Shown: positions 1 through 64,000, numbered from the stretch's first letter. The stretch: DNA of 64,000 nt from Anaerolineae bacterium (GCA_034433515.1 DAOUAL010000102.1:64556-128555), one strand, 5' to 3'. Program-made: numbers and translations. Notes: generated by a model from the sequence alone, not told the origin.

Positions 1-1343
1 TCCAAACGAACCAGAAACAAATTTTCGCGCCACAAATAATCGAGCATCTCTCTGCCATCACAGCGCCCGGTAACCGCATCGCAGAGTGAGCCGGTTAGAT
101 TTTTCAGCACCGCCGTTTCAAGCAAAAATTCCTGTACAGAAGGCGGCTGGCGATACAAAATACTTTCGATGAAAAATTCGCGGAGATACCGCTGAGTTGC
201 CTCAAAGGTTGCCCAAGGCGATTGATCATTCATACGATTCATCGCGAGCATCGCCAAGGTGAGACCCGCCGCCCAGCCCTCGGTGCGTTTGATGATCGCT
301 TGCATCTCGCTATACGCCATCGGCTGACTCTGCGAGAGATAACTGATGCCCTCCTCCAACGTAAAGCGCAGATCATCGGTGCTCAACTCGGCGACCATCC
401 CGCGCACCCGCAAATGTCCTACGTCGAGTGGAGGTCTGATCCGACTGCTGATGATCAGTTGCAAGGTGGTCGGCAAATGCGCAAGCCAGGTTTGTAATGA
501 AGCGTGAATCGCTGGATCGTGAATGTGGTGATAGTCATCAAGCACGAGGGCAAAACGGGAGGGTGCGTTCGGTGCGTCATTCGCACACACCAGCGCATTG
601 GTGAGGTTCACCACGATCTCGTTCAAATCGGCCGAAGAAGGTGTGCGCAGTGGCAAATGCGAGTCTTGGCCCAGGTGGGGAAAAATCGTTTGCAAGGCGG
701 CAATGATCATTGACCAAAATCGAAGCGGCTGATTATCGTCTGCATCGAGCGAGACCCACGCGACGGGGATGCCACATTTTTGTCGCCATTCGTTGAGCAA
801 GGTGCTTTTGCCAAAACCACTGGGCGCGATCAGCAAAGTAATCGGCGCATTGATTCGTTGCGTCAGGCGAGGACGAGCAACCAGTTTTGGGGGCAAGGCA
901 GGCGGACGAATTTTGGTGAGCGGCAAATATGCCAAGCCGGCTTCGGTTCGTTCGCGGGCGGGGACCAGATCAGAAGCCATCGGCGAGCGAGTCCGATCGC
1001 GCGTGGTTTGTCCCGCCAATCGCACGCATGCTTGCTCCAAGCGTTCGGCGGTGAGTTCGTTCGCTTTGCCCAAATACGTTTTGGCAAGTTTGCCGGCACG
1101 CCAACAATAGCCATACCAATAAGGTTGACCACGGCGCATTTCGCGGCGTGCCGTCAAGTGCCCCGCGTTGCCGCGAAAGACAAACGTCGCATGCTCCGCC
1201 AGCCACGCGTGCCAGCGCCGCGAGCCAATTTGGATGGCGGCCTCGTTGGTCACGAGCAAATTGCCTTGCCCGATTGGTCGAGTGCGCCTTTGCACCTTGC
1301 CCTCCGACGACAAATTGGAACTTGGTCTTACCCAACACCCCAA
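1..1343 (-). CDS. MalT/LuxR-type STAND (AAA) ATPase transcriptional regulator, N-terminal ~445 aa only (gene runs off the left edge)
   Basis: Absent from the ORF track because it is open at position 1. My minus-strand translation is uninterrupted from ~1343 to 1. It reads ...FRGNAGHLTARREMRRGQPYWYGYCWRAGKLAKTYLGK...PPKLVARPRLTQRINAPITLLIAPSGFGKSTLLNEWRQ (Walker A, ~801-830)...LVLDDYHHI (Walker B)...EGWAAGLTLAML. No ATG lies near the 5' end. Candidate starts are TTG 1343, TTG 1313 or GTG 1295. Confidence 0.65.
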   Translation of the reverse strand, partial: MGCWVRPSSNLSSEGKVQRRTRPIGQGNLLVTNEAAIQIGSRRWHAWLAEHATFVFRGNAGHLTARREMRRGQPYWYGYCWRAGKLAKTYLGKANELTAERLEQACVRLAGQTTRDRTRSPMASDLVPARERTEAGLAYLPLTKIRPPALPPKLVARPRLTQRINAPITLLIAPSGFGKSTLLNEWRQKCGIPVAWVSLDADDNQPLRFWSMIIAALQTIFPHLGQDSHLPLRTPSSADLNEIVVNLTNALVCANDAPNAPSRFALVLDDYHHIHDPAIHASLQTWLAHLPTTLQLIISSRIRPPLDVGHLRVRGMVAELSTDDLRFTLEEGISYLSQSQPMAYSEMQAIIKRTEGWAAGLTLAMLAMNRMNDQSPWATFEATQRYLREFFIESILYRQPPSVQEFLLETAVLKNLTGSLCDAVTGRCDGREMLDYLWRENLFLVRL

Positions 1344-1494
1344 ATTCTACCCCTGTTGGGTAAGTTGTCAAACTCATCAATACCCCCAAACCGCGAAAAA
1401 TCCTCCAAACGAATGATACCCCCTCTCGCCATTTGGGTTTATCCTCAAACTGCACATCGTTTCCTCCACGCTAGCGTAATGGTGCGTCATATAT

Positions 1495-1514
1495 TTGCGA
1501 GACATTCATCGCAA
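1495..1514. promoter_or_regulatory. Palindrome TTGCGA-N8-TCGCAA between the divergent regulator and the fadD-like gene; candidate operator
   Basis: Read directly: ttgcga gacattca tcgcaa. It ends 5 nt before the AAGGAGG RBS (1520-1526) of the ATG at 1532. Confidence 0.2.
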
Positions 1515-1531
1515 TCTGCAAGGAGGCAGAA

Positions 1532-3238
1532 ATGGAACGACCCTGGCTCAAGTTTTACGAACCCGGCGTTCGCGCGCACATTGATTATCCCCCGCGCCCG
1601 ATGCATGCCTTCCTCGAAGATGCTGCGCGCGAAGCACCTACCACCACCGCAACGATTTTTGGCGGCGTCGTCAGCGGTGAACTCCTCGATGCAAAACTCT
1701 CGTACCAAGAATTGAACGATCTCGCCAATCGTTTGGCAAACGCGCTCGCGTCGCTTGGGGTCAAGAAAGGTGATCGCGTCGCGCTCTACTTGCCGAACTG
1801 TCCTCAGTACATCATCTCTTATTATGCGATCCTCAAACTGGGCGCGCTTGTCGCACCGAACAATCCGATGTACGTCCCGCGTGAATTGGAATTTCAACTC
1901 AACGATTCCGGTTCCGAGACGATCATTTGTCTCTCACGCTTGTATCCCTACGTCCGAATGGTGCGCCCCAACACGAAACTCAAGCACGTCATCGTAACGA
2001 GCATCAAAGAGTACTTGCCGCCGAAACTCAAAGCGATTTTTGAACAATTCGTCGAAGAAAAAGAAGGACATCGCGTTACGATTGGCGCGGATGAGCATTG
2101 GTTCCAAGAGGTGATCGCCAACGCGCCGGCAACCCAACCCCGTGTGGATGTGAAACCAGAAGATACAGCAGTGCTGTTGTACACTGGCGGTACGACCGGC
2201 GTGCCCAAAGCTGCTGAGATCACGCACCAGAACGTTGTCGCCAATGCGTTCCAGTGCAAAGAGTGGGTAGCGAACGTACCCAAGGATCGTCCCGATGCCA
2301 CCATCGTGGCATTGCCGCTCTATCACTCGTACGCGATGACGGTGTGTATGAACAATGCTGTCTTGCAACGTATGCCGATGATTCTCATTCCCGACCCGCG
2401 CAACCTTGAACATTTGCTCAAATCCATTGATCGCCATCAACCGACGTACTTCCCGGGTGTGCCCACGATGTACACCGCCATCATCAACTATCCTGAGGTG
2501 AGCAAGTACAACCTCCGCTCGATCAAGGCATGCTTGAGCGGTGCAGCACCCTTGCCGGTCGAAGTGCAAACCAAGTTTCAGCAAATGACCGGCGCGCGCC
2601 TCATCGAAGGGTACGGCCTCTCGGAAGCGACCCCGGTGACACACGACAATCCGCTCTTTGGCGAAAATCGCATTGGGACAATCGGGGTGCCATTCCCGGA
2701 CACGGACGCGAAAATCGTGGACGTGGAAACCGGCGAAAAGGAATTGCCGCCGGGTGAACCGGGCGAATTGATCGTCAAGGGTCCGCAAGTGATGAAAGGT
2801 TACTGGAATCGCCCAGATGAAACGCGCTATGCCTTGCGCAATGGCTGGCTCTACACCGGCGACATTGCTGTGATGGACGCAGATGGTTATTTCCGTATCG
2901 TGGATCGCAAGAAGGATATGATTATTGCCGGTGGCTACAACATCTATCCACGCGATGTGGAAGAAGTGTTGTATCAGCATCCCCAAATTTTGGAAGCCGC
3001 CGTGGCGGGTGTTCCCGACGCCTATCGCGGCGAGACGGTCAAGGCGTACGTTGTTCTCAAACCGGGACAGACTGCCACCGCCGATGACATTATCGCGTTC
3101 TGCCGTGAGCGGCTCGCGGCATACAAAGTCCCTAAACTGGTCGAGTTTCGGGATACGCTGCCCAAGACGATGATCGGCAAAATTTTGCGCCGGCAATTGG
3201 TTGCCGAAGAGCAAGCCAAAGCCGCGAAGCAAGGATGA
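1532..3238 (+). CDS. fadD: AMP-forming acyl-CoA synthetase (FadD family)
   Basis: 568 aa with RBS AAGGAGG. AMP-binding signature YTGGTTGVPKAAEITHQN, and later GELIVKGPQVMKGYW and TGDIAVMDADGYFRIVDRKKDMI. Confidence 0.9.
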   Translation: MERPWLKFYEPGVRAHIDYPPRPMHAFLEDAAREAPTTTATIFGGVVSGELLDAKLSYQELNDLANRLANALASLGVKKGDRVALYLPNCPQYIISYYAILKLGALVAPNNPMYVPRELEFQLNDSGSETIICLSRLYPYVRMVRPNTKLKHVIVTSIKEYLPPKLKAIFEQFVEEKEGHRVTIGADEHWFQEVIANAPATQPRVDVKPEDTAVLLYTGGTTGVPKAAEITHQNVVANAFQCKEWVANVPKDRPDATIVALPLYHSYAMTVCMNNAVLQRMPMILIPDPRNLEHLLKSIDRHQPTYFPGVPTMYTAIINYPEVSKYNLRSIKACLSGAAPLPVEVQTKFQQMTGARLIEGYGLSEATPVTHDNPLFGENRIGTIGVPFPDTDAKIVDVETGEKELPPGEPGELIVKGPQVMKGYWNRPDETRYALRNGWLYTGDIAVMDADGYFRIVDRKKDMIIAGGYNIYPRDVEEVLYQHPQILEAAVAGVPDAYRGETVKAYVVLKPGQTATADDIIAFCRERLAAYKVPKLVEFRDTLPKTMIGKILRRQLVAEEQAKAAKQG

Positions 3239-3262
3239 ATGGGACGCGGATAAAACACGGAT

Positions 3263-3346
3263 TGTCATCGCGAGGAGCGCTTTGCGCGCCGAAGCCATCC
3301 CCGATGCCGAGTTGGGGATGCTTTGCACAAACCGCTTGCCATGACA
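3263..3346. repeat. Imperfect palindromic intergenic element, family A (TGTCATCGCGAG...CGAAGCCATCCCC / GGGGATGC...ATGACA)
   Basis: The arms begin TGTCAT and end ATGACA. A second copy lies at 11649-11742. It sits between the fadD stop and livH. Confidence 0.6.
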
Positions 3347-3386
3347 TTCATCCACGTTCTACTCCGGTTGAAGGAGGGAGGCAAGG

Positions 3387-4271
3387 GTGTCTCTTCTGGA
3401 ACTACCCTGGGCTCAACTCATCGTCAATGGTCTTGCGCTGGGAAGTCTGTACGCGCTCGCGGCATTTGGCATTGTCCTGATTTTCAAGACGACCGAGGTC
3501 ATCACCTTTGCGCAAGGCGAGATGGCAATGTTCTGCGCGTTCATCGCATTCACGCTCATCACCGCGCTGCATTTGCCATTCTTGATTGCCTTTGTGCTCA
3601 CGCTCCTCTTTGCGATTGTGCTCGGCGCGATCGTCGAGCGCGTGGTAATTCGGCACATCAGCGCCAAGTCGCATATCAACGCGGTCATCGCAACGGTCGG
3701 TCTGGCGCTCGTGTTGCTTGGCGTGGCGGGCTGGCTGTGGGGTTACGAGGTGCGCGCGTTTCCAACGCCCGTGGCTGGTCCGCCGTTTCGCGCGGGCACT
3801 ATTGTGCTGAGCCAAATCAACGCGCTGATTCTCGGCGTAACGTTGGGGCTGATGATACTTTTGTTTGCGTTCTTTCGCTATAGCGTGATTGGCATCGCGA
3901 TGCGTGCCGTGGCGCAGAATCGGTTGGCGGCGCAATTGATGGGAATCAACGTCAATCGCATCAACGCCATCGGCTGGGGCTTGGGGACTGCGCTGGCGGC
4001 AGTGACCGGCATTCTCATCGCGCCGCTGAATTACCTCGATCCAATGATGATGGGGGATGTCATGCTCAAGGCATTTGCCGCCGCCGTGCTAGGTGGATTC
4101 ACGAGTATGCCGGGCGCCGTGGTCGGCGGATTGTTGTTGGGTATTATTGATAGTCTCGTGGGATTCCTAGTCCCCGAACTGCGAACGACCATCGCTTTTC
4201 TATTGATTGTTCTCGTGCTCGTCGTTCGTCCCAGTGGATTGCTGGGCCAGTCCGAAATCAAAAAAGTGTAG
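3387..4271 (+). CDS. livH: Branched-chain-amino-acid-type ABC transporter permease (LivH family)
   Basis: 294 aa polytopic membrane protein. It starts MSLLELPWAQLIVNGLALGSLYALAAFGIVLIF, typical of LivH, and is first in the livHMGF order. Confidence 0.9.
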   Translation: MSLLELPWAQLIVNGLALGSLYALAAFGIVLIFKTTEVITFAQGEMAMFCAFIAFTLITALHLPFLIAFVLTLLFAIVLGAIVERVVIRHISAKSHINAVIATVGLALVLLGVAGWLWGYEVRAFPTPVAGPPFRAGTIVLSQINALILGVTLGLMILLFAFFRYSVIGIAMRAVAQNRLAAQLMGINVNRINAIGWGLGTALAAVTGILIAPLNYLDPMMMGDVMLKAFAAAVLGGFTSMPGAVVGGLLLGIIDSLVGFLVPELRTTIAFLLIVLVLVVRPSGLLGQSEIKKV

Positions 4272-4281
4272 AGGTTGGTCA

Positions 4282-5277
4282 ATGCGTCAAGCGGTGCAAT
4301 GGGGCAGTCGCGCAAGGGTGCTTTACACGCTTGGAGTACTCGCGGCATTTGGCCTGCCCTCGTTGCTGGGTTTCATTCCCAACATTCCACTCGGCTATGT
4401 CCTCTATCTGGTCTCGCTCGGTTTGATTTACGCCATCGTTGCCCTTGGTCTCAATTTGTTGTTCGGTTACGCCGGGCAATTTTCGCTGGGACACGCTGGC
4501 TTTTTTGCGATTGGCGCGTACATCTCGGCGATCCTCACCGCGCGTGCCGGCGTACCCTTTGTCATCGCGCTCATCGCCGCTGGTTTTTTCACCGCCGCGA
4601 TTGGTTTTCTACTTGGCTTGCCAGCATTGCGTTTGACTGGTCTCTACCTCGCTATTGCAACCCTGGGCTTTGGTTTAGCCATTCCACAACTAGTCCTCTG
4701 GTTTAGAGATTGGACCGGCGGCTCGATGGGCTTGCACAATTTACCGCTCGCCTCGATTCCGCCGATTGTGTTCAAAACCGATCAAGACTATTACTATCTC
4801 GCGCTGAGCGTTTTGATTTTGATGACGATCTTGGCGCACAACATCGTCAACAGTGACACCGGGCGCGCGTTCATCGCGATTCGCGACAGCGAGATCGCCG
4901 CGCGCGCGATGGGCGTCAACCTTCTGCGTTACAAGACAACTGCCTTTGCGCTCAGCGCATTCTACGCCGGCGTTGCCGGGAGTTTGTACGCGCATCTGCT
5001 TCACGGCATCAGCCCCGAAGATTTCACCGTCTTTCTCTCGATTGATTTTGTAACGATGGTGGTGCTAGGTGGCTTGGGTTCGGTGAGTGGCGCATGGTAC
5101 GGCGCGTTTCTGCTGACGCTGTTGCAAAACTCGCTCACGCGCCTGCCCCTTGTGAGCGAATTCAAAAATTTGTTCATCGTCGTCCTGGGTGTCATTCTGA
5201 TTCTGACCGTTTCGTTTTTCCCGCGCGGGATTGCCGGCGCGATCCAAAATCTACGCCGACGTCTGTCCCAAGGATGA
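4282..5277 (+). CDS. livM: ABC transporter permease (LivM family)
   Basis: The track ORF starts at 4207, inside livH. ATG 4282 (MRQAVQWGS...) lies just after the livH stop. Contains GLNLLFGYAGQFSLGHAGFFAIGAY. Confidence 0.85.
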   Translation: MRQAVQWGSRARVLYTLGVLAAFGLPSLLGFIPNIPLGYVLYLVSLGLIYAIVALGLNLLFGYAGQFSLGHAGFFAIGAYISAILTARAGVPFVIALIAAGFFTAAIGFLLGLPALRLTGLYLAIATLGFGLAIPQLVLWFRDWTGGSMGLHNLPLASIPPIVFKTDQDYYYLALSVLILMTILAHNIVNSDTGRAFIAIRDSEIAARAMGVNLLRYKTTAFALSAFYAGVAGSLYAHLLHGISPEDFTVFLSIDFVTMVVLGGLGSVSGAWYGAFLLTLLQNSLTRLPLVSEFKNLFIVVLGVILILTVSFFPRGIAGAIQNLRRRLSQG

Positions 5278-5286
5278 TCCTAGCCA

Positions 5287-6066
5287 ATGACTCAACCGCT
5301 CCTCGAAACCAAAAACTTGACCATCCACTTTGGTGGACTCGTCGCGGTGGATCGCTTGGATATGGTGGTTCACCCGGGCGAGATTGTCGGTTTGATCGGG
5401 CCGAACGGCGCGGGCAAGACGACGGTCTTTAACTGTATCAGCCGTTTTTACACACCCAATCGCGGCACCATTTATTTTCAGGGACACGACATTACGCACG
5501 TTGCAGCGCACGAAATCATTCGACGGGGCATCGCACGCACATTTCAAAACGTCGAACTGTGTCGCAGTATGACCGTCATGCAAAATTTGTTGCTGGGACA
5601 ACACGTCCGAATGCGCGGCGGCGTGATCCGCGATGGCTTGCGTCTGCCCGGCGCAAACCAAAGCGAAAGCGAAGCAATGGCACGCGCAGATGAAATCCTC
5701 GCCTTGCTCGGGTTGACTCCCTATCGCAATCACATCGCTGCGGCGTTGCCGTTCGGCTTGCAAAAGATGGTGGAACTAGGACGCGCACTCGTTGCACAGC
5801 CGTTGTTGCTTTTGCTCGACGAGCCGGCGGCAGGAGCGAATGGACGCGAGACGCAGGGGCTAGCGGAATTGATTCGGCGTCTTCGCGAGCAATTCAACTT
5901 GAGTATCTTGGTTGTTGAGCACGATATGACGTTTGTGATGGGACTGTGTGAACGGATTTACGTGTTGGATTTTGGACGCAAGATCGCCGAGGGGACGCCG
6001 GCAGAAATTCGCAACAATCCGGCGGTGATCGAAGCGTATCTCGGCGAATCTGGGTTCGTCGTTTGA
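5287..6066 (+). CDS. livG: ABC transporter ATP-binding protein (LivG family)
   Basis: Walker A GPNGAGKTT, signature LPFGLQKMVELGRAL, Walker B LLLLDEPAAG. Confidence 0.9.
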   Translation: MTQPLLETKNLTIHFGGLVAVDRLDMVVHPGEIVGLIGPNGAGKTTVFNCISRFYTPNRGTIYFQGHDITHVAAHEIIRRGIARTFQNVELCRSMTVMQNLLLGQHVRMRGGVIRDGLRLPGANQSESEAMARADEILALLGLTPYRNHIAAALPFGLQKMVELGRALVAQPLLLLLDEPAAGANGRETQGLAELIRRLREQFNLSILVVEHDMTFVMGLCERIYVLDFGRKIAEGTPAEIRNNPAVIEAYLGESGFVV

Positions 6067-6071
6067 GAGCC

Positions 6072-6791
6072 ATGCCGCCACGACTACTTTTGCAAGTCAA
6101 CGAAATCCAAGTGTATTACGGACGCGTGCGCGCGTTGCACGAGGTCAGTCTTCAAGTTACACCCGGCACTATCGTCGCGTTGTTGGGCGCGAACGGCGCA
6201 GGCAAGACCACCACCTTGCGCACAATTTCCGGCATCCTGCATCCCACCCATGGCTCAATCGAATTTGATGGCAAGCCCATCGAGCGACGAGACCCTGATC
6301 AACTCGTCCGCTTGGGCATCGCGCATGTGCCTGAAGGACGCCAAATTTTTCCCGCTCTCACCGTGCGCGAGAATCTGCGCTTGGGTGCCTACACACGCCA
6401 AGATGCGCATGCCATCGAAGAAGATTTGCAACGCGTCTTTCACTATTTTCCACGTTTGCGCGAACGCTTGAATCAAAACGCTGGCACATTGAGCGGTGGT
6501 GAACAACAAATGCTCGCCATCGGTCGTGGGCTAATGTCCAAGCCGCGCTTGCTCTTGCTCGATGAACCCTCACTCGGTTTGGCGCCGCTCTTGGTCAAGG
6601 AAATTTTCCACATCATCGCCGATATTCGCGCGGCGGGAACGACCGTGATTCTCGTTGAACAGAACGCCCATATGGCACTCCAAATCGCCGATTATGCGTA
6701 CTTGCTTCAGAACGGGCGCATCATCTTGAGTGATTCGAGTTCGAATCTGCGACAACGAGAGGAGGTGAAACGCGCATATCTGGGACATTGA
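6072..6791 (+). CDS. livF: ABC transporter ATP-binding protein (LivF family)
   Basis: Walker A GANGAGKTT, LSGGEQQMLAIGRGL, LLLLDEPSLGLAP. The track start, TTG 6063, overlaps the livG stop. ATG 6072 is the first ATG. Confidence 0.9.
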   Translation: MPPRLLLQVNEIQVYYGRVRALHEVSLQVTPGTIVALLGANGAGKTTTLRTISGILHPTHGSIEFDGKPIERRDPDQLVRLGIAHVPEGRQIFPALTVRENLRLGAYTRQDAHAIEEDLQRVFHYFPRLRERLNQNAGTLSGGEQQMLAIGRGLMSKPRLLLLDEPSLGLAPLLVKEIFHIIADIRAAGTTVILVEQNAHMALQIADYAYLLQNGRIILSDSSSNLRQREEVKRAYLGH

Positions 6792-6865
6792 GAGATCAAC
6801 CCATTAGACTTGTCAGGTTTGGGAAACTTGTCTGGACATCTCAAACCAAGGAAGGAGAAGAAAAA

Positions 6866-8203
6866 ATGAAACGTCAAAAAATTACGCAAGTCATCGTGGG
6901 ATTCGCGATTTTGGGCGGGCTGATTTTGACAGCGTGCGCCCCGGCACCCACAGCAACGCCGGTTCCGCCAACACCCGCGCCGCCCACCGCTACCCCCGTG
7001 CCGGCAACCAAGCCGCCGGCTCCAACGATCGCGCCCACGATCGCCCCCACGACCGCACCAACAACCGCGCCCACCGTCGCCCCGACCAAACCGCCGGTGG
7101 CTGTTCCCGGCGTGACCGACACGGAAATTGTCATTGGGAACTGGGGACCGCAAGATGGACCGGCGGGCGCGTATGGCGTGATCGCGCGTACGATTGGCGC
7201 GTATTTCAAAAAAGTGAACGATGAAGGCGGCATCAACGGTCGCAAGATTCGTTACATCTACGAGAATGATTCGTATCAACCAGCCAAGACGGTTGCCGTC
7301 GTCAAGAAACTGGTTGAGGAAGACAAGGTCTTTGCAATCGTCGCCGGACTGGGCACGGCGAACAATCTGGCGGTGATGGACTATCTGGTGCAAAACAATG
7401 TCCCCCACGTGGCACCGGCAACCGGCAGTAGCGCAATGGCGGTGCCGCTCAAGAAGAATGTCTATGCGCTGCAACTCAACTATATGACCGAAGCCACCTT
7501 GCTCACCCAGTATGCCCTCGACAAAGGCGGCGCAAAAAAGATCGCGGTGTTCTATCAAAATGATTCGTTTGGGCAAGAAGGACTCGATACGATCAACGCC
7601 GAACTGAAAAAACGCGGCTTGACCCCTGCGGTCGGCGTTTCGTACGAAGCCGCTGACACCAACTTTGCCTCGCAAGCGCTCAAATTGCAAACGAGCGGCG
7701 CAGACACGGTGATTCTCTGGGCGGTTCCCAAACCGGGCGCCTCCATCATCGCCGAAATGACCAAGATCGGCTACCAACCCAAGTTGCTCGCCTCCGCTGT
7801 GATCAACGATCCGTCCATCTTTCAACTCGCTGGTCCTGGCATCGAAGGGCTTGTCATTCCCGCTTGGATTCCGGCGTACGATGATCTCACCAATCCCAAG
7901 ATCGTCGAGTACCAAGAATTTATGAAAAAGTACGCGCCCAACGAACAGATCGGCGGATTCTCGCTCAGCGGTTATTGCGAGGCGATGGTGATGGTCGAAG
8001 GGTTGAAACGGGCTGGCAGAAATCTCACGCGCGAATCGTTTATGCAAGCAATGGACTCGATGCAAAACTATACCGGTTCGCCACTACCCAACGTCAGTTA
8101 CAGCCCGACCGATCATGCCGGCGTCAAGACCGCCTATCTCCAAAAAGCGGATGCTAAAAATGCGCGGTGGGTTACCTTTACCGATTGGATGACGGTCAAA
8201 TAG
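6866..8203 (+). CDS. Periplasmic-binding-protein type I substrate-binding lipoprotein (LivK-like) of the ABC importer
   Basis: ATG 6866 follows GGAAGGAG. Signal plus lipobox LILTAC, then a ~55-aa Pro/Thr/Ala linker whose DNA holds a 12-nt repeat (ATCGCSCCCACG-like) at ~7027-7086. The body is Leu/Ile/Val-binding-like (GPAGAYG...VVKKLVEEDKVFAIV). Confidence 0.85.
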   Translation: MKRQKITQVIVGFAILGGLILTACAPAPTATPVPPTPAPPTATPVPATKPPAPTIAPTIAPTTAPTTAPTVAPTKPPVAVPGVTDTEIVIGNWGPQDGPAGAYGVIARTIGAYFKKVNDEGGINGRKIRYIYENDSYQPAKTVAVVKKLVEEDKVFAIVAGLGTANNLAVMDYLVQNNVPHVAPATGSSAMAVPLKKNVYALQLNYMTEATLLTQYALDKGGAKKIAVFYQNDSFGQEGLDTINAELKKRGLTPAVGVSYEAADTNFASQALKLQTSGADTVILWAVPKPGASIIAEMTKIGYQPKLLASAVINDPSIFQLAGPGIEGLVIPAWIPAYDDLTNPKIVEYQEFMKKYAPNEQIGGFSLSGYCEAMVMVEGLKRAGRNLTRESFMQAMDSMQNYTGSPLPNVSYSPTDHAGVKTAYLQKADAKNARWVTFTDWMTVK

Positions 8204-8216
8204 TTCACGTTCGTAT

Positions 8217-8251
8217 GAGGCTTGTCAGGTTTGAGTAATCTGACAAGCCTC
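8217..8251 (+). repeat. 12-bp perfect hairpin GAGGCTTGTCAG-N11-CTGACAAGCCTC after the SBP stop (family B core GTCAGGTTTG)
   Basis: Read directly. No U-tract follows, so it is more REP-like than a canonical terminator. Related cores lie at 6812-6827 and 14878-14894. Confidence 0.5.
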
Positions 8252-8364
8252 AAGAATGGACGCTTGGATCAACCAGTAAGCAAGATCATAAAAAACGAAA
8301 CATCGCATTGCCACGAGAACGAGACTCTTCGCTTCGCTCGGACAACGGAAGGGTGGGCAGAAAA

Positions 8365-9156
8365 ATGAATTACGAATTTATCAAGGTCGAAAACAAAGAC
8401 CATCTCACTATCATCACCATCAATCGTCCCCAAGTGATGAATGCCTTGCATCCGCCCGCACACCAAGAACTAGACGATGCGTTTAATCGCTTTGCCGATG
8501 ATCCCGATGCCTGGGTTGCCATTCTCACCGGCGCCGGCGACAAGGCGTTCTCCGCCGGCAACGATTTGAAATGGCAAGCACAGCATGGCGGCGAAGCACT
8601 CCATCAAGCATTGCAAAAACTCAAAGGCGGTTTCGGCGGCATCACCTTTCGTTTCGATCTCTTCAAACCGGTCATTGCCGCCGTGAATGGTCTCGCGCTC
8701 GGCGGCGGATTCGAGTGTGCGCTTGCGTGTGACATTATCATCGCGGCAGAAAATGCTTCGTTCGGCTTGCCCGAACCGACCGTCGGGATGATCGCCGGCG
8801 CGGGCGGCGTGCATTATCTTCCGCGCGCAATTCCGTTTCACCTAGCGATGGGAATGCTGCTCACCGCACAGCGCATTTCGGCGCAGGAAGCGTTGCGAGT
8901 GGGCTTGGTCAACCAAGTTGTGCCGCTCGATCAATTGATGGCAACCGCCGAAGCGGGGGCGGAAAAAATCCTGGCGTGTTCGCCGCTTGCGATTCGCGCG
9001 ACCAAAGAAGCTGCGCTCAAGGGCTTGGCCATGCCGTTGGAGCAAGCCGCACGCACGCGCTTTCCCAGCCAAGTGGCGTTGTATCAATCCGAAGACTTTA
9101 TCGAAGGACCCAAAGCGTTCGCGGAAAAACGCAAGCCGCAGTGGAAAGGCAAGTAA
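8365..9156 (+). CDS. Enoyl-CoA hydratase/isomerase (crotonase) family protein
   Basis: MNYEFIKVENKDHLTIITINRPQVMNAL...LTGAGDKAFSAGNDLK...AAVNGLALGGGFECALACDIIIA. ATG 8365 is chosen over the upstream track start 8308. Confidence 0.85.
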   Translation: MNYEFIKVENKDHLTIITINRPQVMNALHPPAHQELDDAFNRFADDPDAWVAILTGAGDKAFSAGNDLKWQAQHGGEALHQALQKLKGGFGGITFRFDLFKPVIAAVNGLALGGGFECALACDIIIAAENASFGLPEPTVGMIAGAGGVHYLPRAIPFHLAMGMLLTAQRISAQEALRVGLVNQVVPLDQLMATAEAGAEKILACSPLAIRATKEAALKGLAMPLEQAARTRFPSQVALYQSEDFIEGPKAFAEKRKPQWKGK

Positions 9157-9262
9157 AGTGGCAGGTGACGGCTGACCAGAGGAGTAAAAAGTAAAACGTA
9201 AAACGTGAGACCTCGCATGTCCAATGCCCCTTGGCACCCGACACATTTTTCAGGAGGAAGCA

Positions 9263-10138
9263 ATGAAAATTGATGACGTAAAAAACATTGCCGTCATTGG
9301 TGCGGGCAATATGGGACACCAAATCGCGCTGTTGTGTGCAATGCATGGTTTCAAAACCACGTGCACCGATATCAAGCCAGAGATTTTGCAACAAGCGGAA
9401 GCGTTCGCAAATTCCTACTTGCCCGAGCGAGTCAAGAAAGGCAAACTGACCCAGGCGCAAGCCGAGCAAGCGCGGGCGAACATTTCATTCACGCCGAGTC
9501 TAGCCCAAGCCGTCCAAGACGCCGATTACGTCATCGAAGCCGTGGTCGAAGTACTGGAGGTCAAGCGCAAGGTCTTTGCCGATTTGGACAAACTCGCGCC
9601 ACCACACGCGATCCTCGCCACCAACAGTTCGTACATCGTCAGTTCGCGCATCGCCGACGTGACGCAACGACCCAGCAAGGTGCTCAACTTGCATTTCTTC
9701 AATCCCGCGCTGGTGATGAAGTTGGTCGAAGTGGTACAAGGTCCACACGTTTCGGACGAGAGCGCGCAGATTTCGCTCGCCTTGTGCGAACGGTTGGAAA
9801 AAATTGGCGTGCACCTCAAAAAAGAAGTCGAAGGTTTTTTGGTCAATCGTGTTCTGCGTGCCATCATTCGCGAATCGTTGTGGCTGTTGGAAATGGACGT
9901 CGCCAGTTATGCAGATATTGACCAAGCGCTGATCAACGGCATTGGTTTACCCATGGGCGCGTTCCGCTTGATGGATTTGACCGGCATTGACTTGGCATAC
10001 ATTCGCTCACTGGAACGCTTTCGCGAAACCGGCGATCTTGCCGATTTGCCGCCGCCCAGTCTGGTTGAACGCTACGTCAAGGGACACTATGGCCAAAAAA
10101 CCGGCAAGGGGTGGTACGATTATTCGGAGAAAAAGTAG
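9263..10138 (+). CDS. 3-hydroxyacyl-CoA (3-hydroxybutyryl-CoA) dehydrogenase
   Basis: RBS AGGAGGAAGCA then ATG. Rossmann motif IAVIGAGNMGHQIA, plus NSSYI...HFFNPALVMKLVEVV. Confidence 0.85.
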   Translation: MKIDDVKNIAVIGAGNMGHQIALLCAMHGFKTTCTDIKPEILQQAEAFANSYLPERVKKGKLTQAQAEQARANISFTPSLAQAVQDADYVIEAVVEVLEVKRKVFADLDKLAPPHAILATNSSYIVSSRIADVTQRPSKVLNLHFFNPALVMKLVEVVQGPHVSDESAQISLALCERLEKIGVHLKKEVEGFLVNRVLRAIIRESLWLLEMDVASYADIDQALINGIGLPMGAFRLMDLTGIDLAYIRSLERFRETGDLADLPPPSLVERYVKGHYGQKTGKGWYDYSEKK

Positions 10139-10172
10139 CACGTGTTCATAGGTTTATGAAAGAAAGGAACAT

Positions 10173-11642
10173 ATGCGCACGAAACAACAATACATCGCCG
10201 GGTTGAGCAAGATGCGCCGCAATCTGTACCTGAACGGCGAAAAGATTGATCGCACTGATGAATTGCTCGAACCCACACTCAACACCATCGGACTCACTTT
10301 TGAGTACGCCGAAAAGCCTGAATACCAAGAGTGGTGTACCGCCACGTCGCATCTCACCGGCGAAAAGATCAATCGTTTTACGCACATTCACCACAGCACC
10401 GACGATTTGCACAAAAAGCAAGACCTGACGCGCATGCTGTGCCAGATCGCTGGCGGCTGCATTCAACGCTGTATGGGCGTGGATGCGGCGAACGCGATTT
10501 ACAACGCCTCGTACGAAGCCGACAAGGCAAACGATGGGGCGACCGAGTATCACAAGAATTTTATCGAATGGTTGAAACGCTTTCAGCGCGAAGATTGGGT
10601 GGGCTGTTGCGCACAAACCGATGTCAAAGGCGATCGGATGAAACGCCCCTCGCAACAACGCGATCCCGATTTGTACGTTCGCGTCGTGGAGAAAAAGAGC
10701 GATGGCATTGTCGTGCGCGGTGCCAAGGTGCACAATTCCGAAGCCGCCGTCGCCGATGAAATCTTGGTCGTGCCCACACGCGCGCTCTTGCCGGAAGAAT
10801 CCGCTTGGGCTGTCGCGTTTGCCATTCCCGGCGATTGGGAGGGGGTCAAGCAAGTCGTCTCGGTTCACAATCTGCGCGAACGCAAATACTTCAAGCGTGG
10901 CTTTACGCCCGGCGCGTGCGATTCGTACACGATCTTTGAGGATGCCTTTATCCCTTGGGAGCGCGTCTTTTTGTGCGGTGAAACGTTGCACGGTGGTGCG
11001 TGCGCGTTGTTGTTCGCGCTGTTCCATCGTCATTCGTACTCCGGCTGCAAGCCAGCGATGGGGGATTTGATGCTGGGCGCGGTCGCGCTCGCGGCGGAAT
11101 ACAACGGCATCGCCAAAGCCGCGCACGTGCGCGACAAGTTGGCAGAGATCATTCGCGTCAGCGAGTTGGGCTATGCGGCTGGGTTCACCGCATCGGCGTT
11201 GGGCAAGCCGGAAGTGTACGTGCCGGGCATCGGCTTTGTGCCGTACGGACCGGGCAGTTACATTCCACATTCGATTTATGCGAACGTGGGGCGCGCGCTC
11301 ACCGGCGAAGCGGTCTTTCATGAAGCAGAAATTCTCTGCGATGTCTCTGGCGGCATCCCAGCCACATTTCCGTACGAAGGCGATTTTGTCAATCCGGAAA
11401 CCAAGGATTTGTTAAACAAGTACATTAGGCGCAATCCCGACATTCCACCGGAAGACGCCGCACAGTTGTGGCGCTACATCGGCGATGTGTTGTGTTCAGC
11501 AACGGCGGGCGTGCATCTCTTTGGTGCGTATCATGGCGGCGGCTCGCCGATTATGGAGAACATTGCGATCACGACGCAGTACGACATCGAAGCGCGGAAA
11601 AAGATGGTAAAGCGATTGGCAGGGATTCCGGAGCGAGATTAA
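10173..11642 (+). CDS. 4-hydroxybutyryl-CoA dehydratase / vinylacetyl-CoA isomerase-like protein (AbfD/HpaB fold), copy 1
   Basis: 489 aa. It has GGC-IQR-CMG (Cys96/Cys100, CxxxC) and FHRHSYSGCK (His and Cys 7 residues apart). This matches the Cys99/Cys103/His292/Cys299 [4Fe-4S] ligand pattern known from Clostridium aminobutyricum AbfD. Confidence 0.75.
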   Translation: MRTKQQYIAGLSKMRRNLYLNGEKIDRTDELLEPTLNTIGLTFEYAEKPEYQEWCTATSHLTGEKINRFTHIHHSTDDLHKKQDLTRMLCQIAGGCIQRCMGVDAANAIYNASYEADKANDGATEYHKNFIEWLKRFQREDWVGCCAQTDVKGDRMKRPSQQRDPDLYVRVVEKKSDGIVVRGAKVHNSEAAVADEILVVPTRALLPEESAWAVAFAIPGDWEGVKQVVSVHNLRERKYFKRGFTPGACDSYTIFEDAFIPWERVFLCGETLHGGACALLFALFHRHSYSGCKPAMGDLMLGAVALAAEYNGIAKAAHVRDKLAEIIRVSELGYAAGFTASALGKPEVYVPGIGFVPYGPGSYIPHSIYANVGRALTGEAVFHEAEILCDVSGGIPATFPYEGDFVNPETKDLLNKYIRRNPDIPPEDAAQLWRYIGDVLCSATAGVHLFGAYHGGGSPIMENIAITTQYDIEARKKMVKRLAGIPERD

Positions 11643-11648
11643 CTTGGG

Positions 11649-11742
11649 TGTCATTGCGAGCTGCACAGCGGCGAAGCAATCCCCAACGAGCCGATTGGAC
11701 GCGCACACGGCTTCGTTGCAGAAACCGCACCTCGCAATGACA
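11649..11742. repeat. Family A palindromic element, second copy (TGTCATTGCGAG...CGAAGCAATCCCC...CTCGCAATGACA)
   Basis: It shares the TGTCAT[CT]GCGAG terminus and the CGAAGC[CA]ATCCCC block with 3263-3346. It fills the gap between abfD-like 1 and the next gene, and explains the spurious N-terminal extension of track ORF 11644. Confidence 0.6.
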
Positions 11743-11757
11743 CGGCGGGAGAAGGGA

Positions 11758-12621
11758 ATGGAACGCGTACTAGTCGTCGGCGCCGGCTTTATGGGCACCG
11801 GCATTGCGCAAGTGTGCGCTCAAGCCGGGTATCCAGTCAACCTGATGGACATTGCTCCATCAGCGCTCGAGCACGCAATCAAGGAAATAACTTGGTCGGT
11901 TGAAAAATTATCGGCGAAAGGCATGCTCACAGAATCGCCCCCACAAGTACTCGCACGGATTTCCATCGAAAAAGATTTGACGTGCGCTCAACAAGCCGCT
12001 TGGGTCATCGAAGCGGCGGTGGAAGAAGAGCCCGTCAAGCGCGACATCTTTCGTGAACTTGACCGCGTTACACGACCAGAGACCCTGCTTGCCACCAACA
12101 CATCGTCCATTCCGATCACGCGTCTCGCCGCGAGCACCACGCATCCTGAACGCGTCTTGGGGTTGCATTTCTTTGGTCCCGTACCGTTGATGCGTTTGGT
12201 CGAAGTGATCAAAGGCGAACAGACGAGTTCGGAAATTTTTGAGCGTGGCGTGGCATTTGTGCAATCGTTGGGCAAAACGCCGCTGCGCGTGCAACGCGAC
12301 GTGCCCGGCTTTGTGATGAATCGGATTTTTTCTGCCGCGTTCCGCGAAGCCATCGCCTTGGTCGAGCAAGGCATCGCAACGGTGGAAGAGATTGACCTGG
12401 GTATGCGGCTGGGTTATGGTTGGAGTGCGGGACCGTTTGAAATCGCCGATCTGGCGGGATTGGATACGGTAGCACGCGTAGGCAAAAGTTTGCAAGCGTT
12501 AGGCGCGGATCATTTGGCTCACCAATCGCAATTGATCGAGCAAATGATTGCCGCCGGAAAACTAGGTCGCAAAGCGGGACAAGGTTTTTATCGTTATTCA
12601 GCGGAAGGGAAACGCATCTAG
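11758..12621 (+). CDS. 3-hydroxyacyl-CoA dehydrogenase, second paralogue
   Basis: MERVLVVGAGFMGTGIAQV..., TNTSSIPI, HFFGPVPLMRLVEVI. The start is moved to ATG 11758, downstream of the repeat element. Confidence 0.85.
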   Translation: MERVLVVGAGFMGTGIAQVCAQAGYPVNLMDIAPSALEHAIKEITWSVEKLSAKGMLTESPPQVLARISIEKDLTCAQQAAWVIEAAVEEEPVKRDIFRELDRVTRPETLLATNTSSIPITRLAASTTHPERVLGLHFFGPVPLMRLVEVIKGEQTSSEIFERGVAFVQSLGKTPLRVQRDVPGFVMNRIFSAAFREAIALVEQGIATVEEIDLGMRLGYGWSAGPFEIADLAGLDTVARVGKSLQALGADHLAHQSQLIEQMIAAGKLGRKAGQGFYRYSAEGKRI

Positions 12622-12672
12622 TTCACCGGGCGCGCTTGCGTGATGAATCGCGCACTGCAAACTGGAGAAAAA

Positions 12673-13875
12673 ATGCGTGAGGTAGTTATTGCGGGTTATC
12701 TGCGAACGGCTCAATCGCGCTCACGTCCCAACGAACCTGCGCGCGATTGGTTTGGACAAATTCGAGCGGATGAATTGTTGGCGCGCCTTTTGCCGGAACT
12801 CATCCAACGCACCGGCATCAACGCCGAAGCGATTGACGATTTTATCGTCGGTTCGGCAAGAGGTGTGGCGGAGCAGTGGAGTTACGGTGGTCGCCTGCCG
12901 ATCTTTCTTGCGAATCTGCCACACACGATTGCCGCGAAATTCGTTGACCAACAATGCGGCTCGGCGATGGCGGGGATTCACATCGGCTTTATGGAGATTG
13001 CAATGGAATTCGCCGATATTGTGATGGTCGGCGGAATGGAACATATGACGCGCGTGCCGATGGGTCCAACGCTGCGTGAAAAAGGCATCATTGTAACCAA
13101 TCCACGTTTGACAAGCGATCCAATTTATCAGCACTGGGATATAACAACGGCGATGAATATGGGGCTCACTGCCGAAAAACTTTTTGCGCAGACCGGGTTT
13201 ACACGTGAAGACCTGGATCGCTGGGGGGCACGTTCGCATCAACTCGCCACGCGCGCATACAAGGAAGGATTCTTCAAAGACGAAATCCTGCCGATAGAAG
13301 TCGAACAAGCCGATGGCAAGAAAATGATCGTGGATCGCGATCAATCGGTGCGCGAGGATGCGACGGTCGAAGGAATGCGCGATCTCAAACCAGCGTTCAA
13401 ACCGGACGGCGTGATCACCGCCGGCAATTCTTCGCCCCTGAATGCGGGCGCAACCGCGATGATTCTGATGTCAAAGGAGGTCGCCAAGGAAAAAGGGATC
13501 CAGCCGCTGGCAACCATTCGCTCCCTTGGTTTTGCCGGCGTTGACCCGACGATTATGGGTGTGGGACCCGTACCCGCAAGTCGCAAAGCGTTGGCAAAAG
13601 CCGGGTTGCAAGTGAGCGATATTGATTATTGGGAAATCAACGAAGCGTTTTGCATCGTCGTGCTGCATTGCATCAAGGAACTAGGCATCCATCCTGATCG
13701 CGTGAATGTGATGGGCGGCGGCACCGCGATTGGACATCCGCTGGGCGCGACCGGCATTCGTCTGGTGGGAACACTTGCACGCATCCTTCAAGTCAAAGGA
13801 GGACGCTACGGCTTGGCAACTGCCTGCGTCGGCGGCGGACAGGGTGTGGCAACCATTATCGAACGAGAAATGTGA
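12673..13875 (+). CDS. Acetyl-CoA C-acyltransferase (thiolase)
   Basis: RBS GGAG then ATG 12673. Contains VDQQCGSAMAG (active-site Cys region), NEAFCIVV, GGGTAIGHPLGATG and ATACVGGGQGVA. Confidence 0.9.
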   Translation: MREVVIAGYLRTAQSRSRPNEPARDWFGQIRADELLARLLPELIQRTGINAEAIDDFIVGSARGVAEQWSYGGRLPIFLANLPHTIAAKFVDQQCGSAMAGIHIGFMEIAMEFADIVMVGGMEHMTRVPMGPTLREKGIIVTNPRLTSDPIYQHWDITTAMNMGLTAEKLFAQTGFTREDLDRWGARSHQLATRAYKEGFFKDEILPIEVEQADGKKMIVDRDQSVREDATVEGMRDLKPAFKPDGVITAGNSSPLNAGATAMILMSKEVAKEKGIQPLATIRSLGFAGVDPTIMGVGPVPASRKALAKAGLQVSDIDYWEINEAFCIVVLHCIKELGIHPDRVNVMGGGTAIGHPLGATGIRLVGTLARILQVKGGRYGLATACVGGGQGVATIIEREM

Positions 13876-13876
13876 C

Positions 13877-14057
13877 GAGTTGCTCATTCGCCATTGATGC
13901 ACCAACGGTCGGATGAAAATGGACCACGCGTCGGACAAATTTCAAATTTGTCCCACATTTTCGGGGGAGTTGCTCATTCGCCGTTGGCGCGCACCCGTAG
14001 GCAGATAAAAAATGAAACGCGTCGGACAAATTTCAAATTTGTCCCACATTTTCGAAG
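13877..14057. repeat. Two tandem ~90-bp units, each carrying a perfect 21-bp palindrome GGACAAATTTCAAATTTGTCC
   Basis: Both units start GAGTTGCTCATTCGCC (13877 and 13967). An identical 38-nt core ACGCGTCGGACAAATTTCAAATTTGTCCCACATTTTCG lies at 13926-13963 and 14017-14054. The second copy abuts the RBS of the hydrolase gene. Confidence 0.8.
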
Positions 14058-14065
14058 GAGGAAAC

Positions 14066-14863
14066 ATGCCTACCACACAAGTTGGATTGCACACGGTGTA
14101 CTATGACGACTATGGCGCGGGTCATCCGCTGATTCTCATCAGCGGGTTGGGAAGCACGCGCTTGGGATGGTGGAAACAGATCGAGCCGTTCTCGAAAAAA
14201 TTCCGCGTCATCACCCCGGACAATCGCGATGCGGGCGATAGTGCGCTCGGCACCGGTCCGTACACGATTGCCGATATGGCAGAGGATGTCGCCGGCGTCA
14301 TCAAAAATCTGAACCTGGGTCGCGCGCACATCTGCGGCATTTCGATGGGCGGGATGATTGCGCAAGAGTTGGCGATTCGTCATCCCGATCTCGTGGACAA
14401 ATTGGTGCTGGTGGCAACCACGGCAGGGGGACCGACCGCGGTGAACGCCAAACCGGAAATCGCGGCATTGCTGATGCGCACGGATGATGACATCGAGACG
14501 CGCGTGCGGAGAACGTTCACGACGATTGCCGGGGCAGGATATATGGCCGCACATCCCCAAGACCTCGATCAGATCGTCCAGCACGCGCTTGCCAAGCCAA
14601 TGTCACTCGAATCGTATCAGCGGCAATTGGGCGCATGTATGATTCATTTCCAAATGGGGACGGCGAATCGTCTCGCGCAAATCACCGCACCAACGCTCGT
14701 CATTCACGGCGATGACGATCCGCTCATTCCGTATCCGAACGGAGAATTGCTTGCTGAACATATCCCGGGCGCACGCCTGTCCACGTATCCCGGGGTCGGT
14801 CACCTTGTACCGATTGAGGCAGCCGAGTGCTTTAATCGCGAAGTGATCGAGTTTTTGGAATAG
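14066..14863 (+). CDS. Alpha/beta-fold hydrolase
   Basis: RBS GAAGGAGG then ATG 14066. Contains [10 protein letters not shown], nucleophile elbow GISMGG, and C-terminal GVGHLVPIE. Confidence 0.8.
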
Positions 14864-14927
14864 CCCAGACCGCGCCGGTTTCCCAAAACCTGACCGGTCT
14901 TCAAATCTTTTGGAGGCAAAATCAAAA

Positions 14928-16067
14928 ATGGTAGATTTCAAATTGACCGAAGAACAAAAGCGACTGCGTGAGCTCGCGCGCGAATTTGCACAGAAGGAAA
15001 TCGTGCCGGTCGCCGCCGAATTGGATCGCGAACAAAAATTCTCGCAAGAGATCGTGGACAAGTATTTCAAGATCGGCTTGCTGCATGGCGCGGTGCCAGA
15101 GGAATACGGCGGTGGCGGGTTGAGCAGTCTCGATAGTTGCATTGTTGCCGAAGAGTTGGGAGCGGCATGCGCGGGCGTGGCATCGTACCTGGGTGCGAAT
15201 CATTTGGGCTTGACGCCGCTCTTGATCGCGGGTAGTCCAGAATTGAAAAAGGAACTCTTGACCAAGCACTGTGCGGGACCCAACTTGGCGGCATTTTGTT
15301 TGACGGAGCCAGGCGCGGGTTCGGATGTTGCTTCGATGCGCTCCACCGCTCGACTCGACGGCGATGAATGGGTCATCCAAGGCACCAAACATTTCATCAC
15401 GAATGGCGGCGTTGCCAGTTTGTATTCCGTCTTTGCGAGCGAGGACTTGAGTGCGGGGCATCGCGGGATTTCATGTTTTATGGTCCCGGCAGACACCCCT
15501 GGCATTTCGCGCGGCAAGAAAGAAGACAAGATGGGTCAGCGCGCTGCGGACACGCGCGAAGTGATTTTTGAAAATGTGCGTGTGCCGGCACGCTACCGGC
15601 TGGGCAAAGGACGCGATGGGTTCAAGATCGCGATGATGACGCTCGATGATTCGCGCGCGGGTGTGGGCGCGGCGGCAGTGGGAATTGCGCGTGCCGCGCT
15701 TGAAGCGGCAATTGCGTACGCAAAACAGCGGGTACAGTTTGGCAAACCGATCGCCGAGTTGCAGGGCATTCAGTTCATGCTCGCCGATATGGCCATGCGC
15801 GTCGAAGCGGCGCGGTTGCTGGTTTGGCAAGCGGCGTATCTCCACGACCAAGGTTTGCGCAACACCAAAGAATCGGCGATTGCCAAATGTTTTGCCGGCG
15901 ATACCGCGATGCAAGTCGCCACCGATGCCGTCCAAGTGCTGGGCGGCTATGGGTATATGAAGGATTACCCGGTCGAAAAATATATGCGCGATGCCAAACT
16001 GCATCAAATTTACGAAGGCACGAACCAGATTCAACGCTTGGTCATTGCCAACGAATTGTTGCGCTAA
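14928..16067 (+). CDS. Acyl-CoA dehydrogenase (short/medium-chain type)
   Basis: RBS GGAGG then ATG 14928. Contains [11 protein letters not shown] and [39 protein letters not shown]. Confidence 0.9.
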
Positions 16068-16127
16068 TCGCAGCCCCGATCCTTGCGCGCGTACGTCGCA
16101 ATGACTGCGGCGGAAAAGAGAGTCCGT

Positions 16128-17636
16128 ATGAAAACTGCTCAAGAGTTTGTTACTAGCGTGCGCGGACTGGCATCCCAGGTTTACGTGCTGGGTGACCCCG
16201 TTGCCGATCCGCTCACGCATCCCATCCTGCGTCCCAGTCTCAACGCCCTCGCGATGACGTATCAACTCGCGCACGATGATTCTGCAATCGCTTTGATGCA
16301 AACGCGCTCCTCGCTCGATGGACGCCCGATCAACTGTTTCACCAGCATTCATCGGAGTCCCGAGGATTTGGTACGCAAGGTGCAAGCGCTACGACGTTTG
16401 GGACAGGAGACCGGCACGTGCTTTCAACGCTGTGTGGGCTGGGATGCGCTGAATGCGCTTTACAGCACCACGTTTGAGATAGATCAAGCCAAAGGCACCT
16501 CGTACCACAAACGTTTCTTGGATTATCTCAAGTCCGTGCAAGAAAACGATTGGGTGCTGAACGGCGCGATGACCGATGTGAAGGGGGATCGCAGTAAACG
16601 CCCCTCCGAGCAAGCCGACCCGGATTTGTTCGTCCACGTCGTCGAGCGGCAACGTAATGGTATCATCGTGCGCGGCGCCAAAGCGCATCAGACCGGTGCT
16701 GTCTTTTCGCACGAAATCGTCGTAATGCCCACGCTCGCGTTGCGGAGTTCAGAAAGCGATTACGCGCTCGCCTTTGCGATTCCGGTCAATACGCCCGGCG
16801 TGATCCATATCGTTGGGCGCCAAGCGTCCGATACGCGCAAACTCGAAGGGACCACGTTCGATGTGGGCAACGTGCGCTTTGGCGGACACGAAGTGTTAGT
16901 GATCTTGGATAACGTCTTTGTGCCCTGGGAGCGCGTCTTTATGTGCGGCGAGTACGAATTCGCCGGGATGCTCGTGGAACGCTTTGCCGGCTATCATCGG
17001 CAAAGTTACGGCGGGTGCAAAGCCGGCGTGGGCGATGTGCTCATCGGCGCGACGGCGACGGCAGCGGAGTATGCTGGCGTGGCGGAGGCGGCACACGTCA
17101 AGCGCAAGATCGGCGAGATGATTCATCTCAACGAGACGCTCTATGCCTGCGGCATTGCGTGTTCGCATTTGAGCCAGCCCACCGCTTCGGGAGTCTATCT
17201 GGTAGATTTGTTGCTCGCGAATGTCTGCAAGCAAAATGTAACGCGCTTTCCGTACGAAATCGCCCGCCTCGCCGAAGACATTGCCGGCGGCTTGATGGTC
17301 ACGATGCCCTCGAAAAAAGATTGGGACAATCCGCGCCTGCGACCGTACATCGAAAAATATCTCAAGGGCGTTGCTGAGGTGCCGACTGAGGATCGTCTGC
17401 GCATCTTGCGTCTCATCGAAAATTTCACGCTAGGCACGGCTGCCGTCGCGTATCGCACCGAATCCATGCACGGCGCGGGTTCGCCGGAAGCCCAAGTGAT
17501 CATGATCGCACGGCAAAGCAATCTGGCGCAGAAAAAAGAATGGGCGAAAAAATTGGCAGGGATTATTCCCGACTGGGATGACGTGCGCGGGTGGCTCGCC
17601 AAAGAAATGGCAGAGACTCAAGCATCGTTGAATTGA
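16128..17636 (+). CDS. 4-hydroxybutyryl-CoA dehydratase-like protein, copy 2
   Basis: ~502 aa from ATG 16128. It keeps TC-FQR-CVG and YHRQSYGGCK, the same ligand spacing as copy 1. It is colinear with copy 1 but diverged. Confidence 0.75.
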   Translation: MKTAQEFVTSVRGLASQVYVLGDPVADPLTHPILRPSLNALAMTYQLAHDDSAIALMQTRSSLDGRPINCFTSIHRSPEDLVRKVQALRRLGQETGTCFQRCVGWDALNALYSTTFEIDQAKGTSYHKRFLDYLKSVQENDWVLNGAMTDVKGDRSKRPSEQADPDLFVHVVERQRNGIIVRGAKAHQTGAVFSHEIVVMPTLALRSSESDYALAFAIPVNTPGVIHIVGRQASDTRKLEGTTFDVGNVRFGGHEVLVILDNVFVPWERVFMCGEYEFAGMLVERFAGYHRQSYGGCKAGVGDVLIGATATAAEYAGVAEAAHVKRKIGEMIHLNETLYACGIACSHLSQPTASGVYLVDLLLANVCKQNVTRFPYEIARLAEDIAGGLMVTMPSKKDWDNPRLRPYIEKYLKGVAEVPTEDRLRILRLIENFTLGTAAVAYRTESMHGAGSPEAQVIMIARQSNLAQKKEWAKKLAGIIPDWDDVRGWLAKEMAETQASLN

Positions 17637-17645
17637 GAGACCCAG

Positions 17646-17739
17646 ATGCGCCAAGCTGTCATCGTGGACGCGGTGCGAACGCCGGTCGGGCGGTACAGTG
17701 GCGCGCTCAAACAAGTGCGCCCCGATGATCTTGCCGCTT
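17646..17739 (+). pseudogene. 5' stub (~31 codons) of a second thiolase gene
   Basis: MRQAVIVDAVRTPVGRYSGALKQVRPDDLAA is a canonical thiolase N-terminus. After ~17739 the reading frame turns into non-protein-like sequence. Confidence 0.6.
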
Positions 17740-17883
17740 CCCCAGACTTGGCACATACGCATCCTTATGCCCCAGAAACGCGGACATGTGTGCTAAAATT
17801 GCTCGATTATTTTGGAACCCCGTCGTTGTTGGGCAAAATTCCCACATTCCCTGTTTTGGAATCACGGGAATTTTGCCCCAAAG

Positions 17884-18100
17884 TTAGGTCTGACGAAATG
17901 CCAGTACGTTTGCCAGCGCAAACCGTTTCCACCAAAAGGCGGCGACCGTGGCGGAAGCGGCGGGCGGTAGCGCTGTCGCCATACCCTTGCCACCGAGCCA
18001 AGCGGTTTTGAATCGAATCATAGGAACGACATCGCTTTGGGAAGTGGCGTTTCAAGAATCACGCGTGATCCTACCGAGCCAAGGCTCAAGATATTGGAAT
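17884..18100 (-). mobile_element. Possible degenerate IS5-family (IS903-group-like) transposase C-terminal remnant, frameshifted
   Basis: Minus-strand fragments ...GSRVILET... and, in another frame, PMIRFKTAWLGGKGMATALPPAASATVAAF...ALANVL* resemble from memory the IS903-type ending RRSLAETAMYRFKxLFGxKLSAR...AALNRM. The similarity is weak, it was not verified by search, and no terminal inverted repeats were identified. Confidence 0.3.
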
Positions 18101-18238
18101 GGCTCTTCAAGGGCGTGTGGACCAATCCAGTGGTAGTTCGATCAGGAACATCTCAACCTCCCCAGTCCCTGAACGTCCCCAGTTGCTGGTGAAAAGGATG
18201 CGTGTCAAATCGGGATTGGTACTGGCGTGTGGCTCCGC

Positions 18239-19516
18239 TCAATAATCGTGCACCTGGTTCGGATCCACCAGCGAGTGATGGTGCGCCAAGCGAACCATTC
18301 GCCCACCCCTCCCAAGTTCGATGGCAATCACTTGGTCATCCATCCACCAATACGAAGCTGGGTCACCATCGAAATAGGATACCAGTGCCCAGCCGGGCCG
18401 TTGAACGGCGCGCCCCGAAAAGTGCATGCCACAGCCATCGCAATGGGTAAAGTCAATGGGCCAGAGAGGGGTAATGATGCCAGTCGCCAAGTCAAGCATG
18501 GCGATGTTGTCTGTGTCAATGTCCTGATAAACCAAGACCTCGCGCCCTTGCGCATCGAGAGCCACGTCACTGTGACCGACAATGCGCAGCAAACCACGGC
18601 CGTTCTTCAGATTGCGATCATAGACCATCAAGCCACAGAGATTTGCCTCCCCGCCCAATTTCCCATAATCGCAGTAATCGTCATGATAAGCGAGGAAATA
18701 GTTTCCCAAGGGACTAAGGGTCACGGTGTCAACGCTCATCGGACGCGGCAGATCGCGCTTGGCGATCACGCGGTCTGCTTGGCGGTCGTACACCAGAAAG
18801 GCGATCGTATTCCAATCTTGGTCTTGCGCCATCAAGCCCCAGTAGCGACTGTCTATCGAAGGACTGCCTTCGTAGCGCGTCCACACAGCGGCGAGTTTCT
18901 TGCCCGGCAAATCGGCAGCGAAATCATGCACCACACTTTGCTGTTTATGGTCGAGGTGGTAAGCCATCAAGCGTGTGCCATCGGAATAGTAGAGCAACTG
19001 GGGGTTCGCCGCATCCCAGCGCGGGTCTGTCTCAAGAGGTACCTGCATGAGTGGCTGCAATGTCTGCGCATCGTACACGTACCAGGTCGCTTCGAGACCT
19101 CGGACGAGCAGGCGGCTGCCATCGGCGTTGAACGATTGTACACGCGAGTACTCGTTCTTCATGCCCGTGGAGCGATCGTCTTTGGATACATCGGTCTTGC
19201 GGTCTGTGACACGCACAAGGCAGGTCCCAAAGATGGGATCGCGAAAAGGCACACGCGCTTTCGGTTCTGCCAAGGTTAGGGGCTGGCGAACTTGGAAATC
19301 AGTGATGAATCGTGTTGGTTGGTCCGAACAGAAGGACACCGTGTTACGGGGAGTTGGGGGAATCTGAAACTGACCGGCTGAAACACTGCTCGGGAGGAGT
19401 GGTGTGGCAGTGACAATCCAAGGAGTTGGCGTGGGCACCGGTGAGGGTGCCAAGCAACCGATCAGTGCGGTCAGCGCGGTGGCAGCCATGAAGCAAAAGG
19501 TATTTGTGTTTTTCAT
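18239..19516 (-). CDS. Lipoprotein, probably beta-propeller type; ends at an in-frame TGA, with 43 further in-frame codons to 18107
   Basis: The real start is ATG 19516 (MKNTNTFCFMAATALTALIGC, lipobox), not the track start 19849. The body has repeated strand-like segments. Past the TGA, the same frame reads AEPHASTNPDLTRILFTSNWGRSGTGEVEMFLIELPLDW. Confidence 0.7.
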   Translation of the reverse strand: MKNTNTFCFMAATALTALIGCLAPSPVPTPTPWIVTATPLLPSSVSAGQFQIPPTPRNTVSFCSDQPTRFITDFQVRQPLTLAEPKARVPFRDPIFGTCLVRVTDRKTDVSKDDRSTGMKNEYSRVQSFNADGSRLLVRGLEATWYVYDAQTLQPLMQVPLETDPRWDAANPQLLYYSDGTRLMAYHLDHKQQSVVHDFAADLPGKKLAAVWTRYEGSPSIDSRYWGLMAQDQDWNTIAFLVYDRQADRVIAKRDLPRPMSVDTVTLSPLGNYFLAYHDDYCDYGKLGGEANLCGLMVYDRNLKNGRGLLRIVGHSDVALDAQGREVLVYQDIDTDNIAMLDLATGIITPLWPIDFTHCDGCGMHFSGRAVQRPGWALVSYFDGDPASYWWMDDQVIAIELGRGGRMVRLAHHHSLVDPNQVHDY

Positions 19517-19625
19517 TTTGCCTCTTTGAAAACAGGACACCCTTCGAATATGGATTGAAGATTTTCTGTGCGTGGTGAGAGATGCCGAGGACAGAGTTGC
19601 AATCTCTGCTCTCGCGTGGCACACT

Positions 19626-20783
19626 CTATGGCGGAATTTTTTCCCCGTACGAATTGTTCCCAGGTTTCGGATCAAACGTGTACGTAATGGTACAACTGAC
19701 ATAGTACTTGAACTGATTCGTGTTGATCGAGATTTTGGTATCGTACGCCCCTGTCTGTCCAGCCTTGAGATTGATCGTGATCGTACCGGTGGAACCACTA
19801 GCCGAGCTTGAACCGCCTCCGATGGGTTGATGTTCTTCACTACAAGCAAATGGCACTGATGTGTTCGTTAACGCGTCTGGTCCGTGATTAGTAACGCGAA
19901 AGAACACTTTCCCTTGCGGCAATGTTTCTGGGAAAATGTCGGTGACCTGAAGATCGGCACTGATGAGATGCGCTATGATAGGAGTTGGGGTAGCCGACGG
20001 AATAGCAGGGAGAGGCGTAATGGCAAAACCTGTAACATTGACCGTCACTTGCTTGGTCACCGAGCCACCACAGCCCGTGGCGGTCAGCGTGTACGTTGTC
20101 GTCTTGACGGGCTTGACTGTCATCGAACCGGGGGTTGCGACGCCGCCGATACCTTGATCAATGGATGCGCTGATTGCGTTGCTAACTGCGCCCCAGCTCA
20201 AGGTTGTGGACTGCCCCGCCGCGATCGAACTTGGGTTTGCGGTGAAGAATGCGATCACCGGCGCGCCAGGACAGCCGGGGGATGTTGTGGGGGGAGGTGC
20301 CGAGGAACTACTTGGCGGTGGTAGCGCCGCTCCACTTTCCACCTTGATCACAACTTCGCGTCGAACGACGGTTTTACCGGTGTCCACATTCAGAAAGTAA
20401 AGCATGGTCTCCTTGGGACAAACTTGCTGCAGTCCGGCAGGATTGACCTTCTGCCCATTCAGATCCACCCCAAAAAAGCCGCTGCCTTGAATATTCCACT
20501 GCAGGGTGGCGCATTCGCCAGGTTGCAAGTTGGTGCGGTTAGCCGTGAAACTGATTTGCAGTTCCCCGGGTATGTTTTGCGGGGGTTGTTCCAATGGTTG
20601 CCCCGGCGGGGGCTGGGGTGAGAGTTGCAACGGTGGTGGCAGTTGATCAGGCGCCGGCGTCGGGGTGACGATCCATGGCGTTTGCGTTGGTACGTTTGGC
20701 GGCATACCAAGATAGTTGCACCCAAGCGAGCCCAGCAATGCGAGAACTGTATAAACGCCCAGAAGAAACGTCGAGTGTTTCAT
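19626..20783 (-). CDS. Secreted multi-domain lipoprotein (Ig-like/CARDB-like repeats)
   Basis: MKHSTFLLGVYTVLALLGSLGC lipobox and Pro-rich linkers. Domains end ...TTTYTLTATGCGG and DLQVTDIF...VFFRVTNHG. Its start overlaps the upstream ORF stop (ATGA). Confidence 0.7.
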   Translation of the reverse strand: MKHSTFLLGVYTVLALLGSLGCNYLGMPPNVPTQTPWIVTPTPAPDQLPPPLQLSPQPPPGQPLEQPPQNIPGELQISFTANRTNLQPGECATLQWNIQGSGFFGVDLNGQKVNPAGLQQVCPKETMLYFLNVDTGKTVVRREVVIKVESGAALPPPSSSSAPPPTTSPGCPGAPVIAFFTANPSSIAAGQSTTLSWGAVSNAISASIDQGIGGVATPGSMTVKPVKTTTYTLTATGCGGSVTKQVTVNVTGFAITPLPAIPSATPTPIIAHLISADLQVTDIFPETLPQGKVFFRVTNHGPDALTNTSVPFACSEEHQPIGGGSSSASGSTGTITINLKAGQTGAYDTKISINTNQFKYYVSCTITYTFDPKPGNNSYGEKIPP

Positions 20784-20992
20784 CTTTCATCCTCCTTTGT
20801 TTCCGATGCAGTAACAAACCGCTGAATAAAAATGATCAATTGACGCATCTCGAAAAAAGTTACTCCTTCGCCGCTTGGCAAATGTTCGACGCGACCACGC
20901 CATCGCGTATTGGACGGGGATTCGTTTTCTGACCATTCCCACCAAAAGCGGACCACAAATATATTCTGCGGCGGTTCAGCCGGGCTGAGCAT
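20780..20992 (-). CDS. Small (70 aa) hypothetical protein with a W-rich N-half and a WRGRVEHLPSGEGVTFFEMRQLIIFI motif
   Basis: ATG 20992 is preceded by GGGAGG. The track start at 21028 is a TTG inside the terminator hairpin. The gene is translationally coupled (ATGA) to the downstream lipoprotein gene. Confidence 0.5.
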   Translation of the reverse strand: MLSPAEPPQNIFVVRFWWEWSENESPSNTRWRGRVEHLPSGEGVTFFEMRQLIIFIQRFVTASETKEDER

Positions 20993-21006
20993 AGGTTCCT
21001 CCCAGA

Positions 21007-21036
21007 ACAAAAAAACTGCTTTTTGCAAAGCAGTTT
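21007..21036 (-). terminator. Rho-independent terminator directly after the SARP-family regulator gene
   Basis: Minus strand reads AAACTGCTTT-gcaa-AAAGCAGTTT followed by TTTTTTG. Confidence 0.65.
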
Positions 21037-21059
21037 ACCATCACCGTATCAAAAATTTA

Positions 21060-23828
21060 TCACAACGAAAAAAGCTTCAACCGCGCTCGTGCATCCTCCT
21101 CCACCCACCGATAGCCGATCTCTTGCGCCAGCGCCAGTGCATCGTGGTAATACCGCTCTGCCTCTTCGACCCTTCCGCGCGCATGGCAGACGTCGCCGAG
21201 ATGAATGAGCGTTCGACCGACGGCAAACTGATTTCCCAACGCGCGATTGATCTCTAACGATTGCTCAAGAATCATTTGCGCCTGTTCGCCATCGTTCCAC
21301 TGCTTGAGGATGAACCCAAGTTGCAGCAAACTCCATCCCTCTAACACTCGATCGCCCAACGCGCGTGCCTCATCCAGAGCGGACTGCGCGTATTCCAACC
21401 CACACGCCGGATCACCCAAGCGCGCCCACGCCAACGCCAAGGCATAGGGCGACTGCACAACAAGTGCTCGATTGTCTTGTTGCCGCGCGAGAGCCAGCGC
21501 GCTTTCAGCGAGCCGGCGCGCCTCGTCAAGTTGGCTTGGATAGTGGAACCAAAAACGGCGCAGGCGCGCTTGGGTACGCCGCGCCTTGTCGTCGAGCGCG
21601 TCTGCCAACTCGATCAATAGCTGTTGCGCGGTTGCCTGTTCCGCGCGACGCGCCAGAACATCGAGCGCTTGTTCGCGACCCAGAAGCAAATCGAAACGCC
21701 GTTCACGAAAGGCGCGCTCTCCCAATGTTGCTGTGCCAAGACGCTCCAGCCAATGCAAAGCGGTGTCATAGTGCTGTTCCACTTCGCTCGCCGCGCAGAG
21801 ACGCCAGGCATGTTGAGCCGCGCGCTCTGAATAGTACAGTGCCTTGTCGCCAATCTCAGCGCGATCAAAATGATGTGCCAAAACACCGAACAAGTCTGGG
21901 CGTTGCTCTCCATACAGACGCTCGATCGCTTCACCCAACAAACGATGCAGACGTTGCTGTCGCCGATGATGCAGACTGGCATACACGATCTGATGAATCA
22001 ATGAATGTTCAAATTCATAATCATGCGCTCCGCCCCCCGCGCCCTCGCGTAAGAATCTTGTGCGCAGCAGTTCATCAATTGCCACAAGGGCAGTTTCCTC
22101 CTCGGCGCCACTAGCACGCAAGACAGGTTCAAAATCGAACCCACGCCCAGCCACAGCGGCATAGGCGACAAATTCGCGCGCGGGTGCACTCAAACGCTCA
22201 AGCCGCGCGCGGATCAATGCGCGCACCGTGTTGGGCACCGGTAGGATTGTGCCGCGCCGGGGAAAGGCATCCAATTCGCGCAGCGTTTCGATCAGGAAAA
22301 GCGGGTTGCCTTCGGTGTGCAGATACAATTGTCTTGCGCAATCGGCTTCCACGTTCATACGCAGGCGTCGCACCAACTCGTCCACCGCATCTGCCGAAAG
22401 AGGCACCAGAGGGAGTTGTTGGGCAAGACCTTCACGGGCAAGTTGCACTTGCATCGTCATCAGTGGATGCCTCTCACTGATTTCTTCTGGGCGGATTGTG
22501 CCGACGATCAACACGCGCGCGTCGCCGATCTGGTGTGCTAGATAATCGAGTGCGGCAATAGTGGAATCGGTTGCCCAGTGTAAATCTTCCAGAATGATCA
22601 GGATGGGGGTGTGTAAAGCGAAACGGCGGACGAGGGTGGCAAGCGCGTGTAAAAGCGGCGCCGTCGTGGGGGGAGACAGAGGGACTGGGTGCTCTCCTCC
22701 GAGTTCCGGGAGCAAGCGCGCAATCTCGTCAAGTGCCCATGGAGGTAATGCCAACACATCACGCGGCTTGTTCAGCGCAAGCAAGCCGCGCACAATATCG
22801 GCAATCGGCTGATACGCAACAATCCGTGTGGGCTCGTAGCAGTGCGCACGCGCGATGGCTCCACCATGCCAGCGCACCGTTGTGGCGAACTCTTCGCACA
22901 AGCGCGTTTTGCCAATGCCTGCCTCGCCTTCGATCCAGACCACACCTCCTCTGCCCTGTGATGCCTGCTCCCATCGGGCGATCAGGGCGTTCAGTTCCGG
23001 CGCGCGTCCGACGAACGGCGGTTGTTCGAGATTGGCGTGTCGTGTTCGAGTTGGTGCAACGGTGGATTGAATATGCAAGGGGATGGCAAAATGTGTGCCT
23101 AGGAGGTCTTTGGCTTGCTGGAGCATTTTGGGAGAAGGTTGTGCATGTAATTCTTGCTGCCGCGCCTCGCAGTAGAATTGCCACTGACGTCGCGCGCCGG
23201 TCAAATTGCCCAACTGAGCAAACGCGCGCATCGCCGCGAGGTGAATGTTTTCCTGAAGCGAATCACGCGCGAGGTATTTTGAGGCGTATTCCAGCGTGGA
23301 GGTAGCATCGTTCTGTTCCTCGCACCAGATGACCAATCGGCTTAGGGTGGCAAGATACAGCGCTTCCAAACGATAACGTTCTTCGAGGCACCAATCATCG
23401 TAGAAACCTTCCAAGAGATCGCCGCGATACAATTCGATGGCGGATTTCAGATTGCCGATGGCGGATGATCCATGCGCAAGTCTTTCAAATTCGGCGGTAT
23501 CGAGCCAGAATGGGCTGGCAGGATTGAATTGAATCGAGGTCGAGTCGGTGAAAAGATATTCGTCGCTGGCAAGAAGCCGCCGAATGCGCCACAGGGCGGT
23601 GGCAAAGGAATGGCGCGCGTGGACGTCGTCCTGATCGCCCCAGAAGAGTGTGGCAAGTTTATCGCGCGAATGAGGTTGGTCGCGGTTCAAGATGAGGTAG
23701 GCAAGAAGCGACTGTGCCTTGTGCGTGGCAAGGGGTGGTAGCAAGCCACCGCCGCGACGAAATTCCGGAAATCCAAACAAACGAATTTCTAGACGAGACA
23801 GGCGTTTTGCCATAGGCGGTGATCTCAT
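21060..23828 (-). CDS. SARP/AfsR-like regulator: winged-helix + BTAD, AAA ATPase, C-terminal TPR region
   Basis: 922 aa with RBS GGAGGAG 5 nt upstream. N-terminus LEIRLFGFPEFRRGG...KAQSLLAYLILN...ELYRGDLLEGFYDDWCLEERYRLEALY (BTAD). Walker A GEAGIGKTRL and Walker B ILIILEDLHWA. The C-terminal part is TPR-like and Ala/Leu-rich. Confidence 0.85.
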   Translation of the reverse strand: MRSPPMAKRLSRLEIRLFGFPEFRRGGGLLPPLATHKAQSLLAYLILNRDQPHSRDKLATLFWGDQDDVHARHSFATALWRIRRLLASDEYLFTDSTSIQFNPASPFWLDTAEFERLAHGSSAIGNLKSAIELYRGDLLEGFYDDWCLEERYRLEALYLATLSRLVIWCEEQNDATSTLEYASKYLARDSLQENIHLAAMRAFAQLGNLTGARRQWQFYCEARQQELHAQPSPKMLQQAKDLLGTHFAIPLHIQSTVAPTRTRHANLEQPPFVGRAPELNALIARWEQASQGRGGVVWIEGEAGIGKTRLCEEFATTVRWHGGAIARAHCYEPTRIVAYQPIADIVRGLLALNKPRDVLALPPWALDEIARLLPELGGEHPVPLSPPTTAPLLHALATLVRRFALHTPILIILEDLHWATDSTIAALDYLAHQIGDARVLIVGTIRPEEISERHPLMTMQVQLAREGLAQQLPLVPLSADAVDELVRRLRMNVEADCARQLYLHTEGNPLFLIETLRELDAFPRRGTILPVPNTVRALIRARLERLSAPAREFVAYAAVAGRGFDFEPVLRASGAEEETALVAIDELLRTRFLREGAGGGAHDYEFEHSLIHQIVYASLHHRRQQRLHRLLGEAIERLYGEQRPDLFGVLAHHFDRAEIGDKALYYSERAAQHAWRLCAASEVEQHYDTALHWLERLGTATLGERAFRERRFDLLLGREQALDVLARRAEQATAQQLLIELADALDDKARRTQARLRRFWFHYPSQLDEARRLAESALALARQQDNRALVVQSPYALALAWARLGDPACGLEYAQSALDEARALGDRVLEGWSLLQLGFILKQWNDGEQAQMILEQSLEINRALGNQFAVGRTLIHLGDVCHARGRVEEAERYYHDALALAQEIGYRWVEEDARARLKLFSL

Positions 23829-24231
23829 GCTGGCTCCTCCGATGGGCTATACCTGCTTGCTCGGACGATCCTGAACCGCTTCCGCCAGATGCGATGTTTC
23901 GATTGTGTCGCTGCCCGCGAGTGCTGAACCGAGAAGATCAATGGCAATTTGGCTCAGGGCGATCGAATCCGCTTGCCCGATCTCCCTCTCCTGATCCACA
24001 ACCAAGCAATAGGAATCAACAAACCTGGCTTCGTCCCAGGACGACCTGGTTAAAGAGAAAGATGCAAAAGAAGAGAATGCCATACCCCAGCCCACTGCAC
24101 GAACATCCTTTGCCAAACCCAAAGTTGCGTTGTAGCCAATCGAATAGGGTGTTGAGCAAAAACAATTCAAGCAAGCCCCGCAAGCACCCTTGACGATTAT
24201 CGCGCATTGTTACACTCCTTGATAAAAGACC

Positions 24232-24273
24232 AAGGACGGAAGACACCGCCTAAAACCTTCGTCTTCCGTCCTT
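24232..24273 (-). terminator. Hairpin terminating the nuo operon
   Basis: 13-bp perfect arms AAGGACGGAAGAC / GTCTTCCGTCCTT with a 16-nt loop, ~20 nt after the nuoN stop. On the minus strand it is followed by GGTCTTTTAT. Confidence 0.5.
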
Positions 24274-24291
24274 CGTCATTCGTCGTGATTT

Positions 24292-25761
24292 CTATCTCAC
24301 CACCGCAAACATCTGCATAGACCACGCTGCCAAGTTCAACAACGGTTCAGGATAGAGCGCGAACCCAAACACAAACGCCGCCGTAACCACGAGAGATAAA
24401 GTAACGAGTGGCGCAACGCGAATAGGCGTGGCATCTTTGGGTGCTTCAAAGAATGCTTGGCGCACAATGCCAAAGTAGTAGAAAACACTAATGACACTGT
24501 TGATCACGCCAATCACGGCAAGGTACAAGAACCCTTCGCGCAACGCCGCACCGAACACAAAGAACTTGCCGATAAACCCGGCGGTCGGCGGAATGCCGGC
24601 GAGCGAGAGGAAAAAGATCACAAAGAGCGCGGCAACGAGTGGTGCACGCTTGATCAACCCCGCATACTCTGGAATCTCAACGATGCCTGTAGCGTTCTCG
24701 ATTGCGATGACGCAGATGAAAGCACCTAGATTGGTGAACAAGTAGGCAAACAGATAAATCAAGATGCCATTCAAGCCGGTGAACGGCGAACTACCACTCA
24801 CGTTCATCGCAACCACGCCAATGAGCATATAGCCGGCTTGCGCAATGGACGAGTACGCCAGCAGACGCTTGACATTCGTTTGACGCAACGCAATGAGATT
24901 CCCCAGCGTCATCGTAATCACCGAAATGAATGCCAGAAGAGGAACCCAGCCCTCTTGGAACGCGGGCAAAGCCGTCATGGCGACGCGAATCAAAGCGGCA
25001 AACCCAACGGCTTTGGGTCCCACAGACAGGAACGCCGTTACGGGTGTGGGCGCACCTTCATAGGCGTCCGGTGCCCATTGATGAAACGGCACGAGCGAAA
25101 TCTTGAAACCCAGCCCAGCAAGCACCAGCGCCGTCGAAACGAACGCGACCATACGCATAGAAGGATCTACGGTTGCGGCGAACGCCTTGGCAATTTCGGT
25201 GAGGTTGAGTGAGCCGGTAGCGCCATACAACAACGAGAGTCCATACAGCATCACCGCGCTCGTAATCGCGCCGTAGAGAAAGTACTTGATCGCCGCTTCG
25301 TTCGATTTCTTGTCTTCACGCAAAAAGCCGGTGAGAAGGTACGACGTGTACGATAGAAATTCAATCGAGAGATAGATCATCAGCAGACTGGCGGAACTTG
25401 CCACCATCGTCATCGCCAGGACGGAGAAGGTAAAGATCGCAAAGAACTCGCCTTTGAACGGGGTGCGATTTTTCAAGTAATCAACGGACACGAGCACGAT
25501 CAAGATACCGGCGATGGCGGCAACCACTTTGAAAAAGAGCGCGAACAAGTCCACCACGTACATCCCGGCAAAGATCGCAATGTTCGATCCCCAGATGTAC
25601 AGTGTTGCCGCGAGTGCGCCAATGAAACCGAGTATCGTCAGCCAGGGCAGCACACCGGAACCCTTTTCGTGCCAGATGAGATCCACGAGCAAGATGAGTA
25701 AGCCAAAAATCGTCAGCACCAGTTCCGGCGAAATCAGAATCAAGGTTTGAATATCAGGCAT
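24292..25761 (-). CDS. nuoN: NADH-quinone oxidoreductase subunit N
   Basis: 489 aa antiporter-like polytopic protein, last gene of the cluster. N-terminus MPDIQTLILISPELVLTIFGLLILLVD. Confidence 0.85.
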   Translation of the reverse strand: MPDIQTLILISPELVLTIFGLLILLVDLIWHEKGSGVLPWLTILGFIGALAATLYIWGSNIAIFAGMYVVDLFALFFKVVAAIAGILIVLVSVDYLKNRTPFKGEFFAIFTFSVLAMTMVASSASLLMIYLSIEFLSYTSYLLTGFLREDKKSNEAAIKYFLYGAITSAVMLYGLSLLYGATGSLNLTEIAKAFAATVDPSMRMVAFVSTALVLAGLGFKISLVPFHQWAPDAYEGAPTPVTAFLSVGPKAVGFAALIRVAMTALPAFQEGWVPLLAFISVITMTLGNLIALRQTNVKRLLAYSSIAQAGYMLIGVVAMNVSGSSPFTGLNGILIYLFAYLFTNLGAFICVIAIENATGIVEIPEYAGLIKRAPLVAALFVIFFLSLAGIPPTAGFIGKFFVFGAALREGFLYLAVIGVINSVISVFYYFGIVRQAFFEAPKDATPIRVAPLVTLSLVVTAAFVFGFALYPEPLLNLAAWSMQMFAVVR

Positions 25762-25790
25762 AGTGTCACCTTGTCAGCTAGTCGCAATGA

Positions 25791-27323
25791 CTATTTGACG
25801 ATTACACCCAGAATGGCAACCGAGATGGTGTTGATGGTGTTCAACACGACGGAAGGCGCAACGCCGATGAGCACCATCAAAAAGAGCAAGGGCGCCAGCG
25901 TGATGACTTCGTACGCTTCTACATCTTTCAAGCCGGCCCATTTCTCGTTCAAGGCGCCGAGCAAAACATTCTGAATGACTTTCCACAACAACATGGCTGC
26001 GCCAAAGACGATGCCCAGTACGCAGATGGCAGCAATGAGCGGCAAACTGGCGAACGCGCCACGGAACACCATAAACTCGCTGATAAAGCCAGCCAAGCCG
26101 GGCAAGCCCAGCGATGCGAGCGAGGCGGTCAACAAGATTGCCCCGTACACCGGAATCTTGGCGCCCAAGCCGCCAAACGAATTCAACGCGCGCGTATGCG
26201 TCCGTTCGTACAAGATGCCGACGATAAAGAACAGCGCGCCGGTGATGACGCCGTGATTGAACATTTGCAACGTTGCGCCATTCAGAGCGATGCTCCGATC
26301 CACCAGTGTGGCTCCGCCGGCGGCTACGGCGGCGGCGATCCCCAGAATCACGTAGCCCATATGGTTCACGGACGAGTACGCGATCAATCGTTTGAAATCG
26401 GTTTGCGCCATAGCAACGAGCGCGCCGTACACAATCGAAATAGTTGCGAGTATCGCGATAAAGACCGCGTTGGCTTGGAACACTTGCGGGAAAATAGGCA
26501 CCAACACACGCACGATCCCGTACGTGCCAAGTTTTAGCAAGATGCCCGCCAGAATGACCGAGCCAGCGGTAGGCGCGGCGGTGTGCGCATCTGGCAACCA
26601 AGTATGGAACGGGAAGAGTGGCACCTTGATGGCGAACGCGATAAAGATCGCCCAGAACGCGAGGGTGGCGAAGAATGGTTCGTTCGCAAAGGGTCGCTTG
26701 GTCGCCAGTTCGACAATATCGAATGTGCCGGGGGTGGTCGCGGTACTCGTGTTGATGTACATCGCAATGATCGCCAAGAGCATCAAGACCGAGCCGGCGA
26801 GTGTGTAGAGAAAGAACTTGATGGAAGAGTAGAGCGGACGGTCTTCGGCATGGCCCCAGATGGCGATGAGAAAGTACATTGGCACCAACCCGACTTCCCA
26901 GAACACGTAAAAGAGGAAAAAGTCGAGCGAGACGAACACGCCGAGCATTCCGACTTCGAGTAGCAAGAACATGAAAAAGAATTCACGCACGCGTTCGTGA
27001 ATCACGCGCGATGAATAGTACAACGAAAGAGTGGTCAATAACGTGGTCAGCCAGACCAAGGGCAGACTCAAGCCGTCCACGCCCACGTGATACCGCACAT
27101 TGATGGTGCTGATCCACATGTACGTTTCTTCAAATTGCATTTGGGCGGAGTTTGGATTGAACATCCAAAACCATAGGTACGAGGCAAGTCCAAGTGGAAT
27201 GAGACTCCACAAGATCGCGAACCACGCGATTGCCTTGTCTTTGCCTTTGGGAAAGAACAAGACCGCGATCGAGCCAACGAGTGGAAAGGCGAGCAAGAGC
27301 GAAAGGTAAGGAATGGTCGTCAT
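25791..27323 (-). CDS. nuoM: NADH-quinone oxidoreductase subunit M
   Basis: 510 aa. Contains FPLVGSIAVLFFP..., FPFHTWLPDAHTAAPTAGSVILAG and AYSSVNHMG. Confidence 0.85.
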   Translation of the reverse strand: MTTIPYLSLLLAFPLVGSIAVLFFPKGKDKAIAWFAILWSLIPLGLASYLWFWMFNPNSAQMQFEETYMWISTINVRYHVGVDGLSLPLVWLTTLLTTLSLYYSSRVIHERVREFFFMFLLLEVGMLGVFVSLDFFLFYVFWEVGLVPMYFLIAIWGHAEDRPLYSSIKFFLYTLAGSVLMLLAIIAMYINTSTATTPGTFDIVELATKRPFANEPFFATLAFWAIFIAFAIKVPLFPFHTWLPDAHTAAPTAGSVILAGILLKLGTYGIVRVLVPIFPQVFQANAVFIAILATISIVYGALVAMAQTDFKRLIAYSSVNHMGYVILGIAAAVAAGGATLVDRSIALNGATLQMFNHGVITGALFFIVGILYERTHTRALNSFGGLGAKIPVYGAILLTASLASLGLPGLAGFISEFMVFRGAFASLPLIAAICVLGIVFGAAMLLWKVIQNVLLGALNEKWAGLKDVEAYEVITLAPLLFLMVLIGVAPSVVLNTINTISVAILGVIVK

Positions 27324-27338
27324 TGAAGAGTTCCTCCG

Positions 27339-29513
27339 TTATCGAATCAAGAACATTACGAATGCAAAGAGTGCCGCGCCCGTGATCGCAATGATCAAAT
27401 AGTTTTGGACGCGACCGGTTTGGATGAGTTTCAAACCATCGCCCACCATATCGGTAACGATGCCGGTCCAGTTGACCAAACCATCCACAATGTTTTTATC
27501 TATCCACGCGCTCATCACACCAAAGACGCGACCCAGGGCGGCGACAAAATTGACCGTGCCGTCCACCACCCATTTGTCGAGCGCGAAGCAAACGCCGGCA
27601 AGCCAGCCAAAGAATCGGATGAAATAGCCGGCTTGGACGCGCACCGAGTCCACCGTGCCGGTCTTGCCTTCGGGTCCTTCTTTTTGCGCGACGACGAGAC
27701 CGTACAGTTCGTCGGCGTAATATTTGTTACGCAATACTTTCCATACGATACCTAGTGCCATCAAGGGATCGCGTTGCCCGGCTTTGACTGGTTTCCAACC
27801 ATAGATCAACCAGCCCAAGGCGATGCCGGCAACTGCCAATCCAACCGACAAACCGGCAATCATTGGATTGAAAGCGGTGGCTTCAAGATGTTCTTTGATG
27901 CCCAGCACACCACCTTCGCCCACAAAGTGTTCAAAGAAGGAAATGCCGGGCGCATTGATGAAACCGATGGTAAGAGCAAAGAAGGCAAGCACAGCGAGTG
28001 GTGCCCACATCACGGCGGGCGATTCGTGCGCGTGTTCGAACTTGTGATGGTCGCGCGCTTCGCCAAAAAAGGTGAGAAAGATTTGGCGCGTCATATAGAA
28101 CGCGGTAAAGAACGCAGCAATCGCCAGCATCACAAAGACCGCCGTGCCCACCACCTCGCCGTGTTGCAGTTGTTCAAAGGCGTGCGCCAGAATTTCGTCC
28201 TTGCTCCAGAACCCGGCAAAGGGTGGAATGCCGGCAAGCGCGAGCGCGCCGATGATGAATACCGTCGTTGTGATCGGCATCTTTTTGCGCACGGCACCCA
28301 TTTGCATCATATCGTTCGTGCCGATGCCGTGAATGACCGACCCCGCGCTCAAGAACAATAAGGCTTTGAAGAAGGCGTGCGTGATGAGATGAAATGCGCC
28401 GGCGACGTACGCACCAATCCCCAGCGCGGCAACCATAAACCCAAGTTGCGAGACGGTCGAGTATGCTAGCACGCGCTTGATGTCATCTTGTGCCACTCCA
28501 ATCGTGCCCGCAAACAGTGCCGTGAATGCGCCAACGATTGCTACGACAGCCATCGCCGGTCCCCCCACTTCGGCGGCGGTGATGAACAAGGGATACGTGC
28601 GTGCAATGAGGAACACCCCAGCCGCGACCATCGTGGCGGCGTGAATCAACGCGCTGACCGGCGTGGGACCTTCCATCGCGTCCGGCAACCAGACGTGGAG
28701 TGGGAATTGCGCGCTCTTGCCGATTGTGCCGCCAAGGAACAAGAGCGCGATGACGGTTACCCAAGGAACACCGGGCAACGCTTGCGCTTCGGCAAGGTGA
28801 TGCAAGTTCTTTTCGGTGAAAATTTCCGGCAGATTGAGCCCACCCGATTGAATGTAAAGAAAGATCAAACCAGCGAAAAAGAGTGTATCGCCCACGCGGG
28901 TAGTGAGGAAGGCTTTGAGCGAGGCGAATTTAGCGCGCACGGTTTGTGCATCGTCAATGTGATGTTCGTTGGGCGCGCGAATTGACCAAAAGCCGATCAG
29001 GAGGTACGAACACAAGCCCATGATTTCCCAGAACAAAAAGAATTGGAACAAGTTCGAGGAAATGACCAGCCCCAGCATCCCGCACGCGAACAAGGAAATG
29101 TACGCAAAGAATCGCGCGTAACGCGGATCATCGCTGACATGATGATGACCGTGTTCGTCGGTGTGACTGTGCCGCATATAGCCGATGCTGTAGATAAAGA
29201 TCATCAAGCAGACGGTCGTAACCATAAACAGCATCATCGCGACGAGTGGATCAATCATCACGCCGACTTGGAATTGGACATTGCCGGTTGGTAATTGCAA
29301 GAAGATGGGCAAGGTGGCATAGTACGGATGTTGCGCCAGTTCCGCGCCTTCCCCGATTGCCTCAAACAACACCAGGTAGGCGACAACGCCCGATGCCAAG
29401 ATGCCGGCAACCGCCGTGAGCGCGCTCACCTTGTTGTTGCGATGAAGAAAAAAGACGATCAGCACAAATGCGAGCAGTGGAAAGATGGGAATTAGGAAAG
29501 CGTAATTGAACAT
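27339..29513 (-). CDS. nuoL: NADH-quinone oxidoreductase subunit L (long, ~724 aa)
   Basis: ATG 29513 (MFNYAFLIPIFPLLAF) follows GAGGTGA. Contains QFPLHVWLPDAMEGPTPVSALIHAATMVAAG and a long C-terminal extension. Confidence 0.85.
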   Translation of the reverse strand: MFNYAFLIPIFPLLAFVLIVFFLHRNNKVSALTAVAGILASGVVAYLVLFEAIGEGAELAQHPYYATLPIFLQLPTGNVQFQVGVMIDPLVAMMLFMVTTVCLMIFIYSIGYMRHSHTDEHGHHHVSDDPRYARFFAYISLFACGMLGLVISSNLFQFFLFWEIMGLCSYLLIGFWSIRAPNEHHIDDAQTVRAKFASLKAFLTTRVGDTLFFAGLIFLYIQSGGLNLPEIFTEKNLHHLAEAQALPGVPWVTVIALLFLGGTIGKSAQFPLHVWLPDAMEGPTPVSALIHAATMVAAGVFLIARTYPLFITAAEVGGPAMAVVAIVGAFTALFAGTIGVAQDDIKRVLAYSTVSQLGFMVAALGIGAYVAGAFHLITHAFFKALLFLSAGSVIHGIGTNDMMQMGAVRKKMPITTTVFIIGALALAGIPPFAGFWSKDEILAHAFEQLQHGEVVGTAVFVMLAIAAFFTAFYMTRQIFLTFFGEARDHHKFEHAHESPAVMWAPLAVLAFFALTIGFINAPGISFFEHFVGEGGVLGIKEHLEATAFNPMIAGLSVGLAVAGIALGWLIYGWKPVKAGQRDPLMALGIVWKVLRNKYYADELYGLVVAQKEGPEGKTGTVDSVRVQAGYFIRFFGWLAGVCFALDKWVVDGTVNFVAALGRVFGVMSAWIDKNIVDGLVNWTGIVTDMVGDGLKLIQTGRVQNYLIIAITGAALFAFVMFLIR

Positions 29514-29526
29514 TATCACCTCAAAT

Positions 29527-29615
29527 GTGCCAATGACCCAATGAGCCAATGTGCCCAAAAGGCACGCCTACGTCGAGATGGTTTGGCTCATTGGCACATT
29601 GGAGCATTGGTTCAC
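29527..29615. repeat. CCAATG-based ~8-nt periodic repeats arranged as an imperfect long palindrome between nuoK and nuoL
   Basis: GTGCCAATGACCCAATGAGCCAATGTGCC ... GGCTCATTGGCACATTGGAGCATTGGTTCAC. The arms can pair over ~16-24 bp with 2 mismatches. Confidence 0.7.
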
Positions 29616-29619
29616 TGTC

Positions 29620-29928
29620 TTACCATTTCATCAAATCAACGTCTTCCACGTTCACCGTATCGCGCGAGCGATAGATGGCAATGATTAATGCGAGACCGAT
29701 CGCGGCTTCGGCGGCAGCAAGCGTGATGACAAATAGCGCGAAAATTTGTCCTGCCAGATCGGCGGGCTTGATATACCGCCAGAACGCAATCAGGTTGATG
29801 TTCACCGCATTGAGCATCAGTTCGATGCCGATCAAGATGCCAATCGCGTTGCGCCGCGCCAATGCGCCAAACAGACCAATGCAGAACAAGGCGGCGGCAA
29901 GAAGAAGATAAAGTTGGAGTGGAACCAT
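29620..29928 (-). CDS. nuoK: NADH-quinone oxidoreductase subunit K
   Basis: 102 aa. Contains [28 protein letters not shown]. Confidence 0.9.
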
Positions 29929-29942
29929 AGAGACCTCAGGGA

Positions 29943-30012
29943 TTAGTGGTCAGTGGTCAGTATTCAGTATTCAGTGTTCAGTGTTTAGTGTTCAGTAGTC
30001 GGTAGTCGGTTA
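29943..30012. repeat. Ten tandem heptamers (TCAGTRK) between nuoJ and nuoK
   Basis: ttagtgg tcagtgg tcagtat tcagtat tcagtgt tcagtgt ttagtgt tcagtag tcggtag tcggtta, read directly. Confidence 0.9.
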
Positions 30013-30018
30013 CGCTGG

Positions 30019-30516
30019 CTACTCTCGTGCAATCACAATCGCGCCGATAAGGGCGGCAAGCAACAAGAGCGAGACGGCTTCAAAGGGCAAGAGATACGTT
30101 GTCATTAACTCGGTACCGATTTTGGGGATTAGATCGCCGCTTACTTTTTGGGTGACGACATTCCATTTGGTACCGACCACCACAAAGAGCAGAATCGCAA
30201 ACACAATCACAGCGATCAAGGCGGCGCCCACCCATTGGGTATTAAAAGCCACTCCGCCACGCATCAAGCCGCGCGTGAGCATTACGGCAAAGAGAATCAG
30301 TACCGAGATCGCGCCGATGTAGATGAGGATTTGCACCACGCCGACAAACTCGGCTTCCAGCACAAAGTACACCCCGGCGACGCCCACAAAAGCGAGAATC
30401 AAACCCAGGGCGGCACGCAAGAGATTGGGTTGAGTAACGGCGATCAACGCGCCGACGAGCGCAATCGCCCCGACCACATAGAACGCAACATTTGTGAGAA
30501 ATAGGTCTGCGGTCAT
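30019..30516 (-). CDS. nuoJ: NADH-quinone oxidoreductase subunit J
   Basis: 165 aa. Contains FYVVGAIALVGALIAVTQPNLLRAALGLILAFVGVAGVYFVLEAEFVGVVQILIYIGAI. Confidence 0.85.
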   Translation of the reverse strand: MTADLFLTNVAFYVVGAIALVGALIAVTQPNLLRAALGLILAFVGVAGVYFVLEAEFVGVVQILIYIGAISVLILFAVMLTRGLMRGGVAFNTQWVGAALIAVIVFAILLFVVVGTKWNVVTQKVSGDLIPKIGTELMTTYLLPFEAVSLLLLAALIGAIVIARE

Positions 30517-30532
30517 CGTTGATCCTTATCGT

Positions 30533-31639
30533 TTAGAATAACCCGTATTGTTTCAGCGCAGGCAGTGCATAAGTTACAAACAAACTTGCCAAGAGGATGT
30601 TGATGAGGGCAATCGGCACAAGCACCTTCCACGCAAACTTCATCAAATGATCTACCCGCACGCGGGGCCATGTCATTCGAATCCACATTCCCAACAAAAC
30701 GAGTGCATAGACCTTGATGATGAACCATACATAGCCGGGGAGCCAAGGTCCCTGCCAGCCCCCCAGGAAGAGGGTTACGGCGACACTGCAAACGAGGAAA
30801 AAGTTGAAATACTCGCCAACGTAGAACAAGCCCCATTTCAAACCGCTGTACTCGGTATGATGCCCCGCCACAATTTCCGATTCGCCTTCCGGAATATCGA
30901 ACGGGGTGCGATTGACTTCGGCGAGCGCGCTGATGTAATAAACGATAAACGCAATCGGTCCGACCGGGAACGCAAAAATGTACCAGCCCAAACCACTCCA
31001 GCCGCTTTGTGCTGCCACAATATCATTCATCGAAAGTGAACCCGCCATCAAGGCGATGACAACAATGGTGAGTACTTGGGGCACTTCGTACGAAACCATT
31101 TGCGCCACCGCGCGCATTCCACCCAGCAACGAAAACTTGTTGTTCGAGCCATAGCCCGCCATAAAGAGTCCAATCGTCCCAATCGAGCCAATCGCCACGA
31201 CCCAGAGCAAGCCGATGTTCAAATCTACGGGCGACATGCCTTTGCCCCACGGAATCACCGCGAAAGCCAGGACGGCGGGTGCGGCGGTGACCATCGGCGC
31301 GAGGGTGTGTACCAGGCGATCGGCATTTGCCGGGATGATGTCTTCTTTGATCAGCATCTTGATCGTATCGGCGATGGGTTGCAACAAGCCCCAGGGTCCC
31401 ACGCGGTTGGGGCCCACGCGATCTTGCACCCGCGCGGCAATCTTGCGCTCGAACCAAATCATCGCCAGCACCATCAATACGAGCCACAACAAGAGCACGA
31501 CGACGACAATCAAGCCCATAATGCCGGCGACCAGCGCGCTTTCGACATCGGCACGGAGATTCCAGCCCGCCAAGAGTGCATGCAATACACCAGCGAGCCA
31601 GTCGTACAGATTAGGAAAAAGATTGTTTAGAATGTCCAT
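30533..31639 (-). CDS. nuoH: NADH-quinone oxidoreductase subunit H
   Basis: 368 aa. Contains FERKIAARVQDRVGPNRVGPWGLLQPIADTIKMLIKEDIIP and AEVNRTPFDIPEGESEIVAGHHTEYSG. Confidence 0.9.
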   Translation of the reverse strand: MDILNNLFPNLYDWLAGVLHALLAGWNLRADVESALVAGIMGLIVVVVLLLWLVLMVLAMIWFERKIAARVQDRVGPNRVGPWGLLQPIADTIKMLIKEDIIPANADRLVHTLAPMVTAAPAVLAFAVIPWGKGMSPVDLNIGLLWVVAIGSIGTIGLFMAGYGSNNKFSLLGGMRAVAQMVSYEVPQVLTIVVIALMAGSLSMNDIVAAQSGWSGLGWYIFAFPVGPIAFIVYYISALAEVNRTPFDIPEGESEIVAGHHTEYSGLKWGLFYVGEYFNFFLVCSVAVTLFLGGWQGPWLPGYVWFIIKVYALVLLGMWIRMTWPRVRVDHLMKFAWKVLVPIALINILLASLFVTYALPALKQYGLF

Positions 31640-31699
31640 ATCCAGTCCCAGGTTTCAGGTAAGGTACAGGTCGTCAAAACAGATGACCTGCCATCAAGG

Positions 31700-32074
31700 T
31701 TACACCCATTCCAGCAATCGCTTGCGCCAGGCGTACGCCAGTGCGACGACGAGGATGCCCAAAAAGATTGCCATCTCGACGAGCGCAAAGAGCCCGAGCG
31801 CATTGTAGGCGACAGCCCAGGGGTAGAGGAAAATAACTTCGACGTCGAACACGACAAAGATGAGCGCAAAGATATAGTACTGGACGCGGAATTGAACCCA
31901 GACATGTTGCGCTTCTTCGGGGAAATCTTCAAACTCGAGACCACATTCATACGTGGTGAGTTTGGATTTGTTGGGCTTTTTGGGGCGAACCAACCAAGAG
32001 ACAAATAGACCAATGGGAGGAAAAAGGGCGGCGACAATTGCAAAGAGGGCAACCATGCCATATTGATCAAGCAC
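31700..32074 (-). CDS. nuoA: NADH-quinone oxidoreductase subunit A
   Basis: Contains TYECGLE...YYIFALIFVVFDVEVIFLYPWAV. GTG 32074 is preferred because AAGGAG lies 8 nt upstream, and the track start 32146 falls on the -35 box of the predicted promoter. Confidence 0.8.
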   Translation of the reverse strand: MLDQYGMVALFAIVAALFPPIGLFVSWLVRPKKPNKSKLTTYECGLEFEDFPEEAQHVWVQFRVQYYIFALIFVVFDVEVIFLYPWAVAYNALGLFALVEMAIFLGILVVALAYAWRKRLLEWV

Positions 32075-32117
32075 GTTGGCTACTCCTTTGTAGAAAGATT
32101 GAGCTTGAACACGATTT

Positions 32118-32146
32118 ATTATATCATACCCATCGTGTTTTGACAA
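32118..32146 (-). promoter_or_regulatory. Sigma-70-like promoter of the nuo operon (TTGTCA-N17-TATAAT)
   Basis: Minus strand reads ttgtca aaacacgatgggtatga tataat, ~40 nt upstream of the nuoA GTG. Confidence 0.5.
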
Positions 32147-32205
32147 AAATTCCTATCTTGATCATTATACACAAGGTCGCCTGATTTGCCAATTAAAAGA
32201 GAACG

Positions 32206-32216
32206 TGTGCTATAAT
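32206..32216 (+). promoter_or_regulatory. Extended -10 element TGTGCTATAAT, 7 nt upstream of GTG 32224
   Basis: Read directly. A near-identical element with the same geometry lies at 59370-59380. Confidence 0.4.
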
Positions 32217-33231
32217 GTCTTGCGTGGCTGTGCAATATCATCTCGTCGAAAATCCGGCTGCACACGCATGGGACGATTTTGTGGCGTCGCGCAGCGGACA
32301 TATTTTGCAATCCAGCGCGTGGGGTGAACTGAAATCGAAATTTGGGTGGAGTGTGCATCGCTTGGCACTGGCTGGCGCGGAGGAAATGATTGCCGGGGCA
32401 CAAATTTTATTTCGACGTTTGCCGCTCGGTTTGTGTTTTGCGTACATCCCGCGCGGTCCCGTCGCCGATTTCAACGAGGCTCATACAGTTGAGTTTTTAT
32501 TCAACACGATCTTTGCCGTTGCCAAGTCGCATAACGCCTTTGCGCTCAAAATTGAACCCAATACTTGGCACTTTGAACCTTTAACTTTTAACTTGAGACC
32601 TTCAACAACCATCCAGCCCTGCACCACCCTCCATCTCGATCTCACGCGTGACCTCGATGCGATTTTGGCGCAGATGAAACCCAAATGGCGTTACAACATT
32701 CGTTTGGCGGAACGCAAAGGCATTACTGTACGCGCCGGCAGTGTGGATGATTTGCCAACCTTTTATCGTTTGATGCAGATCACTAGCATGCGCGACAAGT
32801 TTGCGATTCATTCCGCCGATTATTATCGCACCGCATTCGAACTTTTTACCGCCCGCGATTACGCGCGCTTGTTCGTTGCCGAGTACGCCGGCGAACCGCT
32901 TGCGATGATTTTCGTAACCGCGTTCGGCGGTGAAGCGATCTATCTGTATGGCGCGTCGTCCAACGCGCACCGTGAGCGAATGCCGAATCACGCGTTGCAT
33001 TGGGCAGCGATTCAATGGGCAAAGGCGCGTGGGTGTACGCGGTACGATTTGTGGGGCTTGGGCGCGACGACTGAAGCGGATGAACAAACGGCGCACGGTT
33101 TATATCAATTCAAGCAAGGATTCGGCGGCAAATTGGTGCAGTACGCCGGCGGCTATGATGCGGTGTTCTCGCGCTGGAAGTATGCGCTGTACGAACTGGC
33201 GGTGAAGGTCAGGCGAGGTAGATTGGGATGA
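32215..33231 (+). CDS. FemAB-family peptidyltransferase (peptidoglycan interpeptide-bridge formation type)
   Basis: Contains GHILQSSAWGELKSKFGW, MKPKWRYNIRLAERKGITVR, YLYGASSNAHRERMPNHALHW and YQFKQGFGG. The start is uncertain. ATG 32215 lies inside the -10 box, so GTG 32224 (leaderless) is an alternative. Confidence 0.8.
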   Translation: MSCVAVQYHLVENPAAHAWDDFVASRSGHILQSSAWGELKSKFGWSVHRLALAGAEEMIAGAQILFRRLPLGLCFAYIPRGPVADFNEAHTVEFLFNTIFAVAKSHNAFALKIEPNTWHFEPLTFNLRPSTTIQPCTTLHLDLTRDLDAILAQMKPKWRYNIRLAERKGITVRAGSVDDLPTFYRLMQITSMRDKFAIHSADYYRTAFELFTARDYARLFVAEYAGEPLAMIFVTAFGGEAIYLYGASSNAHRERMPNHALHWAAIQWAKARGCTRYDLWGLGATTEADEQTAHGLYQFKQGFGGKLVQYAGGYDAVFSRWKYALYELAVKVRRGRLG

Positions 33232-33268
33232 AAACACCATCGAATAAATTCGACGGCTAGAAAAATGA

Positions 33269-33289
33269 AAGCCGACTTGATGTCGGCTT
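33269..33289 (-). terminator. Terminator of the vapBC unit
   Basis: AAGCCGAC-ttgat-GTCGGCTT. On the minus strand it is followed by TCATTTTTC. Confidence 0.5.
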
Positions 33290-33331
33290 GGATCCCTCAG
33301 ATATGCGCTTGAGCGATTGGCGCCGTGGCAG

Positions 33332-33811
33332 TCATCTCTTGCCGTGCTTTGCAGTTTTCCATTCTCTCAGCAACCTTGGCAAGTCGGTTGGAAATGATAC
33401 TAGCCCGATTTGTTCGGCGGCTTGCCACAAAGACACATCAAACGTTGCTAATGTGACAGACTCGCCCATTGTTTCTTGCCACAGCGATGCGGCTGCCAAA
33501 TGAATGGCGTCATAGCCGCGCAGATGGTGTTTCCACGCCAGAAGGTCTGCGCGAGATACAACGGTCTCGGTGATTGGTGTGCGGACAAGATCGTTCCAAG
33601 CGCGCCGGAACATTTGTAAACTAGACAGTCCCTCCGTGCGTCGCAATGCTCCCATTCGTACCGCTTTGCCAAGCGCAGCGGCTACTTCAGCACGGCTAAT
33701 CAAGGATGTGCCGACAAGATTGGCGCTTGTGACAGCGGCTTTTGTCTCGATCGAGCCGTATTCGGTCACATAGAGTTTGACTAATGCGCTTGCGTCAAGA
33801 TAGAGGATCAT
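33332..33811 (-). CDS. vapC: PIN-domain toxin (VapC family)
   Basis: MILYLDASALVKLY (first acidic residue), then GYDAIHLAAA and ATFD. Its start overlaps the antitoxin stop (ATGA). Confidence 0.8.
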   Translation of the reverse strand: MILYLDASALVKLYVTEYGSIETKAAVTSANLVGTSLISRAEVAAALGKAVRMGALRRTEGLSSLQMFRRAWNDLVRTPITETVVSRADLLAWKHHLRGYDAIHLAAASLWQETMGESVTLATFDVSLWQAAEQIGLVSFPTDLPRLLREWKTAKHGKR

Positions 33812-34083
33812 TCGCGATTCTCCAGCAATATCTCAGCCACAGACTTTTTGCCGTGTGTGCGTGGCGTATGTTTTGGAGCACGAAATTTTTTTCCGCTCCA
33901 CGCCATCAACCCTGAGCGCACAAGCGCGCGTGTGCGTGCCTCCAGTGGCGTCCCGATGGGTACGAGCTGAACGATCGGTTTTCCTCGTTCTGTGATAATG
34001 AGCGTGCCGCCCGACTTGACCTGCCGCACATAAGTACCTAAACGCGTTTTCAATTCGCGAATCCCCACGGTCTCTTGCACCAT
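33808..34083 (-). CDS. vapB: Phd/YefM-type antitoxin
   Basis: ATG 34083 after GGGAGG. Contains VGIRELKTRLGTYVRQVKSGGTLIITERGKPIVQLVPIG. Confidence 0.8.
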   Translation of the reverse strand: MVQETVGIRELKTRLGTYVRQVKSGGTLIITERGKPIVQLVPIGTPLEARTRALVRSGLMAWSGKKFRAPKHTPRTHGKKSVAEILLENRE

Positions 34084-34274
34084 TTTTGCCTCCCTACCAA
34101 TGTGGCTACATTCTACCAAAAGTGGCTACAATTTGCAATAATGCTTATACGGGTGAGTATTCACCTGTGTTACGACAAACCAAGTGAAACAATCCCAAAA
34201 AACTATGAAGATTACTTCGTTGCAAAAAACGCTCCTCCCCATGACGCGAGCGAGATGTGAATAATCACCAGTGC

Positions 34275-35261
34275 TTATACCCGTACTTTCTCTTGCGCCT
34301 CGATCATTTTATCCATCAGCGCATCCAATCTCTTGTCCACCACCTGCCGCGCCGGGTCGGCATCAAACCACGCCATAATTTCGCGCGCGCCATGCGAAAA
34401 TGGAATCGTTGCCACAAAACCCGGCACCACACGTTTGATCTTGCTGTTATCGAAAATCATACTGTGTGCCTTGTCGCCCAGCAAACCATCCCCCCATGTT
34501 TTATCGTACGTCGCGATCACGTCGGAAGGGATGTGAACGATGTGCGCTTGTGTGCCCGCCGCCTGCGCGATGATTTCGTAAATCTGATTCCACGTTAGCC
34601 ATTCGTCGGACGTGATGTGGAATGCATCACCGATAGCGTGGGAGTTACCCAGCAAGCCAATGAATCCTTTGGCAAAATCGCGGTGATGCGTGAGCGTCCA
34701 CAACGATGTGCCATCGCCGTGCACGATCACTTTTTTACCTTGGCGCATTCGGTTCACGACGGTGTAACGCCCCGTGACCGGCAACATCGTTTGATCGTAC
34801 GTGTGCGAGGGGCGCACGATGGTGGCGGGGAATTTTTTGTCGCGGTACGCTTGCATCAGCACGTGCTCACACGCAATCTTGGCACGCGAATAATCCCAGT
34901 ACGGATTATCGAGCGGCGTGGATTCCGTGACCGGCAAACTGGCTGGGGGTGTTTGATAAACCGACGCTGAACTGATGAACACGTACTGCGCCGTGCGCCC
35001 GCGAAACAATTCCAGATCGGCTTGCACGTGATCGGGGGTGAATGCAATCCAATTGACCACTGCATCAAATTGATAGCCGGCTAATACGCGTTTCGTTTCC
35101 TCCATGTTGCGAATGTCGCCGCGCAAAACATGCGCGCCGTGCGGCGCTGGGCGCACCGATTCGCCACGGTTGAGCAAATACAGTTCGATGCCGCGTTCGA
35201 TTGCCAATTGCGAACAAGCCGAACTGATGACGCCGGTTCCGCCGATAAATAAAACCTTCAT
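34275..35261 (-). CDS. NAD-dependent epimerase/dehydratase (extended SDR)
   Basis: MKVLFIGGTGVISSA, plus YSRAKIACE (YxxxK). RBS CAGGAGG. Confidence 0.8.
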   Translation of the reverse strand: MKVLFIGGTGVISSACSQLAIERGIELYLLNRGESVRPAPHGAHVLRGDIRNMEETKRVLAGYQFDAVVNWIAFTPDHVQADLELFRGRTAQYVFISSASVYQTPPASLPVTESTPLDNPYWDYSRAKIACEHVLMQAYRDKKFPATIVRPSHTYDQTMLPVTGRYTVVNRMRQGKKVIVHGDGTSLWTLTHHRDFAKGFIGLLGNSHAIGDAFHITSDEWLTWNQIYEIIAQAAGTQAHIVHIPSDVIATYDKTWGDGLLGDKAHSMIFDNSKIKRVVPGFVATIPFSHGAREIMAWFDADPARQVVDKRLDALMDKMIEAQEKVRV

Positions 35262-35376
35262 ACAATCCTCCTGGTTTCTATGTTTTTGAGTTCTCGGTAG
35301 TAAAATCGCTCAAGTTCGGTCAATGAAAAACGATTCCCGAACCATCGAGAATCGCTTTTCTGTTGGCACGCCCAAA

Positions 35377-36282
35377 CTATTTTTGGCTGATCACCACAAA
35401 ACGATCCGCTGCCAAGGTCATCCTTACTTTGCCGTCGCTGACGCGCACCAGATTGTCCAGATGCGTAAAGTGTTTGGTATCGAGAAGGAGAACCTGTTCC
35501 CGTTTCTTTTCGAGCCATTTCAGAAATTTGGCCAAGTTGCCATCGGTCTCTGCCAGATAATCGGTGAGGCGGCGAAAAAGTTTGGGAAAGATGACACCGT
35601 TCGCTTCCAAATCGGCTTGGGTCTTGACTTGGACGCCGGTCAGCGTTCGATCCTCCGCCCACACGCCCCGTTTGGCTTTGCGCGCTCGGCGTGCGGCAGC
35701 GGCAAGTGGATTACGGAGTTCGGCAAACAGGGTATCGTAGAACAGCGGGTATGCATTGCCGCTCACGATGAGTTTATAGTTGACACTTTGTTTGAGTAAT
35801 GCCGGGGTCAAATAAATTTCCGTGCCATCAGCCGCCGGTGGCTCGCCGGTAAACACAAACGAGACGGGGCGTCCGTTCACTTCGAGTGAGCGCGAAAGGA
35901 TGAACCCAGGCGTTGCATCGTGCGGCACGGGTGGTTTGACTTTAAGGTTTTCGGGTGGAGTGTACGGGACCGGATTCAGACCCAATGCACCGGTCAGGAA
36001 ATCGCGCGCGGCATCGGCAAGTCTGCGGGGTTGATGAGAGACGGCGCCGCCTTTATCGGGTTTGTAGTGCTCTTCTAGCGCATCAATCCCTTCCATTCGC
36101 AACTGCACCGAGCTGATGTTGGAGAATTGCACCGGTTTGGTCAAGACGGTGAGGCGGTTGAGCAAGGAGGGTTTGTTCGGCTTGAAATGAATCGAGTCGC
36201 CGTCCGGCTCAAAGCCGATGGGTTTGCCGGTTTTGGTCTTGTTGACCAAGCGAAACGTTCCTTGGATAACGAGGAAGGGCAC
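35377..36282 (-). CDS. Staphylococcal-nuclease (SNase/thermonuclease)-like protein with ~95-aa C-terminal extension
   Basis: 301 aa, colinear with SNase. PDGDSIHF matches IDGDTVKL. VQLRMEGIDALEE matches FRLLLVDTPE, with Arg-x4-Asp-x2-Glu spacing as in Arg35/Asp40/Glu43. NGRPVSFVF matches YGRGLAYIY (Arg87). ARRARKAKRGVWAED matches AQAKKEKLNIWSE. It lies 9 bp downstream of the TIR gene. Confidence 0.65.
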   Translation of the reverse strand: MPFLVIQGTFRLVNKTKTGKPIGFEPDGDSIHFKPNKPSLLNRLTVLTKPVQFSNISSVQLRMEGIDALEEHYKPDKGGAVSHQPRRLADAARDFLTGALGLNPVPYTPPENLKVKPPVPHDATPGFILSRSLEVNGRPVSFVFTGEPPAADGTEIYLTPALLKQSVNYKLIVSGNAYPLFYDTLFAELRNPLAAAARRARKAKRGVWAEDRTLTGVQVKTQADLEANGVIFPKLFRRLTDYLAETDGNLAKFLKWLEKKREQVLLLDTKHFTHLDNLVRVSDGKVRMTLAADRFVVISQK

Positions 36283-36291
36283 GTGACTCCT

Positions 36292-37923
36292 TTACGCGCT
36301 CAGCGTTTTCACCAACTCGCTCAGCGCCGTTTGATACGCGGCTTCATTTTTCCAATTACTCATATCAATGACCACTCGATTTTTGCGTAGATCGGCTGCC
36401 CAGGGTTGGGGGGTCGTTGCCGCTGGCTTGTCCAACACAATGGGAAACAGAACGAGGACGTTTTGTTTGCGTTCGCGATCGAGCGCGGCTTCCACTTCGC
36501 TTTCGATCCAAGAACTTTCGATGGAATTCTCCGAGAGGAGGAGCAGCAACTTGTTGTAGGCGCGAATCGCATCGTCTGTACGAATGCGAAACCGCTCGCT
36601 GGTCTTCAAGTCTTCCGGCGCCAGCCAACAACGAATCCCCTGTCGCTCCAAATCGGTTTGCAAGCGTTTGGCAAATCCCTGATCCTTGTTCGAATAACTG
36701 ATGGCGCAAAATTCACAGGCTTGTTCTTGCGTGGCGGACGATTTGACAAAAGCGATAAATTTTTCTGGCACGCCACAGCCACGCAAGAAACTTTCTGGGA
36801 TGATGCCTTTGGAAAGGTAAATGGTATCCAAACCGATGTGAGAGGGTCCCAAGTGGGTTACGGCGTCTAACCCTTTGACGGAGCCAAAGTCAATCCCAAT
36901 GAAAACCGTTTCCCACAGGCGCGCTTGAGTCAGGTTCGCCTCGCCAAGATCCACCCCAATCAGTTTAGCCCGCGTGAGATTCGCGCTGTTCAGATTGGCG
37001 CCGCGCAAGTTCGCGCCGCTCAGATCGGCACCGCTCAAGTTGGCTTCATTGAGGATGGCGCCGGCAAGATTGGCGCCGCGCAAGTCGGCGCCGTTGAGGT
37101 CGGCGCCGGTTAGATCGGCTTCGCTCAAATCCACCCGGCTCAAGCAGGCCTTTTCTAAATTCGTGCGATTGAGATTGGCTTTTGGCATTCTTGCTAGACT
37201 GAGATCGGTTTGGCTCAAGTCGGCGCCAGCGAGTTCGGCTTCGGTGAGATCGGCGCCGCTCAGGTCCACGCCAGCGATGTTTGCCTTGCTCAAATTCGCG
37301 CGTGTCAGATTTACTCCGTCCAGATCGGCATCGCTCAAGTCCGCACCGCTCAACATGGCGCCGGTCAAATTGGCGCCGCTCAGGTCGGCTTCGCTCAACC
37401 AAACGTTATTCAATTCGGCTTCGACCAAACTGGCTTCGATGAGGTCTGCGCCGGCGAGATTGGTTTTGTTGAGATTCGTTCCATTCAGGTTGGCTTCGCT
37501 CAAGTTGGCTCGTGTGAGCATTGCGCCGCCCAAATCCGAGTGGCTGAGATCGGCGCGAAAGAGATTGGCGCGGGTTAGATCGGCGCGGAATAGATTGGCG
37601 CCCGTGAGCCGCGCGCCGATGAGTTTCGTTTCGATGAGTTTGGCTTCGATCAAGATGGCACCCTTGATCATAATCCCGCTCAAATCCGCGCCGCTCAAAT
37701 TCACGCCACTGAGATTGGCTTCGCTCAGGTCGGCTTCGATTAAATCCGCACCACTCAAATCACCCTTGAAGAGGTTGGCTTTGGAGAGATTGGCACGAAT
37801 CAGATTCAACCGACTGAGATCGGCGCGAAAGAGATCGGGTAGCGCGTCGGGATTGCGTGCGCGCCAATCATTCCAGAATCGGACGCCTTTCCGAAGCAAG
37901 GACAAGTGTTTTGCGTCTGCCAT
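36292..37923 (-). CDS. Pentapeptide-repeat protein (~62 consecutive units) with C-terminal TIR domain
   Basis: ATG 37923 after AGGGGAG (the track start 37983 is upstream). N-cap LLRKGVRFWNDWRARNP. About 310 aa of A(D/N)LxX repeats at ~36900-37836 with no register break. The C-terminal ~140 aa read FCAISYSNKDQGFAKRLQTDLERQGIRCWLAPEDL...LLLLLSENSIESSWIESEVEAAL. Confidence 0.8.
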   Translation of the reverse strand: MADAKHLSLLRKGVRFWNDWRARNPDALPDLFRADLSRLNLIRANLSKANLFKGDLSGADLIEADLSEANLSGVNLSGADLSGIMIKGAILIEAKLIETKLIGARLTGANLFRADLTRANLFRADLSHSDLGGAMLTRANLSEANLNGTNLNKTNLAGADLIEASLVEAELNNVWLSEADLSGANLTGAMLSGADLSDADLDGVNLTRANLSKANIAGVDLSGADLTEAELAGADLSQTDLSLARMPKANLNRTNLEKACLSRVDLSEADLTGADLNGADLRGANLAGAILNEANLSGADLSGANLRGANLNSANLTRAKLIGVDLGEANLTQARLWETVFIGIDFGSVKGLDAVTHLGPSHIGLDTIYLSKGIIPESFLRGCGVPEKFIAFVKSSATQEQACEFCAISYSNKDQGFAKRLQTDLERQGIRCWLAPEDLKTSERFRIRTDDAIRAYNKLLLLLSENSIESSWIESEVEAALDRERKQNVLVLFPIVLDKPAATTPQPWAADLRKNRVVIDMSNWKNEAAYQTALSELVKTLSA

Positions 37924-37943
37924 CGGCTCCCCTTTCTGCACCC

Positions 37944-37971
37944 AGTATATCGTCATTCGTATAAAAGTCAA
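37944..37971 (-). promoter_or_regulatory. Promoter of the TIR/nuclease operon (TTGACT-N16-TATACT)
   Basis: Minus strand reads ttgact tttatacgaatgacga tatact, ~20 nt upstream of the RBS. The -35 box overlaps the tail of the FTR1 terminator hairpin. Confidence 0.45.
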
Positions 37972-37993
37972 CGGCTCGCCCAAGCGAGCCGTT
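37970..37993 (-). terminator. Hairpin after the FTR1 permease gene
   Basis: AACGGCTCGC-(4 nt)-GCGAGCCGTT, followed on the minus strand by GACTTTTAT. Confidence 0.5.
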
Positions 37994-37996
37994 GAT

Positions 37997-38830
37997 TCAC
38001 TGCACGGGTGGGTTGGATTGTTGCAGACTCAAACGCTGCGTCCACCAGCGAATCGTTTGCACGACGATCAATAAATAGCCGAGGTAGGTTGCCACTTCGA
38101 GCATCGAAGGTTTGGCGTTGTAACCAACGAGCGCGCGCAAGATCGAACCGAGCACCGAATCGTTCGTGAGCAACCATTCGGTGTTCCACGCGCGATCCAT
38201 CAAAATGGGGAGCCAACCGATTTCTTGAAATTCGTGAACGGCGTGCGTGATCAAGCCCGCTGCAAAGACAATAAGCAAAATGCTTGTAACATCGAAAAAT
38301 AATTTTACGTTGAGACGGACGGCGTACACGTACATCAACACACCGAGGATGATGGCAAGGGCGATACCCATCAATGCGCCCATCAGTGTGCCTTGGGTAT
38401 CAGCGGCAAACGCATTCGCGGCGAGGAATAAGGCGGTCTCGAGTCCTTCACGGAACACGGCAAAGAAGGCGAGTCCAAACAAGCCCCACTTTTCTCCACG
38501 CGTGATGGCGGTCTGCACGTTTCGCTCGAGGGTGCTTTTGAGAAAGCGACTTTGATAACGCATCCAGAAAATCATCCACGTCAACACCGCCACCGCGAGC
38601 AACATGGTGGTTCCTTCAAAGATTTGCTCAAACGGTTCTTCCAATTCCGCGCCAAGGGCACGCATGCCCACCGCGATGAGCGTGCTGAGCCCTGTGGCTA
38701 TAATCACGCCTGCCCACACGATTGGGACGCGGTCGCGTCGTCCAATCTGTTGCAGATAACTCAGCACAATGCCGATCATGAGGGCAGCTTCCAGTCCTTC
38801 GCGGACGGTGATGAGCAGAGCCGATAGCAT
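37997..38830 (-). CDS. FTR1/EfeU-family high-affinity iron permease
   Basis: Two REGLE motifs (ITVREGLEAAL and VFREGLETALF) and seven predicted TM segments. ATG 38830 is chosen over track start 38893. Confidence 0.8.
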   Translation of the reverse strand: MLSALLITVREGLEAALMIGIVLSYLQQIGRRDRVPIVWAGVIIATGLSTLIAVGMRALGAELEEPFEQIFEGTTMLLAVAVLTWMIFWMRYQSRFLKSTLERNVQTAITRGEKWGLFGLAFFAVFREGLETALFLAANAFAADTQGTLMGALMGIALAIILGVLMYVYAVRLNVKLFFDVTSILLIVFAAGLITHAVHEFQEIGWLPILMDRAWNTEWLLTNDSVLGSILRALVGYNAKPSMLEVATYLGYLLIVVQTIRWWTQRLSLQQSNPPVQ

Positions 38831-38992
38831 AGAAGCCTTTCCGCGCAACTTTACTCTTGCGCCGTTTAGAGTTATAATTTGTTTCAGCCGCATGCTTTGA
38901 TAAGTATAGGCAAACTATTAATGTTAGTATAATATAACAAAATATATTTGTCAACTCAAAGCATATTAATCAATCGTTAAATGCGAGGAGGC

Positions 38993-39661
38993 ATGATGGC
39001 AACTCCAGCGGTCGAAGGATATTTAGAGATTATTTATATGATGGCGGCGGAGGGTCAACCGGTCATCGGGGCGCGGCTGGCAGAATCGTTGCGCGTTTCG
39101 CGGCCCACGGTTACCGCAACGCTCAAACGCATGGTGCGCGATGGCTATATCAAACTGAACGAACATAAAGAAATCACCTTGACCGCCAAAGGGCAATCCA
39201 TCGCCGAGTATCTCCAACGGCGGCATCGGATTGTGGAACGATGGTTGACCGATGAATTAGGATTGGATTGGGCAAAGTCGGATGCGGAAGCACATCGGTT
39301 GGAACATGCCATGTCGGACGAAGTGGCTGAACGGCTCAATCAATATCTTGGCTCGCCCGCCACGTGTCCGCATGGGAATCCGATTCCCGGCAATGTGCGG
39401 AATGTGGCGCCCGATCCCAAAGTGTTTCCCTTGAGCAAAGCCAATGAAGGTGACCAAGTGATCGTGATACGCATCTCGGAATATGCCGAAAATGTGTCCG
39501 AATTGCTCGAATATTTGGGCAAGCGAGGCATTATGCCCAACGCTACGTTGACCATTACGGAGGTGGCGCCGCTGGATGGACTGTTGACTTTTAAGGTGGG
39601 AAACAAAACGGTCTCGCTAAGCCGCCAAGTGGCGGGTTACGTTTGGGTGAAACGCGTATGA
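38993..39661 (+). CDS. DtxR/IdeR/MntR-family metal-dependent transcriptional regulator
   Basis: Contains VEGYLEIIYMMAAEGQPVIGARLAESLRVSRPTVTATLKRMVRDGYI, metal-site region RHRIVERWL...AEAHRLEHAMSDEV and CPHGNPIP. A C-terminal SH3-like domain is present. The start could be ATG 38993 or 38996. Confidence 0.85.
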   Translation: MMATPAVEGYLEIIYMMAAEGQPVIGARLAESLRVSRPTVTATLKRMVRDGYIKLNEHKEITLTAKGQSIAEYLQRRHRIVERWLTDELGLDWAKSDAEAHRLEHAMSDEVAERLNQYLGSPATCPHGNPIPGNVRNVAPDPKVFPLSKANEGDQVIVIRISEYAENVSELLEYLGKRGIMPNATLTITEVAPLDGLLTFKVGNKTVSLSRQVAGYVWVKRV

Positions 39662-41088
39662 TCATGTCGCCCCGCACGCGGATTGTTTGCACCCTGGGTC
39701 CATCCTCGGATACCGATGAAATAGTTCGCGCGATGATTCGGGCGGGGATGGATGTGGCACGGCTCAATTTTTCGCACGGCGATCACAAGATGCATGCCAC
39801 GCGCATTGAGCGTGTGCGCCGAATCGCGCGCGAAGAAAAGGCGAACGTGGCAATCCTTGCCGATTTGCAGGGGCCCAAGATTCGTGTGGGCGAAATCGAA
39901 AAGGGTGGGGTGCGCTTGATGCCAGGGGCAATGCTCACTCTGACACCGCGCGGGGTGTTGGGCACCGCCGAGTTGATTCATGTGAATTATCCCGGTTTAG
40001 CAGATGCGGTGTGCCCGGGCAATCGCATTTTGATGGACGATGGTTTGATCGAATTGCGCGTGGAGGCGATTCGCGGCGCCGAGGTGATTACGCGCGTGGT
40101 CAATGGCGGTGAACTCAAATCGCGCAAAGGGGTCAACTTGCCGGGGGCGCCGCTCAAAATTTCTGCGCTGACCGACCAAGATCGCGCCGATGTTCTCTTT
40201 GCGCTTGAGCAAGAGGTAGATTTCATCGCGCTATCGTTTGTGCGCCGGGTGGACGATGTGATCGAATTAAAACAATTGATTGCGTCGCAAGGCGCGCTGG
40301 TGCCGGTAATCGCCAAAATCGAAAAGCCGGAAGCGGTGCAGGAAATTGATGCGATTATGCAGGCAAGTGATGCCTTGATGGTTGCGCGTGGTGATCTGGG
40401 AGTGGAATCACAGCCCGACCAAGTTCCGATTTTTCAAAAGACAATTATTCGCAAAGCCAATGCCGTGGGCAAGCCAGTCATCACCGCAACGCAAATGCTG
40501 GAATCTATGATTCAGAATCCACGTCCCACGCGTGCGGAAGCCAGCGATGTTGCCAACGCGATTCTGGATGGCACGGATGCCGTGATGTTGTCCGGCGAGA
40601 CGGCGGTGGGCAAATATCCGGTGCAAGCGGTCGAGATGATGGCGCGCATCGGTGAGACGGTGGAAGCCAGTTTGCAGTTTCAATCGTGCGCATTTAATCT
40701 GGGAGGAAACGTAACGAGCACAACGGACGCGATTGGCAATGCGACGTGCGAGATTGCGCGGCAGTTGAACGCCAAGTTGATCATCACGGCAACCTCCAGT
40801 GGTTTTACGGCACGAATGATTTCACGGCATCGCCCTCTCACGCCGATTTTTGCGGTTACGTCGAGTGAGCGGACGAGACGACAATTGGCGTTAGTATGGG
40901 GTGTGCAGGCAACGCTGGTCTCGTCGGCGGCTCACATCGAAGATTTGGTCCAAGCGAGTTTGAACGAGGCGCGGCAGCAAGGGTTGGTGCAACCGGGCGA
41001 TGTGGTGGTGGTTACCGGCGGTGTCCCGTTGGGGATTGCCGGGCGCACGAATATGATTCAGGTGCGTGCGGTAGATGAAAAACTCTAG
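39658..41088 (+). CDS. pyk: Pyruvate kinase
   Basis: Contains RTRIVCTLGPSS, MDVARLNFSHG, MVARGDLGVE and TQMLESM. ATG 39658 overlaps the regulator stop (ATGA). Confidence 0.9.
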   Translation: MIMSPRTRIVCTLGPSSDTDEIVRAMIRAGMDVARLNFSHGDHKMHATRIERVRRIAREEKANVAILADLQGPKIRVGEIEKGGVRLMPGAMLTLTPRGVLGTAELIHVNYPGLADAVCPGNRILMDDGLIELRVEAIRGAEVITRVVNGGELKSRKGVNLPGAPLKISALTDQDRADVLFALEQEVDFIALSFVRRVDDVIELKQLIASQGALVPVIAKIEKPEAVQEIDAIMQASDALMVARGDLGVESQPDQVPIFQKTIIRKANAVGKPVITATQMLESMIQNPRPTRAEASDVANAILDGTDAVMLSGETAVGKYPVQAVEMMARIGETVEASLQFQSCAFNLGGNVTSTTDAIGNATCEIARQLNAKLIITATSSGFTARMISRHRPLTPIFAVTSSERTRRQLALVWGVQATLVSSAAHIEDLVQASLNEARQQGLVQPGDVVVVTGGVPLGIAGRTNMIQVRAVDEKL

Positions 41089-41101
41089 CGAGGGGCAAAC
41101 G

Positions 41102-41260
41102 ATGAAGACGCGCTACAGACCCAATCCGCGTGATTTTCTAACCAACTTGAATGCGCCGCCCCCGTACCCGCGCAAGTTGTGGGTGATTGCGCGAAATCTA
41201 TGGCGGCGGGTGATCTTACGACAGAATTGTTGCGGACATCGCGGCGAGCCGGGGTGTTGA
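41102..41260 (+). CDS. Small (52 aa) basic protein ending in the Cys-rich motif NCCGHRGEPGC
   Basis: ATG 41102 is preceded by GAGGGG, 13 nt after the pyk stop, and a strong hairpin terminator follows. No function recognised. Confidence 0.4.
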   Translation: MKTRYRPNPRDFLTNLNAPPPYPRKLWVIARNLWRRVILRQNCCGHRGEPGC

Positions 41261-41296
41261 GAATCCGCGCCAGCGCGTCTCGGTGAGACGCGTTAG

Positions 41297-41337
41297 AAAA
41301 TAATCGAGACGTTGCGTTTCAACGTCTCGATTATTTT
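41297..41337. terminator. Bidirectional terminator between convergent genes
   Basis: 18-bp perfect stem AAAATAATCGAGACGTTG-cgttt-CAACGTCTCGATTATTTT, with A/T runs on both sides. Confidence 0.65.
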
Positions 41338-41801
41338 CAAACCGGGTTGGTAGCGGGCGGCGGCATCGTAGATGGTGCGCCGCAGTAGGGACAAATGTTC
41401 CAGCGCAAACTGGTAACGCGATGACAATTATCACAGCGCCGTTTGAGGCGCGTATGACAATTGGGGCAGAAGAGAAAATCGGTGTGCACTTTTTGTTGGC
41501 ACGCCGGGCAAACCAATTTTTCTTCAATGTCTTGGAGTAAGGCTTCTTCGGCTAACTCGCGTTCATATTGTTCCGCTAGCGTCTCGCGAGGACGCAACAA
41601 AAGGTACAACAAAATTCCCGGGATGTTAAAGAACACCACCATCAACACCGAGAGCAACTGGGTGAACAATTCGTGGGAGCGGGATTGGACATCGCGCCAG
41701 GTCCAGATGACCAACCCAATCCACATGGCAATTAAGTACACGCCAAAGAACGCCCCCACCAGTTGTAAGAGGGTCATGATTCCGCTGAGATCAGAAGGCA
41801 T
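41337..41801 (-). CDS. Membrane protein with N-terminal two-TM domain and C-terminal double zinc-ribbon
   Basis: 154 aa. Contains CPACQ...CPNCH...CDNCH...CPYCG. RBS AAGGAG. Confidence 0.6.
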   Translation of the reverse strand: MPSDLSGIMTLLQLVGAFFGVYLIAMWIGLVIWTWRDVQSRSHELFTQLLSVLMVVFFNIPGILLYLLLRPRETLAEQYERELAEEALLQDIEEKLVCPACQQKVHTDFLFCPNCHTRLKRRCDNCHRVTSLRWNICPYCGAPSTMPPPATNPV

Positions 41802-41830
41802 TACGTAATCTCCTTGGCAAGATCGCGACC

Positions 41831-41858
41831 ATTATAGCAGAAAACAAACAAATGACAA
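41831..41858 (-). promoter_or_regulatory. Promoter TTGTCA-N16-(TGC)TATAAT for the zinc-ribbon gene
   Basis: Minus strand reads ttgtca tttgtttgttttctgc tataat, ~30 nt upstream of the ATG. Confidence 0.45.
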
Positions 41859-42152
41859 GGAACTGAGATCAGGGGAGTAATTCACTTTCGGGAGGAATTT
41901 GGCTCCCGAATACCACCCGTTTAACGTCAAGTAGGCGTGACTAGTGCAACACCATGAAATAGGTGCATCCCAGACTGAGCAGGGCTGTTACAAGTCCCTT
42001 GACAGGCGGTTAAAACCACTGCAATCGCCAGCGTTCACGCTCTTTCGATTTTGGTGATAGAGACAAGTCGGCGACTCGTCCGTACTCGCTTGGGGTCTTG
42101 GTGGCTGCGACTTTTGCAATTTTCCAAAATATCTGATAGAGGATGAACATCT

Positions 42153-42215
42153 GGTTTGTAGTAGGCGATTGATCGCCTGTTCAGACGACGCGATGAATCG
42201 CCGTAACTACAAACC
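42153..42215. repeat. Compound inverted repeat GGTTTGTAGT-(GGCGATTGATCGCC)...(GCGATGAATCGC)-ACTACAAACC
   Basis: 10-bp outer arms, each flanking its own internal mini-palindrome. It lies in a ~470-bp non-coding region. Confidence 0.6.
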
Positions 42216-42405
42216 TAAATCGCGTAGGGTGCGCAAGCCACTATTAGATTATTTTGTTAAACTGCAACAGTCGCCCGATCCGACTTGGCAACAGCCCTGT
42301 CTTTGTCCGATGTCTGTTGTCTAGCCGGATGGGTTGTGGTATAATATGGGCAGCGAAGCGTTGAAGCAAACCGAGGCATCGCGTTTCTGGAACGGAGGTA
42401 ATCAC

Positions 42406-42927
42406 GTGGATTCCAATTTGATTCCCGTCACCATAGATAGCATCCGAGTCAGTTTGGTCTCGCCACATCGCATCGTCGTGTTGAAAGATGAGAACGATCG
42501 CTTTTTGCCGATTTGGATTGGACCCTTTGAAGCGGATGCGATCCGGATTGCTTTGGAAGGCAATCAAGTGGCGCGGCCCCTCACGCACGACTTGTTCAAA
42601 AACTTGCTCAAGGAAATTGGCGGCACGCCTTTGCGCATCATTGTCAACGATTTGCACAATGATACCTTCTATGCACGCATCCTTATTGAACTCAACGGTC
42701 GCTCCATCGAAATTGATTCCCGCCCCAGCGATGCCATCGCGCTGGCGGTGCGCTTCCACGTACCGATCTTTGTGGACACGACCGTGATGAAAAAAGCGGC
42801 GATTCGTCCGAGTCAGGAGACCGAAGGCGCCGAAGAAGAGGAAGAAAAACTCGACGCGTTCCGTGATTTGTTAGAAGACCTCGACCTGGATGGGTTGGGG
42901 AAGGGCAATAATCCGAAAGAAGACTGA
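42406..42927 (+). CDS. Bifunctional nuclease family protein (BFN/DUF151)
   Basis: GTG 42406 follows GGAGG. Contains [23 protein letters not shown]...ARPLTHDL...[13 protein letters not shown]. The track start 42334 overlaps a TGGTATAAT promoter element (~42336-42345). Confidence 0.75.
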
Positions 42928-42956
42928 CATGATTCCCGACGCCCGGTCGGGAATTA

Positions 42957-44360
42957 TTGTGTGATCAAACGTTGTGTCCTTTAGTGAGGTCATCTGCTTT
43001 GCCGAATAAACTAGTGCCCAACAACATTGAGGCCGAACAAGCGGTGTTGGGCGCGCTCCTCATTGACCCCGACGCCATCGTTCGTGTGGTTCCCATTCTT
43101 CACGCTCAAGATTTCTACCTCGAAAAACACGCGTGGATTTATGAAGCGATCTACACCTTGCACGAACGCCGCGAACCGATTGACTTTCTCACCGTCGTTG
43201 CCGAATTAGAGCGCGTGGGCAAACTCAATGAGGTGGGCGGACCAGCGTACATTACGTCGCTCATCAACGCTGTCCCCACGGCGATTCACGTGGAAACCTA
43301 CGCGCATCTGGTCGAGCGCTTGTCCACACAACGCCGCTTGATCCATGCGGCAAGTGAGATTGCCACGTTGGCGTACGATGGCACCGATGACATTGAAAAT
43401 ATCATTGATCATGCGGAACGCATTGTGTTTAGCGTGGCTGAACGGCGGATGAGCCGGGACATGGTGCCGATGCGAATCGCGGTGGATCAGTTTATGGATC
43501 GCCTCGATTACGTTCAGCGTCATCAAGGCGAATTGCTGGGGATTGCCACCGGCTTTACGGATCTCGATCGGTTGCTGGGCGGCTTTCAACCGTCGGATTT
43601 AGTGATTGTGGCGGGACGCCCCGGTTCCGGCAAGACGTCGTTTGCCCTCTCGATCGCCGAAAATGCAGCCAAGAAGCAAAAAAAAGTGGCGATCTTTAGT
43701 TTGGAAATGTCTGCCGAACAATTGGTACAACGTTTGGTGGCAAGCATGGAGAAACTCGATTCGCAAAATTTGCGGCTCGGGAAAATCAGTGATGAGGATT
43801 ATCCCCGGTTGATCAAAGCCACCGGCGAACTTTCCGAGATGTCTATCTTTATTGACGATAGTGCCGCGATCACGCCGATGGAAGTCCGTGCCAAGGCGCG
43901 GCGTTTGCAAGCGGAACACGGACTCGATATGATTATCATTGATTACCTGCAATTGATGACCGTGCGCGGACGGATCGAAAATCGGGTGCAAGAGATTTCG
44001 CAAATCTCACGCCAGTTGAAAGAGTTAGCACGCGAGTTGCATATCCCGGTTGTCGCGCTTTCGCAACTCTCGCGTGCGGTGGAATCGCGCGATGACCGTC
44101 GTCCCCAACTGGCTGACCTGCGCGAATCCGGCAGTATCGAACAGGATGCGGATGTGGTTATCTTTATCTTTCGCGAAAAGATCTACTATCCGACGTTGGA
44201 AAAGTGGCAAGCCAAGCATCCCAATAAACCGTACCCCGGAAACATCGCGGAAATTATTGTGGCGAAACATCGGCACGGACCGATCCGCGACATTCAACTC
44301 TTTTTTGCCGAAGACCAAGCGACCTTTCGCAATTTAGCCACCGACCCCCGAGCAACATGA
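42957..44360 (+). CDS. dnaB: Replicative DNA helicase DnaB
   Basis: Contains PNNIEAEQAVLGALLIDP, Walker A GRPGSGKTSFAL, IIDYLQLM and SQLSRAVE. The start is uncertain (TTG 42957, GTG 42984 or TTG 42999). A hairpin at 42932-42954 separates it from the BFN gene. Confidence 0.9.
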   Translation: MCDQTLCPLVRSSALPNKLVPNNIEAEQAVLGALLIDPDAIVRVVPILHAQDFYLEKHAWIYEAIYTLHERREPIDFLTVVAELERVGKLNEVGGPAYITSLINAVPTAIHVETYAHLVERLSTQRRLIHAASEIATLAYDGTDDIENIIDHAERIVFSVAERRMSRDMVPMRIAVDQFMDRLDYVQRHQGELLGIATGFTDLDRLLGGFQPSDLVIVAGRPGSGKTSFALSIAENAAKKQKKVAIFSLEMSAEQLVQRLVASMEKLDSQNLRLGKISDEDYPRLIKATGELSEMSIFIDDSAAITPMEVRAKARRLQAEHGLDMIIIDYLQLMTVRGRIENRVQEISQISRQLKELARELHIPVVALSQLSRAVESRDDRRPQLADLRESGSIEQDADVVIFIFREKIYYPTLEKWQAKHPNKPYPGNIAEIIVAKHRHGPIRDIQLFFAEDQATFRNLATDPRAT

Positions 44361-45001
44361 AACTCTTTTCCGGTTTCCCAGACGGCAAACTTGCCGTGAC
44401 GCCTCTGCCGAATCTATTCTTTAGTGAATTGTTACCTGCCATTGATGATTTGGCAGAACTCAAAGTAACGTTGCACATTTTTTGGCAGATGGCTCACAGC
44501 AAAACGGCTTTTGTGCGCGCGAGCGATCTGCGCGCCGACCGCACGTTGATGCAATCGCTCAAGCAAGTGGATCCCTCACCCGATCAAGCGCTTGAACGCG
44601 GATTGGCGTTGGCAACCGAACGCGGCACGTTGCTGAATCGCGATGAACTCTACTTTCTCAATACCGCGAAAGGACGGCGCGCGTTCGAAGAGATGCAAGC
44701 CGCCGAACCGAGCAAGCTCCACCGCGAGTCTGCGCCGGTGGAGGAACGCCCCAACATCTTTGTGTTGTACGAAAACAATATTGGTTTACTCACGCCGATC
44801 ATTGCGGAAGAATTGCGCGAGGCGGAGCAACTTTATTCGGCGGAGTGGGTGGCAGATGCCATCCGAATTGCCGTCGAGCAAAACAAACGTCGTTGGGCAT
44901 ACGCGCGTAAGATTTTGGAACGGTGGAAGACCGAAGGGCGCGCGACCCCATCGAGAAAAAAGACGTGGTACGATGACTATGGCAAATTCGTCAAACGCTA
45001 A
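44357..45001 (+). CDS. DnaD/DnaB_2-domain replication (primosome) protein
   Basis: The C-terminal half NIFVLYENNIGLLTPIIAEELREAEQLYSAEWVADAIRIAVEQNKRRWAYARKILERW is DnaD-domain-like. The start overlaps the dnaB stop (ATGA). Confidence 0.65.
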   Translation: MKLFSGFPDGKLAVTPLPNLFFSELLPAIDDLAELKVTLHIFWQMAHSKTAFVRASDLRADRTLMQSLKQVDPSPDQALERGLALATERGTLLNRDELYFLNTAKGRRAFEEMQAAEPSKLHRESAPVEERPNIFVLYENNIGLLTPIIAEELREAEQLYSAEWVADAIRIAVEQNKRRWAYARKILERWKTEGRATPSRKKTWYDDYGKFVKR

Positions 45002-46325
45002 TCCGCCTTGCCCTATCTGTGGGGGCGTCGGTTTTTTGCGCCGCGATGTCCCGTTCGATCATCCGGACTTTGGGCGCGCCGTCCCGTGCGAATGCAAATT
45101 GCGCGAGACCCAGCAAGCCACTTTGGATAGTTTGCGAAGTGCGAGCGGCTTGGTGCATTTGACCCAAATGACGTTTGCGACGTTTCGACCGGAAGGAATT
45201 GGCTTGCCGCCGGACAAGCGCAAGAATTTGCGTGATGCGTACGAGACGGCGCAACAATTTGCGCACCACCCCAACGGATGGTTGTTGTTCAAAGGAGGCT
45301 ATGGTTGCGGCAAAACGCATCTGGCCGCCGCAATCGCGAATGAACGATTGGCGAATGGTGAACCGGTGTTGTTTGTGGTGGTGCCAGACTTGCTCGATCA
45401 CTTGCGCGCCACGTTTGCACCCACCAGCCGCATAACCTACGATGATCGCTTTGAATCCATTCGTTCCACCCCCTTTCTCATTCTCGACGATCTGGGGTCG
45501 CAGACGACTACGGCGTGGGCACAAGAAAAACTTTTTCAATTGTTCAACTATCGTTACAACGCGCAACTACCCACCGTCGTCACCACCAATCGCGAGTTGG
45601 AGGACATTGATCCGCGCTTGCGCTCGCGTTTAGCGGATGCCACCTTTTGCAAAATCGTGACCATCCTCGCGCCCGATTATCGGCAGGGTGGGGCAGATGC
45701 AGCTGCCTCGAGCGCATCGAACTTGGCGTTCTACAACCAGATGACATTTGCCAGTTTTGATTTACGCGACGGCGAATTGGTCGGCGATGAACGCGGTAAT
45801 TTACGCCGGGTCTTGAACACGGCAAAACATTACGCCGAAAATCCTCAAGGGTTTATTGTGTTTACCGGCGATTACGGGTGTGGCAAGACGCACCTCGCCG
45901 CTGCGATTGCCAATGCCGTCGCCACGCGCGGCATCTCGGTGATGTTTGTGGTGGTGCCGGATTTGTTGGATCATTTGCGCGCGGCCTTCGCGCCCAACAG
46001 CACCACCTCTTACGATCAGCGATTTGAGGAGGCACGCAACGCGCCGTTTTTGGTGTTGGATGATCTGGGGACGGAGAACGCCACGCCGTGGGCGCGCGAG
46101 AAATTGTACCAAATCATTGATCATCGTTACGTGGCACATCTGCCCACCGTGATCACGGCACACAAAGAAGCCCAGATCGAGCCGCGCATCCAGTCGCGCA
46201 TTTTTGATCTGGCACGTAGTTCGGTCAATGAAATTCTCGCGCCGAGTTATCGTACGACGTATCGCCGGGCGCAGACCAAAACCGAGCCCCCGGTCCGACG
46301 ATCGCGTACCGGTCAGCGCTCCTAA
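44973..46325 (+). CDS. Helicase-loader-like ATPase with two tandem DnaC/DnaI (IstB-like AAA+) modules and an N-terminal Cys4 knuckle
   Basis: Cys knuckle CPICGG...CEC. Module 1 has GGYGCGKTHLAAAIANE...FLILDDLG...TTN. Module 2 has GDYGCGKTHLAAAIANA...FLVLDDLG. The real start is ATG 44973 or 44979; the track start 44643 is in another frame over the DnaD-like gene. Confidence 0.75.
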   Translation: MTMANSSNANPPCPICGGVGFLRRDVPFDHPDFGRAVPCECKLRETQQATLDSLRSASGLVHLTQMTFATFRPEGIGLPPDKRKNLRDAYETAQQFAHHPNGWLLFKGGYGCGKTHLAAAIANERLANGEPVLFVVVPDLLDHLRATFAPTSRITYDDRFESIRSTPFLILDDLGSQTTTAWAQEKLFQLFNYRYNAQLPTVVTTNRELEDIDPRLRSRLADATFCKIVTILAPDYRQGGADAAASSASNLAFYNQMTFASFDLRDGELVGDERGNLRRVLNTAKHYAENPQGFIVFTGDYGCGKTHLAAAIANAVATRGISVMFVVVPDLLDHLRAAFAPNSTTSYDQRFEEARNAPFLVLDDLGTENATPWAREKLYQIIDHRYVAHLPTVITAHKEAQIEPRIQSRIFDLARSSVNEILAPSYRTTYRRAQTKTEPPVRRSRTGQRS

Positions 46326-46344
46326 TGTTGACACTGCCTTCACT

Positions 46345-46373
46345 TTGGTCTCCCTTGGGCTTTATGGTATAAT
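46345..46373 (+). promoter_or_regulatory. Promoter TTGGTC-N17-(TGG)TATAAT
   Basis: Read directly, 70 nt upstream of ATG 46443, whose RBS is GAGGAG. Confidence 0.45.
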
Positions 46374-46442
46374 CCGCTTGCTCTGATCCGCAGGATGCCA
46401 TCGCGTTCCTGCATTCTAGTTTTGTGAGGAGATTCAAATCGA

Positions 46443-47105
46443 ATGCAATTGAAACATTGGGGGGTGCGTCTGTTGTTGGGCGCGGTACTGTTTGGCGGTG
46501 CACTCGGTTGCCAAATCACCGATCGTTTGGTTGCCCAACTTCAACCCACGCCAACTTTTACCCGAACGCCACGTCCTACGTTTACCCCGGTGCCATCCCC
46601 AACCTTTACTCAGATTCCTCCCTCGCCGACGGTTCCGCCACCGACTGCCACACGCACTGCCACCGCACGCCCGGCACCCACGCGAACACCTACAAGACCG
46701 CCGGCACCCACCGCAGTCCCGCCACCCACCGTGCCGCCCCCGCCTCAATTTGAGTACGCCGCCACGAATATCAATTGCACACACGCAGGCAATCAATATA
46801 TCAAAGGGCGTGTCTATGCTAGTCAAAGCCCCGATGCGGGTGGAGTGGCTGGCATTCGGGTTGGCTTGGGTGATGCGACCGGCACCAATCCATGGGTTAC
46901 CATTCGGAGCGAGGACGATGGGTTTTACACCTTTACCTTGTCCACGCCCGGTCAACCTGCTAATGCGGGTACCTATTACGTCTGGTTGATGGATGGGACG
47001 GGCAAGCGCATCTCGGACATTGGTGGACCGATCAGAATGAACCCGGTGGGACCGGATGCTCCCGGCACTTGCTGGGCAGGTGTGGTTGATTTTTATCATC
47101 GCTAG
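46443..47105 (+). CDS. Lipoprotein with PT-rich linker and C-terminal beta-sandwich-like domain (paralogue 1)
   Basis: Lipobox GALGC, ~75 aa of Pro/Thr linker, then ...YIKGRVY...GIRVGLGD...FYTFTL...[14 protein letters not shown]. Confidence 0.65.
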
Positions 47106-47128
47106 GAGACGGATGGGAGGGCTCAACG

Positions 47129-47671
47129 ATGAGTACTCCGCAAAAACATCATCCCTTGGTTCAACTGGCACGCGAGGCAATCGAAACGTACGTGCGACGG
47201 CACCAGCGAATCCAACCGCCAGCCGAGTTAACGCCGGAGATGCAAGCGCGCGCCGGCGCGTTCGTCTCGCTTCATCGGTTGGATGGCGAACTGCGTGGCT
47301 GTATCGGTACGATTGAACCGGTGCGCGAGAATCTCGCCGAAGAAATCATCGAGAATGCGATCAGCGCGGCAACCCGCGATCCCCGTTTTCCCCCGGTGCG
47401 TGCCGATGAACTGGGGATGCTCGATATTTCGGTGGATGTGCTGACCGCGCCAGAACCCATTACTTCGATTCATGATCAAGACCCCAAGATTCATGGCTTG
47501 ATTGTGCAATCGTTGCGCGATCCATGGAAGCGCGGGTTGCTCCTGCCCGATTTGGAAGACATTGATACCGCCGAAAAACAACTCTACTATACGCGCGTTT
47601 ACAAAGCTCACATCACCGATCCCAATGAACCAGTCCAGTTGTATCGTTTTACGGTCAAACGCTATCATTGA
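47129..47671 (+). CDS. AMMECR1-domain protein
   Basis: Contains [23 protein letters not shown]...[11 protein letters not shown]. Confidence 0.85.
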
Positions 47672-47819
47672 GTTGTAAAGTGTTTTTTGAAATTGGCACG
47701 GGCTGTTAGAAACCGTGCATCGGCTGGTAGAGACGAGTCGGCGAGTCATCTGTTGTATTATTGAGCAATCTGAACGGCTCTTTTGGGCGGAGGGTAGATC
47801 ATTGAAACGGCATGATCTG

Positions 47820-48470
47820 ATGCGATGGTTAGCAACGGGTGGCATTTTCTGGTTTATCGTTCTAGGTTGTCGAACCACCGATTTGATCGCGCGTGCCAAT
47901 CCCACACCAACATTCACTCTAGTTCCCACGCGTACCACCGTGCGCCCTACCTTTACATCGGTGCCCCCGACGCTCACTTCATCGCCCACGCTCGTTCCAA
48001 CGATTGTCCCACCCACCCGTACGCCTACGGTGCGCCCCACCACGCGTGTGCCAGCGCCGGTAAGGACAGCGACGCCCGCGCCGCCGCCTCCCACCCCCGA
48101 TCCGTACGCCGGGTGGTATTACAAACCGGTGAACAAGGGGTGTGTCACTGCGCCCAATACCCGCATCGAAGGGGCGGTGTACGAGAATGGGGTGCTCAAG
48201 AATGGAGTTCGCGTGCGTGTGTCGCATATGGAAGGCGGCGAACCCTCGATCAATGATTCGATCACCGGGATGGACCCCACCGATCACAAACACGTGGCAC
48301 CGGAATGGGCAGGCAGATACCGGCTGGCTCTCTACGAAGGTCAGCAAAATGCTGGCAATTGGTGGGTGTTTATTGTGGACGAGAATGGAAATCAGTTATC
48401 GCCCGGCGTGTTGGTTACGACGCAGGATGGGGGCGGTTGTAACACGGCAACGATTGACTTTCGACATTAA
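47820..48470 (+). CDS. Lipoprotein with PT-rich linker (paralogue 2 of 46443-47105)
   Basis: MRWLATGGIFWFIVLGC lipobox, a PT linker, then ...RIEGAVYENGVLKNGVRVRVS...WWVFIVDENGNQLS. TTG 47802 with GGAGGG is an alternative start. Confidence 0.6.
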   Translation: MRWLATGGIFWFIVLGCRTTDLIARANPTPTFTLVPTRTTVRPTFTSVPPTLTSSPTLVPTIVPPTRTPTVRPTTRVPAPVRTATPAPPPPTPDPYAGWYYKPVNKGCVTAPNTRIEGAVYENGVLKNGVRVRVSHMEGGEPSINDSITGMDPTDHKHVAPEWAGRYRLALYEGQQNAGNWWVFIVDENGNQLSPGVLVTTQDGGGCNTATIDFRH

Positions 48471-48472
48471 AG

Positions 48473-48505
48473 AAAAAAATCTGCGGTATGACCGCAGATT
48501 TTTTT
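48473..48505. terminator. Bidirectional rho-independent terminator
   Basis: AAAAAAATCTGCGGT-atg-ACCGCAGATTTTTTT, between convergent genes. Confidence 0.75.
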
Positions 48506-48510
48506 GTGCT

Positions 48511-49224
48511 TTAGGAATGCACGTCATGTGCTAACACCAGCGCGCCTTCGATAACGATGCGCCGGAAAACTTGAGCGTACTGGACGCCGATGGATTTGCC
48601 ATAATCGCGCGCGGTGTTTTGAATGAATGATCGCGCGGCATCATCCCACACGGTCGTCTGACTGCGATGTTGGGCAAGCACGCGCAATTGAGTCTCCAGC
48701 GTGTTGCTCACATCTACAAAATAGTTTGGTGTGTCCGCGTTGAACAGCCACAATTCCGGGATTGCCCACGCTTGAATCCCTTGCGCGCGTAGTTCGGGAT
48801 AGAACAGCGGCATCTTGGCGGCGAGACGCGCATCCAGCGCGACTTGGCCTGCCGCCAAATGATCGGGATGGAGTTCGTAACGTTTCCATGGATCAAAGGT
48901 GAGTAGTAATTCTGGCTGGTGTTTACGGTACAACGTGGCGAGGTCACGGCGCAAGTCGGCGTTGGGTTCTAGTTCGCCATCGCGATAGCCCAGAAAGATC
49001 ACTTGGGCAATCCCCAGACTAGAGGCGGCTTGTTCCTGCTCGCTCCGTCGTTGCGCGGCGAGTTGGCGCGGATCGGCGTCTGGATCATAACTTCCCTTGT
49101 CGCCATCGGTGCAGATCACCGAGATGATCTCTGCCCCCTCGTTGGCGAGTTTGGCAATTGTGGCGCCGGCGTACCATTCCAAATCATCGGGATGGGCGCC
49201 TACCCCCATCACTCGTTTGCCCAT
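48511..49224 (-). CDS. PIG-L/LmbE-family N-acetylglucosaminyl deacetylase
   Basis: Contains GVGAHPDDLEWYAGATIAKLANEGAEIISVICTDGDKGS and HPDHLAAG. Confidence 0.8.
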   Translation of the reverse strand: MGKRVMGVGAHPDDLEWYAGATIAKLANEGAEIISVICTDGDKGSYDPDADPRQLAAQRRSEQEQAASSLGIAQVIFLGYRDGELEPNADLRRDLATLYRKHQPELLLTFDPWKRYELHPDHLAAGQVALDARLAAKMPLFYPELRAQGIQAWAIPELWLFNADTPNYFVDVSNTLETQLRVLAQHRSQTTVWDDAARSFIQNTARDYGKSIGVQYAQVFRRIVIEGALVLAHDVHS

Positions 49225-49329
49225 AGATGCTCCTTTTCAAAATTGGCAAAAGGGTTATTTTTCTTTTCTCCCACAGTGTGATATAATGTGTGCAAATACG
49301 CCATCTTGGCTGCAATCCATAGAGGTTCG

Positions 49330-50424
49330 ATGAAGATTCGTACGCGCATTGCTGAATGGTTTCTGTTTGCGCTCATCTTCATAGTCCTGCAAGGTTGTCA
49401 GAGTGCTCCGAACACTCGTCTCGATATTGTTCCACCTGTTCGCCCCGAACCTTCGCCTACCGTCGAAGCGCCCTCTCCCATTCCCCCCGTGATTCCGACC
49501 GGCACACCCACTCCCACGCGGGTTGTGCCAGCCACGCCAGAGAAGGAACGGGAATCACTGCGCGACCGGATCATCGTGGTCTCTTCGTTTAATGTCGTTG
49601 CTTCTGTCCCCACCGTTGCGCCCACGCTATCCCCCACGAGCATAGCGCGGCCCGCTCGTCCTTTCACCGATGCGGAACTTTATCTCCACATACCGCCACA
49701 CCTCAATACCCAACAGCCAGTCCGGGTCTTGCTCGTGTTGCATGGGATGGGGGGGCAAGGTGCATCTTTTGCCCAATCTCTACTCAACGAAGCCGATCAA
49801 AATAATTGGCTGGTCGTTGCCCCCACATTTTCCTATCACGATTATATGGATTTGAAGCAATTGGTCGAAGATGATCTCAGTCTCACCAGCAAATTATCGG
49901 ACACGCTCGATGTCTTGCCCAAGAAACTCAATTTGAAACTTCGTTCCCGTGCCTTAGTGTACGGTTTTTCGCGTGGCGCGCAACTGGGCCATCGGTTTGC
50001 AATGATGTATCCAGAACGGGTAAGCAGTGTAGTAGCGATCTCAGCGGGGGCGTATACGCTTCCCCTTGAAACGAGAAACGCTGACCGAGGACCCCAGCGG
50101 TTGCCCTTCCCCTTTGGGGTAGGCGATTTGGACAAGTTGGCAGGGCGCCCGTTCAATTGGTCGAGTTTTCGCCAAGTGTCGTTCTGGATTGGCGTCGGCG
50201 ATAAAGATAATTGTTCCACTGATGTTCCGCGCGCCTTTGATCCTTACGTTGGCGAGAATCGGGTTGAGCGCGCGCGCAACTTTGAACAGGTGTTACGTGC
50301 ACAAGGCGTCCCCGTCCGTTTGGTGATCTTTCCGAACGCAGGACACGAAATCACTGCCGAGATGCGCAAAGGGGCGGTGCAATTCTTGCGCGAGCGTGAT
50401 AACGCCAGCAGTTTTAGCGACTAA
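49330..50424 (+). CDS. Secreted alpha/beta hydrolase lipoprotein (esterase/depolymerase-like)
   Basis: ATG 49330, lipobox LQGC and a PT linker. Contains LLVLHGMGGQG and nucleophile elbow GFSRG. A TGATATAAT element lies at 49279-49287. Confidence 0.6.
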   Translation: MKIRTRIAEWFLFALIFIVLQGCQSAPNTRLDIVPPVRPEPSPTVEAPSPIPPVIPTGTPTPTRVVPATPEKERESLRDRIIVVSSFNVVASVPTVAPTLSPTSIARPARPFTDAELYLHIPPHLNTQQPVRVLLVLHGMGGQGASFAQSLLNEADQNNWLVVAPTFSYHDYMDLKQLVEDDLSLTSKLSDTLDVLPKKLNLKLRSRALVYGFSRGAQLGHRFAMMYPERVSSVVAISAGAYTLPLETRNADRGPQRLPFPFGVGDLDKLAGRPFNWSSFRQVSFWIGVGDKDNCSTDVPRAFDPYVGENRVERARNFEQVLRAQGVPVRLVIFPNAGHEITAEMRKGAVQFLRERDNASSFSD

Positions 50425-50427
50425 GCG

Positions 50428-51477
50428 ATGCGCGTGCTGCTCCTCCTATATCTGGTTGGTACTTGGCTTTTGAGTTGTTCCGCCATTCAGCCAACCCCGC
50501 TACCTTCTGTCGAGTCTTTTTCAACACTGCTTCCAACCCTCACTAACACTCTCACGCCCACGAGGGTTGCACCCAGCGCGGCTTTTGTTATTTCCTCACC
50601 CACAGCGACTAATCCTCCACGTCCCGCGCCATCATCCACACCAACGATTGTCGCGCGCACAGCAACCCCCTGGCCACAACCGCAAGGGCGCGGCTCGTGC
50701 GAAGAAAAGAAATTTCGGAGCGCGGCGCTCAATCAAGAAATGCCGTTCTATCTCTATTTGCCACCCGGTTATTCTAGCGCGCAAGCCCAGCGACGCTATC
50801 CAGTGCTGTATCTGCTCTCTGGTTTGGGTGCCCAACACAAGGAATGGTACAACTTTAACCTCTGCGGCGTGATGGACGATCTGATCGCCAACAACAAAGC
50901 CAAGCCGATGATTGTGGTGATGCCCTCTGGCAACGATAACCCAGCGGGCGGTGTGGGTTCATATTGGTTCAATCACGCCCCACCGCCGGTGAGCGATGGA
51001 AAACGCTGGGGCGATTATATCTGGCAAGACCTAGTAACTTTTATTGACAAGAATTATCGGACGATTCCTGCTCGTGAGAACCGGGCGATTGGCGGACTCT
51101 CCGCCGGCGGGCAAGCGGCATTGATGCACGGCTTGACGCATCCGGAAATTTTTAGTATCGTAGGCGCGCACAGTCCGTCGTTTCGCCATGCCGATGGAGT
51201 CATTCCCTACTTTGGCGATCAAAATTATTACAATCAATATGATCCGGTCTGGCTCGTGCAAAATACCCAGACCTGGCGCCAACTCACTCTTTGGATTGAC
51301 GTAGGCGATCATGACGATCAATGGGGCACGGCAATTCTCGCCTATCACGATTTGCTCGTCAAATTGGGTGTCCCACACGAGTTCCATCTCTTTTACGGTT
51401 TCCACGACCCACCCTATTGGGCAGTTCATACGCCGGATTATCTTCAATGGTACGCATCCAAACTCACCGGGCAATGA
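50428..51477 (+). CDS. Putative-esterase-family (esterase D / enterochelin-esterase-like) lipoprotein, paralogue 1
   Basis: Lipobox LLSC and a PT linker. Contains YPVLYLLSGLG, GGLSAGG and GAHSPSF. Confidence 0.7.
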   Translation: MRVLLLLYLVGTWLLSCSAIQPTPLPSVESFSTLLPTLTNTLTPTRVAPSAAFVISSPTATNPPRPAPSSTPTIVARTATPWPQPQGRGSCEEKKFRSAALNQEMPFYLYLPPGYSSAQAQRRYPVLYLLSGLGAQHKEWYNFNLCGVMDDLIANNKAKPMIVVMPSGNDNPAGGVGSYWFNHAPPPVSDGKRWGDYIWQDLVTFIDKNYRTIPARENRAIGGLSAGGQAALMHGLTHPEIFSIVGAHSPSFRHADGVIPYFGDQNYYNQYDPVWLVQNTQTWRQLTLWIDVGDHDDQWGTAILAYHDLLVKLGVPHEFHLFYGFHDPPYWAVHTPDYLQWYASKLTGQ

Positions 51478-52541
51478 AAAGCATTTTCGTTTTCGTTGCG
51501 ATTGGATTGATGTTCAGTGCAGGATGTGTGATCAATGTTCGCACGTCCGTGCCCACTGCTGTTCCTACCCAAGCATCGCAAGTTGTTCTCGTCTCGTCGG
51601 TGAGTCCAACCCGCGTACCCACGGCGACATTCACACCGACCTTTACGCCAACGCAGACGCGCACACCTACCGCTACCTTTACGCCAACGTTGACGCGGAC
51701 GCCTACCAACACGCCGCGCCCGACTGGCAAGATCACCAAGATTGACACCAAATTCAAAAGCACGTTGCTGAATCAAGAGCGCCGCATCATCATCTACTTG
51801 CCGCCGGGTTACAACGATTCACCGCAACGGCGTTATCCTGTGCTGTATCTCTTGCATGGTTATGGTGGATGCAACGACAAGATTACCGAGTGGGAAGCAT
51901 GGGGCTTGAAAGATCAAGCCGAAGCGATGATCGTCAGCGGCAAGATTCAACCAATGATCATCGTTCAGCCGGACGGTTTTATGGATGATTGTCAGCCATC
52001 CTATTTCTTCAATCATCAACCCGGGATGACCGATGGCAAACCCTGGGGCGATTACATTTGGGGCGAAGTGGTCAACTATACTGACAAAAACTATCGAACG
52101 CTCGCACGCCGAGAGAGCCGCGCCATCGGTGGATTTTCGTTGGGGGGCCAAGGCGCGCTCTCGCTCGCGTTCCTGCATGCCGATGTGTTTGCGGCTGTCG
52201 GCGCACACAGCCCCTCGTTTCGTGGGGCGGATGGTTCAATCCCGGTGATCAACGATTGGAACTGGTTCAATCAATTCGATCCCATCTGGATCGTACAAAA
52301 CAAAAGTATTTCACGGGAATTGAAAATCTGGATTGATGTCGGTGCAGACGACGACAAGGTACGTCATTGCGGGCCAGGTTCTGATCGTTGTGTAGAAGCG
52401 TTTCATGCGCTCCTCCTCGCCAAAAACATTCCCCACGATTGGCACGGCGATTGGCTCGGTCGCCACGAAGGTCCCACGTATTGGGGTCCCCACATTCCCG
52501 ATTACTTGGCATGGTATGCCGCTCAACTCGCAGGGCAGTGA
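51474..52541 (+). CDS. Putative-esterase-family lipoprotein, paralogue 2
   Basis: ATG 51474 overlaps the previous stop (ATGA). Lipobox SAGC. Contains YPVLYLLHGYG, GGFSLGG and GAHSPSF. Confidence 0.7.
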   Translation: MKSIFVFVAIGLMFSAGCVINVRTSVPTAVPTQASQVVLVSSVSPTRVPTATFTPTFTPTQTRTPTATFTPTLTRTPTNTPRPTGKITKIDTKFKSTLLNQERRIIIYLPPGYNDSPQRRYPVLYLLHGYGGCNDKITEWEAWGLKDQAEAMIVSGKIQPMIIVQPDGFMDDCQPSYFFNHQPGMTDGKPWGDYIWGEVVNYTDKNYRTLARRESRAIGGFSLGGQGALSLAFLHADVFAAVGAHSPSFRGADGSIPVINDWNWFNQFDPIWIVQNKSISRELKIWIDVGADDDKVRHCGPGSDRCVEAFHALLLAKNIPHDWHGDWLGRHEGPTYWGPHIPDYLAWYAAQLAGQ

Positions 52542-53554
52542 TGCGCATCTCTATAATTCTGAGGCAATCCATATCGGTTGGGCTGTTGGCAATCTTTGTC
52601 ATCGGTTGTGTCACCTCGCCCGCTTCACTTGCCGATGTTTCTGATGTGCCCCCTCTTGCCACCTCAACGCCCATTCCTCTCTCTTCGTGTAACATTGTTG
52701 ATCGCCTCGCGCCCGACCGCCCTACCATCCCGCGTCCAGCTTTAATTCCGATTCCACCATTGATCCCGATTCCCGCGCTTGCCCAAGTCCGCAGTGATCT
52801 CGTCGAGTTGCGCTTTTACAGCCGATTGCTGGGGAAAGAAATGCCCGCGCTCGTTTATCTTCCGCCCGGTTACGATGAATCGTCGCAACGGTATTCGGTC
52901 TTGTATCTGCTCAGCGGATTTGCCGGCGATTATCGCGAATGGGCAACCTATGGTTTGTGCGAGATTTTGGATGCGTTGATTCGGGGTGGCGCCGTTCAAC
53001 CGATGATGGTCGTGATGCCGGAAGGTGAACGATCGTGGTGGTTCAATCATGCGCCGGTAGCCGGCAGCGACGGCAAACCGTACGGCGATTATGTGTGGCG
53101 CGATGTTGTTGGTTTTACGGATGCAACGTTTCGCACCTTGCCACGCCGGGAAAGCCGCGCGATTGGCGGGCTTTCGGCAGGGGGGCAAAGCGCGTTGATG
53201 CTGGCGCTCACTCAGCCGGAAATTTTCAGCATCGTGGGGGCGCACAGTCCATCGTTGCGCGGCGCCGATGGTTCGATTCCCTATTTTGGGGATCCAGAAT
53301 ATTTCAAGCAGTACGATCCCATCTGGCTATTTCGGAACATGGATACGTGGCGACGCCTTTCGATCTGGCTCGACATGGGGCGCGAGGATACGCAATGGGG
53401 CGATTCGATCCGCGAATTGCATCGCTTGATGGACGCGCTGGGTATCCCTCACGAATTCCAAGACACCTTCCCCGGCAAACACGAGAGTGATTATTGGAGC
53501 GCGCGTTTGAGTGATTACCTCAGGTGGTACTCCACCCAACTTGCCGGCGAATAA
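52541..53554 (+). CDS. Putative-esterase-family lipoprotein, paralogue 3
   Basis: ATG 52541 overlaps the previous stop (TGATG). Lipobox VIGC. Contains YSVLYLLSGFAG, GGLSAGG and GAHSPSL. Confidence 0.7.
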   Translation: MRISIILRQSISVGLLAIFVIGCVTSPASLADVSDVPPLATSTPIPLSSCNIVDRLAPDRPTIPRPALIPIPPLIPIPALAQVRSDLVELRFYSRLLGKEMPALVYLPPGYDESSQRYSVLYLLSGFAGDYREWATYGLCEILDALIRGGAVQPMMVVMPEGERSWWFNHAPVAGSDGKPYGDYVWRDVVGFTDATFRTLPRRESRAIGGLSAGGQSALMLALTQPEIFSIVGAHSPSLRGADGSIPYFGDPEYFKQYDPIWLFRNMDTWRRLSIWLDMGREDTQWGDSIRELHRLMDALGIPHEFQDTFPGKHESDYWSARLSDYLRWYSTQLAGE

Positions 53555-53575
53555 CCCTCTGGACGTTTCCCCCTC

Positions 53576-53604
53576 TTGTCAGCGATTCTTGATTGTGCGA
53601 TAAT
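53576..53604 (+). promoter_or_regulatory. Promoter TTGTCA-N17-(TGC)GATAAT
   Basis: Read directly, upstream of a 57-codon ORF (53644-53817) and the acyltransferase gene. Confidence 0.4.
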
Positions 53605-53824
53605 CCGCGCACTTGAGCGGCACCCTTCCCTCAAGGAATCCCTATGCAAACCTTGATTCCAGACACCAATCATTTTAATCTCAAAAATGGTACGCAGCTT
53701 GCCGGTCCCACCAAGGCAATGCGCAACGTTTTTTCGAGGAGTGGGTTATCAAAGATAATAGAATCTTTCGCCGAGGTGGAGGCGGCGATTCATAGTTTCT
53801 CTAGAAAGGAATCTTGAGGCGACG

Positions 53825-54718
53825 ATGACATTGGCATGGCACTTGTTTTACGTATTCATTCGCTTCCTTGCCTTGTTGGCGCAATGGCTTCCGCTGGCAT
53901 GGGCGTATGCGCTTGCCGGTTTTGTGTTTAGTGTAGGGTATCGTTTATGGCCCGAAAAACGGCGCGATACCCAGCACAATGTTTCGCGCATTTTGGGCGA
54001 ACCTGTCGAGAGTCCCACCGTGCAACAACTCGCCCACGAGGTCTGGCGCAACTTTGGCAAATACTTTGTCGAGTTTTTGCGCATGCCCAAGATGACGCGC
54101 GCGGATTTTGATCGGCTGGTGTCTTTGCAGGGCGAAGAGAATCTAGTGCGCGCCCTCCATCATCCGCGCGGCGCGATTTTTGTCCAAGCCCACTTTGGCA
54201 ATATGGATATGTCGGGCGCGATTCTGTTTCGTTACAATCGCACTGTCGTGGTCGCCGCCGATGATCTCAAACCCCCCGCCTTGATGGATTGGGTCAAACG
54301 CGCGCGTGCCAAATGGCGTTTGGAACTCGTCCCTAATCGCGGTTCCATGCCCCTCTTTCAACGCGTGTTAGAGCAAGGCGGCTTGGTCGGTTTGGTCGTA
54401 GATGTGGGCGTACGCAAAAAAGGCATCGGCGTGAAATTCTTTGGGGAGGACAGTATGTTCCCCGCGGGTCCCGCGGTGCTTGCCAAACGCACCGGCGCGG
54501 TGATCGTCCCTTCGTGTGCGTATTGTACGCCGGAGCGCCATTTTGTGGTGGTCGTAGATGAACCGATTGTCTTTCAGGATACCGGCGATGAAGCCGGCGA
54601 TTTGCAGAGAACGACGCAACAAATGGTCAATCGTTTGGAAAGATTTATCGCCGCTCATCCCGATCAGTGGTACATTTTTCGTCCCGTCTGGCATTCGGGG
54701 CAATCATTCAGTTTATGA
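53825..54718 (+). CDS. Lauroyl/myristoyl (LpxL/HtrB)-type lysophospholipid/glycolipid acyltransferase family protein
   Basis: N-terminal TM segment, then WRNFGKYFVEFLRMPKM, HFGNMDM (HX4D-type box) and IAAHPDQWY. Confidence 0.7.
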   Translation: MTLAWHLFYVFIRFLALLAQWLPLAWAYALAGFVFSVGYRLWPEKRRDTQHNVSRILGEPVESPTVQQLAHEVWRNFGKYFVEFLRMPKMTRADFDRLVSLQGEENLVRALHHPRGAIFVQAHFGNMDMSGAILFRYNRTVVVAADDLKPPALMDWVKRARAKWRLELVPNRGSMPLFQRVLEQGGLVGLVVDVGVRKKGIGVKFFGEDSMFPAGPAVLAKRTGAVIVPSCAYCTPERHFVVVVDEPIVFQDTGDEAGDLQRTTQQMVNRLERFIAAHPDQWYIFRPVWHSGQSFSL

Positions 54719-54728
54719 TAGGGAACCG

Positions 54729-55202
54729 ATGAACGAGTCTCTTGCAGAAATTATTGCCCGTTGGTCGCGGGTGGGTCGTAGCGGGTTGCTCCCGGCAATG
54801 ATCGAGGCGCAAGAAAAACTGGGTTGGCTCTCCGAAGAAACGTTGACGCAAATTGCGACCGGTTTGAACGTGCCGCTCGCCGAAGTGTACGGGGTTGCTG
54901 ATTTTTACGCGCATTTGTACACGCACCCGGTTGGCAAAATTATTGTGCGGGTGTGCGACGATGTGCCGTGTTATCTGGCGGGGAGTGAAAAGATCATTGC
55001 GACGTTAGAACAGCGGCTCAAGATTCGCGTGGGCGAGACGACGCCCGATGGCAAATTCACACTCGAAATTGTGCCGTGTCTGGGGCACTGCGATCACGCG
55101 CCGGTGGTGATGATGGGCAAACACGTGTATGAGAATGTAACGGACGCGGATTTAGCAAGTCTAATCTTTGAGCATGAAAAAGTAGGCAGGCAAGAGGGTT
55201 GA
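54729..55202 (+). CDS. NuoE-like [2Fe-2S] subunit (FdsG-type diaphorase small subunit)
   Basis: Contains LLPAMIEAQEKLGWL, VCDDVPCYLAG and PCLGHCDHAPV. The real start is ATG 54729. Confidence 0.8.
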   Translation: MNESLAEIIARWSRVGRSGLLPAMIEAQEKLGWLSEETLTQIATGLNVPLAEVYGVADFYAHLYTHPVGKIIVRVCDDVPCYLAGSEKIIATLEQRLKIRVGETTPDGKFTLEIVPCLGHCDHAPVVMMGKHVYENVTDADLASLIFEHEKVGRQEG

Positions 55203-55234
55203 TTGCCTACAGCCCATTGCTTTCTGAGGTTTTG

Positions 55235-56497
55235 ATGGAAACCAAACTCGTAACTTTGAACCTCGGCGTTATTGATCCCACCAGCATTGATGCTTACATC
55301 GCGCGCGGCGGATTCCAGGCATTGGAAAAAATTGTGCGTGCTGGACAAGTCAACGAGATCGTGGACACGCTCAAAGCGTCTGGGTTGATCGGTCGCGGCG
55401 GCGCGGCGTTCCCAACCGGGCTCAAACGCGAACTGGTGATCAAAGCGGAACCGTTGCATGCATGGCCCGCGCCAGCCACCGTACCTGAACCGTACCGCCT
55501 TTCCTCCGCCTTTGTGGTGTGCAATGCGGACGAATCGGAAACCGGGACGTTCAAAGATCGTTTGTTGCTGGAAGGCGATCCGTTTCGCATCATCGAAGGG
55601 ATGGCGATCACGGCGTTTATCACGTGTAGCACTGTCGGTTTTATTTATGTGCGGGGTGAGTACGGGCTGGCATACGCACGAATGGCACGCGCCATCGAAT
55701 TGGCGCGCGCGCGCGGATTCTTGGGCAAGCCAATTTTCCGCGATGATTTTGAATTCGATATCGAACTCCGGCGTGGGGCAGGCGCGTACATTTGCGGCGA
55801 AGAGACCGCGCTCTTTGAATCCATCGAAGGCAAACGGGGTGAGCCGCGTGTCAAGCCGCCCTTTCCTACCGATAAAGGTTTGTTTCAACGTCCGACGGTC
55901 ATTAACAACGTTGAAACATTTGCGAACATTCCATTTATCGCGCTGGAAGGCGCGGAGGCGTACCGCAAATTCGGGACGGCAAAATCGCCGGGGACGCGCA
56001 TTGTTTGCGTGAGCGGGCACGTGAACAAACCCGGTGCGTACGAAATTGAAATGGGTGTGTCGTTGCGCGACGTGATCGAAAAACTTGCCGGCGGACTGCG
56101 CCCCGGTCGAAAACTGCAAGCCGTGCTCATCGGCGGGGCAGCGGGCGCGTTTCTGCGCCCAGACGAAATTGATGTCCCGCTCGATTTTCAATCGCTTGCC
56201 TCGGTGGGTGCCACCTTTGGTTCGGGCGCAATTATGGTGCTGGACGATACGGCGAATCTGCGCGGCGTGTTGTATCGGATTGCACGATTTTTCAAAGACG
56301 AATCGTGCGGTAAATGTTTGCCGTGTCAACTGGGAACGCAAAGACAATTTGAGATCATCGCGCGGATGGGGCAGGCACAACCGGTGGCGCCTATACTGCG
56401 CGAACTGGGCGCCACAATGCGCGACGCTTCGATTTGTGGGTTGGGACAGACGGCATCCAGCGCGATTGTGAGCGCATTGGATAAAAATCTGATTTAA
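55235..56497 (+). CDS. NuoF-like NAD/FMN/[4Fe-4S] subunit (FdsB-type)
   Basis: Contains GRGGAAFPTGLK, NADESETGTFKDR and ESCGKCLPCQLGT. ATG 55235 after TGAGGT. Confidence 0.85.
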   Translation: METKLVTLNLGVIDPTSIDAYIARGGFQALEKIVRAGQVNEIVDTLKASGLIGRGGAAFPTGLKRELVIKAEPLHAWPAPATVPEPYRLSSAFVVCNADESETGTFKDRLLLEGDPFRIIEGMAITAFITCSTVGFIYVRGEYGLAYARMARAIELARARGFLGKPIFRDDFEFDIELRRGAGAYICGEETALFESIEGKRGEPRVKPPFPTDKGLFQRPTVINNVETFANIPFIALEGAEAYRKFGTAKSPGTRIVCVSGHVNKPGAYEIEMGVSLRDVIEKLAGGLRPGRKLQAVLIGGAAGAFLRPDEIDVPLDFQSLASVGATFGSGAIMVLDDTANLRGVLYRIARFFKDESCGKCLPCQLGTQRQFEIIARMGQAQPVAPILRELGATMRDASICGLGQTASSAIVSALDKNLI

Positions 56498-56522
56498 CGG
56501 CAAAGATATTTTTGGTGAAAAA

Positions 56523-57233
56523 ATGGATTCACGAATGAGCCACGTTACGCTAACGATAGATGGGCAATCCATCACCGTGCCGCAAGGCACGACCCTCTTG
56601 CAAGCAGCAAAGTTGGATAAAACAATTCCAACGATTTGCTATCACGAACATTTCACACCACCCTCGCTTTGCCGACTGTGCGTGGTCGAAGTAGAAAAAT
56701 CGCGCGTGCTAGTGCAAGCGTGTTCGCGTGAATGTGAAAATGGAATGGTGGTGCAAACGAATTCGCCGCGCGTGCGCGCCGCGCGCAAAATGATTCTCGA
56801 ACTCTTGAACAGCGCAGTGGATTTGAGCGATGCGCCGGACATTCAAGCGATGATACGCGAGTACGGTGCGGATGCGGCGCGCTTTGGCGAAGCGAAATGC
56901 CGCGCACATCCGTTGAAAGACGATAACCCTTTTTACATCCGCGATTACTCGAAATGTGTGATGTGCTGGCGCTGTGTCCAAGCGTGCGGCGAAGATGTGC
57001 AATGGACCTTTGCGCTTACCAAAGCCGGGCGTGGATTCGATGTGCGCATTGCGACGTTTTTCGACAAACCGATTCCGGAAACGACGTGTGTCTATTGTGG
57101 CAATTGTGTGCAAGCGTGCCCGACCGGCGCGCTCAAAGCGAAGCGCGAATTTTGGATAAAAGCCGGGCGTGATGTAAGCGAGTTGGTGTGGCATTCGCGC
57201 TTGGACAAGCGACGAAAGATGAAGGACGGATAA
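56523..57233 (+). CDS. NuoG-N-terminal-like Fe-S module of formate dehydrogenase alpha ([2Fe-2S] plus [4Fe-4S] ferredoxin motifs)
   Basis: Contains ICYHEHFTPPSLCRLCVVEV, CVMCWRCVQAC and CVYCGNCVQACPTGAL. It ends at TAA 57231-57233, in the same frame as the next ORF. Confidence 0.8.
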   Translation: MDSRMSHVTLTIDGQSITVPQGTTLLQAAKLDKTIPTICYHEHFTPPSLCRLCVVEVEKSRVLVQACSRECENGMVVQTNSPRVRAARKMILELLNSAVDLSDAPDIQAMIREYGADAARFGEAKCRAHPLKDDNPFYIRDYSKCVMCWRCVQACGEDVQWTFALTKAGRGFDVRIATFFDKPIPETTCVYCGNCVQACPTGALKAKREFWIKAGRDVSELVWHSRLDKRRKMKDG

Positions 57234-57236
57234 CGT

Positions 57237-59366
57237 ATGTCAGATAGAACAGTGTCCACCACCTGCCCCTTTTGCGGGGTAGGGTGTCGGCTCGATCTGC
57301 ATATCAAAGGTGATCAAATTCTCGCGGCGACAACACCATACAATCACGTGGTCAGTCGTGGCAATCTGTGCGTCAAGGGTCGCTTTGGCTGGGATTTCAT
57401 TTATCATCCCGACCGCGTGTTGAAACCATTGATGCGCAAGACGCCCCAACACGCCGGACAGCGTACGCCAGCCCAGCGCGACGATTGGCGCGAGGCAACC
57501 TGGGATGAAGCGCTGGAACTCGTAACCGATCGTTTTGCCGCCACGGTGAAACAACACGGGGCAGACGCCACCGCGGTGTTTTGTTGTGCCAAAGCCACGA
57601 ACGAAGACAATTTCGTTTTGCAAAAAATGTTTCGCGCGGTCATTGGCACGAACAACATTGATCACTGCACACGGTTGTGCCATGCGGGGAGCGTCGTCGC
57701 ATTGCAACTCGCGCTCGGTTCCTCGGCGATGAGCAACACGGCAAGCGAAATTTATCAAACCAAGGTTGCACTCATCACCGGCTCGAACACCGCTGAGACA
57801 CATCCGATCATTGCGTTGCAAATGAAAGATGCAGTCAAACATCACGGCGTTCAACTCATTGTCGCCGATCCGCGCCGTGTTGAGATGGTCAACTTTGCCG
57901 CACTGTGGCTCAACCAAAAACCGGGAACGGACGTGCCGCTTTTCTCGGCGATGGCAAATGTGATTCTCGCCGAAAAACTTTATAACGAATCATTCATCCG
58001 CGAACGCACCGAAAACTTTGAGGTGTTTGCCAAAGCGATGCAAGATTTTACACCCGAGTACGCTGAACGCATTACCGGTGTCCCGCGCGATGATATTGTG
58101 CGCGCGGCGCGAATGTATGCTACGGCAAAACGCGCGATGATTTTTTGGGCGCTCGGTATTCCAGAACACACGCACGGTACGGAAAATGCAATGTCGCTCA
58201 TTCATCTCGCGTTGCTCACCGGCCACATCGGCAAGCCGGGCACCGGGCTGAATCCGTTGCGCGGACAAAACAATGTGCAAGGTGCGTCGGATGCCGGCGC
58301 GATGCCCTGGGATTATCCCGGTTATCAAAAAGTGGACGATCCTCAAGCTATCGAAAAATTTCGCGCGGCGTGGGGCAACGTGCCCCCCGCCCAACGCGGC
58401 TTGACAACCACCGAAATCGCCAACGGCTGGGCAACCGGTACGATCAAGGCGATGTACATCATGGGTGAGAATCCCTTGATGAGCGAACCGAATTTGCGGC
58501 ACGCGCAACACGCCATCGAAAATTTGGAATTTCTGGTGTGCCAGGATTTATTCATCAACGAAACCGGTCGCTATGCCGATGTGATCTTGCCGGGCGCGAG
58601 TTGGGTAGAGAAAGATGGCACGTTTACCAACACCGATCGCCGCGTACAACGTGTGCGGAAGGTGTGTGAGCCGTTCGGCGAGGCGCGTGCGGATTGGCAA
58701 ATCGTGTGCGAGATTGCGCGGCGACTCGAAAAAAAGTTGGGACGCACAAAATCGGCGGGATGGGATTATGCACATCCCTCCGAAATCTTGGCAGAGATGG
58801 GACGGCTTGTCCCGGCGTACGCCGGCATCACGTACGATCGTTTGGAAGACGCTGGCTTGCAATGGCCCGTCCCCACGCGCGATCATCCCGGCACACCCTA
58901 TCTTTTTGAAAAAGAATTTCCACGTGGCAAAGCCAAATTCCACGCGCTCGTGTACGAACCAAGCAAGGAACAACCCGATGATGAATATCCGTTCATCCTC
59001 ACGACCGGGCGTGTGTTGTATCATTGGCACGGCGGCACCCAAACGCGTCACTCGATTCTCGATTTTGCACAACCCGAAGCGTTGGTGGAAATCAATCCGG
59101 CGGACGCGCCGTTGATTCCATGCCACGATGGTGACCCGGTGCGCGTGTCGTCGCGGCGGGGTTCGATTGTGTTGCGCGCCAAAGTAACCGATAAAGCATC
59201 GCGTGGGGTTGTCTTTATTCCCTTTCACTTTGCCGAAGCGGCGGCAAATAGGCTGACGATTGATGCGGTTGATCCGCAAGCGAAAATTCCGGAATACAAA
59301 ATCTGTGCAGTCAAAATCGAACCGGCGACGCTCGCAGAGTTGGAGCAGGTTTTGCAGGCGGCGTAG
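57237..59366 (+). CDS. fdhA: Formate dehydrogenase alpha subunit, molybdopterin (bis-MGD) catalytic module, Cys-type
   Basis: Contains TTCPFCGVGC...LCVKGRF, the active-site stretch IDHCTRLCHAGSV (Cys-His in place of Sec-His) and LRGQNNVQGASDAG. Confidence 0.8.
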   Translation: MSDRTVSTTCPFCGVGCRLDLHIKGDQILAATTPYNHVVSRGNLCVKGRFGWDFIYHPDRVLKPLMRKTPQHAGQRTPAQRDDWREATWDEALELVTDRFAATVKQHGADATAVFCCAKATNEDNFVLQKMFRAVIGTNNIDHCTRLCHAGSVVALQLALGSSAMSNTASEIYQTKVALITGSNTAETHPIIALQMKDAVKHHGVQLIVADPRRVEMVNFAALWLNQKPGTDVPLFSAMANVILAEKLYNESFIRERTENFEVFAKAMQDFTPEYAERITGVPRDDIVRAARMYATAKRAMIFWALGIPEHTHGTENAMSLIHLALLTGHIGKPGTGLNPLRGQNNVQGASDAGAMPWDYPGYQKVDDPQAIEKFRAAWGNVPPAQRGLTTTEIANGWATGTIKAMYIMGENPLMSEPNLRHAQHAIENLEFLVCQDLFINETGRYADVILPGASWVEKDGTFTNTDRRVQRVRKVCEPFGEARADWQIVCEIARRLEKKLGRTKSAGWDYAHPSEILAEMGRLVPAYAGITYDRLEDAGLQWPVPTRDHPGTPYLFEKEFPRGKAKFHALVYEPSKEQPDDEYPFILTTGRVLYHWHGGTQTRHSILDFAQPEALVEINPADAPLIPCHDGDPVRVSSRRGSIVLRAKVTDKASRGVVFIPFHFAEAAANRLTIDAVDPQAKIPEYKICAVKIEPATLAELEQVLQAA

Positions 59367-59369
59367 GAA

Positions 59370-59380
59370 TGTGCTATAAA
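59370..59380 (+). promoter_or_regulatory. Extended -10 element TGTGCTATAAA, 7 nt upstream of GTG 59388
   Basis: Same 10-mer and spacing as 32206-32216. There is no RBS before the GTG. Confidence 0.35.
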
Positions 59381-59387
59381 TGAGACC

Positions 59388-60305
59388 GTGAGCCAAATTG
59401 ATCTCTCCATCGTCATTGTCAGTTATAACGTCCGCGATCTACTCCAGCGATGCCTGGAATCGTTGCGTTCCGAGATTCTGAACCTTGAAACATTTGTCGT
59501 GGACAACGCCTCGTCCGATGACAGCGTGGCGATGGTGCGCGAAAAGTTCCCCGCCGTCCATTTGATTGCGAACGCCGAGAATCGTGGTTTTGCCGCTGCG
59601 AATAATCAAGCGTTTCCACTGACGCGCGGTCGTTACGTGATGATGTTGAACCCGGACACAGAAGTGCACCCCGGCGCGCTCGATCTCCTCGTCCGATTTA
59701 TGGACACGCATCCGCGTGCCGGTGCCTGTGGCGGCAAACTGGTTTACGGCGATGGTTCACTTCAACACTCTGCCTTTGCTTTCCCCACGCTCGCCCAAAT
59801 CTTGCTCGATTTTTTCCCACTCAACTGGCGCTTAACCAACTCCCGGCTCAACGGTCGTTATCCGATGGCGTGGTATGCGCGCGGCGAACCGTTTCAAGTG
59901 GATCATCCCCTGGGCGCGGATTTTCTGGTGCGCCGCGAAACGGCAGAGCAGGTGGGCTGGCTCGACGATCAGTTTTTTATCTATTGCGAAGAGATTGATT
60001 GGGCGATGCGCATCAAACGCGCGGGCTGGGAAATTTGGTGTGTGCCACAAGCCGTGATTGTTCATCACGAAGCGCAATCCACCCGGCAATTCCGTGAGGC
60101 GATGTTTGTCGAGTTGTGGCGCGCGCGCTGGCGCTTGTTCAACAAACATTATTCCCCTTGGTTTCGTTGGGTGGCAAAACAAATCGTGCGGCTGGGTTTG
60201 TGGAACGAAGCGCGTAAAGCGCGCGCCCATTCGGTTACCCAAGACGAACTGACGCGCCGGCTTGACGCGTATCGTCAGGTGTTGGATAATGTGATGTGGG
60301 GTTAG
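59388..60305 (+). CDS. Family 2 glycosyltransferase
   Basis: Contains LSIVIVSYNVRDLL...VVDNASSDDS...NRGFAAANN...LNPD. Confidence 0.8.
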   Translation: MSQIDLSIVIVSYNVRDLLQRCLESLRSEILNLETFVVDNASSDDSVAMVREKFPAVHLIANAENRGFAAANNQAFPLTRGRYVMMLNPDTEVHPGALDLLVRFMDTHPRAGACGGKLVYGDGSLQHSAFAFPTLAQILLDFFPLNWRLTNSRLNGRYPMAWYARGEPFQVDHPLGADFLVRRETAEQVGWLDDQFFIYCEEIDWAMRIKRAGWEIWCVPQAVIVHHEAQSTRQFREAMFVELWRARWRLFNKHYSPWFRWVAKQIVRLGLWNEARKARAHSVTQDELTRRLDAYRQVLDNVMWG

Positions 60306-60309
60306 AGCG

Positions 60310-60705
60310 ATGTCAAAGAAACAGGTCACGCGCACATCACGCAACAGCAAATATGCCATTCCGGCGATTACACCGATTGGCAGTGATGCGCCGGTGAGCG
60401 AGACCCTGCCCAAAGCCGTTCGCCGCATCGCGCGGAAATTGCGTCCTCAGAAAATTATCCTCTTTGGTTCATATGCTTACGGCAATCCCACGCCCGATAG
60501 CGACGTGGATTTGCTGGTGGTGATGAAGACAAAGGCATCACGCAAAGATCGGTATCTTGCTGTGTCACGAATTTTACGCCCGCGTCCGTTTGCGGTGGAT
60601 ATTCTGGTCAAGACACCACAAGAAATAAGAACGGCGATCAAGAACGGCGATTTTTTTATTGAGGAAATTTATACACAAGGCAAGGTGCTGTATGCCCAAC
60701 GCTAA
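60310..60705 (+). CDS. Minimal nucleotidyltransferase (MNT) domain protein
   Basis: Contains ILFGSYAYGNPTPDSDVDLLVV (the GSxxxG...DxD signature). Confidence 0.75.
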   Translation: MSKKQVTRTSRNSKYAIPAITPIGSDAPVSETLPKAVRRIARKLRPQKIILFGSYAYGNPTPDSDVDLLVVMKTKASRKDRYLAVSRILRPRPFAVDILVKTPQEIRTAIKNGDFFIEEIYTQGKVLYAQR

Positions 60706-61078
60706 CGATCCTTCGATGTGGATCGCGCTTGCGGAAGAGGATTATAATGCTGCGCGCTCTGCACTGCGACGACATTCGCCCTGGGTACACATTGCGTGTT
60801 TTCATGCGCAACAAACTGCCGAAAAATATCTCAAAGCAATTTTGGCAGCCCGGGGCAAAATTTTTCCTAAAACTCACGATCTTTTGGAATTGTGCGATTT
60901 GTGTGAGCAAGCCGGCGTGATCGTGTCAGTGCCCATTGATGACCTAGACGTGCTTTCCGACCACGCTGTACAGACACGGTATCCTGATTCTGCCCCTACG
61001 CTTGAAGAGGCACGTGAGGCAATCGCGACTGCCCAAGCCGTTCGCAAATTCGCGCGCAAGTTTTTGAATGTGAGATGA
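60692..61078 (+). CDS. HEPN-domain protein (partner of MNT)
   Basis: ATG 60692 overlaps the MNT gene by 14 nt. Contains WIALAEEDYNAA...FHAQQTAEKYLKA...KTHDLLEL...TRYP. Confidence 0.75.
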   Translation: MPNANDPSMWIALAEEDYNAARSALRRHSPWVHIACFHAQQTAEKYLKAILAARGKIFPKTHDLLELCDLCEQAGVIVSVPIDDLDVLSDHAVQTRYPDSAPTLEEAREAIATAQAVRKFARKFLNVR

Positions 61079-61839
61079 TGGAAAACCGAGTAACGCTCTC
61101 TGTCATCGCCCTCACTCGCAACGAAGAAAAACATATCCGCGATTGTCTGATCTCGGTGTGTGATTTTGCGGATGAACTGATTGTGCTCGATTCACACAGC
61201 ACGGATCGCACAATTGAATTGGCACGTCAAATCGGCGCGCGCGTCGAACGGCGTGCGTTTGATAATTATCCCAATCAACGTAATCATGCGATTGAACTGG
61301 CGCGCGGCGAGTGGATTTTTTTCATTGATGCGGATGAACGTGCTACGCCGGCAGTGGGCCAGGAAATTCAATCTGCCATTCGTAATTTGCACTTAGTTGG
61401 TTTTTGGATTCCGCGCCGTAACATTATCTTTGGCAAAGAGATTCGGTTTACCGGTTGGTCGCCGGATTATCAACCGCGTGTGCTGAAGAGAGGTTTTGCG
61501 CATTTCGATCCGGCGCGCGAGGTGCATGAACTTGTTGTGTGGGATGGCCCAGCCGGCTATCTGCGCGAACCGCTCATTCATTACAACTATGAAACGCTCG
61601 CCCAGTTTCACGCCAAGCAAATCAAGTACACGCGGTATGAAGCGCAGGTGTGGTTCGGGGAGGGTAAGCGTGCGCGGTGGCGTGGCGCGCTGGGTCAGCC
61701 CGTGCGCGAATTTTTTCGGCGTTACATCGCCTTGCAAGGATGGCGCGATGGCGGACACGGATTGTTATTGAGTGTGCTGATGGCGTACTATGCGTTCGTT
61801 CGTTGGAAAATGTTGCGCGAGTTGAATACACGCGTGTAA
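61075..61839 (+). CDS. Family 2 glycosyltransferase
   Basis: Contains LSVIALTRNEEKHI, LDSHSTDRT and FFIDADE. The start overlaps the HEPN stop. Confidence 0.8.
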   Translation: MMENRVTLSVIALTRNEEKHIRDCLISVCDFADELIVLDSHSTDRTIELARQIGARVERRAFDNYPNQRNHAIELARGEWIFFIDADERATPAVGQEIQSAIRNLHLVGFWIPRRNIIFGKEIRFTGWSPDYQPRVLKRGFAHFDPAREVHELVVWDGPAGYLREPLIHYNYETLAQFHAKQIKYTRYEAQVWFGEGKRARWRGALGQPVREFFRRYIALQGWRDGGHGLLLSVLMAYYAFVRWKMLRELNTRV

Positions 61840-61843
61840 AGCA

Positions 61844-61880
61844 AACCGCCCATCCAAGAATCGGTGGGCGGTTATTTTTT
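61844..61880 (+). terminator. Rho-independent terminator
   Basis: AACCGCCCA-N12-TGGGCGGTT followed by ATTTTTTT. It overlaps the 3' end of the convergent cyclase gene. Confidence 0.6.
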
Positions 61881-63743
61881 TGCTTCAATCGGAATGGGGG
61901 TCAACTCTTCTTGCGTTTCGGTCGGCTCAACCAAGAGCCACACTTGCGCCGGGTCGGTCTTGCGGCGCAAGCGCACCGGTTTGACTTCGATCATATCGAA
62001 TTCATCGCCGATTCGCGCACGGGTGGTTACATCAATAAACACGCCGCGTTCCGGCTTGAGTGCGATTCGTTCTGCCATTCCCACGATCTCACCCACAATC
62101 GTGTACTCGGCGCGTGATGGATCGCCCATTTTGCCGGCAATGACCTTCCCGGTCGCAATCCCCATCCCCACGCGAATCGTCAACTCTTTGGGTTGACGAC
62201 GATTGAATTCGGCTAGGTCGTGTTTGATATCAATCGCGGCGCGGACGGCGGTGCGCGCGTGATCGGGTTGATCGGCAAGCAAATTCCATGCGGCGAGGAG
62301 AGCACTGCCGGTATGCTTGACGATGGCGCCTTCGTGTTCAAAAACGACACGCACCATCAATGCCACATAATCATTGAGCAATCGAATGGTGGCTTGCGGG
62401 GTGAGCGATGAAGACAAGGGTTCGAGTTCGCTCAGATCAATAGCGAGGACCGAAACTTCACGCCACACGCCATCCAGGGGCAGAGTATCGCGCGCAAATT
62501 TTTCGGCGGTCAAGGCAACCGCTTCGGGCGCCAAATAACGTTGCAATAAACGCGTGATGCTAGCGCGATTGCGTTCTTCGGACAAGTAGCGATACACCAT
62601 CGTACCGATGAGCATCACTCCGAGCGCGAGCACCGGGTAAATCGGTTGCACAATGATTAACTGGTTAAACTCGCCTAAGGCATAACCCAGATACAACAAA
62701 AAGTAAATGATGGTCAACCCGATTGCTGAAAGTACGCGAACGTGTGGAAGAGTGGCGCCGGCGAGCAAGGCGAGCAAGAAAATCATGACAATTTGCGTCA
62801 AACGTTCTTGAGGGGCTGGGATGCGATTGGTCAAGAGCGTTTCGATCAAATCGGCATGAATCAGAGTGGCACTGGTATCTGCGCCGAATGAGATCGGCGT
62901 CTCGAATTGGCGCGTCAGGGTTGGATCGGTTACCCCGGCGAGTACAATTTTGTCGCGCAACGATTCAAGATTTACCGTGCCGCGTAAAACATCAACGGCT
63001 GAAATTGTTTTGCGGGCAGACGTGCCGAAGAAATTCAAGACCAATTGTCCGCGGCTATCCACAGGCAATCGTTGCACGTCCAAGGGAGTTGCCGATTGAT
63101 GGAGGTACGCTTGGGCGGCGGCAAGCCCCAAGGCGGGATGCTGCGTTTCATTCGATTCGATCCAGAGCGGCAAGCGTCTAACCACACCATCGTCATCGGG
63201 GATGATGAGCGTGTGCCCCAAACGAGTGTTGAGGGTTTCCAGCGTCGGCGTGGGGGTGAGGGCAAGATGAAAACGTGGAATCTTTGGGAGTGGGGTGCGT
63301 GTTACTTCGATACCAATAATGGGTTGGATCACGTTCGGGATGCGGCGCAATGCTTGGGCGAGTGTCTCATCGTCGGTGGAAGGATGGGTGAGCATGAGAT
63401 TGAAGGCAAGCACTCGCGGTTGGGCGTCTGCAATTCGATTGACGAGTTGGGTGAGGATGGAGCGTTGCCAAGGCAGTTCGCCGATTTGGTGAATACTTGG
63501 ATGATCGAGGGCGATGATAACCACCTGACCGGACACAGGCGGGGCTTGGTAAAAGAGATCGGCAAGGCGCGAGGGGGGCGAACCGAAAATGCCGGTAATG
63601 ATGATAAAAGAGAAAAGGAAGCCCACGCCCAGTCCCAGCGCGCTACCAAATTGCAGACGATTGTACAGGCGCGTAATCCGATTGCCGGGTGGGGGAGGGG
63701 TCAACTTGTGTGCTTGAGCGAAGAATCGTTTTGGGATGCCCAC
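61872..63743 (-). CDS. CHASE2-sensor class III adenylate/guanylate cyclase
   Basis: N-terminal TM segment, an extracytoplasmic ~300 aa region, three TM segments, then the cyclase domain VSVLAIDLSE...GAIVKHTGSALLAAW...IRVGMGIATGKVIAG...YTIVGEIVGMAERI. Confidence 0.8.
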   Translation of the reverse strand: MGIPKRFFAQAHKLTPPPPGNRITRLYNRLQFGSALGLGVGFLFSFIIITGIFGSPPSRLADLFYQAPPVSGQVVIIALDHPSIHQIGELPWQRSILTQLVNRIADAQPRVLAFNLMLTHPSTDDETLAQALRRIPNVIQPIIGIEVTRTPLPKIPRFHLALTPTPTLETLNTRLGHTLIIPDDDGVVRRLPLWIESNETQHPALGLAAAQAYLHQSATPLDVQRLPVDSRGQLVLNFFGTSARKTISAVDVLRGTVNLESLRDKIVLAGVTDPTLTRQFETPISFGADTSATLIHADLIETLLTNRIPAPQERLTQIVMIFLLALLAGATLPHVRVLSAIGLTIIYFLLYLGYALGEFNQLIIVQPIYPVLALGVMLIGTMVYRYLSEERNRASITRLLQRYLAPEAVALTAEKFARDTLPLDGVWREVSVLAIDLSELEPLSSSLTPQATIRLLNDYVALMVRVVFEHEGAIVKHTGSALLAAWNLLADQPDHARTAVRAAIDIKHDLAEFNRRQPKELTIRVGMGIATGKVIAGKMGDPSRAEYTIVGEIVGMAERIALKPERGVFIDVTTRARIGDEFDMIEVKPVRLRRKTDPAQVWLLVEPTETQEELTPIPIEAKK

Positions 63744-64000
63744 GTTTTGATTTTGGAATAGCCGGTTTCAATCAAGTCTTGCAATTGACGTGCGCATTCC
63801 TCGTACTCGTCCAATGTGCCACCGTACGGATCGTTAATATCGTGAATGCGGTCTTTGAGTTCGCTGATCAAGTGCATCTTGTGACGATGCCTTGGAAATT
63901 CTGCCGTCAGAGCATCCAAGTGATTGCGGGTCATTACAATCACCACGGACGCCTGATCCAGTAACTCGGCAGAGACGGTTTGCCCGCGATGGGCGGTAAT
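63701..64000 (-). CDS. Low-molecular-weight protein-tyrosine phosphatase / ArsC-fold protein, C-terminal part (5' end outside window)
   Basis: My translation of the open frame reads ITAHRGQTVSAELLDQASVVIVMTRNHLDAL...DINDPYGG. The DPYG motif is typical of LMW-PTPs. Confidence 0.6.
   Translation of the reverse strand: MTAHRGQTVSAELLDQASVVIVMTRNHLDALTAEFPRHRHKMHLISELKDRIHDINDPYGGTLDEYEECARQLQDLIETGYSKIKTWASQNDSSLKHTS

Follow-up and report, generated by a model that had tools for sequence, protein, structure and literature searches.

The two adjacent genes described here, a pentapeptide-repeat gene with a TIR domain (PPR-TIR, gene 1) and an SNase-like gene (gene 2), are probably functionally independent stand-alone genes that share a transcript only in the immediate lineage of this organism. 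They are read as independent because they are paired only in its closest relatives. The genes lie in a window of 64,000 nucleotides from an Anaerolineae bacterium, to which all coordinates refer, and had been proposed in the initial annotation to form a two-gene defence module.

Locus anatomy and gene order

The locus contains the following genes and candidate transcription and translation signals.

37968..37995, minus strand: terminator-like hairpin of FTR1, 12-bp stem with 8 G-C pairs and a loop of 4, then CTTTTAT
37944..37971, minus strand: sigma-70-type promoter-like element TTGACT-N16-TATACT, overlapping the 3' arm of the FTR1 hairpin
36292..37923, minus strand: gene 1, PPR-TIR, 543 aa plus stop, in the long-form clade of a large PPR-TIR family
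36287..36291, minus strand: AGGAG, the Shine-Dalgarno box of gene 2, within the 9-bp intergenic gap
35377..36282, minus strand: gene 2, starting at GTG and encoding 301 aa, an SNase-fold 'thermonuclease family' protein that lacks a signal peptide
35325..35360, minus strand: likely terminator hairpin 3' of gene 2, 16-bp stem with an A-run and a U-run, GAAAAGCGAUUCUCGA-UGGU-UCGGGAAUCGUUUUUC

Both open reading frames were confirmed on the minus strand, co-directional and 9 bp apart as initially described. The promoter-like site at 37971-37944 matches 10 of 12 consensus positions. It overlaps the 3' end of the hairpin at 37995-37968, which resembles an intrinsic terminator, with a T-run after the stem, and closes FTR1 upstream of gene 1. 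The hairpin with a T-run reported after gene 2 was also recovered, at 35360-35325 (dG -28.7 kcal/mol, z = -4.0); it is missed by a simple terminator scan. The anatomy is thus that of a single transcription unit, and the description of the pair as self-contained holds in this respect. Co-expression of the two genes is very likely, because the gap is only 9 bp, there is no terminator between the genes, and there is one promoter and one terminator.

The suggestion of a defence islet fared less well. The flanking genes are PhdYeFM and PIN, an epimerase and FTR1; the surroundings are housekeeping except for one vapBC-type pair, and no GC anomaly was found at the locus. Neither direct or inverted repeats bounding gene 1 nor Rfam elements at the locus were found.

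Gene order was compared in 31 genome loci containing homologs of gene 2, from at least seven phyla (the loci span Chloroflexota, Acidobacteriota, Actinomycetota, Planctomycetia, Betaproteobacteria, Gemmatimonadota and Nitrospirota). A PPR-TIR gene is located upstream of the SNase-like gene in one of these loci, L001 (91% identity), and also in the near-identical Logan contig L032 (92%). In the closest relatives lacking PPR-TIR, the upstream gene is a sugar transferase in L130/L131 (74%), CbiX in L002 (72%) and L133 (71%), and TldD/PmbA in L134-L136 (64%). A NAD-dependent epimerase is usually found downstream of the SNase-like gene in related Anaerolineae, including L002 and L130/L131. In L002 the order is FTR1, CbiX, SNase-like gene, epimerase, so that the wider order is kept without PPR-TIR. 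In the reverse direction, 80 PPR-TIR loci were searched with an HMM of the SNase-like family, and no match was obtained at E <= 10; in 48 of these loci the sequence extends 1 kb or more downstream. Nor was the SNase-like gene found at the loci of the long-form PPR-TIR orthologs L033 and L034. Outside the window, adjacency in the loci compared is limited to L001 and L032, and does not recur in phylogenetically independent genomes.

These data bear on the possibility of a true two-gene abortive-infection module. In such a module the PPR-TIR protein would sense infection and either make a nucleotide signal or activate its partner directly, and the SNase-like protein would be the effector, with its C-terminal extension acting as a ligand sensor. 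The one promoter, short gap and one terminator fit this scheme, as do the retention of the pair in two near-identical relatives, the glutamate at the catalytic position of the TIR domain, and the intact catalytic constellation of the nuclease combined with an unassigned C-terminal domain. However, this reading fails because adjacency is absent in both directions: the genes are not adjacent in 30 of the 31 genome loci, nor in relatives at 64-74% identity, and the nuclease is missing from all 80 PPR-TIR loci. The missing conserved adjacency, named in the initial annotation as a refuting observation, largely refutes the module, which we consider highly unlikely.

PADLOC gave no system-level match for the pair. 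Gene 1 had generic TIR-domain matches only (the best, SAVED_TIR, 1.7e-9, covering only the TIR part), and the best match of gene 2 (0.0024) was not significant. Literature searches found neither an anti-phage PPR-TIR protein nor a PPR-TIR gene paired with an SNase-like gene described.

The PPR-TIR protein and its family

Gene 1 consists of four parts.

37840..37923, minus strand: N-terminal cap, residues 1-28, MADAKHLSLLRKGVRFWNDWRARNPDAL, with WNxWR conserved family-wide
36880..37839, minus strand: pentapeptide-repeat array, residues 29-348, 64 units in a single unbroken register
36709..36879, minus strand: conserved linker, residues 349-405, GLDAVTHLGPSHIGLDTIYLSKGIIPESFLRGCGVPEKFI..., specific to the PPR-TIR family
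36295..36708, minus strand: TIR domain, residues 406-543, with family-invariant W472 and E476 (E476 codon at 36496-36498)

The best start of gene 1 is the ATG at 37923, preceded by the Shine-Dalgarno box AAAGGGGAG; the resulting N-terminus MADAKHL fits the family consensus MANPEHL. An alternative TTG start, yielding 563 aa, is mechanically possible. Several lengths given in the initial annotation needed correction: the gene was called correctly, but encodes 543 rather than 544 residues; the cap is real, but 28 rather than 29 residues long; and the repeats, estimated at about 310 aa and 62 units, do keep one register, but number 64 consecutive five-residue units with the consensus A-(D/N)-L-(S/T)-(G/E/R) (Pfam Pentapeptide, PF00805, 7.8e-98). 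The linker of about 60 residues was described accurately, and contains short helices in the structure model.

The C-terminal domain has the flavodoxin-like TIR fold. It matches Pfam TIR_2 (9.9e-23, residues 408-531) in the HMM search, consists of alternating beta and alpha elements in the AF2 model, and is aligned by Foldseek with AbTir (TM 0.74), as well as with SARM1 and SPARTA. The glutamate reported four positions after a tryptophan is indeed present: the motif SSWIESEVE contains W472 and E476, both invariant in 20 family members. The most likely activity would be NAD+ hydrolysis or cyclisation upon oligomerisation, because the WxxxE glutamate is kept and the nearest folds are NAD-cleaving TIR domains.

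Like SARM1, bacterial TIR-STAND/TIR-NLR proteins, AbTir and the TIR-APAZ protein of SPARTA, gene 1 encodes a C-terminal TIR domain with the WxxxE catalytic glutamate in a single polypeptide, and the solved structures closest to this domain in fold are those of SPARTA TIR-APAZ, SARM1 and AbTir. As in other repeat-plus-TIR NADases, such as SARM1 with its ARM-SAM-TIR layout, the N-terminal solenoid could regulate or sense. However, this solenoid is a pentapeptide beta-helix instead of ARM, TPR, LRR or WD40 repeats, and the protein lacks SAM, NTPase and APAZ domains as well as an Argonaute partner. Thoeris systems combine a TIR protein, ThsB, with the effector ThsA (SIR2, TM or Macro with SLOG). 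Gene 1 resembles ThsB in its TIR_2-type domain and weak matches to ThsB models, but the Pfam ThsB_TIR score is 19.1 bits against a cut-off of 21.2. Moreover, no ThsA gene is adjacent: the neighbors are FTR1 and the SNase-like gene, which is not a conserved partner of gene 1.

MfpA, Qnr, AlbG and McbG are DNA-mimicking beta-helices of roughly 180-220 aa that protect topoisomerases. Gene 1 shares with them A(D/N)LXX repeats of the canonical type that keep one register throughout, but its 64 units make it much longer, and a conserved N-cap, a linker and the TIR domain are added. One possibility is that the protein is not a NAD-consuming immune protein. As in these relatives, its helix would then dock on DNA gyrase or a different DNA-binding enzyme, and the TIR domain would only help in oligomerisation or scaffolding, or have a regulatory role. 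The strong pentapeptide matches and the partial matches to the Qnr and MfpA models agree with this, as does the helix length, fixed at 63-64 units in the long clade (63 in both L033 and L034), which suggests a structural ruler. Ordinary neighborhoods at many PPR-TIR loci point the same way. However, the NCBIfam equivalog scores are far under their cut-offs (Qnr, 95 bits against 240; MfpA, 94 against 360), the family-invariant W472 and E476 indicate that the catalytic site is kept, catalytic TIR domains are the nearest folds, and conflict genes typically show tandem paralog arrays and a varying number of repeats. Docking of this kind is unlikely.

The family comprises more than 1,300 clusters with the same layout of cap, pentapeptide repeats, linker and TIR domain. 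Typical members have 3-31 repeat units, and the long clade 63-64. PPR-TIR genes occur in tandem arrays of paralogs. Mobile and defence genes are only modestly enriched around PPR-TIR genes: integrases account for 5 of 144 neighbors, HicAB and HigA also occur, restriction-modification or toxin-antitoxin genes are sometimes near, and MmeI/SIR2 or DRT were seen in single cases. Four relatives are carried by IMG/VR contigs. No conserved partner gene of the family was found.

By analogy, the PPR-TIR family alone is a plausible candidate for a single-gene TIR conflict or defence protein, and gene 1 may be a one-gene conflict protein of the abortive-infection type. Its rigid solenoid of variable length would serve as a regulatory or sensing and assembly module. 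Pentapeptide repeats in conflict systems have received only general remarks in the literature, as superstructure-forming modules. A more specific scheme, in which the family would be an undescribed anti-phage or conflict system, is doubtful: the DNA-mimicking helix would be the bait or guard of a DNA-binding target, its engagement would lead to TIR oligomerisation and NAD+ depletion, and the cytoplasmic SNase-like nuclease that shares its transcript in the window lineage could be a second effector arm. The target in this scheme would be a phage DNA-binding protein or the host gyrase under attack, and the features cited for it are the number of clusters, the variable helix length, the tandem paralog arrays and the invariant catalytic glutamate.

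The SNase-like protein and its family

Gene 2, whose reported length of 301 aa was confirmed, consists of two domains.

35647..36282, minus strand: SNase-like OB-fold domain, residues ~1-212, defined by invariant motifs and the AF2/Foldseek fold
35380..35646, minus strand: C-terminal extension, residues ~213-301, three helices and a small beta-sheet, with invariant PKLxRRL

The identification of gene 2 as an SNase-like protein is upheld by its modeled fold and catalytic-site motifs, although the Pfam hit itself is below threshold: SNase (PF00565) reaches 17.5 bits, short of the cut-off of 21, and covers only residues 163-209. The same model matches 11 of 20 family members (best 2.5e-7). The AF2 model (pLDDT 90, pTM 0.89) is an SNase OB-fold; Foldseek aligns it with staphylococcal nuclease at E ~1e-5, with target-normalised TM of 0.72-0.79 over many SNase structures. 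In profile comparisons, hhalign of the family with S. aureus nuclease A aligned the C-terminal helix only, and a search of PDB sequences with the family profile gave no SNase match.

The invariant motifs of the domain are PDGDS (26-30), R62-x4-D67-x2-E70, GRP (137-139), YPLFY (178-182) and W208. D27/D29, R62, D67, E70 and R138 do not vary across the family, and D29, R62, D67, E70 and R138 are spaced as Asp21, Arg35, Asp40, Glu43 and Arg87 of the staphylococcal enzyme, a putative equivalence based on fold and motif spacing. This invariant Asp/Arg/Asp/Glu/Arg constellation suggests that gene 2 encodes an active divalent-cation-dependent nuclease or phosphodiesterase. The protein is similar to staphylococcal nuclease and thermonucleases (PF00565, COG1525 YncB-like) in OB-fold topology, motif spacing and a C-terminal helix with Trp. 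It differs from staphylococcal nuclease in having no signal peptide, insertions inside the fold and a conserved private extension of about 90 aa. Unlike CBASS Cap4/NucC and Thoeris-like signal-activated nucleases, it has no recognised nucleotide-sensor domain.

The extension, initially put at about 95 aa and called unrecognisable, is indeed specific to the family: it was not found in other architectures, and its best Pfam match, winged-helix HTH_34 (E = 0.038), is not significant. No Pfam match to SAVED, SLOG, CARF or Macro sensors was obtained. Two other candidate matches were rejected. For PDB 8y6v_E 'gp85', an entry of a phiKZ-type capsid, E rose from 0.002 to 0.04 when the family profile was used, and the match is attributed to chance; P0241, the top match of an exhaustive search with 27 matched stretches, is a Glu/Leu-rich coiled-coil repeat protein and is spurious. 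The extension is unlike known sensors of TIR signals (SLOG, Macro, SAVED) and is conserved in hundreds of homologs without an adjacent TIR gene, which further argues against the two-gene module.

The gene 2 family is widespread, with more than 1,500 clusters of 'thermonuclease family protein' of about 300 aa, and its plasmid-borne relatives carry the same label in PGAP. The family N-terminus lacks a signal peptide. The neighboring genes are mostly metabolic or housekeeping, and no conserved partner was found. A cluster of GMC oxidoreductase, its small subunit and a ferritin-like protein was considered as a partner and rejected, as it occurs in three lineages only and is absent from the other plasmid and genome loci.

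It is quite unlikely that gene 2 is tied to the downstream epimerase or to cell-envelope sugar genes, or elsewhere to the GMC-oxidoreductase cluster, and is not a DNA or RNA nuclease acting on invaders or the host genome. The epimerase is directly downstream in the window, L001, L032, L002 and L130/L131, and glycosyl and sugar transferases are upstream in L130; the small-subunit, GMC-oxidoreductase and ferritin-like trio adjoins homologs in a Methylobacterium plasmid and in Terriglobia (L021), and a Streptomyces plasmid carries the first two of these genes. However, in the window a strong hairpin lies between gene 2 and the epimerase, each link is limited to a few lineages while most loci share no neighbor, and the SNase catalytic motifs are invariant.

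Origin of the pair and its meaning

Under the preferred reading of two independent genes, gene 2 would be the resident gene. In L002 and L133, a hairpin, TTGACT-N16-TATACT and GAAGGAGG directly precede the ATG of the SNase-like gene, which has its own terminator, promoter and Shine-Dalgarno box there. In L130 the gene is also preceded by GAAGGAGG, equivalent to the AGGAG of the window. The likeness of the window promoter to those of L002 and L133 beyond the fixed hexamers is marginal over shuffles (P ~0.04). In the window lineage gene 1 occupies the position after FTR1 and before the SNase-like gene, where gene content varies, and was probably acquired there, between a pre-existing promoter and the Shine-Dalgarno box of the nuclease. 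By parsimony, PPR-TIR was gained in this lineage rather than lost elsewhere. A recently evolved functional link between the two genes is possible.

Neither family is surprising in kind, as TIR-repeat fusions and thermonuclease homologs have already been catalogued. The locus is a caution for discovery by adjacency: with its own promoter, a 9-bp gap, a terminator, and two neighboring genes that look like a sensor and a nuclease, it resembles a textbook operon, yet the juxtaposition is lineage-specific. The SNase-fold family, widespread, without a signal peptide and with a private C-terminal domain, is of value in itself. The PPR-TIR family is large and coherent, with an intact NADase-type site and no characterisation found, and screens for single-gene defence systems could reasonably include it.

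Anatomy of the locus

The initial annotation had proposed that two minus-strand genes, encoding a pentapeptide-repeat/TIR (PPR-TIR) protein and a staphylococcal-nuclease-like (SNase-like) protein, form a two-gene abortive-infection module. Both open reading frames are present, as is the regulatory anatomy described for them, that is, the hairpin, the promoter, a short junction (TAA-aggagtcac-GTG) and the downstream hairpin. The flanking genes encode FTR1, an NAD-dependent epimerase and a toxin-antitoxin pair. The latter, annotated earlier as vapBC, consists of a PhdYeFM-type antitoxin and a PIN toxin. The Logan contig L032 conserves this pair, with the same epimerase upstream of it.

Features of the locus in the window
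37995-37968 (-): upstream hairpin, 12-bp stem, overlapping the promoter-like sequence
37971-37944 (-): promoter-like TTGACT-N16-TATACT
36292-37923 (-): PPR-TIR gene
36880-37839 (-): its pentapeptide units
35377-36282 (-): SNase-like gene
35360-35325 (-): downstream hairpin after the SNase-like gene, 16-bp stem and U-run, dG -28.7 kcal/mol, z = -4.0
33332-34119 (-): toxin-antitoxin pair, antitoxin 103 aa and toxin 159 aa, 4-bp overlap

The ATG at 37923 is the preferred start of the PPR-TIR gene, since it is preceded by AAAGGGGAG and the resulting N-terminus MADAKHL agrees with the family consensus MANPEHL; the protein is thus 543 aa long, not 544 aa. It matches the Pfam families Pentapeptide (7.8e-98) and TIR_2 (9.9e-23, residues 408-531). 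Register analysis yields 64 successive five-residue units (residues 29-348, consensus A-(D/N)-L-(S/T)-(G/E/R)) with no frame breaks, so the unbroken register noted initially holds, with about 62 units counted at that time. The TIR motif SSWIESEVE contains W472 and, as had been claimed, a glutamate at W+4 (E476). The best solved matches of the TIR model are the catalytic TIRs SPARTA TIR-APAZ, SARM1 and AbTir. A 366-aa plus-strand ORF (36974-38074), antisense to the pentapeptide array and with an Ala/Leu/Arg/Ser-rich translation, was rejected as a gene, since it arises mechanically from the codons of the repeats.

The SNase-like gene starts with GTG and encodes 301 aa. Its own Pfam SNase match, over residues 163-209, scores 17.5 bits and misses the cut-off of 21, whereas 11 of 20 homologues match PF00565. 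The AF2 model built from 20 homologues is confident (pLDDT 90, pTM 0.89), and its target-normalised TM-scores to staphylococcal nuclease structures are 0.72-0.79. Invariant in the family alignment are PDGDS (26-30), R62-x4-D67-x2-E70, GRP (137-139), YPLFY (178-182) and W208. Judged by sequence, these motifs appear to follow one another in the same order, and at the same spacing, as Asp21, Arg35, Asp40, Glu43 and Arg87 of SNase, a mapping that we take from known SNase and motif spacing and not from residue-level superposition. The conserved N-terminus MPFxLIQGTF has no signal peptide. The C-terminal extension of about 90 aa comprises three helices and a small sheet and carries the invariant motif PKLxRRL. 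Searched exhaustively against 1.8 billion representatives, it proved to be confined to the C-terminus of its own family; one matching coiled-coil protein was spurious. The gene product is a stand-alone SNase-fold protein.

Distribution of the gene pair

When one genome was scanned for each species, 31 loci with SNase-like homologues emerged, from Chloroflexota, Acidobacteriota, Actinomycetota, Planctomycetia, Betaproteobacteria, Gemmatimonadota and Nitrospirota. Queries made from the cap/repeat part, the linker and the TIR part of the PPR-TIR protein were run against every ORF in these loci. Only one of the 31, L001 (91% identity), has a PPR-TIR gene upstream; L032 (92%) has the same arrangement. 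The gene order of L002 (72%) is that of the window (pyruvate kinase, Fe-dependent repressor, FTR1, then the SNase-like gene and epimerase), with a CbiX gene filling the PPR-TIR slot. What lies between FTR1 (or an ABC transporter) and the SNase-like gene differs from one to another of the related Anaerolineae. Relatives at 74%, 71% and 64% identity have upstream, respectively, a sugar transferase (with the epimerase downstream), CbiX, and TldD/PmbA (with ribosomal protein genes downstream).

Contents of the slot upstream of the SNase-like gene
L002, 3964-4503: CbiX-type chelatase
L133, 3092-3586: CbiX-type chelatase
L130: sugar transferase
Window, 36292-37923 (-): PPR-TIR

In the reverse direction, none of 80 metagenomic PPR-TIR loci, 48 of which have 1 kb or more of sequence past the TIR domain, has an SNase-like gene nearby by the family HMM, even at E <= 10. 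The long-form orthologues L033 and L034 (63 units) also lack it, and in L033 a P-loop ATPase-like gene comes next. The initial annotation had named a lack of conserved adjacency as grounds for refutation, and this lack is what the searches in both directions show; the two-gene module is not a conserved feature. The initial interpretation is partly supported: its domain calls were right, but the defence module is not upheld. It is likely that these are two stand-alone genes on one transcript, an arrangement shared only in the immediate lineage.

Directly 5' of the SNase-like gene, L002 and L133 contain a terminator hairpin, TTGACTTTT...TATACT and GAAGGAGG. In the window it is the PPR-TIR gene that follows a comparable hairpin and promoter, and the nuclease gene retains only AGGAG. 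The simplest reading is that in the window lineage the PPR-TIR ORF probably came to sit behind the resident promoter and ahead of the nuclease gene. Three points limit this reading: past the consensus hexamers the promoters resemble each other only marginally (P about 0.04), neither an insertion scar nor a shift in composition can be seen, and polarity is set by parsimony.

The two families

At 90% identity the SNase-like family, conserved full-length, falls into more than 1,500 clusters. Many members are labelled 'endonuclease YncB (thermonuclease family)' by JGI, and plasmid-borne relatives are named 'thermonuclease family protein' by PGAP. Clustering of neighbours revealed no gene common across lineages; the neighbours are for the most part metabolic or housekeeping. 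A cluster of 'sugar dehydrogenase small subunit' and GMC oxidoreductase genes adjoins the homologues on a Methylobacterium plasmid (L126, 2561-5868), a Streptomyces plasmid (L127, 6886-9035) and in a Terriglobia MAG (L021, 2376-5700), with a ferritin-like gene in the first and third. This association is recurrent across phyla, not general. A predicted viral contig (L119, 4986-5813) carries a distant member (32% identity, 275 aa) that has the C-terminal extension too; its neighbours are an 874-aa ORF that by eye is putatively primase/helicase-like and an ORF that is putatively RuvC-like.

The PPR-TIR family, defined by search with the linker and TIR part, comprises more than 1,300 clusters of Pentapeptide plus TIR_2 architecture, mostly 200-380 aa. 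Its members are laid out as cap, PPR, linker, TIR; the N-cap is conserved and the W/E pair invariant. The window protein is a long-form member of this coherent family. Most members have 3-31 units; the clade of the window, L033 (4020-5669) and L034 (3713-5362) has 63-64. Linker-plus-TIR identity in this clade is just 58-64%, yet the unit number is retained, which suggests that the length of the helix is under selection. At the DNA level the repeats are old (60-70% identity).

No conserved partner was found among the neighbours examined, the commonest neighbour family being Phage_integrase (5 of 144). Single loci adjoin MmeI plus SIR2, DRT, HicAB or HigA genes, and IMG/VR contigs carry four relatives. 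The homologue P0138 (L117, L118 1-4969) has, about 1 kb upstream of it, an MmeI-type RM gene and a gene for an 854-aa protein that matches SIR2_2 and TPR weakly; this is one of the clearer defence-island contexts seen for the family. Tandem arrays of two to five paralogues differ in repeat number between copies, a pattern typical of diversifying conflict genes.

Tandem PPR-TIR arrays
L040, 1175-4651: 3 copies
L073, 3515-5663: 2 copies
L090, 18-4533: 5 copies
L092, 4656-10623: 4 copies

Relation to known systems

The locus matches no PADLOC system. It is not Thoeris, since ThsA is absent and the ThsB model scores below threshold, nor a CBASS-like signal-plus-effector pair, because it has no sensor domain. 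The PPR-TIR protein falls far below the equivalog cut-offs of both Qnr and MfpA. In the literature searched, neither a PPR-TIR anti-phage protein nor the gene pair is described. Each gene adds a new member to a catalogued but uncharacterised family. By analogy, we infer that the PPR-TIR protein may be a single-gene NAD-consuming conflict protein, whose solenoid would serve as a regulatory or sensing module. What is left of value in the locus is the PPR-TIR family, a candidate one-gene TIR system, and the SNase-like family.
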